This document shows positions 1 to 16,510 of a stretch of 16,510 nt of DNA, piece after piece. The stretch is taken from the NCBI GenBank assembly GCA_049973735.1, contig JBMFJL010000008.1, positions 1-16,510 of the forward strand, in the 5' to 3' direction. The notes under the pieces were generated by a model. It was given only the letters and a program-made list of their open reading frames with translations, did not search any database and was not told the DNA's origin. The position numbers were made by a program, and so were the translations under genes. Every line of letters begins with the position of its first letter. Positions within the stretch are counted from its first letter, which is position 1. Source of the DNA: Nanopusillaceae archaeon. Its GTDB lineage: Archaea; Nanobdellota; Nanobdellia; Nanobdellales; Nanobdellaceae.

Positions 1-1
1 A

Positions 2-163
2 TTAGAAGGTGGAAAGGTAGTTAGATTAAAGAAACAATGTCCTAGATGTGGAAGATTTATGGGAGAACATAAAGATAGATATCATTGTGGATATTGTGGA
101 TATACCGAATTCAAAATTAAGCAAGAGAAAAAATTAATAAAGGAAATTGGAATCCAAATATAA
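2..163 (+). CDS. rps27ae: Ribosomal protein eS31 (S27ae), C-terminal part; 5' end lies outside the window
   Basis: Frame 2 translates to [53 protein letters not shown]. The CPRCG...[14 protein letters not shown] zinc-ribbon is the signature of archaeal S27ae. The TAA stop is at 161-163. It is absent from the ORF track because it has no start codon in the window. Confidence 0.8.
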
Positions 164-479
164 AATAAAATATTTTGGATTTTTTAGATCTATTATAGGT
201 TTAATGTTTCAAATCCCAGATAAAAATACAATATATATATTGGATCTAGGGAAGGATAGAGAAGATGCAGATGTCCATACATTTTTTTGCTTAAAGCCAT
301 TGGATATATACTTGTATGACTCGAATTTAAATTTAGTTGGTTATAAGAAAAATATGAAGCCATTTAGAGTATATAGACCAAGAAAAAAATTTAGATATGT
401 AATAGAAGGCATAGATTTAAATGAGGATAAACTAAAATATGCTTTAGAAAAATTAAAATCATTCGAATTTGCTAGATAA
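147..479 (+). CDS. DUF192-like small protein (hypothetical)
   Basis: 110-aa ORF with a TTG start that overlaps the S27ae 3' end by 17 nt. RSIIGLMF, then [15 protein letters not shown], then FRYVIEG resemble the DUF192/COG1430 pattern (GLM..., M-x-x-PLDIiF-D, yVLE). This assignment is from memory of the family pattern only. The first in-frame ATG would cut the GLM motif, so the TTG start is plausible. Confidence 0.5.
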
Positions 480-836
480 CATCTCAAATTCTAAGAATAA
501 TCTATCTACAGAATTTTTTATATTCTTTATATTTTCAGATAAAGATTTGGATATTTGTGCTTTAAATTGAGTTGGAATTGCAGGATTTTGGGATATTTCT
601 TCATGATAAATTTCTAGATACGATTTGAGTAATTCTAATATATTTATTAAATCTTGCAAAAGGATAAATATATAGTTTATTTCTTGTAATTGATATTGAT
701 ACAAAATATTCTGGTTAGTTAAAGTTTTTTCATACATATTAATAGATCTTATATGTATAATGCTACTGTTCACTTTGTTTATTAAATTTGAAATGGAATT
801 TAATATTTCATTTTCTTTCTCCTGATAATTCATCAT
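459..836 (-). CDS. Hypothetical small helical (coiled-coil-like) protein
   Basis: 125-aa ORF with no TM segment and no Cys. It has heptad-like L/I/N/E-rich composition. Its end converges on and overlaps the DUF192-like ORF by 21 nt. I recognise no family. Confidence 0.45.
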   Translation of the reverse strand: MMNYQEKENEILNSISNLINKVNSSIIHIRSINMYEKTLTNQNILYQYQLQEINYIFILLQDLINILELLKSYLEIYHEEISQNPAIPTQFKAQISKSLSENIKNIKNSVDRLFLEFEMLSSKFE

Positions 837-871
837 AAAAGTAATTAGTTGATTTATATTTATTAATTTTT

Positions 872-921
872 TCAGTGAGGAGGTACTATCATCACAAATC
901 AGGCGCGCGCAACATCATCAT
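872..921 (-). ncRNA. C/D-box sRNA (2'-O-methylation guide), canonical archaeal architecture
   Basis: The minus strand reads AUGAUGA (C box, 921-915), a 12-nt guide UGUUGCGCGCGC (914-903) and CUGA (D', 902-899). It continues with UUU, GUGAUGA (C', 895-889), a 13-nt guide UAGUACCUCCUCA (888-876) and CUGA (D, 875-872). Box order, the 12-13 nt spacers and the 3-nt D'-C' loop fit archaeal C/D sRNAs. It sits in the 81-nt gap between two minus-strand genes. The guides form the only G+C-rich island in that gap. Confidence 0.78.
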
Positions 922-1529
922 ATATATTTCAATATTCCACTTTTTTCTTTATTATCTATGATTCCTTTTATTAATTTAAAGTCATCATCAAAAAAGGTTC
1001 TCCATTCCCTATGATATAATGTAGAGGCAGGGTGGATAGTTGGTATAATTTTTATCTCTTTGCCCCACCTATTTACTTTATATATTTTACCCCTATTTTT
1101 CATAATAGAATCAAATTTCAATCCAAAATATTCAAATATCCATTTTGTAGAATAATATCCTAGGGTAACTATTATTGATGGTTTTATTATTTCTAATTGT
1201 TTTTCTAACCAAATAGAACATGCTTTTATCTCTTCATCTTTTGGTTCTCTATTATTTGGTGGTCTACACTTTACAACATTTGTTATATATACTTTATTTC
1301 TATCCAAATTTAATATATTTTTTATATTTTCATTTAAAACTTGTCCAGCTTTTCCTACAAAAGGTTTTCCCTGCAAATCTTCTTCTCTACCTGGCGCTTC
1401 TCCTATGAATAATATTTCAGAATTTGGATCTCCATCGCCAGGAACATAATTTTTCTTATATTGATATAATGGACATCTTGTACATTTAAGAATTTCGCTA
1501 TTGAGTTTTTCAATTTCTTCTTTTTTCAT
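918..1529 (-). CDS. udg: Uracil-DNA glycosylase, family 4 (Fe-S type)
   Basis: 203 aa. It carries the family-4 motif GEAPGREED...GKPFVGKAG. It has exactly four Cys arranged as C-x2-C (CTRC) plus C-x15-C ([17 protein letters not shown]), typical of the [4Fe-4S] ligands. HPAS lies near the C-terminus. Confidence 0.9.
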
Positions 1530-1566
1530 TAAATAGAAATATAAAGATAATATTTATTTTTCTTTT
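1530..1566. promoter_or_regulatory. 37-nt divergent promoter region with two back-to-back TATA-like boxes
   Basis: AATATAAA (1538-1545, + sense) is centred about 26 nt upstream of the ATG at 1567. AATAAATA (minus sense, about 1550-1557) is centred about 25 nt upstream of the minus-strand ATG at 1529. The spacing fits leaderless archaeal transcripts. Confidence 0.4.
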
Positions 1567-2388
1567 ATGTTGGCACATGCTCAAGGAAATTATGAAAAAG
1601 CAAAATGGGTGATTATTGGAATACCATCAGAGCTAGGTAGTTTATCACATGTAAAATATTATTCTGAAGGCCCAGAAGCTATTAGAGATGCCTCTTATAG
1701 AATCTTTAGTACAATTTTTGGAAAAGTAAATTTAGATGAAATATATGACTTCGGAGATCTAGATTTAGAGGATATAAAGAATATTCAAGATCTTTACAAA
1801 AAAATATATGAAGAAGTAAAGAATATATATAATAAAAATAAAAAATTTGTATTTCTTGGTGGAGATCATTCTATAACATATCCAATAATAAAAATTTTAA
1901 AGGAAAATTGGGATGATCTTTATTTATTATATTTTGATGCACATCCAGATATACATCCAGATCCATATGTAAATTATCAAAGTTTTATATACTATTTAAT
2001 AAAGGAGGATTACTTAGATCCCGAAAAAATAATAATGGTCGGTATATCAAATTTATCATTTGATGAAAAAGAAATAATAAAAGATTGGGGTATAAAGTAT
2101 TATACACCATTTGATGTTTGGGACAATCCAGACAAAATAGCTAAGGAGATTAAAGAAATGTTGAATAATAAAAATGTTTATATTTCTATTGATATTGATG
2201 TTTTTGAAAATGGTTGCGGACATTGGTTGGAAGGATTTGGAATTAGACCATATCATTATTTTAAAATTATAAAAAATATAGATGTTAATTTAATAGGTTT
2301 TGATATTGTAGAATTGTTTTCAAGCGAAATATGCGATAATCTAGCTGCAAAAATATTATTAGAAACTATTGCTATTTTTAGTAAGTAA
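1567..2388 (+). CDS. speB: Arginase/agmatinase/formiminoglutamase-family ureohydrolase (probably agmatinase)
   Basis: 273 aa with the family's Mn-binding motifs: GGDHSITYP, FDAHPDIHPD, SIDIDV, and GFDIVEL near the C-terminus. Agmatinase versus arginase cannot be decided by eye. The segment after SIDIDV (FENGCGHWLEGFG) departs from the usual DPxxAPGTGTPxPGG. Confidence 0.7.
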   Translation: MLAHAQGNYEKAKWVIIGIPSELGSLSHVKYYSEGPEAIRDASYRIFSTIFGKVNLDEIYDFGDLDLEDIKNIQDLYKKIYEEVKNIYNKNKKFVFLGGDHSITYPIIKILKENWDDLYLLYFDAHPDIHPDPYVNYQSFIYYLIKEDYLDPEKIIMVGISNLSFDEKEIIKDWGIKYYTPFDVWDNPDKIAKEIKEMLNNKNVYISIDIDVFENGCGHWLEGFGIRPYHYFKIIKNIDVNLIGFDIVELFSSEICDNLAAKILLETIAIFSK

Positions 2389-2392
2389 AGAT

Positions 2393-3043
2393 CTAGACTA
2401 TTTTTATACTTTTGTTTCCAAGATTTAGCAAATAAACTCTTACAGACTGGAAGAAAGTTATATTGTTTATTGCTCTACATGGTATTTTATTGCATATAAT
2501 TTTCCCATCTAAGTTTTCAGTGCAGATTAAATCATCTTGAACGTAGGTTTGAGATAAAAATATGAAAGATTGGTTGTTTGAGGATAAATTATTAATACAA
2601 AAATCATAAACAAATTTATAGAAATCTGAATAAAAGTTCCTGCATATTTCCAGTTTCATATAATGAAATTCTCCATTTATAGATATTGGATAACTTATAT
2701 TATCGCAATTACCGAAATAATTTATTATGCCAAAACTATAATTTTCTATATATACTCTGAATGGATATGGAAATGTTGTACAGTTAGGCAATTCATTAAA
2801 AAAAGTTTTATTATAATATGATAATTTATCATAAGTTGTATAATAAATTGAATAACCTTGGTAGCCAATACAATTTGGAGAAAATAATTGATATATAATA
2901 TCTTGGGAATATGAAAAATAATTCTGTCTTTCAAAATTGTATAAATTTAAAGAAGAAAAGAATGCAGTAATTAGAATAATACCCACTATAAAGAATACTA
3001 TTAATAGAGTGGTAAATGCTACAGAAAACTGATATCTCCTCAT
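2393..3043 (-). CDS. Orphan Cys-rich N-terminally anchored surface protein (last gene of the cluster)
   Basis: 216 aa. The N-terminus MRRYQFSVAFTTLLIVFFIVGIILITAFF is a short basic head plus one hydrophobic helix. The ectodomain has 8 Cys and several N-x-S/T sequons (NKT, NCT, NYS, NIS, NLS, NQS, NIT, NKS). Its start is 1 nt from the upstream gene's stop. Confidence 0.7.
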   Translation of the reverse strand: MRRYQFSVAFTTLLIVFFIVGIILITAFFSSLNLYNFERQNYFSYSQDIIYQLFSPNCIGYQGYSIYYTTYDKLSYYNKTFFNELPNCTTFPYPFRVYIENYSFGIINYFGNCDNISYPISINGEFHYMKLEICRNFYSDFYKFVYDFCINNLSSNNQSFIFLSQTYVQDDLICTENLDGKIICNKIPCRAINNITFFQSVRVYLLNLGNKSIKIV

Positions 3044-3044
3044 T

Positions 3045-4277
3045 TTATGTACTACAGTATGTATTTACTTCCATAGTATCTGGACATTGAATATCTTTTG
3101 CACAATCAGGATTACATTCACATCTAACATTTATCCAACATATTATACAATCCCTTCTATAAGATACATAATATAAAAATTCTATAGTTTTTGTGTCAGT
3201 ATCTTCTGAAACTACTGATGAAGATCCACATCCATCTAGAGGATCACAATCTTCCCATTGATTATTTAATTTGCAAGTTAGTGGTAATGGTGTTATTGGT
3301 TTACCAGTAGTCTTATTAACCTTATATTCACATTTATATTCACATATTTTGTATGCATATTGAGTTACATTTTGGTAATAGACTATAGAGCTAAATGTTA
3401 TCCTTTGTGGCAATGTCACACCATTATAATATACATTGTAATCTGTATGCTCACAAGACAATGTTATGATACAGGCAATTCCTATTGGATACCAACAATA
3501 TTTGTCACAATTCAAAGGAACTTTACATTGATATGGAATTATACTCTCATTACATTTTACAGCTGGATTTCCTACAAAATTCTCGAAGGAATCTTTACAA
3601 GTATATGTCGGAGAACCTAATAAAGTATTTACACAATCTACATAGGAGCAATCTGAAAATTCACCACTTAATGAAAAATCATAGGCATTTCTATACAAAT
3701 AAAATGCAGGATTATTTGTTACATTAAATGAATATAGATATGGATATATGGCGCCTGTATTTGGACTGGTTACATTTATATATATTCCATTGACTCCGAT
3801 TGGGAACCAATAATCATATTCTCCAGAGTTTACATTTTGACAACTACCAATTATCCCAGCAATATACTGATCTGAAAAATTTAAATTTACATTAAAAGGA
3901 TAATAATATTTTTCTTGATATAAATTTAGCATTCCTATGTTCGATTCCTCCATAATACCTTCCATTAGCAGTTTATTATAAAAGCTCATGGCATCGGGAC
4001 ATTCTGGAGGCATATGACATCCATAAGGTACTGAAGCCCAATAACTTTGATTCCAAGAATTAGTACCAGCATTATAAGATTGTGTATACGCTTGTTGTTG
4101 TATTAGAGTTGACATATACCCTAAAAAATAATTTACTAATGTATTAACAGATGTATATCTAATAAATACTTCATTTTGTTTATAACTTAATGTTAAAGCA
4201 AAAAATACTAGCACAACTACTGAAATGATTAAAGATAAAAACAATATCGCATATAATATTTCATTTTGAAGTCTCAT
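3045..4277 (-). CDS. Orphan highly Cys-rich N-terminally anchored surface protein
   Basis: 410 aa. The N-terminus MRLQNEILYAILFLSLIISVVVLVFFAL is a signal-anchor. It has 24 Cys (about 6 percent), clustered at the C-terminus (RDCIICWINVRCECNPDCAKDIQCPD). It has many N-x-S/T sequons. Its ATG overlaps the upstream stop by 4 nt (4274-4277). Confidence 0.75.
   Translation of the reverse strand: MRLQNEILYAILFLSLIISVVVLVFFALTLSYKQNEVFIRYTSVNTLVNYFLGYMSTLIQQQAYTQSYNAGTNSWNQSYWASVPYGCHMPPECPDAMSFYNKLLMEGIMEESNIGMLNLYQEKYYYPFNVNLNFSDQYIAGIIGSCQNVNSGEYDYWFPIGVNGIYINVTSPNTGAIYPYLYSFNVTNNPAFYLYRNAYDFSLSGEFSDCSYVDCVNTLLGSPTYTCKDSFENFVGNPAVKCNESIIPYQCKVPLNCDKYCWYPIGIACIITLSCEHTDYNVYYNGVTLPQRITFSSIVYYQNVTQYAYKICEYKCEYKVNKTTGKPITPLPLTCKLNNQWEDCDPLDGCGSSSVVSEDTDTKTIEFLYYVSYRRDCIICWINVRCECNPDCAKDIQCPDTMEVNTYCST
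3322..3345 (-). repeat. Perfect 12-nt tandem duplication (2 copies) inside the 410-aa gene
   Basis: The plus strand has ttatattcacat twice in a row (3322-3333 and 3334-3345). This encodes the in-frame duplication CEYK-CEYK. Confidence 0.85.
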
Positions 4278-5443
4278 TTTTTAATAATAGCATGAAGATA
4301 TATAAATATTATTATTGCAACTGTTAATACAAATCCATGTATTGTTCCCCACACTATGCTTGCATTTGGAAAGTTTATTAAATTAATTAATATACCAAGT
4401 TTTACTGGGAATTCATATCTAGAAAATTCCAGTAGTTCACCAGTAAATAACTGTAATAAAAACAATATTGCTAATGTTATACCAAAACCTTTTTTCATTA
4501 CTTTATTAGATAATCTATAAAGTCCATAGTGTATGCCTGCTATTAAAAATATAAGAGAAGGTATATACCTTGTATGCAATAAAAAAGCATAAAAATCCCT
4601 AAATGTTAGGAAATAAAGACCTACAAAAATTTCTAGAAATGATAAAGTCAATAGAAGGTGATCGGTAAAATTATGAAATCTAGTTGAAATATTCTTTTTA
4701 TATATTTTGTAAAGTACAAATAATTCTACGACTGAAAATATTAAACTGAAGGTATACATATATTTATGATAATTAGATGTGTTATATTGAAATAATCTAT
4801 AAGTAGACAAAAGTATTTGTACAAATATAATGAAAAATATTGCTAGATATAGATACTTTTTATATTTATCAATTTTATTTAGTGCAGAAGCTATATTTAT
4901 TTTTGGATCTTTGTTTATATAATTCTGTAAAAACAATAAGACAGATGCGATTAATAATAATATTGATATTACTAAAAATACCAAATATTTATTACGTAGA
5001 AAGCTAATGGGGAATATATAATAAATATAAAAAGGGACGACTATATCAAAATTCTTGTAGAGAAAATGAATGAAAAGTATCAAAAAGAGTAAGAAAATAT
5101 TTAGAATATAAATCATGATTGATTTTTTTGAAAAAGAAAATTTATTTTCGACAATATAGTATCCTAAAATAAATGAGAGCATATAGAATAACACATAGTC
5201 AACGATTAACGAGTAAATAACTTCTATAATCATATAAGTTCTAAAAATAAAAATTGGTATTATAAGATAAGATAGCTTGTACAATTTTGACGCCTTTGTA
5301 TATTTTAAAAATAAGAGAAGTAAAAATGAATAAATTAGTCCAAATATGGTTATGAAAATTGAAAAGTCGCTAAGAATTAAAAACAAAAAATATTCTAAAA
5401 TATATATTAAATAGAAAATTATATTTTCGTTTAATTTTACCAT
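4274..5443 (-). CDS. Polytopic integral membrane protein, Cys-free, unknown family
   Basis: 389 aa, almost entirely hydrophobic, with roughly ten or more predicted helices by eye. It has zero Cys. His residues sit in the last helices (IAGIHYGLY and WGTIHGFVLTVAIIIFIYLHAI). It overlaps both neighbours (7 nt and 4 nt). Confidence 0.75.
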   Translation of the reverse strand: MVKLNENIIFYLIYILEYFLFLILSDFSIFITIFGLIYSFLLLLFLKYTKASKLYKLSYLIIPIFIFRTYMIIEVIYSLIVDYVLFYMLSFILGYYIVENKFSFSKKSIMIYILNIFLLFLILFIHFLYKNFDIVVPFYIYYIFPISFLRNKYLVFLVISILLLIASVLLFLQNYINKDPKINIASALNKIDKYKKYLYLAIFFIIFVQILLSTYRLFQYNTSNYHKYMYTFSLIFSVVELFVLYKIYKKNISTRFHNFTDHLLLTLSFLEIFVGLYFLTFRDFYAFLLHTRYIPSLIFLIAGIHYGLYRLSNKVMKKGFGITLAILFLLQLFTGELLEFSRYEFPVKLGILINLINFPNASIVWGTIHGFVLTVAIIIFIYLHAIIKK

Positions 5444-6987
5444 ACCTTTAAAACACCTACTAGGTATCCGCCTAAGTAAGGAACATTAACTGGTAAATAG
5501 AAATAAAATACATATACTGATACCCCTTCTGGTACAGGATATCCTAATTGCACATAATTGCCCTTACCTTGGAACATAAAGGCGTTCAATTCGTAAACTT
5601 TATCATCTTCTGTTAAACAATATAATCTAGCCATTGCAACACCATTACTATGTATATGTGGATCCCAATAAGCGGCAGATACATAAATATATGGTGTGTT
5701 TGGATCTCTATCATTTATAACCCATTTTGTTATATTGAATCTATATAATCCCTGAGCAGATAACCCATCTACATTAATTCTATATACTAAAGGACAATCT
5801 TTCCCTACAGTCACTCCTCCAACATTTGTAATATCATCATATACTCCTGTAGGACAGTCTATTAGATTACCATTTTTATAATATTTACAATAAGGATCTG
5901 CTGCCAGGAATACATATTCCGGTTGTCCATTTTTATTTAGGTAGGATATATATAATCTAACTACTTCATGCCATGGATAATCCATAAAAACTTGTTTGCA
6001 GAAATCTGGTATAATAACCTGTCCTCTATAGAAAGATCCGACCACAACTTCAGTATTTGATATCAAATTTAACATCTTTGCTAAATAAGTTATATCTGTT
6101 GCTGTTTTATATGTAGGAGGATTTTCATAATAATGAAAAGTAAAAATTTTTCCACAATGATCTCCTTCGCCATCGAAAAACTTTGGTAAATTTTTAGTAG
6201 GTTCTGTACTTCCTCCACATGCTCCTAAAGGACCAAAATCTTGAAATAGTTTCCATTCTCCATTTGGACAAAAAACTGATGCATCAGTGAATTTTTGATT
6301 TGGCAATACTTTTGACAAAGGTAAACACACACCTCTCTTTATGGCATCTTCTATATTATTAGCTGGAGAATATAGACCTTGAAGACCCCAATTTGATGAA
6401 GAAGTCCATTCATGAAAAGGTGCAGTTGCGTTTACCCAGCCAGCGCCTTTTATTGTTACTGTACCGAAGTTAGGAACATACACATTTTCATTGTAAGAAT
6501 CGGTAAAAAAGTACGTATAGTTCCATTCATACCATTCTATATTATTATTATCCTTTGGTGGATTGAATGCACAAACATCATAACTTCCTTCATTTCCAGT
6601 AACTATGAACATTTGAACAATCCATCCGGTTACAGAAGGTAAATAGTAAACAGTTAGGTTCCATCTATTTCCATAAATGGCATCAAAATATTCCTTAATA
6701 TCTTTTGAAATATTTGTGCAGATTCTAGGATTTATACAATAAGTATCATTTCCTGATGTAGACCAATAGGATAATAAGAAAGAATAAGATAAATTTACTT
6801 TTGAATCAAATATATAAGATAATAGGTCTACGCTATTTTGAATAGTCAAAGAATATTGATTAATGGACTCTTGGCCAGTTGTAGTTTGTGATGAATAATT
6901 ATAGGAGAGCAAATAAGCTAATAGACCGGATAATAGAATTATTCCAGCAATAATAGATAAAGTTAAGACATTTATATCAGATTTCAT
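5437..6987 (-). CDS. Orphan large N-terminally anchored surface protein
   Basis: 516 aa. The N-terminus MKSDINVLTLSIIAGIILLSGLLAYLLSY is a signal-anchor. It has 12 Cys, is rich in Y/W/N/G, and has several N-x-S/T sequons. Its start lies 1 nt after the upstream stop. I recognise no domain. Confidence 0.75.
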   Translation of the reverse strand: MKSDINVLTLSIIAGIILLSGLLAYLLSYNYSSQTTTGQESINQYSLTIQNSVDLLSYIFDSKVNLSYSFLLSYWSTSGNDTYCINPRICTNISKDIKEYFDAIYGNRWNLTVYYLPSVTGWIVQMFIVTGNEGSYDVCAFNPPKDNNNIEWYEWNYTYFFTDSYNENVYVPNFGTVTIKGAGWVNATAPFHEWTSSSNWGLQGLYSPANNIEDAIKRGVCLPLSKVLPNQKFTDASVFCPNGEWKLFQDFGPLGACGGSTEPTKNLPKFFDGEGDHCGKIFTFHYYENPPTYKTATDITYLAKMLNLISNTEVVVGSFYRGQVIIPDFCKQVFMDYPWHEVVRLYISYLNKNGQPEYVFLAADPYCKYYKNGNLIDCPTGVYDDITNVGGVTVGKDCPLVYRINVDGLSAQGLYRFNITKWVINDRDPNTPYIYVSAAYWDPHIHSNGVAMARLYCLTEDDKVYELNAFMFQGKGNYVQLGYPVPEGVSVYVFYFYLPVNVPYLGGYLVGVLKVW

Positions 6988-6988
6988 T

Positions 6989-7885
6989 TTATCTTAGATA
7001 GTAAAGTAGTAGTAATAAGGCCACTATAATAATTACTATTGCTATAGCTATTGGCCATTTATATGGGAATTCACTACTTTTAGTTTCAGTTATATTCTGT
7101 TTTACTAAATTTAAATTAATATTTGTTGTTGCCGTTTCTGTATTATTTGTGTTATTAATGCAAATAAAAGTTCCGGTACATGTAACTTTTATAGTATTTG
7201 GTGGAGGACAGAAATATTCAAAAGAAGCATATAATACCAATAAAGAAAAATTGTTTGGACATCTATACCAGTTTCCATTAAAAGTTGAATTCGGTGGACA
7301 ATAACCACACATAACTTCTTTTCTATAAGCTTCAACCAACTTTTGATAATCTGTCTTATTGTAATTTGGTGGTATGTTTGGTATATAAGGTGGTTCAAAA
7401 CATGGATAAGGGGTAGAGCTACATTCAGGTACTAACCAAGGTTTATCGGGGCATTCTAATATACTTGTACAATTTGTTTTATTTGTATAAAATGATAAAT
7501 CAATATCTTTTAGGATTCCTTCAGGAAGTAAAGATTGTGGAATGATCAAAGTACCATTTGGATATTGACAATAAGAATTATTTACAATTATTCCATCAAT
7601 AATTTCTTCCTCTCTAACTAAGGATAAATTATAATGGGCGCAAAAAGAATATTCTGGAGGTACTTCATTCATATAGTATTGAAATATATCAAATGGAACT
7701 CCATTTACTATACAATATTCTCCTGTTGAATTCGAATAGTATTTACCACCACCATATTCGCAATATATTACAAAAGCATCTTTTAGAGAATATGATTTGT
7801 TATATATTAATAAAGCAAAAAATGTTAAAAATACGATTATAAGGAATGTCTTTTTACCTTTGGTGAATATTCTTCTATAGCTCAT
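6989..7885 (-). CDS. Type-I membrane surface protein with two DUF333-like Cys motifs and a C-terminal TM anchor
   Basis: 298 aa. The N-terminal signal is MSYRRIFTKGKKTFLIIVFLTFFALLIYNKSYS. The C-terminal anchor is KWPIAIAIVIIIVALLLLLYYLR. It has 14 Cys and about 13 N-x-S/T sequons. YCEYGGGKYYSNSTGEYCIVNGVPFDIFQYY resembles the DUF333/COG3042 pattern (vYC-x2-GG...G-x2-C-x-lPNG...eW). A degenerate second copy is FCAHYN...SYCQYPNGTLI. Confidence 0.7.
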   Translation of the reverse strand: MSYRRIFTKGKKTFLIIVFLTFFALLIYNKSYSLKDAFVIYCEYGGGKYYSNSTGEYCIVNGVPFDIFQYYMNEVPPEYSFCAHYNLSLVREEEIIDGIIVNNSYCQYPNGTLIIPQSLLPEGILKDIDLSFYTNKTNCTSILECPDKPWLVPECSSTPYPCFEPPYIPNIPPNYNKTDYQKLVEAYRKEVMCGYCPPNSTFNGNWYRCPNNFSLLVLYASFEYFCPPPNTIKVTCTGTFICINNTNNTETATTNINLNLVKQNITETKSSEFPYKWPIAIAIVIIIVALLLLLYYLR

Positions 7886-7906
7886 AATAAATTTATTAAT
7901 TATACT

Positions 7907-7915
7907 TATTTAAAA
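7907..7915 (-). promoter_or_regulatory. TATA box for the 7885-2393 transcription unit
   Basis: The minus strand reads TTTTAAATA, centred about 26 nt upstream of the ATG at 7885. It lies in the only sizeable internal gap of the cluster (79 nt). Confidence 0.5.
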
Positions 7916-7964
7916 GATTTTTACTATTATTTACTAGTTTTTATTTTTCATAGGTTTTGATCTA

Positions 7965-9434
7965 TTATGTAGTAACATTCTGTATAGCAAATACTTCAAG
8001 TTTTGGAAAGGTTATTCCGTAAGGAGTCATTCCAAATGGTATATACATGAATCCATCTTGTGACCAATAGACACCTTCACATCCATCTCCATATTTACAA
8101 TTTCTAAACTTGCTTCCGCATGTGTTCGGATCTCTAGATACCAAGCGGTAATATCCTCCTCTTCTGAATTCTAAGCAGCCTGTAAGTTTTCCCCATGAGT
8201 TTTCAAGTATCCAGCATTTGGGAGTTCCATATACTGTTTTACATAGTGTAGAATTTAGATCGTATCCTACTATCACCATTGCATGACCTGTGCTATTGTC
8301 TTCTGTTGTCATATTCTCAGGCAGATTTGGGTTTCCGGAAGGATAAGATTTTCCTCCAAGCATTCCACCAACTACTAGAGGACCATAACAAGCAATAGCT
8401 TTCACTAAATTATCGTTAGAAGACCATTTTAAGTTAATAACATTTTTTGCAAAATACTTTGGAGTGCCCCAGTTAGGATCAGGAATTACTGGAGCGCCGC
8501 ATACATTTCCGGGATAGTTATCAGAAGTTGGAGAACAAGTATATAAATAGTCTCTATATTTTTTATAATCTATATCTGCATGAACACCAAAATTAGTTGC
8601 ATACCTTAATGCTAAAGATGGAAGTCCACCCTTGCATCCCAGATTGAATTGACAATAAGCAGGAGCACCCGGAGCCATCCAATTGCAGTGAACTGCTAAT
8701 TCGTATGCTGCAATCCAAGGATTTTGTCCAGGTTTATCATTTCTAATCATATATACCGCATCTAAACCATTTGCAGTTGCATATGCCCAGCAATCTCCAC
8801 AAGATCCTTGTGATGTAATTGGTGGTAAGTAATTTTTACCATTTATATCCCCCCAAAACAATCTTTCTGGTGGATTGTTTGGATCTAAAAGGCAATCTGC
8901 GGAAAAGTTAATATTATTATTACCACCTCCACCACTACCTCCACCTCCACCTCCACCACCTCCGCCCCAATTGTTACTTATGTTGAAGCTATTTGGAAAT
9001 GAAGGTAAATTGGTATTGGATAGGTTCAAAGCACTTATATTTGTTGTAGTTATATATACAGTTCCGTTTGTTTTAACAAGATAAATAAAATTAACATATA
9101 GTAATTTATCTACAATTGTTCCATTATTAAATAATACTACAGTATTGTTATCAAAATCAATAGTATAATTTTTATTGTTGTATTCTACTATTAGCGAATT
9201 ATTTGATGAGTATAATATAACATTGCTGGGTAGTTCAATTTCAATATAAAAGTTTCCTGGAAAAGTATTTATGGTATTTTGTAAATTTTGAAGATTATAC
9301 ATAAAATTGTTGAATAACTGTTCTTGTTGGTATTTTTGAACATTAGTTGTATATTGATAATATATCAAAAATGCAGAACCTACAACTATTAATATTATTA
9401 CAGTATTTAGAAGGTTAATTTGTAACCTCCTCAT
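7965..9434 (-). CDS. Membrane-anchored papain-family (C1) cysteine protease fused to a pilin-like N-terminal module via a poly-Gly linker
   Basis: 489 aa. Residues 1-26 are MRRLQINLLNTVIILIVVGSAFLIYY (anchor). Residues 27-156 form an N/Y/I-rich beta-looking module. Residues 157-171 are G10-S-G4. Residues 172-489 carry the C1 signatures: Q209 (SQGSCGDCWAY), catalytic C215 (codon 8790-8792), H384 in GHAMVIVGYD (codon 8283-8285), and N412 in ENSWG (codon 8199-8201). It has 15 Cys in total. Confidence 0.85.
   Translation of the reverse strand: MRRLQINLLNTVIILIVVGSAFLIYYQYTTNVQKYQQEQLFNNFMYNLQNLQNTINTFPGNFYIEIELPSNVILYSSNNSLIVEYNNKNYTIDFDNNTVVLFNNGTIVDKLLYVNFIYLVKTNGTVYITTTNISALNLSNTNLPSFPNSFNISNNWGGGGGGGGGGSGGGGNNNINFSADCLLDPNNPPERLFWGDINGKNYLPPITSQGSCGDCWAYATANGLDAVYMIRNDKPGQNPWIAAYELAVHCNWMAPGAPAYCQFNLGCKGGLPSLALRYATNFGVHADIDYKKYRDYLYTCSPTSDNYPGNVCGAPVIPDPNWGTPKYFAKNVINLKWSSNDNLVKAIACYGPLVVGGMLGGKSYPSGNPNLPENMTTEDNSTGHAMVIVGYDLNSTLCKTVYGTPKCWILENSWGKLTGCLEFRRGGYYRLVSRDPNTCGSKFRNCKYGDGCEGVYWSQDGFMYIPFGMTPYGITFPKLEVFAIQNVTT
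8922..8966 (-). repeat. Low-complexity (GGN)n tract encoding G10-S-G4
   Basis: The plus strand is a 45-nt CCA/CCT/CCG run, the most G+C-rich stretch in the window. The antisense poly-Pro ORF at 8875-9084 is its shadow. Confidence 0.9.
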
Positions 9435-9458
9435 TATAAAAAATTATGATTGAAGGTT

Positions 9459-9466
9459 TTTATAAA
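9459..9466 (-). promoter_or_regulatory. TATA box for the protease gene
   Basis: The palindromic octamer TTTATAAA is centred about 28 nt upstream of the ATG at 9434. It lies immediately after the stop of the upstream gene, in a 34-nt gap. Confidence 0.5.
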
Positions 9467-9468
9467 TT

Positions 9469-9912
9469 TTAGGAGAGAGGTCCTAGGGAGATCTTAACCG
9501 TAGTTGGATTAGTTTTATTTATTATTAATTTGAGTATTTCATAGTCCTTTCCATAGTAAGCTGTATAATAAATTCCAGATGTATAATATCTAATCTTTCC
9601 ATCAGGAGTATCTATTACTATATTGCAATCTGATGTATGATTTAAAAATTGATCATATACATAACAAGAAATTATTTTATTATCTGATATTATATAGTTT
9701 AAATATTTGTTTGCTTGAAAATCTAAATATACTACTGTTCCTTGATTGGAAAAGCAAACCTGATCTATTTTATTAAAAAGTATTTGACATTGATTTATCT
9801 GAGTGTTAATCAATTGGAATTGCTCATTTGAATGGCTAAATTTAAAATATAAAAATAAAGCTAATCCGAAGGCAATTATAGATGCTATAACCCAAAACCA
9901 ATTTTCTGTCAT
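9469..9912 (-). CDS. Small N-terminally anchored protein (minor-pilin-like candidate)
   Basis: 147 aa. MTENWFWVIASIIAFGLALFLYFKF is a single N-terminal helix. It has 4 Cys at positions 42, 53, 83 and 96. The C-terminal part is beta-rich and Y-rich. Its ATG overlaps the upstream stop by 4 nt. Confidence 0.65.
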   Translation of the reverse strand: MTENWFWVIASIIAFGLALFLYFKFSHSNEQFQLINTQINQCQILFNKIDQVCFSNQGTVVYLDFQANKYLNYIISDNKIISCYVYDQFLNHTSDCNIVIDTPDGKIRYYTSGIYYTAYYGKDYEILKLIINKTNPTTVKISLGPLS

Positions 9913-10328
9913 TGTACTTTTAGATATACGTAATCTCCATCTTGGCTATAATACACTAAAACATAAGAATTTGGCGTTATAGTGTAATCGCATCTTTGAA
10001 TTACAACATTTTTATCTATACTTAATACTTTGCTTATAAGATCGCTACAAGTAAATGATTTTGTGCCTGTATATTGGATTAAATAACATAAACCTATTTG
10101 TCTATTTCTATAACAAGAAATTACATCTAAAGCTACTTTATCTATAGAATCAACACTAGTTTCTACAATAGTAGTTGCATATGAACTATTACTGAGCGTT
10201 CTACTAACATAATTGCTGGCACTATTCTTGATTGTGAATATTATACCTAGAATAACAACTGTTACTATTAATCCTATCAGTATTAAAAATGTTAGATTTA
10301 CTGGCATTTCTAGACTTTTCATTGCCAT
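9909..10328 (-). CDS. Small N-terminally anchored protein (minor-pilin-like candidate)
   Basis: 139 aa. The N-terminus is MAMKSLEMPVNLTFLILIGLIVTVVILGIIF. It has 4 Cys. It overlaps the upstream gene by 10 nt. Confidence 0.65.
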   Translation of the reverse strand: MAMKSLEMPVNLTFLILIGLIVTVVILGIIFTIKNSASNYVSRTLSNSSYATTIVETSVDSIDKVALDVISCYRNRQIGLCYLIQYTGTKSFTCSDLISKVLSIDKNVVIQRCDYTITPNSYVLVYYSQDGDYVYLKVQ

Positions 10329-10789
10329 AGTATAATTTTACTATTGTTGTATATTATAAATATGCTCTGACGTGGAGCTAAATAAGTACGATATTTTAGG
10401 TTTAATTCCAATTTTTTAGTATCGAAAGTTGTGTATTTATTTAAATTTGTTATTATATCATTTACATCTACATTTACATTTTCAGCTATATATAAATCAT
10501 AGCAAACATCTAGTAATTTATCAGTGTTTACATTCTTATTATAACAATTTAGTATATATCCTGCAATATCAAATGCAATTTCAGATTTGGTTTTATTTTC
10601 AAAGTATATTTTTATTGCTGAAGGATAGTATTCAGAACATTCTGGAGAAAAACCTCCTTGCGATATCAAGGTTTTACAATAATAGCCAGAAGACTTGCTA
10701 AAAAACATATTATACATTAAATAAGCCAATACACTAAATGAAATTATTCCAATTATAATATAGAATACTTGTTCTATTGCAATATTCAT
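10319..10789 (-). CDS. Small N-terminally anchored protein (minor-pilin-like candidate)
   Basis: 156 aa. The N-terminus is MNIAIEQVFYIIIGIISFSVLAYLMYNMFF. It has 4 Cys at positions 38, 51, 82 and 96, nearly the same spacing as the 147-aa protein. Its ATG overlaps the upstream stop by 4 nt. Confidence 0.65.
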   Translation of the reverse strand: MNIAIEQVFYIIIGIISFSVLAYLMYNMFFSKSSGYYCKTLISQGGFSPECSEYYPSAIKIYFENKTKSEIAFDIAGYILNCYNKNVNTDKLLDVCYDLYIAENVNVDVNDIITNLNKYTTFDTKKLELNLKYRTYLAPRQSIFIIYNNSKIILWQ

Positions 10790-11073
10790 ATGTATGATAT
10801 ATTTCCTTGATAAATATAAATTATTCTATAGCCAGAAGGTATTGTTATACCATTTATAGTACAGTTATACAATAAATAGACCTTTATATCTATTATTTTA
10901 TTAAAGCTCTCTTTGTAATAGTTCATAAGCTGATTGCAATCTATTGCTGGAATGTTTTCTTCGTTACTAACATAATTTTTAACTTTTCCCAAATAAAGAA
11001 AGGAGAATATACCCCCAATTATTATGAGTATTAATACAATTATCATCCAGTAAATATTAAATTGATTCTTCAT
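10786..11073 (-). CDS. Small N-terminally anchored protein
   Basis: 95 aa. The N-terminus is MKNQFNIYWMIIVLILIIIGGIFSFLYL. It has 2 Cys. Its ATG overlaps the stop of the 656-aa gene by 4 nt. Confidence 0.6.
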   Translation of the reverse strand: MKNQFNIYWMIIVLILIIIGGIFSFLYLGKVKNYVSNEENIPAIDCNQLMNYYKESFNKIIDIKVYLLYNCTINGITIPSGYRIIYIYQGNISYI

Positions 11074-13040
11074 GGAACAAACTTTTGTGGCAAATATGGG
11101 CCAAATATTGTAAATACCATTACTATACCCATTACTGTAAATATAGTATAAAATATTGTTCCTGTAATTAAATTTTTTCCAATATAATAAGAAATCATTG
11201 TTTTGTCAAAACCATATTTTATTCCAGCAGACATAAATGAAGTCAATACTACATATTCTACAAAAAATATTCCTATAATTGTTTGAAAATAAGATTGTGG
11301 AATTAAATTATACATATTAAATGTATTTAATATAAAGTCATGTAGTCCAAGGCCTCCTGGTAATCCTAAGGCCATACCTATGAGTTGAAAAAAATGTGCT
11401 ATAGCAAATAACATAGCTACTATAGCATTGTTAAATACTGTTACTATAGATGAGATAAGAGGAACCAAGTTTTTAGCAGTCATATCTAACATGCTAACAA
11501 TTTCATTTAATAGTTTTCTAACTTGATATCTTATATTAACGACATTTTCTAAGTTATATGATATATTATAAGTAATTTGTGATAAAACTTGTGGACCTTT
11601 TGGTAGGGAATATACTATTAATTGCATTGTTTCTCTAATCAATTTTGATGGATAAAAATTTAGTGATCCGAATCTCTGATGAAAAATAGAGTCATATAGA
11701 CTAAATCCCTTTCTTAAGTTATATAATGTTATCTTGAGAAAATTTTCCATAACACCACTAGATTTGATTATTTTATAGTTTTCATAGGTTTTATGTATAA
11801 CAACTTCCATAGGATATCCATCTTCTAATAATGAAGCAAATTCATATGTTACAATCGGAAATTCATTTTCCATTTCCTCAATTTCATTTATCCTTTTCAC
11901 TTTCTGAAAGGATATTAAATAAAAATAAGAACCTATTGCAAGACCTAAACCCAATGGTATAGTTAAAACTAATAAAGAATTGTGCAGTGCTCTGTCTTGA
12001 AATATTATATTTAGATATCCATTTTGGTCTCCAGGTGGTAAATATACTATTTTTATTGCTAGACTAATCAAGTAATATACCCCTATTGCTATTAAGGATA
12101 AAAACATTAGGGATATAACATATGCAGGAACTTCTTTATTTCCAATTCTGAATCTACCTTCTCTGGGTAAGTCTTTTGATAAAGACAAATCTGGAACTGC
12201 AAAAGCAAAAGGATTTTTGGATAATAAGTTTTGTATTACTAAAAAAGTCAATATTGGTAATATTATTATATAGCCAAATGCAATAAAATAAATACTAACT
12301 GTATTTAATATAAATACCGATAGTAATGGAAGCATAATTAAGCTAACCAATGGAAGCATTACTAAGAATGATACAATCATTGTGGCCGGTTCCTTCAAAG
12401 CTGCTACATAATTTTCTGATTTTTCTAATGATTTTTTCAATACCCAGTTTAATATTCTATCTACTAATTTATTTATTTCTTCTAAAGATGTTTTGTATTT
12501 TATATTTATTAAATGAGTCATTGCATAAACAAAGTCAGGATTCAAATAAAACCATCTATACTGATAATATTGTATTGCACTATCAAGTTCTTTGAATCTA
12601 CCAATTTCTAGATCATATATTAATTTTTTGAAATCCGTAGCAATTACTCCATTGAGATAATATGCAACATACTGTATAGCTTTCTCTAGATTGGGATTTC
12701 TCTTCAGATATAAAGATAAGTATAATACGATCCAAACAGATTCTGATGTAGCCTGAATTTTTACTATTTGTGTATAAAATATCGGATAGTACATTAAATA
12801 GAAATCAAGTATTAACAGTGAAATGAAGAGGGAAAATGCAAATTGAAATGATAAGAAACCGAGTATTACGAATAACAGTATTGATATTATAAATAAAGAT
12901 AAGGTGGAAGAAAAGATGTTCTCTGGGGTAGTATTTAATCTATTTAACCATAAATGGAATGTATATAATTTTTCAATTTTTTTTGGAGGTTTTACTTTAA
13001 ATATTATAAATCTGTTATAAAAAAATTCAAAAATATACAT
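11070..13040 (-). CDS. Polytopic membrane protein with FlaJ/TadC/PilC-like (T2SS-F-type platform) architecture
   Basis: 656 aa with zero Cys. By eye the layout is two repeats of a soluble helical segment of about 120-150 aa (residues about 90-215 and about 380-530), each followed by clusters of TM helices. This is the arrangement seen in archaeal FlaJ/PilC platform proteins. It lies directly after a pilin-like gene. Family membership was not verified by alignment. Confidence 0.45.
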   Translation of the reverse strand: MYIFEFFYNRFIIFKVKPPKKIEKLYTFHLWLNRLNTTPENIFSSTLSLFIISILLFVILGFLSFQFAFSLFISLLILDFYLMYYPIFYTQIVKIQATSESVWIVLYLSLYLKRNPNLEKAIQYVAYYLNGVIATDFKKLIYDLEIGRFKELDSAIQYYQYRWFYLNPDFVYAMTHLINIKYKTSLEEINKLVDRILNWVLKKSLEKSENYVAALKEPATMIVSFLVMLPLVSLIMLPLLSVFILNTVSIYFIAFGYIIILPILTFLVIQNLLSKNPFAFAVPDLSLSKDLPREGRFRIGNKEVPAYVISLMFLSLIAIGVYYLISLAIKIVYLPPGDQNGYLNIIFQDRALHNSLLVLTIPLGLGLAIGSYFYLISFQKVKRINEIEEMENEFPIVTYEFASLLEDGYPMEVVIHKTYENYKIIKSSGVMENFLKITLYNLRKGFSLYDSIFHQRFGSLNFYPSKLIRETMQLIVYSLPKGPQVLSQITYNISYNLENVVNIRYQVRKLLNEIVSMLDMTAKNLVPLISSIVTVFNNAIVAMLFAIAHFFQLIGMALGLPGGLGLHDFILNTFNMYNLIPQSYFQTIIGIFFVEYVVLTSFMSAGIKYGFDKTMISYYIGKNLITGTIFYTIFTVMGIVMVFTIFGPYLPQKFVP

Positions 13041-13047
13041 TCGAAAT

Positions 13048-13815
13048 CTATGGTGCCGGTGGTTGTGCTATTATACTGTATGGCATCTGGATTAATACTT
13101 TACATAAAGGTTCTTCACCATTTACTTTAAGTGCTGAACAAGATCCCTTTACATATAAAATACCATCCTTTACAGTTAATTCTAAGTTACCTCCTTTACA
13201 ATCATGATTATTGTAATATTGTAATATGTTATACAATGCTCCGAATATTTGGTTAGTGATCCATGTTGGTATATTTCCGTTGCATGCAGAAGTTGGTCCT
13301 GGATTTAATGCTTTTGATGGAGTATCGAATGATATCTTAATATCTCCAGGTGCCAGCGATACTTGTGTATATGTTCCAAATATTAATGCTGTAGCGTTTG
13401 CAGGATCATAGTATAGATCTGATATATAATGTTTACACAAGAAGTACATACATGCTAATGGAGTTATTTGAGTTCCTTGATATATACATGCTTGTTGTCC
13501 GCTTCCACTACTAGATCCCCATTGCTGTAATACTACACTACATGGAACAGCATTAGCACATACATAATATCCTGGAGATACTTCCTCCCATCCATTTCCA
13601 ACAGCAACATATTTTTGACAGAAATCTATAACACTATTACATGCATTTGTACAATCTGATACTGCTTGTGATATCTGTGTATTAGATAATTGTCCTATCT
13701 TTGATGCTTGCTGTGTAAATAGCTTTATTACTACTACTGCAATTATTAACATTATTAGTATTACAAAAACCAATTGTACTGCCATATCTATTGCCCTCTT
13801 TTTCATAATAATCAT
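13048..13815 (-). CDS. Pilin-like (class III signal peptide-like) Cys-rich secreted protein; first gene of the cluster
   Basis: 255 aa, starting MIIMKKRAIDMAVQLVFVILIMLIIAVVVIKLF. The basic head plus A|I plus a hydrophobic stretch of about 20 residues is a near match to archaeal prepilin-peptidase substrates ([KR][GA]|hydrophobic). It has 12 Cys. TATA spacing favours the fourth-codon ATG (13806) as the true leaderless start, giving MKKRA|IDM. Confidence 0.55.
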   Translation of the reverse strand: MIIMKKRAIDMAVQLVFVILIMLIIAVVVIKLFTQQASKIGQLSNTQISQAVSDCTNACNSVIDFCQKYVAVGNGWEEVSPGYYVCANAVPCSVVLQQWGSSSGSGQQACIYQGTQITPLACMYFLCKHYISDLYYDPANATALIFGTYTQVSLAPGDIKISFDTPSKALNPGPTSACNGNIPTWITNQIFGALYNILQYYNNHDCKGGNLELTVKDGILYVKGSCSALKVNGEEPLCKVLIQMPYSIIAQPPAP

Positions 13816-13829
13816 AAAATATCTGGGTA

Positions 13830-13837
13830 TTTATAAA
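13830..13837 (-). promoter_or_regulatory. TATA box for the cluster's first transcription unit
   Basis: This is the same palindromic octamer TTTATAAA as at 9459-9466. It is centred about 27.5 nt upstream of the ATG at 13806, but only 18.5 nt from the ATG at 13815. Confidence 0.5.
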
Positions 13838-13855
13838 TTTTTTATATAACTAAAT

Positions 13856-14263
13856 TCAATACTCTATTATAAATTCAAAGTTTTTTTCTTCTCTGATTTT
13901 ATCAATTATGCGTCTATCTATATCTTTTGCACTTTTATTAGCATATATAGCTAAAGTTCTCTCATCTATATAGTCACTTTTTCTAATTACAATGCTTCTC
14001 TCATTTTTTAAAATTAATTTTTTTGATCCATAAGCAACTATATCATCTATTAGATCATCTATCTTTATAATTATCCTTATTTTACCTTCATCTAGTAAAT
14101 GTTGTTTTAAATCGTCTGGTAGATCTTTTACAGAATGGGAAGAATTTATTCCAATAATACAATCTCCTCTTTCAGTTAAAAAATTGTCTTTAGTAATTTC
14201 TAGTGTTGATCTATGAGTTGCTTTAACTAGTTTATGTCCTTTTACATTAATTACGAACTTCAT
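13856..14263 (-). CDS. DUF371-like archaeal protein (hypothetical)
   Basis: 135 aa. ATHRSTLEITKDNFLTERGDCIIGINS matches my recollection of the DUF371 signature (aTHktT-E-Tkd..LT..GDCIiGv.a). It overlaps the upstream ATP-grasp gene by 17 nt. Confidence 0.55.
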   Translation of the reverse strand: MKFVINVKGHKLVKATHRSTLEITKDNFLTERGDCIIGINSSHSVKDLPDDLKQHLLDEGKIRIIIKIDDLIDDIVAYGSKKLILKNERSIVIRKSDYIDERTLAIYANKSAKDIDRRIIDKIREEKNFEFIIEY

Positions 14264-15092
14264 TTAAAAATTCTATTATTTTTCTCATCACATTTTTTCT
14301 AATATGCTTTTCAAAACCTTCAAATTGAAATATATCATGTATATCTATTAAATAATATTCACCATCCTTTAATAATACATCGAAAGCAAATATTTGCATA
14401 TCAGTTTTCTCCGATATTCTGTAGGATAATTCTATTAGTTCGTCATCTAATTTATATTCTTTACCATATCCTCCTTGACTTATATTTGCCTTAAAAGATC
14501 TCTCATTTATTCTTTCCATTGCTCCAAAAGGTTCTCCAATAAATATTATTCGAATATCTTTTTCATATGGAATGAATTGTTGAAATATCAAATGTGGCAT
14601 TCTACCACCATTCGATAGGTAAGATTTTAAAAAACTGTATAATTCCCTCTTATCAGATATTTTATGTACGAATTCGCCTCTATGCATAAACTGGTGTTTA
14701 ATAACCATTGGAAAACCAATTTTCTCAATAACTTTTTCAATATTTTTTACTGTGTATATTTTAACAAATTTTGGTATCTTTATATATCTATATAACAAGT
14801 TATAAAAGTAAGATTTATACAGTATTTGAACCTTAGAATTTATCTTGTTAACTATTATTTTTCCATTTTCTTCTAAATACTTTGCTAATAGATATCTATC
14901 CAATAAAAAGCTCATTCCAACAAAAAAATAATATATATCATAATTTAAAATATCTGTTTCTTCAAATGGATATCTTAATATTTTTATAGCTTCTAATATA
15001 TTTACATTTTTAAAATTAATTATTTCTTCATTAAGTCTTTTTATTCTGTAGTCATCGAAATTTTCTCTTATAAGTATGGCAATTTTTTTCAT
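14247..15092 (-). CDS. RimK-family ATP-grasp ligase (alpha-L-glutamate ligase-like)
   Basis: 281 aa. It has GFPMVIKHQ...G.FV, then QQFIPYEKDIRIIFIGEPFGAMERINERSFKANISQGGYG, then FAFDVLLKDGEYYLIDIHD. These are typical RimK/MptN/CofF-type ATP-grasp motifs. The substrate cannot be called. Confidence 0.7.
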   Translation of the reverse strand: MKKIAILIRENFDDYRIKRLNEEIINFKNVNILEAIKILRYPFEETDILNYDIYYFFVGMSFLLDRYLLAKYLEENGKIIVNKINSKVQILYKSYFYNLLYRYIKIPKFVKIYTVKNIEKVIEKIGFPMVIKHQFMHRGEFVHKISDKRELYSFLKSYLSNGGRMPHLIFQQFIPYEKDIRIIFIGEPFGAMERINERSFKANISQGGYGKEYKLDDELIELSYRISEKTDMQIFAFDVLLKDGEYYLIDIHDIFQFEGFEKHIRKNVMRKIIEFLNEVRN

Positions 15093-15113
15093 TCTACATA
15101 TCTAAAAGGAAAA

Positions 15114-15126
15114 GTATAAAAATTTT
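15114..15126. promoter_or_regulatory. Shared central TATA element of a 51-nt divergent intergenic region
   Basis: GTATAAAAATTTT has its core TATAAAAA at 15115-15122. The core is centred 25.5 nt from the + ATG (15144, rpoH) and 26.5 nt from the - ATG (15092, ATP-grasp). Both sides are A-rich (aggaaaa on one side, and aaatgaa on the opposite strand), so either could act as a BRE. Confidence 0.4.
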
Positions 15127-15143
15127 CATTTAAAAAAATTTAT

Positions 15144-15455
15144 ATGACAAAAAAATCTTCTAAATCCAAACAAAAAACTAAAGGGGAGGAAACAAAATCA
15201 AAAAAATTAAGAGAGTTATCTGAGATAGATATATCAAAACACTACCTTGTATCAAAACACGAATTGTTATCAGAACAGGAAAAAGAAGAATTATTGAAAA
15301 AATATAATATTAAATTAAGTGATTTACCAAGGATAAAGGTAACGGATCCTGCTATAAGAAATTTAGGTGCAAAACCAGGAGATATAATAAAAATTACAAG
15401 AAATTCTCCAATATTCGGTGAAGAAATATATTATAGGGTTGTTGTAGAGGATTAA
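15144..15455 (+). CDS. rpoH: DNA-directed RNA polymerase subunit H (Rpo5)
   Basis: 103 aa. The C-terminal 75 aa ([69 protein letters not shown]) are typical RpoH. It lies directly upstream of rpoB, as in the conserved archaeal rpoH-rpoB order. It carries a Lys/Ser-rich N-terminal extension of about 28 aa. Confidence 0.9.
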
Positions 15456-15489
15456 ATTTATAAACATAATTATATAATATAAGAAAACT

Positions 15490-16510
15490 GTGGCACCGAT
15501 CGATAATAAATATTTACTTTTATACAAATATCTTGAAGAAAATGGTATTCTGAACACACAGATAAGATCCTTTGAATATTTTGCAGATGTAGAAATGACA
15601 AAAATTGGTAGGGAATTGGGAGAATTTTCTCCAAGAATTTTGCCCCCAGGATTGAAAGATCTAAGGTTTAGAATAGAGAAAATATGGTTGGGTAAGGCAG
15701 ATTTCATGGAAAAAGAAGGAGTTTCGAGAGTTATATATCCAAATGAGGCAAGAATAAGAAATATAACTTATTCTGGTGTTGTATACATGGAATTTTCAGT
15801 TTTTGAAAATGAAACATTTAAAAGTAAATACCAAGTTGGTATAGGAAAGTTACCAATAATGGTAAGGTCAAAATACTGTAATACATATGGTCTATCTGAG
15901 GAAGAATTGATAAAAATAGGAGAAGATCCAACAGATCACGGAGGATATTTTATAATAAATGGTAGAGAGAAGGCTGTAGTTTTATCTGAAGAATTGTCAA
16001 CAAATAAATTTTATGTTCAAGAAGAAAAAAGTCCTGTAAAGTATAGCGGATATTTGTTATCAGAGTCCTTGACAATCCAATCTGCTCACAGAATGGAATT
16101 GATGAAGGACGGATTGTTATATATTTCCTTTGAAAGATACAAGAGAGTACCTTTAATACCTGTAATTAAGGCTTTAGGTCTATATAAGGATCAAGAAATT
16201 GCCCAATTAATAAATGAGGACGATAACTTTGAGGAAACTTTCATTAATCTAATCGAGTATCAAGATATACAAGAACAAGATACTGCAATTAGATATTTGG
16301 CAGATAAACTTAGATTGACAGGTAGTCCCGAAGTTAAAAGAGAAAAATTGTTGGGAATACTAGATACAAAGTTATTGCCACATATAGGAACTGATAGAAA
16401 CGATAGATTATTAAAAGCATATAATTTAGCTAAAATGGCTAGAAAAATATTGTTATTAGCTCATGGTAAAATAAAAGAAGATCAAAAAGATCATTTTTCC
16501 AATAAATTAG
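15490..16510 (+). CDS. rpoB: DNA-directed RNA polymerase subunit B (Rpo2), N-terminal part; continues beyond the window
   Basis: An open frame starts at GTG 15490; the preceding in-frame TAA is at 15475-15477. It is not in the ORF track because it has no ATG start and no stop. The translation is VAPIDNKYLLLYKYLEENGILNTQIRSFEYF...YPNEARIRNITYSG...GKLPIMVRSKYC...GEDPTDHGGYFIINGREKAVV...KDHFSNKL, which carries classical Rpo2/RpoB N-terminal motifs. The window cannot show whether the gene is split into B'' and B'. Confidence 0.9.
   Translation, partial: MAPIDNKYLLLYKYLEENGILNTQIRSFEYFADVEMTKIGRELGEFSPRILPPGLKDLRFRIEKIWLGKADFMEKEGVSRVIYPNEARIRNITYSGVVYMEFSVFENETFKSKYQVGIGKLPIMVRSKYCNTYGLSEEELIKIGEDPTDHGGYFIINGREKAVVLSEELSTNKFYVQEEKSPVKYSGYLLSESLTIQSAHRMELMKDGLLYISFERYKRVPLIPVIKALGLYKDQEIAQLINEDDNFEETFINLIEYQDIQEQDTAIRYLADKLRLTGSPEVKREKLLGILDTKLLPHIGTDRNDRLLKAYNLAKMARKILLLAHGKIKEDQKDHFSNKL

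Follow-up and report, generated by a model that had tools for sequence, protein, structure and literature searches.

A conserved twelve-gene cluster of Nanopusillaceae as a candidate derived type IV filament locus with a papain-bearing pilin-like protein

Introduction

What do twelve adjacent, co-oriented genes for mostly single-helix, Cys-rich proteins encode together in a member of the Nanopusillaceae? The window studied here, 16,510 nt in length, is one entire contig from a Nanopusillaceae MAG, and a sequence-only reading had presented its cluster as an undescribed surface or filament-associated apparatus. Type IV pilus (T4P)-like systems and several FlaJ/TadC homologues are already known in Nanoarchaeota (PMC6142677, PMC4858521, preprint 10.64898/2026.06.04.730037), in which four FlaJ/TadC homologues were reported (PMC6142677). 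We consider it likely, at roughly 65%, that the twelve genes form a derived type IV filament (TFF, type IV pilus-like) locus of Nanopusillaceae/Nanobdellaceae, because elsewhere in DPANN the family of their platform protein has a T2SSE ATPase and genes for canonical prepilins as neighbours. The locus is stripped-down and heavily customised, and consists of a platform, about nine pilin-like proteins, one of them bearing a papain domain, and an orphan 12-helix membrane protein.

Results

Twelve co-oriented ORFs occupy positions 2393-13815 of the minus strand, on which all features below lie, and encode proteins of 255, 656, 95, 156, 139, 147, 489, 298, 516, 389, 410 and 216 aa (g1 to g12). As the sequence-only reading had described, the genes are tightly packed: junctions range from -10 to +7 nt, with overlaps of -4, -4, -10, -4, -7 and -4 nt and gaps of +1, +1 and +7 nt, except at g6/g7 (34 nt) and g7/g8 (79 nt). 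The octamer TTTAWAWA occurs ten times in total on the minus strand, and four of these copies sit 29-32 nt 5' of the ATGs of g1 (Met4), g7, g8 and g11. These TATA-like boxes are located at 13830..13837 (TTTATAAA; 31 nt upstream of the g1 Met4 ATG), 9459..9466 (32 nt upstream of g7, within the 34-nt gap), 7907..7914 (29 nt upstream of g8, within the 79-nt gap) and 4299..4306 (29 nt upstream of g11, in the 3' end of g10). Two short gaps had been called promoter-bearing before, and the box ahead of g11 is possibly an internal promoter. The overlapping genes and the three to four TATA-like boxes at -29 to -32 point to an operon structure. We put the probability of four such box placements by chance at about 6e-5, a rough figure of our own that no tool computed.

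Topology prediction agreed with the earlier count of ten single-helix-headed and two multi-pass proteins. Ten of the 12 begin with a short K/R head followed by a single N-terminal hydrophobic helix, with an additional TM helix at the C-terminus of g8; g2 (about 7-9 TM) and g10 (12 TM) are polytopic and Cys-free. Throughout the cluster, Cys residues lie C-terminal of the N-terminal helix. They make up 4.18% of the ectodomains vs. 0.62% of the flanking cytosolic proteins, and their number is even in every pilin-like protein but g7 (15, being 14 plus the catalytic Cys). N-glycosylation sequons number 55 against 29.8 expected from shuffles (1.85x), whereas the cytosolic proteins hold 5 against 5.6. 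These values bear out the claim of membrane-anchored, Cys-rich, sequon-rich and extracytoplasmic products.

Housekeeping genes flank both sides of the cluster (DUF371, RimK and RpoH; an arginase-family gene and UDG). All 12 genes and these flanks are collinear in Nanobdella aerobiophila, strain YN1, Nanopusillus spp. (MAGs) and two further MAGs; on the Nanobsidianus Nst1 contig the 12 genes are present but inverted after g10. The slot between rpoH-RimK-DUF371 and arginase-UDG is identical in the window, N. aerobiophila and two relatives (L004 and L008), and the upstream flank is unchanged in all loci examined. The cluster is chromosomal, as had been supposed from its surroundings, and its genes stay linked in different genera. 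By sequence comparison, g6-g12 are lineage-restricted orphans: for g6, the g7 N-module and g8-g12 (at least 7 of the 12 proteins), searches detected no relatives beyond the lineage.

One gene that connects the cluster to known machinery is g2 (11070..13040; 656 aa), a polytopic protein of the T2SSF/TadC/FlaJ class according to Pfam, its family profile and its genomic context. T2SSF matched g2 itself below the Pfam threshold (E=0.044) and 5 of 19 family members (best E=2.3e-5), and the family profile gave a weak GspF match in the PDB (E=0.15). Distant homologs are 22-29% identical to g2 along almost the whole protein. A T2SSE ATPase (757-772 aa) directly precedes them in 4 of 4 loci, and of 59 metagenomic loci that could be evaluated, 45 have the g2-family gene immediately behind the ATPase gene. 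Downstream of the platform, the distant loci encode 5-9 small proteins whose class III signals take the canonical form K-[KR]-G|[QAE]. This sequence evidence places g2 in a T2SSF/TadC/FlaJ-type platform family that spans DPANN. No other protein of the cluster is conserved as well as g2, whose identity of 55-74% is on a level with that of the housekeeping flanks (41-77%). It shows no pseudogenisation in 8 genomes, and both points speak for a platform that still functions and is under purifying selection.

At six Nanopusillaceae loci, tblastn detected no secretion ATPase within +/-10 kb, and none in the window. For Nst1, three secretion ATPases of clade 2, one of clade 4 and one archaellar are recorded (PMC4858521 supplement). 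Pfam likewise gave no A24 prepilin peptidase match in the window, and none was reported in two nanoarchaea (PMC4858521).

The first gene, g1 (13048..13815; 255-aa ORF, 12 Cys), is a candidate major pilin, as judged from its leader, helix and family HMM. Since its orthologs begin at Met4 (nt 13806), this is probably the true start, giving 252 aa. The leader MKKR[A/G/S]|[I/V][D/E]MAV is followed by a 25-residue hydrophobic helix, and orthologs share 74% identity in the N-terminal 35 aa vs. 52% over the remainder. No match to g1 was present in Pfam or the PDB. Its family HMM matched canonical class III proteins (KKRG|QELS...) from ATPase-plus-platform loci of other DPANN (E=4e-5 and 1.7e-5). Downstream of the platform gene lie four small single-helix proteins: g3 (10786..11073; 95 aa, 2 Cys; MKNQ-FNIY), g4 (10319..10789; 156 aa, 4 Cys; ..IA|I[E/D]..), g5 (9909..10328; 139 aa, 4 Cys; MAMKS-LEMPVN) and g6 (9469..9912; 147 aa, 4 Cys; MTENWFW). 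The g5 HMM also matched small proteins of the ATPase-plus-platform loci in other DPANN (E=3.4e-7 and 7.3e-8).

Profile comparison by hhalign indicated that the N-terminal modules of the pilin-like proteins are mutually related: g5 to g1 (76%), g4 to g5 (84%), g6 to the g7 N-module (55%), the first 90 residues of g11 to g9 (75%), and g3 to the g7 N-module, g9, g11 and g12 (probability 28-57%). Two N-terminal motifs are conserved throughout orthologs, KKR[AGS]|[IV][DE] in g1 and MK-x-Q-[ILVF] in g3, g5, g7, g9, g11 and g12; the g4 N-terminus is intermediate and g6 has no class III-like motif. In the pilin-like proteins the N-terminal 35 aa are conserved equally to or above the remainder, the opposite of the pattern at the Sec-type signal of g8. 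Compared with the canonical K-R-G|Q, the MK-x-Q N-termini are atypical, and most N-termini have leaders of just 3-4 residues and no Gly/Ala at -1. The N-termini may be cleaved; they could also be uncleaved signal anchors. Searches of Pfam, NCBIfam and PDB pilin families returned zero matches for the pilin-like proteins, a null result that weighs little because the canonical class III proteins encoded by those DPANN loci go unmatched as well.

A modular architecture is seen in g7 (7965..9434; 489 aa), which joins an N-module (about aa 1-157; N-terminus MRRLQ-INLL) through a Gly linker (Gly14, aa 158-171) to a C1 peptidase domain (aa 200-441, Pfam envelope). This is the only Pfam domain above threshold in the cluster (Peptidase_C1, PF00112; E=1.8e-21, 77.7 bits vs. 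a cut-off of 20.7), and the protease had also been the only product named with confidence from sequence alone. The catalytic Gln209, Cys215, His384 and Asn412 align with cathepsin L, and the QGxCGxCW, H and NSWG motifs shared with the papain family are kept; by sequence, g7 is a papain-family peptidase (MEROPS C1) with intact catalytic residues. It differs from that family in having no I29 propeptide, in its N-terminal pilin-like membrane helix and Gly14 linker, in 14 extra Cys, and in four sequons in or just past the domain (374, 380, 394 and 486). Here the g7 N-module bears the protease domain, YN1 has it attached to the g6 module, and L010 has none; a protease that changes carrier among relatives behaves as cargo on a pilin carrier would. 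Together with the g2 family and the conserved N-termini, the PF00112 match upholds the earlier picture of a FlaJ/TadC-like platform, pilin-like parts and a displayed papain-type hydrolase.

Three further pilin-like proteins are large: g9 (5437..6987; 516 aa, 12 Cys; MKS-DINVL), g11 (3045..4277; 410 aa, 24 Cys; MRLQ-NEIL) and g12 (2393..3043; 216 aa, 8 Cys, 8 sequons; MRRYQ-FSVA). Pfam searches gave no match for g11, for g12 or for any of the 40 g9 homologs, which include the orthologs MJ1_0107 and Nst1_645 and whose named sources are all Nanopusillaceae, Nanopusillus, Nanobsidianus or Nanobdella. An AlphaFold2 model of g9 at low confidence (pLDDT 58) predicted an N-terminal helix (2-57), an alpha/beta part and a beta-rich C-domain. 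Foldseek returned nothing significant for this model, the best weak matches being PA14/flocculin lectin domains, and g9 is possibly an adhesin.

The remaining two proteins depart from this plan. From its predicted topology and motif, g8 (6989..7885; 298 aa, 14 Cys, 13 sequons) appears to be a type I membrane glycoprotein, with a Sec-type signal that is conserved less than the remainder (0.33 vs. 0.45), a DUF333-like AVYCxxGGG motif and a C-terminal TM anchor. It is duplicated in YN1 and L010. The sequence-only reading had called it type I and DUF333-like; the C-terminal TM and the motif agree, but DUF333 (PF03891) stayed below its cut-off, with a best score of 20.8 bits vs. 25 (E=4.8e-4) in the L004 ortholog and nothing at E<=1 on g8 of the window. 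At the sequence level this likeness amounts to resemblance and not to membership.

An orphan 12-TM membrane protein is predicted for g10 (4274..5443; 389 aa, Cys-free) by AlphaFold2 (pLDDT 79, pTM 0.81) and alignment. Its invariant residues include His290/His305 on TM10 and His369/His384 on TM12, two parallel helices each with an H-x14-H pattern, as well as GE336xxE339; the outer His pair is lost together in one relative (P0076). This arrangement resembles that of bis-heme b-type carriers (cytochrome b / FRD / b561 type), in which each of two parallel TM helices has two His about 13-14 residues apart, but Pfam and PDB searches revealed no homology by sequence or fold. The PDB contains neither a fold nor a sequence match to g10, and among 1.84 billion proteins its relatives comprise 8 representatives, none outside the lineage. 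Comparison with g2 showed the two to be unrelated. Nor does g10 have an invariant Asp or the GxGD motif of A24 prepilin peptidases. The NCBI annotation covers just its last 236 aa.

Discussion

The nearest relatives of this locus are the DPANN TFF loci of Woesearchaeota type, composed of a long T2SSE ATPase, a single platform gene and an array of class III-signal proteins, which probably correspond to archaeal TFF "system 2"/clade 2 (PMC4858521, 10.64898/2026.04.22.720090). They share a homologous platform with pilin-like genes arrayed downstream, N-terminal modules homologous to those of g1 and g5, and downstream proteins with mostly even Cys counts. The description of system 2, with one platform gene, SPIII-type pilins, non-SPIII pilin-like proteins, membrane accessories and large adhesin-like proteins, fits the cluster (10.64898/2026.04.22.720090). 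Unlike those loci, the cluster has an unlinked ATPase, leaders shortened to MK-x-Q with no Gly at -1, and, in g6-g12, proteins without counterparts in 84 related loci, among them the papain-type cargo of g7 and the His-rich g10. The earlier proposal of an undescribed apparatus is thereby modified: the locus is of a known kind, though its match to a described pilus system covers the core only.

Other systems are more distant. The Epd locus of Methanococcus maripaludis (11 genes, a dedicated peptidase EppA and pilins with Gln at +1; in part 10.64898/2026.04.22.720090) is likewise a multi-gene operon with several minor pilins, adhesin-like members and Gln at the putative +1. Its pilins differ in having a KG|Q site and DUF361, while Pfam gave no DUF361 or Class_IIIsignal match here; the cluster has no EppA-type peptidase, and in system 1 the platform is split. 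Sulfolobus Bas (BasEF and BasABC) also uses a TFF core to position large extracytoplasmic proteins with pilin-type N-termini, but its cargo consists of ABC-transporter sugar-binding proteins encoded elsewhere, whose domains are absent here, and it has its own adjacent ATPase. As had been claimed, the cluster is distinct from the canonical archaellum, Aap, Ups and Bas; the last three are marked by components of their own (AapX, UpsX, BasABC, sugar-binding cargo) beside an adjacent ATPase, and assignment to them was rejected on the lack of such an ATPase and of recognisable accessory or cargo domains, a distinction drawn by domain searches only. Bacterial modular type IV pilins, such as PilB and PilC of Streptococcus sanguinis, combine a pilin module with a functional domain and in this way expose an adhesin or an enzyme on the fibre. 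The joining of modules is similar, whereas the cluster belongs to another domain of life, has no sequence relationship to these pilins, bears papain-family cargo and changes the carrier between sister genomes.

In a derived TFF locus, g2 would be the membrane platform, and its partner would be a secretion ATPase whose gene lies at another genomic site. The two would pull pilin-like subunits from the membrane via the conserved N-terminal helices to form a filament or short pseudopilus, with g1 as the best candidate for the main subunit and g3-g6 as minor small subunits that may prime or cap the fibre. In g7, g9, g11 and g12, regarded as modular pilins, the N-terminal module would bear large, disulfide-bonded, N-glycosylated cargo on the fibre. 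The likely job of the propeptide-free protease of g7 would be to cut host surface (S-layer) protein, and g9, g11 and g12 probably carry adhesins, while g8 and g10 may be lineage-specific membrane accessories. We infer host attachment or S-layer cleavage as the function. The locus would be a concrete, still unproven candidate for the machinery by which these tiny symbiotic archaea grip or breach their hosts.

The cluster could instead build no long fibre, with a short, membrane-proximal pseudopilus or raft holding enzymes and binding proteins (g7, g9, g11 and g12) in the quasi-periplasm beneath the S-layer. This is possible, if unlikely. It would resemble the placing of sugar-binding proteins with class III signals by Bas, and a 2026 TFF census describes cargo proteins with class III signals as widespread (10.64898/2026.04.22.720090). 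The four large pilin-like proteins (216-516 aa), with their bulky, Cys-rich, glycosylated domains, would pack poorly on a thin fibre, there are just four small subunits plus g1, and a papain protease near its own cell surface would fit nutrient scavenging. Yet Pfam found neither substrate-binding-protein domains nor ABC transporter genes in the window, g1 looks like a polymerising major subunit (most conserved N-helix, first in the operon), and the related DPANN loci resemble ordinary pilus loci. A still lower probability attaches to a direct role in the attachment organelle, in which the cluster would encode the 7-8 nm tube or filament, perhaps also a portal or cone, with the pilin-borne protease serving to open the S-layer of the host. 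Cryo-ET shows N. aerobiophila, YN1 and YN4 connected to their hosts by this organelle, and its proteins are explicitly stated to be unknown (PMC11420986, PMC11104419). A tie between the cluster and this molecularly undefined organelle of Nanobdellota is plausible: two cultured strains with an imaged organelle (YN1 and N. aerobiophila) carry the complete cluster, g2 and g9 searches gave no homolog attributed to N. equitans, and the tube (7 +/- 1 nm) grows from symbiont to host, displacing the host S-layer (PMC11104419), as would suit a hydrolase-tipped pilus-type fibre. This support is purely correlative, however. The intercellular filament of YN1 is seemingly continuous with 6.6-nm cytoplasmic filament bundles (PMC11420986), unexpected for a membrane-assembled pilus; no cluster gene obviously explains the 220-nm multilayer cone; and the YN4 authors name T4P genes only as adhesive-pilus candidates.

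We regard as improbable a set of co-regulated, signal-anchored secreted and membrane proteins beside a relic platform without ATPase, the N-helices being mere anchors. The missing ATPase at all six Nanopusillaceae loci, the non-canonical N-termini and the lack of pilin family matches would agree with it, but the conservation and intactness of g2 and the conserved, mutually related N-terminal helices speak against it. Least credible of all, to the point of near dismissal, is an archaellum locus or a mobile or viral island, despite the FlaJ-like platform. Pfam found no archaellin, FlaH, FlaI or FlaF/G domains, Nst1 owns a separate 549-aa FlaJ distinct from its 656-aa g2 ortholog, and YN1 has FlaBDEHIJF (PMC11420986). 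The fixed chromosomal slot, rearranged by inversion in Nst1, argues against mobility. GC content is a little higher across g7-g9 (maximum 0.39), as an island might show, but this rise coincides with the poly-Gly linker and Cys/Gly-rich coding sequence.

Organization of the cluster

An ORF listing recovered the twelve co-oriented minus-strand genes at 2393-13815 described in the sequence-only reading, numbered here from g1 (13048..13815) down to g12 (2393..3043). The tight packing claimed for them also holds, with junctions that overlap by 4-10 nt or are spaced by 1-7 nt, except for 34 nt at g6/g7 and 79 nt at g7/g8. Ten of the twelve products start with a short Lys/Arg head followed by a single hydrophobic helix, as reported, and g8 has an additional C-terminal anchor. 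The two polytopic members, g2 (656 aa) and g10 (389 aa), are both free of cysteine. The remaining ten proteins contain 99 cysteines, every one C-terminal to the N-terminal helix, and the counts are even in all Cys-containing cluster proteins except g7 (15, being 14 plus the catalytic Cys). Past residue 35, Cys content is 4.18% in cluster proteins compared with 0.62% in flanking cytosolic proteins. The claimed richness in N-x-S/T sequons was likewise borne out (55 past residue 35 vs. 29.8 expected by shuffling), with no excess in the flanking cytosolic proteins. The flanks are indeed housekeeping genes: one side has RpoH, a RimK-type ATP-grasp protein and DUF371, and the other has an arginase-family enzyme and UDG. 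Across the 12 cluster proteins and the flanks, Pfam and NCBIfam scans gave Peptidase_C1 as the sole cluster domain above threshold, with T2SSF below it. No hits came from Rfam or tRNA scans of the window.

The window is AT-rich, with GC ranging from 0.22 to 0.39. The octamer TTTAWAWA occurs in ten copies on the minus strand, four of which sit 29-32 nt upstream of start codons: those of g1 (13830-13837), g7 (9459-9466), g8 (7907-7914) and g11 (4299-4306, inside the 3' end of g10, implying an internal promoter). These four TATA-like boxes, at archaeal leaderless-type spacing, suggest three to four predicted transcription units. The g1 ORF opens at an upstream ATG (MIIMKKRA..., 13806-13815), and the equivalent of Met4 is the start (MKKR/MKRR) in four of the five aligned g1 orthologs. 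Given these ortholog starts and the box 31 nt upstream of the Met4 ATG, the true g1 start is probably at nt 13806.

Conservation in related genomes

Close homologs of g2 (55-99% identity) occur in Nanopusillaceae, one of them being YN1_4460 from the cultured strain YN1; an exact-sequence look-up of g2 returned no record. A genome scan with an alignment of eight close g2-family sequences yielded five loci. The loci compared were those of YN1 (L001/L011), two Logan assemblies (L003/L004), two Candidatus Nanopusillus MAGs (L008, L009), a Nanopusillaceae MAG (L010), Nanobdella aerobiophila MJ1 (L013) and Nanobsidianus stetteri Nst1 (L014). All twelve genes occur in these related loci and keep their order, with one inversion after g10 in Nst1. 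Flanking genes are identical in kind wherever the fetched stretch extends that far, which in N. aerobiophila, L004 and L008 means on both sides. Ortholog identity for g2 (55-74%) is similar to that of the flanking enzymes (41-77%), and the other cluster proteins, at 27-61%, fit exposed, fast-evolving proteins. We infer that the N. aerobiophila orthologs are MJ1_0099-0110, which none of the papers searched mentions.

Platform protein and secretion ATPase

On its own, g2 matches Pfam T2SSF below threshold (E=0.044), 5 of 19 g2-family members match this profile (best E=2.3e-5), and the g2-family profile weakly matches the GspF cytoplasmic domain in the PDB. Profile and sequence searches of the PDB with g2, a distant g2 relative, g1 and g10 gave nothing useful. 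In all four distant loci, where the g2 homolog shows 22-29% identity, a 757-772-aa T2SSE ATPase lies upstream of it. One of these loci comes from a Woesearchaeota MAG, and in one of the four, two small genes separate the ATPase from the g2 homolog. Downstream of the platform, the distant loci encode 5-9 small proteins with canonical class III signals, such as MKKRG|QELSTNTIIVVILAV and MDKRG|AEITLNTVIIG. Using the T2SSE ATPase of the distant loci, we retrieved 80 further metagenomic loci, of which 59 held enough sequence to evaluate platform position, and a g2-family gene followed the ATPase directly in 45 of the 59. The ATPase linkage, together with the downstream class III-signal proteins, indicates that g2-family proteins are the cognate platform in a type IV pilus-like system that is widespread among DPANN archaea.

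A tblastn search covering the window and a 10-kb range around the locus in six Nanopusillaceae genomes found no T2SSE ATPase. A metagenome scan with the ATPase alignment returned Woesearchaeota-type relatives alone, a Nanopusillaceae ATPase not being among them. Secretion ATPases are present elsewhere in genomes of the lineage: Nst1 has three of clade 2, one of clade 4 and one archaellar ATPase, plus a separate 549-aa FlaJ (PMC4858521 supplement), and four FlaJ/TadC homologues are recorded in Nanoarchaeota (PMC6142677).

Pilin-like N-termini

Several N-terminal motifs are kept across orthologs. In g1, MKKR[A/G/S]-[I/V]-[D/E]-MAV precedes about 25 hydrophobic residues; g4 has ..IA-I-[D/E]...; and g3, g5, g7, g9, g11 and g12 share MK-x-Q-[I/L/V/F]-x followed by the helix. 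The helix is present and the motif absent in g6 (MEKWFW), and g8 carries a Sec-type signal. Profile-profile comparison of the N-modules grouped g3, the pilin-like module of g7 (g7N), g9, g11 and g12 together, and g1, g4 and g5 together, with g6 pairing with g7N. HMMs of g1 and g5 match class III-signal proteins of the ATPase-linked DPANN loci. The first 35 residues of g1 are more conserved than the rest (0.74 vs. 0.52); they are equally or more conserved in g4-g7N, g11 and g12, slightly less so in g3 and g9, and clearly less so in g8 with its Sec-type signal (0.33 vs. 0.45). Helices that are kept and have a function, like those of pilins, would be expected to show this pattern. The cluster's pilin-like proteins matched no pilin family of Pfam, NCBIfam or the PDB; this carries little weight, since the canonical class III proteins of related DPANN loci likewise match none. 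Two traits are unusual: the leader is only three or four residues long, and most of the pilin-like proteins lack Gly/Ala at -1. The conserved Gln at the putative +1 is reminiscent of Methanococcus EppA substrates.

In Woesearchaeota-type loci, the proteins with class III signals encoded after the platform gene have mostly even Cys counts (2-8) in L012:12068-16952, and some have even counts in L005:9878-15917. Disulfide-bonded pilin arrays may thus be general in the DPANN system represented by these two loci.

A papain-type protease on exchangeable carriers

In g7, encoded at 7965-9434 on the minus strand, residues 200-441 match Peptidase_C1 with 77.7 bits, and alignment with cathepsin L keeps Gln209, Cys215, His384 and Asn412. 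The protein has no propeptide, and its pilin-like N-module is joined to the protease by a 14-residue Gly/Ser run (aa 158-171; 8920-8965, minus strand; GGGGGGGGGSGGGG), whose codons produce a local GC peak of 0.39 in an otherwise 25% GC window. Fusion of the papain domain to g7N is seen in the window, L004, L008, L009, N. aerobiophila and Nst1. YN1 has it joined to the g6 module instead (L001:13201-14940), leaving g7N as a separate 141-aa protein (L001:15785-16210), and the L010 locus has no papain domain. Judged from these gene arrangements, the papain domain behaves as cargo that changes its carrier module between sister genomes. A duplicated g8 was seen in YN1 and L010.

Lineage-restricted proteins

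None of g6-g12 has a counterpart in 84 related DPANN loci. The g8 family matches DUF333 only below threshold. All named homologs of g9 (including MJ1_0107 and Nst1_645) come from the Nanopusillaceae/Nanobdella lineage, and none has a Pfam domain. In the AlphaFold model of g9, which is weak (pLDDT 58), a long N-terminal helix leads into an alpha/beta part and then a beta-rich C-terminal domain. Foldseek against the PDB with this low-confidence model gave nothing significant, and the top weak matches, PA14/flocculin-type lectin domains, offer only a hint of such a likeness.

For g10 (4274-5443, minus strand), exhaustive HMMER found eight representatives among 1.84 billion proteins, and a word-indexed search gave three. 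The predicted structure (pLDDT 79, pTM 0.81) has 12 helices, and Foldseek and sequence searches against the PDB returned no significant fold match and no sequence match. Invariant residues fall on three helices: TM10 has His290-Thr-Arg and His305, the helix after it Gly-Glu336..Glu339, and TM12 His369 and His384, so that each His-bearing helix reads H-x14-H (H290/H305; H369/H384). By the positive-inside rule, the two His-bearing helices would run parallel, with one His pair near each membrane face. The most distant relative (P0076) has lost the outer pair together and kept the inner pair. Such a two-helix paired-His arrangement resembles the one seen in bis-heme b-type electron carriers. The 389-aa ORF is kept full length (387-403 aa) in all orthologs; the NCBI annotation of the source MAG calls only its C-terminal 236 aa (P0027). 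Because g10 lacks both an invariant Asp and a GxGD motif, we rejected it as a prepilin peptidase; a role as a second platform protein was rejected too (hhalign probability against g2, 6%).

Probable relation to type IV filaments and possible link to the attachment organelle

The best-supported and most likely reading of the cluster is a type IV filament (TFF) machine. The g2 platform, powered by an unlinked secretion ATPase, would assemble g1 into a fibre or a short pseudopilus, with g3-g6 as minor subunits. Modular pilins (g7, g9, g11 and g12) would display the protease and probable adhesins, and g8 and g10 would act as lineage-specific membrane accessories. The chief alternative is a display system like the bindosome, in which no long fibre is built. 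The symbionts of this lineage are obligate ectosymbionts, and their hosts are S-layer-covered Thermoproteota, which would make host attachment and local S-layer cleavage the most natural functions.

T4P-like systems in Nanoarchaeota have been noted earlier (PMC6142677), and YN4_047, YN4_417 and YN4_710 are given as T4P-related genes (YN4 preprint). A 2016 census located ATPases in nanoarchaea but was unable to identify the cognate pilins of one nanoarchaeal ATPase clade, and it detected no prepilin peptidase in two nanoarchaea (PMC4858521). By locus description, the cluster resembles the 'system 2' loci of a 2026 archaeal TFF census, which hold one platform gene, SPIII-type pilins, pilin-like proteins without the SPIII motif, membrane accessories and large adhesin-like proteins (10.64898/2026.04.22.720090); the cognate ATPase is not in the cluster locus. 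The proposal of an undescribed apparatus is partly supported. The cluster is best read as a derived, ATPase-unlinked TFF locus whose disulfide-rich, modular pilin-like repertoire is lineage-specific, and not as something categorically new. Its two genuinely odd parts are the carrier-swapping protease and the orphan His-rich membrane protein.

The cultured Nanobdellota N. aerobiophila (PMC11104419), YN1 (PMC11420986) and YN4 (YN4 preprint) attach to their hosts by a large organelle of cone, portal and tube, which has been imaged in each of them; all three sources describe its proteins as unknown. Two of the imaged strains, N. aerobiophila and YN1, carry the full cluster. We consider it improbable, taking all of the following steps jointly, that the operon encodes the tube/portal part of this Nanobdellota organelle. 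A TFF-derived machine would have lost its ATPase linkage and would rely on MK-x-Q leaders that are non-canonical and very short, perhaps with no classical prepilin peptidase; a fibre with the papain-type protease pilin at its tip would be driven through the host S-layer; and g10, as a new bis-His (heme or metal) membrane protein family, would give redox support to this disulfide-rich, Cys-protease-bearing fibre. The intercellular filament of YN1 appears continuous with cytoplasmic bundles (PMC11420986), which argues against a pilus-type fibre.

For a structural problem still open in DPANN biology, the cluster provides a defined, conserved set of candidates: a platform, a protein that is probably the major subunit, four small subunits, four pilin-like proteins of modular build, among them the protease, and two membrane accessories. 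Co-cultures that already exist, and proteomic and RNA-seq data already deposited, would allow direct tests of these candidates. Should the organelle link not hold, the cluster would still be the first described pilin repertoire of a nanoarchaeal T4P-like system, a modest advance. Of wider interest are enzymatic cargo moving between pilin carriers in sister genomes, a prepilin-like leader cut down to three or four residues, and an orphan 12-TM protein with a cytochrome-b-like His arrangement.

Rearrangements and neighbouring genes

On the Nst1 contig OBNano_10008 (L014, ~12813-20787), the inversion splits the cluster after g10. A 196-aa g11 fragment lies at one breakpoint and a g10-like fragment at the contig end, and complete copies of g11 and g12 are found on the opposite strand. 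Either a genuine rearrangement or an assembly artefact could explain this layout. In N. aerobiophila, g12 is followed by a 13th gene (L013:14683-15729, plus strand) for a ~348-aa g10 paralog with 31% identity over the N-terminal 200 aa. Genes of 345-349 aa occupy this position in Nst1 (L014:16949-17986, minus strand) and YN1 (L001:21375-end). The window, L004 and L008 lack it, and there g12 adjoins the arginase-family gene. Beyond UDG, outside the cluster, lie two small ORFs at 459-836 (minus strand) and 147-479 (plus strand), of 125 and 110 aa in that order, the former with no family match and the latter with a weak DUF192 match (E=0.04).

Follow-up and report, generated by a model that had tools for sequence, protein, structure and literature searches.

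The window, a stretch of 16,510 nucleotides from a Nanopusillaceae archaeon, contains a 489-aa open reading frame that runs from ATG to stop at 7965-9434 on the minus strand and encodes a modular protein with a pilin-like N-terminal module (N-module), a low-complexity linker and a C1 (papain-family) peptidase domain. An identical protein (P0001) is named "MAG: C1 family peptidase [Nanopusillaceae archaeon]" at NCBI, and the orthologue Nps_00495/Nst1_643 is annotated as "Peptidase C1A subfamily" with one TMD (arCOG03611). The same architecture is found in about 47 orthologues; counts of residue conservation for the C1 protein are taken over 48 orthologues. Genomic context was compared through homologues, the window protein having no exact match in the contig index. 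A literature search on C1 or papain-like proteases in Nanoarchaeota, Nanopusillus and Nanobdella found no discussion of them, the sole mention being a row in a supplementary table. The features of the gene are as follows.

7965-9434, minus strand: whole gene (ORF), coding for the modular 489-aa protein of pilin-like N-module, linker and C1 peptidase domain
9458-9466, minus strand: TTTATAAAA, a TATA-box-like element at -32 to -24 from the ATG, in the 34-nt gap behind the upstream gene (sequence)
9354-9434, minus strand: residues 1-27, the basic leader MRRL, a near-invariant Gln5 and about 20 hydrophobic residues; pilin-like N-terminus or anchor (conservation)
8967-9434, minus strand: residues 1-156, autonomous N-module with a predicted helix (2-57) and nine-strand beta head (62-129) (AlphaFold2 and profile search)
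8922-8966, minus strand: residues 157-171, a G10-S-G4 run forming the core of a low-complexity tether of about residues 146-180 (sequence)
7965-8921, minus strand: residues 172-489 and stop codon, C1 catalytic domain (PF00112 at E=1.8e-21, cathepsin L alignment, Cys conservation)
8808-8810, minus strand: codon of Gln209, oxyanion hole, equivalent to papain Gln19 (cathepsin L alignment; 46/48 orthologues)
8790-8792, minus strand: codon of Cys215, catalytic nucleophile, equivalent to papain Cys25 (cathepsin L alignment; 47/48 orthologues)
8283-8285, minus strand: codon of His384, catalytic base (cathepsin L alignment; 48/48 orthologues)
8199-8201, minus strand: codon of Asn412 in ENSWG, His-orienting, equivalent to papain Asn175 (cathepsin L alignment; 47/48 orthologues)

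The strand was absent from the initial annotation of this DNA: the C1 gene is on the minus strand, and the small genes at 9469-10789 lie upstream of it in its own minus orientation. An A/T motif, AAATTTTTAAAA, stands equally far from the ATG in 12 orthologous loci, which is weak evidence in a genome of 25% GC; it is possible that TTTATAAAA acts as an internal promoter giving a leaderless mRNA for the C1 gene. GC content increases up to 38-39% over the C1 domain because of its composition, rich in Gly, Cys, Pro, Ala and Trp, and its GGN codons. Recent horizontal transfer was considered for this rise and rejected, GC3 being 0.23 against 0.15-0.19 in the neighbours.

The C1 catalytic domain

The C-terminal domain belongs to the papain family. 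Pfam PF00112 (Peptidase_C1) matches residues 200-441 over profile positions 10-212 of 220, with 77.7 bits against a cut-off of 20.7 (E=1.8e-21), and 115 C1 chains in the PDB match at E<=0.01. The domain aligns end to end with mature cathepsin L (E=1.2e-11 in the PDB), with QGSCGDCWA falling on QGQCGSCWA, GHAMVIVGY on DHGVLVVGY and WILENSWG on WLVKNSWG, and the catalytic residues align on those of cathepsin L. The full C1 catalytic set proposed from sequence in the initial annotation is thus borne out, with Q209, C215, H384 and N412 all in the places cited: GSCGDCWAY spans 210-218 (with C212 and C215, directly after Q209), GHAMVIVGYD spans 383-392 and ENSWG spans 411-415. The motif set lies far beyond chance, and its order, Q...CGxCW...H...NSWG, is that of family C1A/PF00112 (cathepsin L, papain and the prokaryotic short C1A enzymes). 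E-values of the C1 protein range from 1e-90 within the family down to 7e-12 outside it. The nearest matches outside the family (plant RD19D, cathepsins W and L) are about 23-27% identical, in a word-indexed search that may miss closer prokaryotic C1A enzymes.

The complete Q/C/H/N/W set is retained in the window protein and in 44 of the 48 orthologues (W414 in 46/48), which argues for purifying selection on catalysis. The exceptions include the orthologue at locus L012, in which Tyr replaces the catalytic Cys215, two orthologues that have lost the oxyanion Gln and one in which Asn is changed to Asp. From its sequence, the C1 protein is probably a catalytically competent peptidase. Among its 14 non-catalytic cysteines, 10 are invariant and the remaining four are kept in 42-47 of the 48 orthologues; a Cys-rich insertion lies C-terminal to NSWG, and QNVT is near-invariant at the C-terminus. 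An I29 propeptide (PF08246), present in the nearest eukaryotic matches, gave no Pfam match in the window protein, as the initial annotation had stated. The C1 protein differs from papain and cathepsin L by the missing I29, by extra Cys pairs, by the Cys-rich insertion after NSWG and by its fusion to a membrane helix and beta module. The accompanying view that C1 peptidases are uncommon in archaea is contradicted by Kordis & Turk 2023 (PMC10380794), who found them in all major archaeal lineages, including DPANN, and prokaryotic short C1A peptidases without a propeptide are common (PMC10380794).

The N-terminal module and the linker

The extreme N-terminus reads MRRLQ followed by INLLNTVIILIVVGSAFLIYY, and the pattern of a leader and then a hydrophobic stretch is present in all orthologues. 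The N-terminus holds a single hydrophobic segment (residues 6-24), and AlphaFold2 predicts a helix at residues 2-57 followed by nine beta strands at 62-129, in agreement with the hydrophobic helix and beta domain first described there; only secondary structure was read from these models, the best of which has a pLDDT of 80.5 and the other four 67-41. The predicted secondary structure has the "lollipop" layout of pilins, a helix of about 50 aa and a beta head. Gln5 is kept in 47/48 orthologues, and a Gln stands in the equivalent place in five cluster neighbours; g516, g410, g216, g95 and g139 carry leader motifs akin to the N-terminus of the C1 protein, which lacks a Glu at +5. EppA-type archaeal pilins typically carry a Gln at +1 (PMC3875500), as do Flp-type pilins. 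Residues 1-30 are 79% identical across orthologues, on a par with the rest, whereas the signal peptide of g298 stands at 55% against 78%; 11 of the first 28 residues are invariant. The N-module is conserved above the protease in 95% of orthologue pairs, and the protease domain (68% against 79%) evolves faster than its carrier and than most cluster partners.

The description of the N-module as a pilin found no support at the level of family or fold. In Pfam and NCBIfam, no cluster N-terminus matches the pilin families PF07790, PF04021 or IPR012902-type, even with the threshold relaxed to E<=10; a Pfam search of ten cluster N-termini at this threshold gave generic TM-helix noise only, and NCBIfam gave no match for any cluster protein. 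A profile search of the PDB with the N-module found nothing, and Foldseek found no match to a solved pilin. A prepilin-peptidase site ([KR]-[GAS]) was sought before Gln5 in the orthologues, where the -1 residue is L, Y, N or D and not G, A or S. Against 1.84e9 representatives, the N-module profile recovered only the protein family described here and two stand-alone proteins of 141/142 aa (P0024 and P0025). The "pilin" label is therefore one of architecture and context only. Comparison by hhalign gave an N-terminal similarity probability of 38% for the C1 N-module and g516 and of 50% for g516 and g410. The proposed resemblance to the small upstream proteins stands for the first ~30 residues, which resemble g516, g410 and g95, and fails for the globular part, which shows no similarity by hhalign. 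A paralogy of the N-module with the upstream small genes finds no support in the sequences, the hhalign similarity being confined to those first ~30 residues.

The G10-S-G4 linker is present at residues 157-171 as reported, but it is not conserved: orthologue spacers are 20-95 aa long, of varied composition, either rich in N, Q, T and G and often built of NQT sequon repeats, or rich in P and S as in YN1, so the Gly run is private to this MAG. The spacer is probably glycosylated in most orthologues. Both anchor and N-module, on the other hand, are kept in the orthologues.

The Nanobdellota strain YN1 has a different arrangement. Its N-module is a separate 141-aa gene (48% identical, E=9e-32), located two genes downstream of the protease gene, and its C1 domain follows the orthologue of the neighbouring small protein g147, to which it is joined by an extra beta domain and a P/S-rich linker; over residues 2-143, the resulting 579-aa C1 protein shares 53.5% identity with g147 (E=1e-50). 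A second stand-alone copy of the N-module occurs at locus L017. Since the N-module is a gene of its own in YN1 and the C1 domain there is joined to a neighbouring small protein, the N-module is an autonomous carrier and not a propeptide; a propeptide reading is essentially refuted by this arrangement. The carrier modules are autonomous and interchangeable, and the swap suggests that what matters is attachment to the assembly of the cluster. It also supports the view that small upstream proteins and N-module are of one kind. The alternative carrier, g147, lacks the basic-leader/Gln motif.

The gene cluster

The C1 gene belongs to a 12-gene cluster that is syntenic in Nanopusillus, Nanobsidianus and the metagenome loci read, and rearranged in YN1. 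Its genes are the following, in addition to the C1 gene itself.

13048-13815, minus strand: g253, Cys-rich with a class III leader; first gene of the cluster and candidate major subunit, with a conserved TTTATAAA box (ORF and leader)
11070-13040, minus strand: g656, a divergent and probable TadC/FlaJ-type platform protein, for which nine TM helices are predicted (PF00482, arCOG01814)
10786-11073, minus strand: g95, small pilin-like protein with an MK.Q... motif (ORF, motif and hhalign)
10319-10789, minus strand: g156, small protein with an N-terminal helix (ORF)
9909-10328, minus strand: g139, small pilin-like protein whose orthologues begin MAIKS-QELPINY..., overlapping the adjoining genes (ORF and N-terminal motif)
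9469-9912, minus strand: g147, small protein with an N-terminal helix, whose orthologue carries the C1 domain in YN1 (YN1 alignment)
2393-7885, minus strand: downstream half of the cluster (ORFs), comprising the next five genes
6989-7885, minus strand: g298, with a signal peptide and a C-terminal TM (sequence)
5437-6987, minus strand: g516, with a pilin-like N-terminus (sequence)
4274-5443, minus strand: g389, polytopic, with four invariant His (sequence)
3045-4277, minus strand: g410, Cys-rich, with a pilin-like N-terminus (sequence)
2393-3043, minus strand: g216, Cys-rich, with a pilin-like N-terminus (sequence)

Gene order is identical in 12 metagenome and GTDB-genome loci (L001-L012, at 11 distinct places), among them the cultured N. 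acidilobi 7A and Nanobsidianus Nst1; the divergent locus L015 keeps this order up to the end of its contig. Besides a probable TadC-type platform protein (arCOG01814), the cluster encodes six or more proteins whose N-termini are pilin-like, and its small genes overlap by 4-10 nt. In g253 the leader is canonical class III in orthologues (MKRRG/IDMAVQL) and has Ala at -1 in the window copy (KKRA/IDMAVQL); g139 has KS/Q at a prepilin-peptidase-type site.

The pilus-like neighbourhood suggested in the initial annotation is supported by g656, the most conserved protein of the cluster. Wurch et al. placed its N. acidilobi orthologue, Nps_00520, in arCOG01814, the arCOG that Makarova et al. 2016 (PMC4858521) list under the name "Pilus assembly protein TadC". 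The window protein matches PF00482 at E=0.044 over repeat 1 only, six of 22 family members match it at E down to 2.3e-5 and over both halves, and distant homologues (25-28% identity) match repeat 1 or 2 at 2e-5 to 2e-3, just below the gathering score. In profile searches of the PDB, the close g656 family found nothing, and the broadened family returned the GspF cytoplasmic domain first, at a weak E=0.085. The AlphaFold2 model is all-alpha (pLDDT 87); Foldseek against the PDB gave no match, and hhalign found no internal repeat, in an alignment too shallow for this purpose (Neff 1.2).

Neither a secretion ATPase nor a prepilin peptidase is encoded within +-10 kb of the C1 loci. In Nst1, five VirB11-family ATPases are encoded at other places in the genome. 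For two nanoarchaea, Makarova et al. 2016 (PMC4858521) found no prepilin peptidase. The shotgun proteome of N. acidilobi did not reveal any of the 12 proteins of the cluster.

Discussion

The C1 protein shares features with several known surface systems. The sugar-binding proteins of the Sulfolobus bindosome are extracellular and have a class III signal peptide and a pilin-type N-terminus, without being classical pilins, and their genes lie with TadC-type and pilin genes. EppA-type pilins of Methanococcus have, as in the C1 protein, a Gln after a very short basic leader (PMC3875500). The C1 protein lacks Gly or Ala at -1, Glu at +5 and a match to DUF361/PF04021. A parallel in layout may be drawn with the bacterial modular type IV pilins (S. 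sanguinis PilB and PilC), in which a small pilin-type module and a linker likewise carry a grafted module from outside the pilus, and in which, as here, the gene lies among minor-pilin-like genes and the cargo occurs on differing carriers. As in a modular pilin, the carrier is autonomous and separable (YN1 and L017), and the attached domain, the ubiquitous C1 fold, occurs outside pilus biology. Bacterial modular pilins include predicted S74 and M26 peptidase modules, the only ones named in the main text of Raynaud et al. 2021 (PMC8179133), whereas the protein described here is archaeal and its cargo is a C1 domain. It also differs in lacking an IPR012902-type motif, G at -1 and E at +5, and in having a long low-complexity spacer in place of a short loop.

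At the level of the cluster, the archaeal T4P loci with a TadC of arCOG01814 (subclade 4F) and the Cys-rich T4P loci of Thermoproteales (PMC4858521) similarly have a TadC gene followed by several small 1-TM proteins, together with a large signal-peptide protein, a C-terminal TM-anchored protein and many conserved Cys. The C1 cluster is unlike them in having no ATPase or prepilin peptidase and in that its pilin candidates match no arCOG pilin family; conversely, it includes a candidate protease subunit, which is undescribed for the loci in PMC4858521.

We propose, on balance and with modest confidence, a model in which the protein is an extracellular, probably active papain-family (C1A-like) cysteine endopeptidase of modular, type-IV-pilin-like build and a minor subunit of a surface structure built by the cluster. 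The basic leader and the ~20 hydrophobic residues would place the N-terminus into the membrane, N-in and C-out, and the helix, extending to about residue 57, would bear the small beta head. The flexible low-complexity spacer would keep the disulfide-rich, propeptide-less C1 domain off the stalk. The protein would thereby form a minor subunit of a type-IV-pilus-like filament or of its tip/base complex, and the protease, held at the symbiont surface, may cleave proteins outside the cell, the host envelope being their most plausible source. The positively charged N-terminus, the one hydrophobic segment, 13 N-x-S/T sequons and 15 Cys all point to an extracellular location. That the enzyme helps to breach the host S-layer is a speculation. 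A further extension, which we regard as doubtful, is that the cluster encodes the nanoarchaeal pilins missed by comparative genomics and builds the thin filament that leaves the portal of the nanoarchaeal "attachment organelle" in cryo-ET and displaces the host S-layer, with a tip-borne C1 protease cutting the S-layer lattice locally and opening the way to the host membrane.

It is possible, though we lean against it, that the protein is a plain membrane-anchored ectoprotease, which has an uncleaved signal-anchor and uses its beta domain and linker as a stalk, and which is never part of a filament. Such an enzyme would act at the cell's own membrane or S-layer surface, or be shed by cleavage of the linker, and could serve nutrition, by supplying peptides to a cell poor in biosynthetic pathways, or the remodelling of the cell's own envelope. 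The missing pilin-family and pilin-fold matches, the non-canonical cleavage site, the lack of a nearby ATPase and of an identified prepilin peptidase in nanoarchaea, and the use in YN1 of a carrier without the leader motif would all fit. Yet the N-terminal helix, with its 11 invariant residues, is conserved like a structural element; the leader/Gln motif is common to five further cluster proteins; the gene is tightly embedded and keeps its place next to a TadC-type gene and to the genes of small helix-plus-beta proteins that are translationally coupled; and its carrier can be exchanged for another small cluster protein. More improbable is a dedicated maturation protease, tethered near its candidate substrates, that trims or activates the Cys-rich secreted or pilin-like proteins of the cluster after export and does not act on the host. 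A strict and syntenic association with the genes of 11 further secreted or membrane proteins would suit this role, as would an own promoter, which may allow dosage control. Papain-type enzymes are, however, usually broad endopeptidases, and an unsystematic look at the neighbours brought out no conserved motif as a candidate for cleavage. The rapid evolution of the protease domain relative to its carrier and most partners is, moreover, a pattern more often typical of surfaces that face outward and interact with a host than of processing enzymes with a housekeeping task.

Two other readings concern the protein itself. In one, the C1 fold is a catalytically dead adhesin that solely binds a host protein; the Cys215-to-Tyr replacement, the two losses of Gln and the Asn-to-Asp change are in its favour, but with the catalytic set complete in the window protein and in nearly all orthologues we hold it to be very improbable. 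In the other, which has the slightest claim of all, the N-module is a propeptide of an unusual sort, inhibitory or chaperoning, whose cleavage frees the mature enzyme. Most eukaryotic C1A enzymes do carry an N-terminal prodomain, and a flexible linker would be easy to cleave. Against this, the N-module has no I29 match, starts with a membrane helix and is conserved above the enzyme, short prokaryotic C1A peptidases commonly do without a propeptide (PMC10380794), and in YN1 the N-module is encoded apart while the protease is joined to a different protein.

Feeding by Nanoarchaeota/Nanobdellota requires a physical breach or displacement of the host S-layer, and the C1 protease is a testable candidate for a tool that acts on the host cell surface. 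It is conserved, predicted to be surface-exposed and probably active, and the conserved cluster that encodes it is present in two or more systems in culture, namely N. acidilobi-Acidilobus and YN1-Sulfurisphaera. As a protease grafted on a pilin-like carrier, it would be the first archaeal case and the first with a C1 domain, and the rearrangement in YN1 is a natural demonstration of carrier interchangeability. Should it be no more than an anchored protease with a housekeeping or nutritional role, the result is a modest refinement of annotation. If the reading as an S-layer-cutting filament is true, an archaeal ectosymbiont would have a papain-type enzyme as a host-entry factor, and host specificity would depend in part on the fast-evolving catalytic domain of that enzyme.

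C1 peptidase gene and its catalytic domain

The protein studied here (the C1 protein) is encoded by an ORF running from ATG to stop over 489 codons in a strongly AT-rich window (~25% GC). It consists of an N-module (residues 1-156), a linker (157-171) and a C1 domain (172-489).

7965..9434, minus strand: gene for the C1 protein
7968-7979, minus strand: codons of its C-terminal residues 486-489
9469..9912, minus strand: g147, the small gene next upstream

The catalytic set described in the initial annotation is present: Q209, C212 and C215 in GSCGDCWAY (210-218), H384 in GHAMVIVGYD, and N412 and W414 in ENSWG. A Pfam search matched PF00112 (Peptidase_C1) to residues 200-441 (E=1.8e-21, 77.7 bits against a cut-off of 20.7) and found no I29 propeptide, also as annotated. 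A PDB sequence search matched 115 papain-family chains with cathepsin L at the top (E=1.2e-11), and the query Gln, Cys, His and Asn-Ser-Trp align onto the cathepsin L catalytic residues. Given the residues in place, the PF00112 match and this alignment, the predicted C1 pattern is confirmed as real and chance is ruled out. Of 48 non-identical orthologues, all have the His, 47 have the nucleophile Cys, 47 the Asn and 46 the oxyanion Gln; the 14 further Cys residues are all conserved. This pattern argues for an active, disulfide-stabilised extracellular enzyme.

Several individual features of the domain are recorded here. The oxyanion Gln is missing in protein hits P0021 and P0022, and the catalytic Asn is Asp in P0014. 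The copy in Ca. Nanopusillus sp. RSNP5 (locus L012, JAPYVP010000001.1, 10001-11557) reads CGDYWAF, with Tyr in place of the catalytic Cys; the 518-aa gene is otherwise intact, and the change may stem from a sequencing error, mark a pseudoenzyme or reflect a recent inactivation. At its extreme end the C1 protein carries a near-invariant Q-N-V-T motif (N486 and T488 are each found in 47 of 48 orthologues), a glycosylation sequon that may serve as a recognition tag or as a conserved site for a glycan. GC content is 38-39% across the C1 domain (8000-9000) against ~25% elsewhere. Recent horizontal transfer of the domain was rejected as the cause: what raises GC here is the abundance of Gly, Cys, Pro, Ala and Trp together with the GGN codons of the linker, and GC3 reaches only 0.23 (neighbouring genes, 0.15-0.19).

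NCBI holds an identical protein named 'MAG: C1 family peptidase [Nanopusillaceae archaeon]'. Word-indexed and profile searches retrieved full-length relatives that share 36-49% identity and fall into ~45 clusters. Their sources are exclusively Nanopusillus/Nanobsidianus-type nanoarchaea, among them the cultured Ca. Nanopusillus acidilobi 7A and the single-cell genome Nst1, in which the protein is annotated 'Peptidase C1A subfamily'. On leaving this family the E-value falls from 1e-90 to 7e-12, and the next matches are plant RD19D-type proteases and cathepsins at ~25% identity, a ranking in which the word-indexed search may miss closer prokaryotic relatives. The earlier view that C1 peptidases are uncommon in archaea does not hold up: in a 2023 survey every major archaeal lineage, DPANN among them, has such enzymes, usually in single copy and often without propeptides (PMC10380794).

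N-terminal module and linker

Aligning 22 orthologues shows that conservation is higher over the first ~145 residues than in the protease, with invariant positions including M1, Q5, N7, I13, I14, F22 and I24-Y28. Across 1,081 orthologue pairs, mean identity is 79% for the N-module and 68% for the C1 domain, and the N-module scores higher in 95% of pairs. AlphaFold2, with a 20-sequence alignment of the module, predicts a single continuous helix spanning residues 2-57 and, after it, nine short beta strands within 62-129; pLDDT is 80.5 for the best model and lower for the other four. Type IV pilins and archaellins are generally built from a hydrophobic N-terminal helix leading into an amphipathic helix that bears a beta head. 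The pilin-like character initially proposed for the N-module is backed by predicted architecture and by context, but not by family or fold: no pilin family in Pfam or NCBIfam matched even at E<=10, a profile search of the PDB returned nothing relevant, and a Foldseek comparison of the model with the PDB gave no significant match (best E=0.07).

The annotated G10-S-G4 run lies at residues 157-171, and the Gly run is found in this MAG alone. Orthologues carry a low-complexity spacer of 20-95 residues at the same position, mostly Asn/Gln/Thr/Gly-rich and often with NQT repeats, which are N-glycosylation sequons; two spacers are Gly/Ser-rich and that of Nanobdellota strain YN1 is Pro/Ser-rich. The tether persists at the same place but its G10-S-G4 sequence does not, so the conserved feature, judging from these spacers, is a flexible tether rather than a sequence.

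Carrier swap in strain YN1

An N-module profile searched against 1.84 billion representative proteins gave only six genuine matches. Three are fusions of the type already described, one is a 66-aa fragment, and the remaining two are stand-alone proteins of 141 and 142 aa. YN1, whose genome is complete (AP031373.1), encodes the 141-aa protein inside the same cluster, so that the N-module is a separate gene there (48% identity over 135 aa, E=9e-32). The YN1 C1 peptidase (579 aa) instead begins with 143 residues orthologous to the g147 product (53.5% identity, E=1e-50), followed by an extra Ser-rich beta domain, the Pro/Ser linker and the C1 domain. This arrangement indicates that the C1 domain can ride on either of two small cluster proteins and that the N-module can stand alone. 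It also excludes the N-module as an inhibitory propeptide, one of the possibilities that would have overturned the initial reading. The swap shows that the N-module and the upstream small proteins are functionally equivalent carriers. Such a swap would also be expected were all carriers part of one assembly, since a protease attached to any member would then reach the same place.

Beside the YN1 N-module gene (locus L013, 9153-10957) lies a 172-aa partial duplicate of the type of g298, a downstream cluster gene (46.5% identity over ~129 aa), with its own C-terminal TM. Apparently the rearrangement that split the N-module from the protease also duplicated part of this gene.

Gene cluster

The C1 gene lies within a block of twelve co-oriented genes flanked by RpoH-RimK-DUF371 and arginase-UDG. 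Gene order is identical in twelve metagenome/GTDB-genome loci (L001-L012, eleven distinct places) and, up to the contig end, in the divergent locus L015.

13048-13815, minus strand: g253, first cluster gene, encoding a 255-aa Cys-rich protein
13816-13855: region upstream of g253 with a conserved TTTATAAA box
4274-5443, minus strand: g389, polytopic membrane protein (389 aa, ~10 TM)
2388-2393: junction at which g216 abuts the arginase gene
147-479, plus strand, and 459-836, minus strand: small conserved ORFs at the left end

The most conserved cluster protein is g656 (656 aa; orthologues 69% identical to the window copy). T2SSF (PF00482) matches the window copy only weakly (E=0.044); in distant homologues, which are 25-28% identical (E 1e-44 to 1e-66), the matches reach E=2.3e-5 and fall in one half or the other. 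When a broadened family profile was searched against the PDB, the GspF cytoplasmic domain came out on top (E=0.085). The N. acidilobi orthologue, Nps_00520, is assigned to arCOG01814 (Wurch et al.), listed as 'Pilus assembly protein TadC' (Makarova et al.; PMC4858521). Collectively, this is evidence for a TadC/FlaJ-type platform protein. Between g656 and the protease lie four small genes with mutual overlaps of 4-10 nt, each encoding a hydrophobic N-terminal helix and a small domain. Within 10 kb there is no gene for a secretion ATPase or a prepilin peptidase. According to published comparative genomics, nanoarchaeal genomes carry several VirB11-type ATPases elsewhere, whose cognate pilins that work could not identify, and lack a recognisable prepilin peptidase (PMC4858521).

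Short basic leaders followed directly by Gln recur across the C1 protein and five of its cluster neighbours.

N-termini of cluster proteins
C1 protein: MKRYQLNLLS
g516: MKNQINTLAF
g410: MRNQVEVIY
g216: MKEQLSIVF or MKGQFSIVF
g95: MKLQQSIYW
g139: MAIKSQELPINY
g253: orthologues with the textbook class III leader MKRRG|IDMAVQL; window copy KKRA|IDMAVQL

The Gln after the C1-protein leader recalls EppA-processed Methanococcus pilins, which have Gln at +1 (PMC3875500), although the C1 protein lacks Gly at -1 and Glu at +5. The sequence resemblance once claimed between the N-module and the upstream small proteins is confined, in profile-profile comparison, to the first ~30 residues (38% probability for the N-module against g516, 50% for g516 against g410), and no similarity was found between the globular parts. 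In the pilin-like cluster proteins the first 30 residues are as conserved as the remainder (75-92%), unlike g298, whose N-terminus (55%, against 78% for the mature part) looks like an ordinary cleaved signal peptide; this suggests that the helices are retained structural elements. The N-terminus of g253 is the best conserved in the cluster (92% identical), and g253 is a candidate for the nanoarchaeal major pilin left unidentified by Makarova et al. 2016.

The largest gaps within the cluster flank the protease gene (34 nt upstream, 79 nt downstream); that between g253 and g656 is 7 nt. TTTATAAAA lies 24-32 nt ahead of the C1 gene ATG, and an A/T motif occurs at the same distance in all orthologous loci, like TTTATAAA ahead of the first cluster gene. 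An internal promoter and a leaderless mRNA would fit these observations, albeit as weak evidence in a 25% GC genome. The box before g253 lies ~25-35 nt from the ATG in orthologues, and its spacing differs in the window.

In the N. acidilobi co-culture shotgun proteome (Wurch et al. 2016, Supplementary Data 1), none of the 12 cluster proteins (Nps_00470-Nps_00525) has a spectral or intensity value; the flanking RimK-like and RNA polymerase proteins were detected. That dataset ranks only ~200 proteins by spectral abundance, few with predicted transmembrane segments, and the absence could reflect low abundance, heavy glycosylation, membrane association or condition-specific expression.

The fastest-evolving cluster member is g389 (orthologues 35-38% identical to the window copy; no Pfam match). 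Four invariant His residues (H290 in HTRY, H305, H369 and H384), seemingly spread over the last four predicted helices, resemble a di-haem cytochrome b-type four-helix bundle, and E336 and E339 are also invariant; one possible role of g389 is electron transfer through the membrane, for instance to serve disulfide chemistry of the many Cys-rich neighbours. Several loci have a 344-349-aa gene between g216 and the arginase gene (L001 17191-18225, L013 15591-16640) that appears to correspond to Nps_00465, an 11-TM membrane protein of N. acidilobi; it is absent from the window and L012. The two left-end ORFs overlap convergently by 21 nt, match no Pfam family and have same-position orthologues in L012 (19031-19351, 18659-19045).

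Discussion

The best-supported reading is that the C1 protein is a modular, pilin-like, surface-displayed C1 cysteine endopeptidase. Its N-terminus would be membrane-inserted, N-in/C-out and probably retained; the helix and beta head would form a carrier docking into a structure made by the TadC-containing cluster, and a flexible, probably glycosylated tether would keep an active protease on the outside. A plain signal-anchored ectoprotease, never incorporated into a filament, is the main rival and stays plausible given the lack of a canonical cleavage site, of a pilin-family match and of an ATPase near the gene. Architecture and context in the initial annotation were largely right, whereas its statements on linker conservation, C1 rarity, neighbour likeness and pilin identity were wrong or unproven.

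For the modular, pilin-like endopeptidase, the closest known concept is the bacterial 'modular pilin'. A 2021 survey includes architectures for which an S74 or M26 peptidase module is predicted, none of them characterised (PMC8179133), and we found no report in the literature of an archaeal or C1 example. The C1 peptidase annotation of the gene was already known; what seems not to have been reported before is the modular pilin-like architecture, along with its conservation and the carrier swap.

Cryo-ET of YN1, YN4 and Nanobdella has revealed an attachment organelle with a thin filament, ~6.6-8 nm wide, that crosses the host S-layer and touches the host membrane; its components and the mode of host envelope penetration were stated by the authors as unknown. 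A conserved protease on a pilin-like subunit in YN1 and N. acidilobi is an obvious candidate for local S-layer cleavage, a role we consider improbable at present and one that is directly testable with papain-class inhibitors in existing co-cultures.
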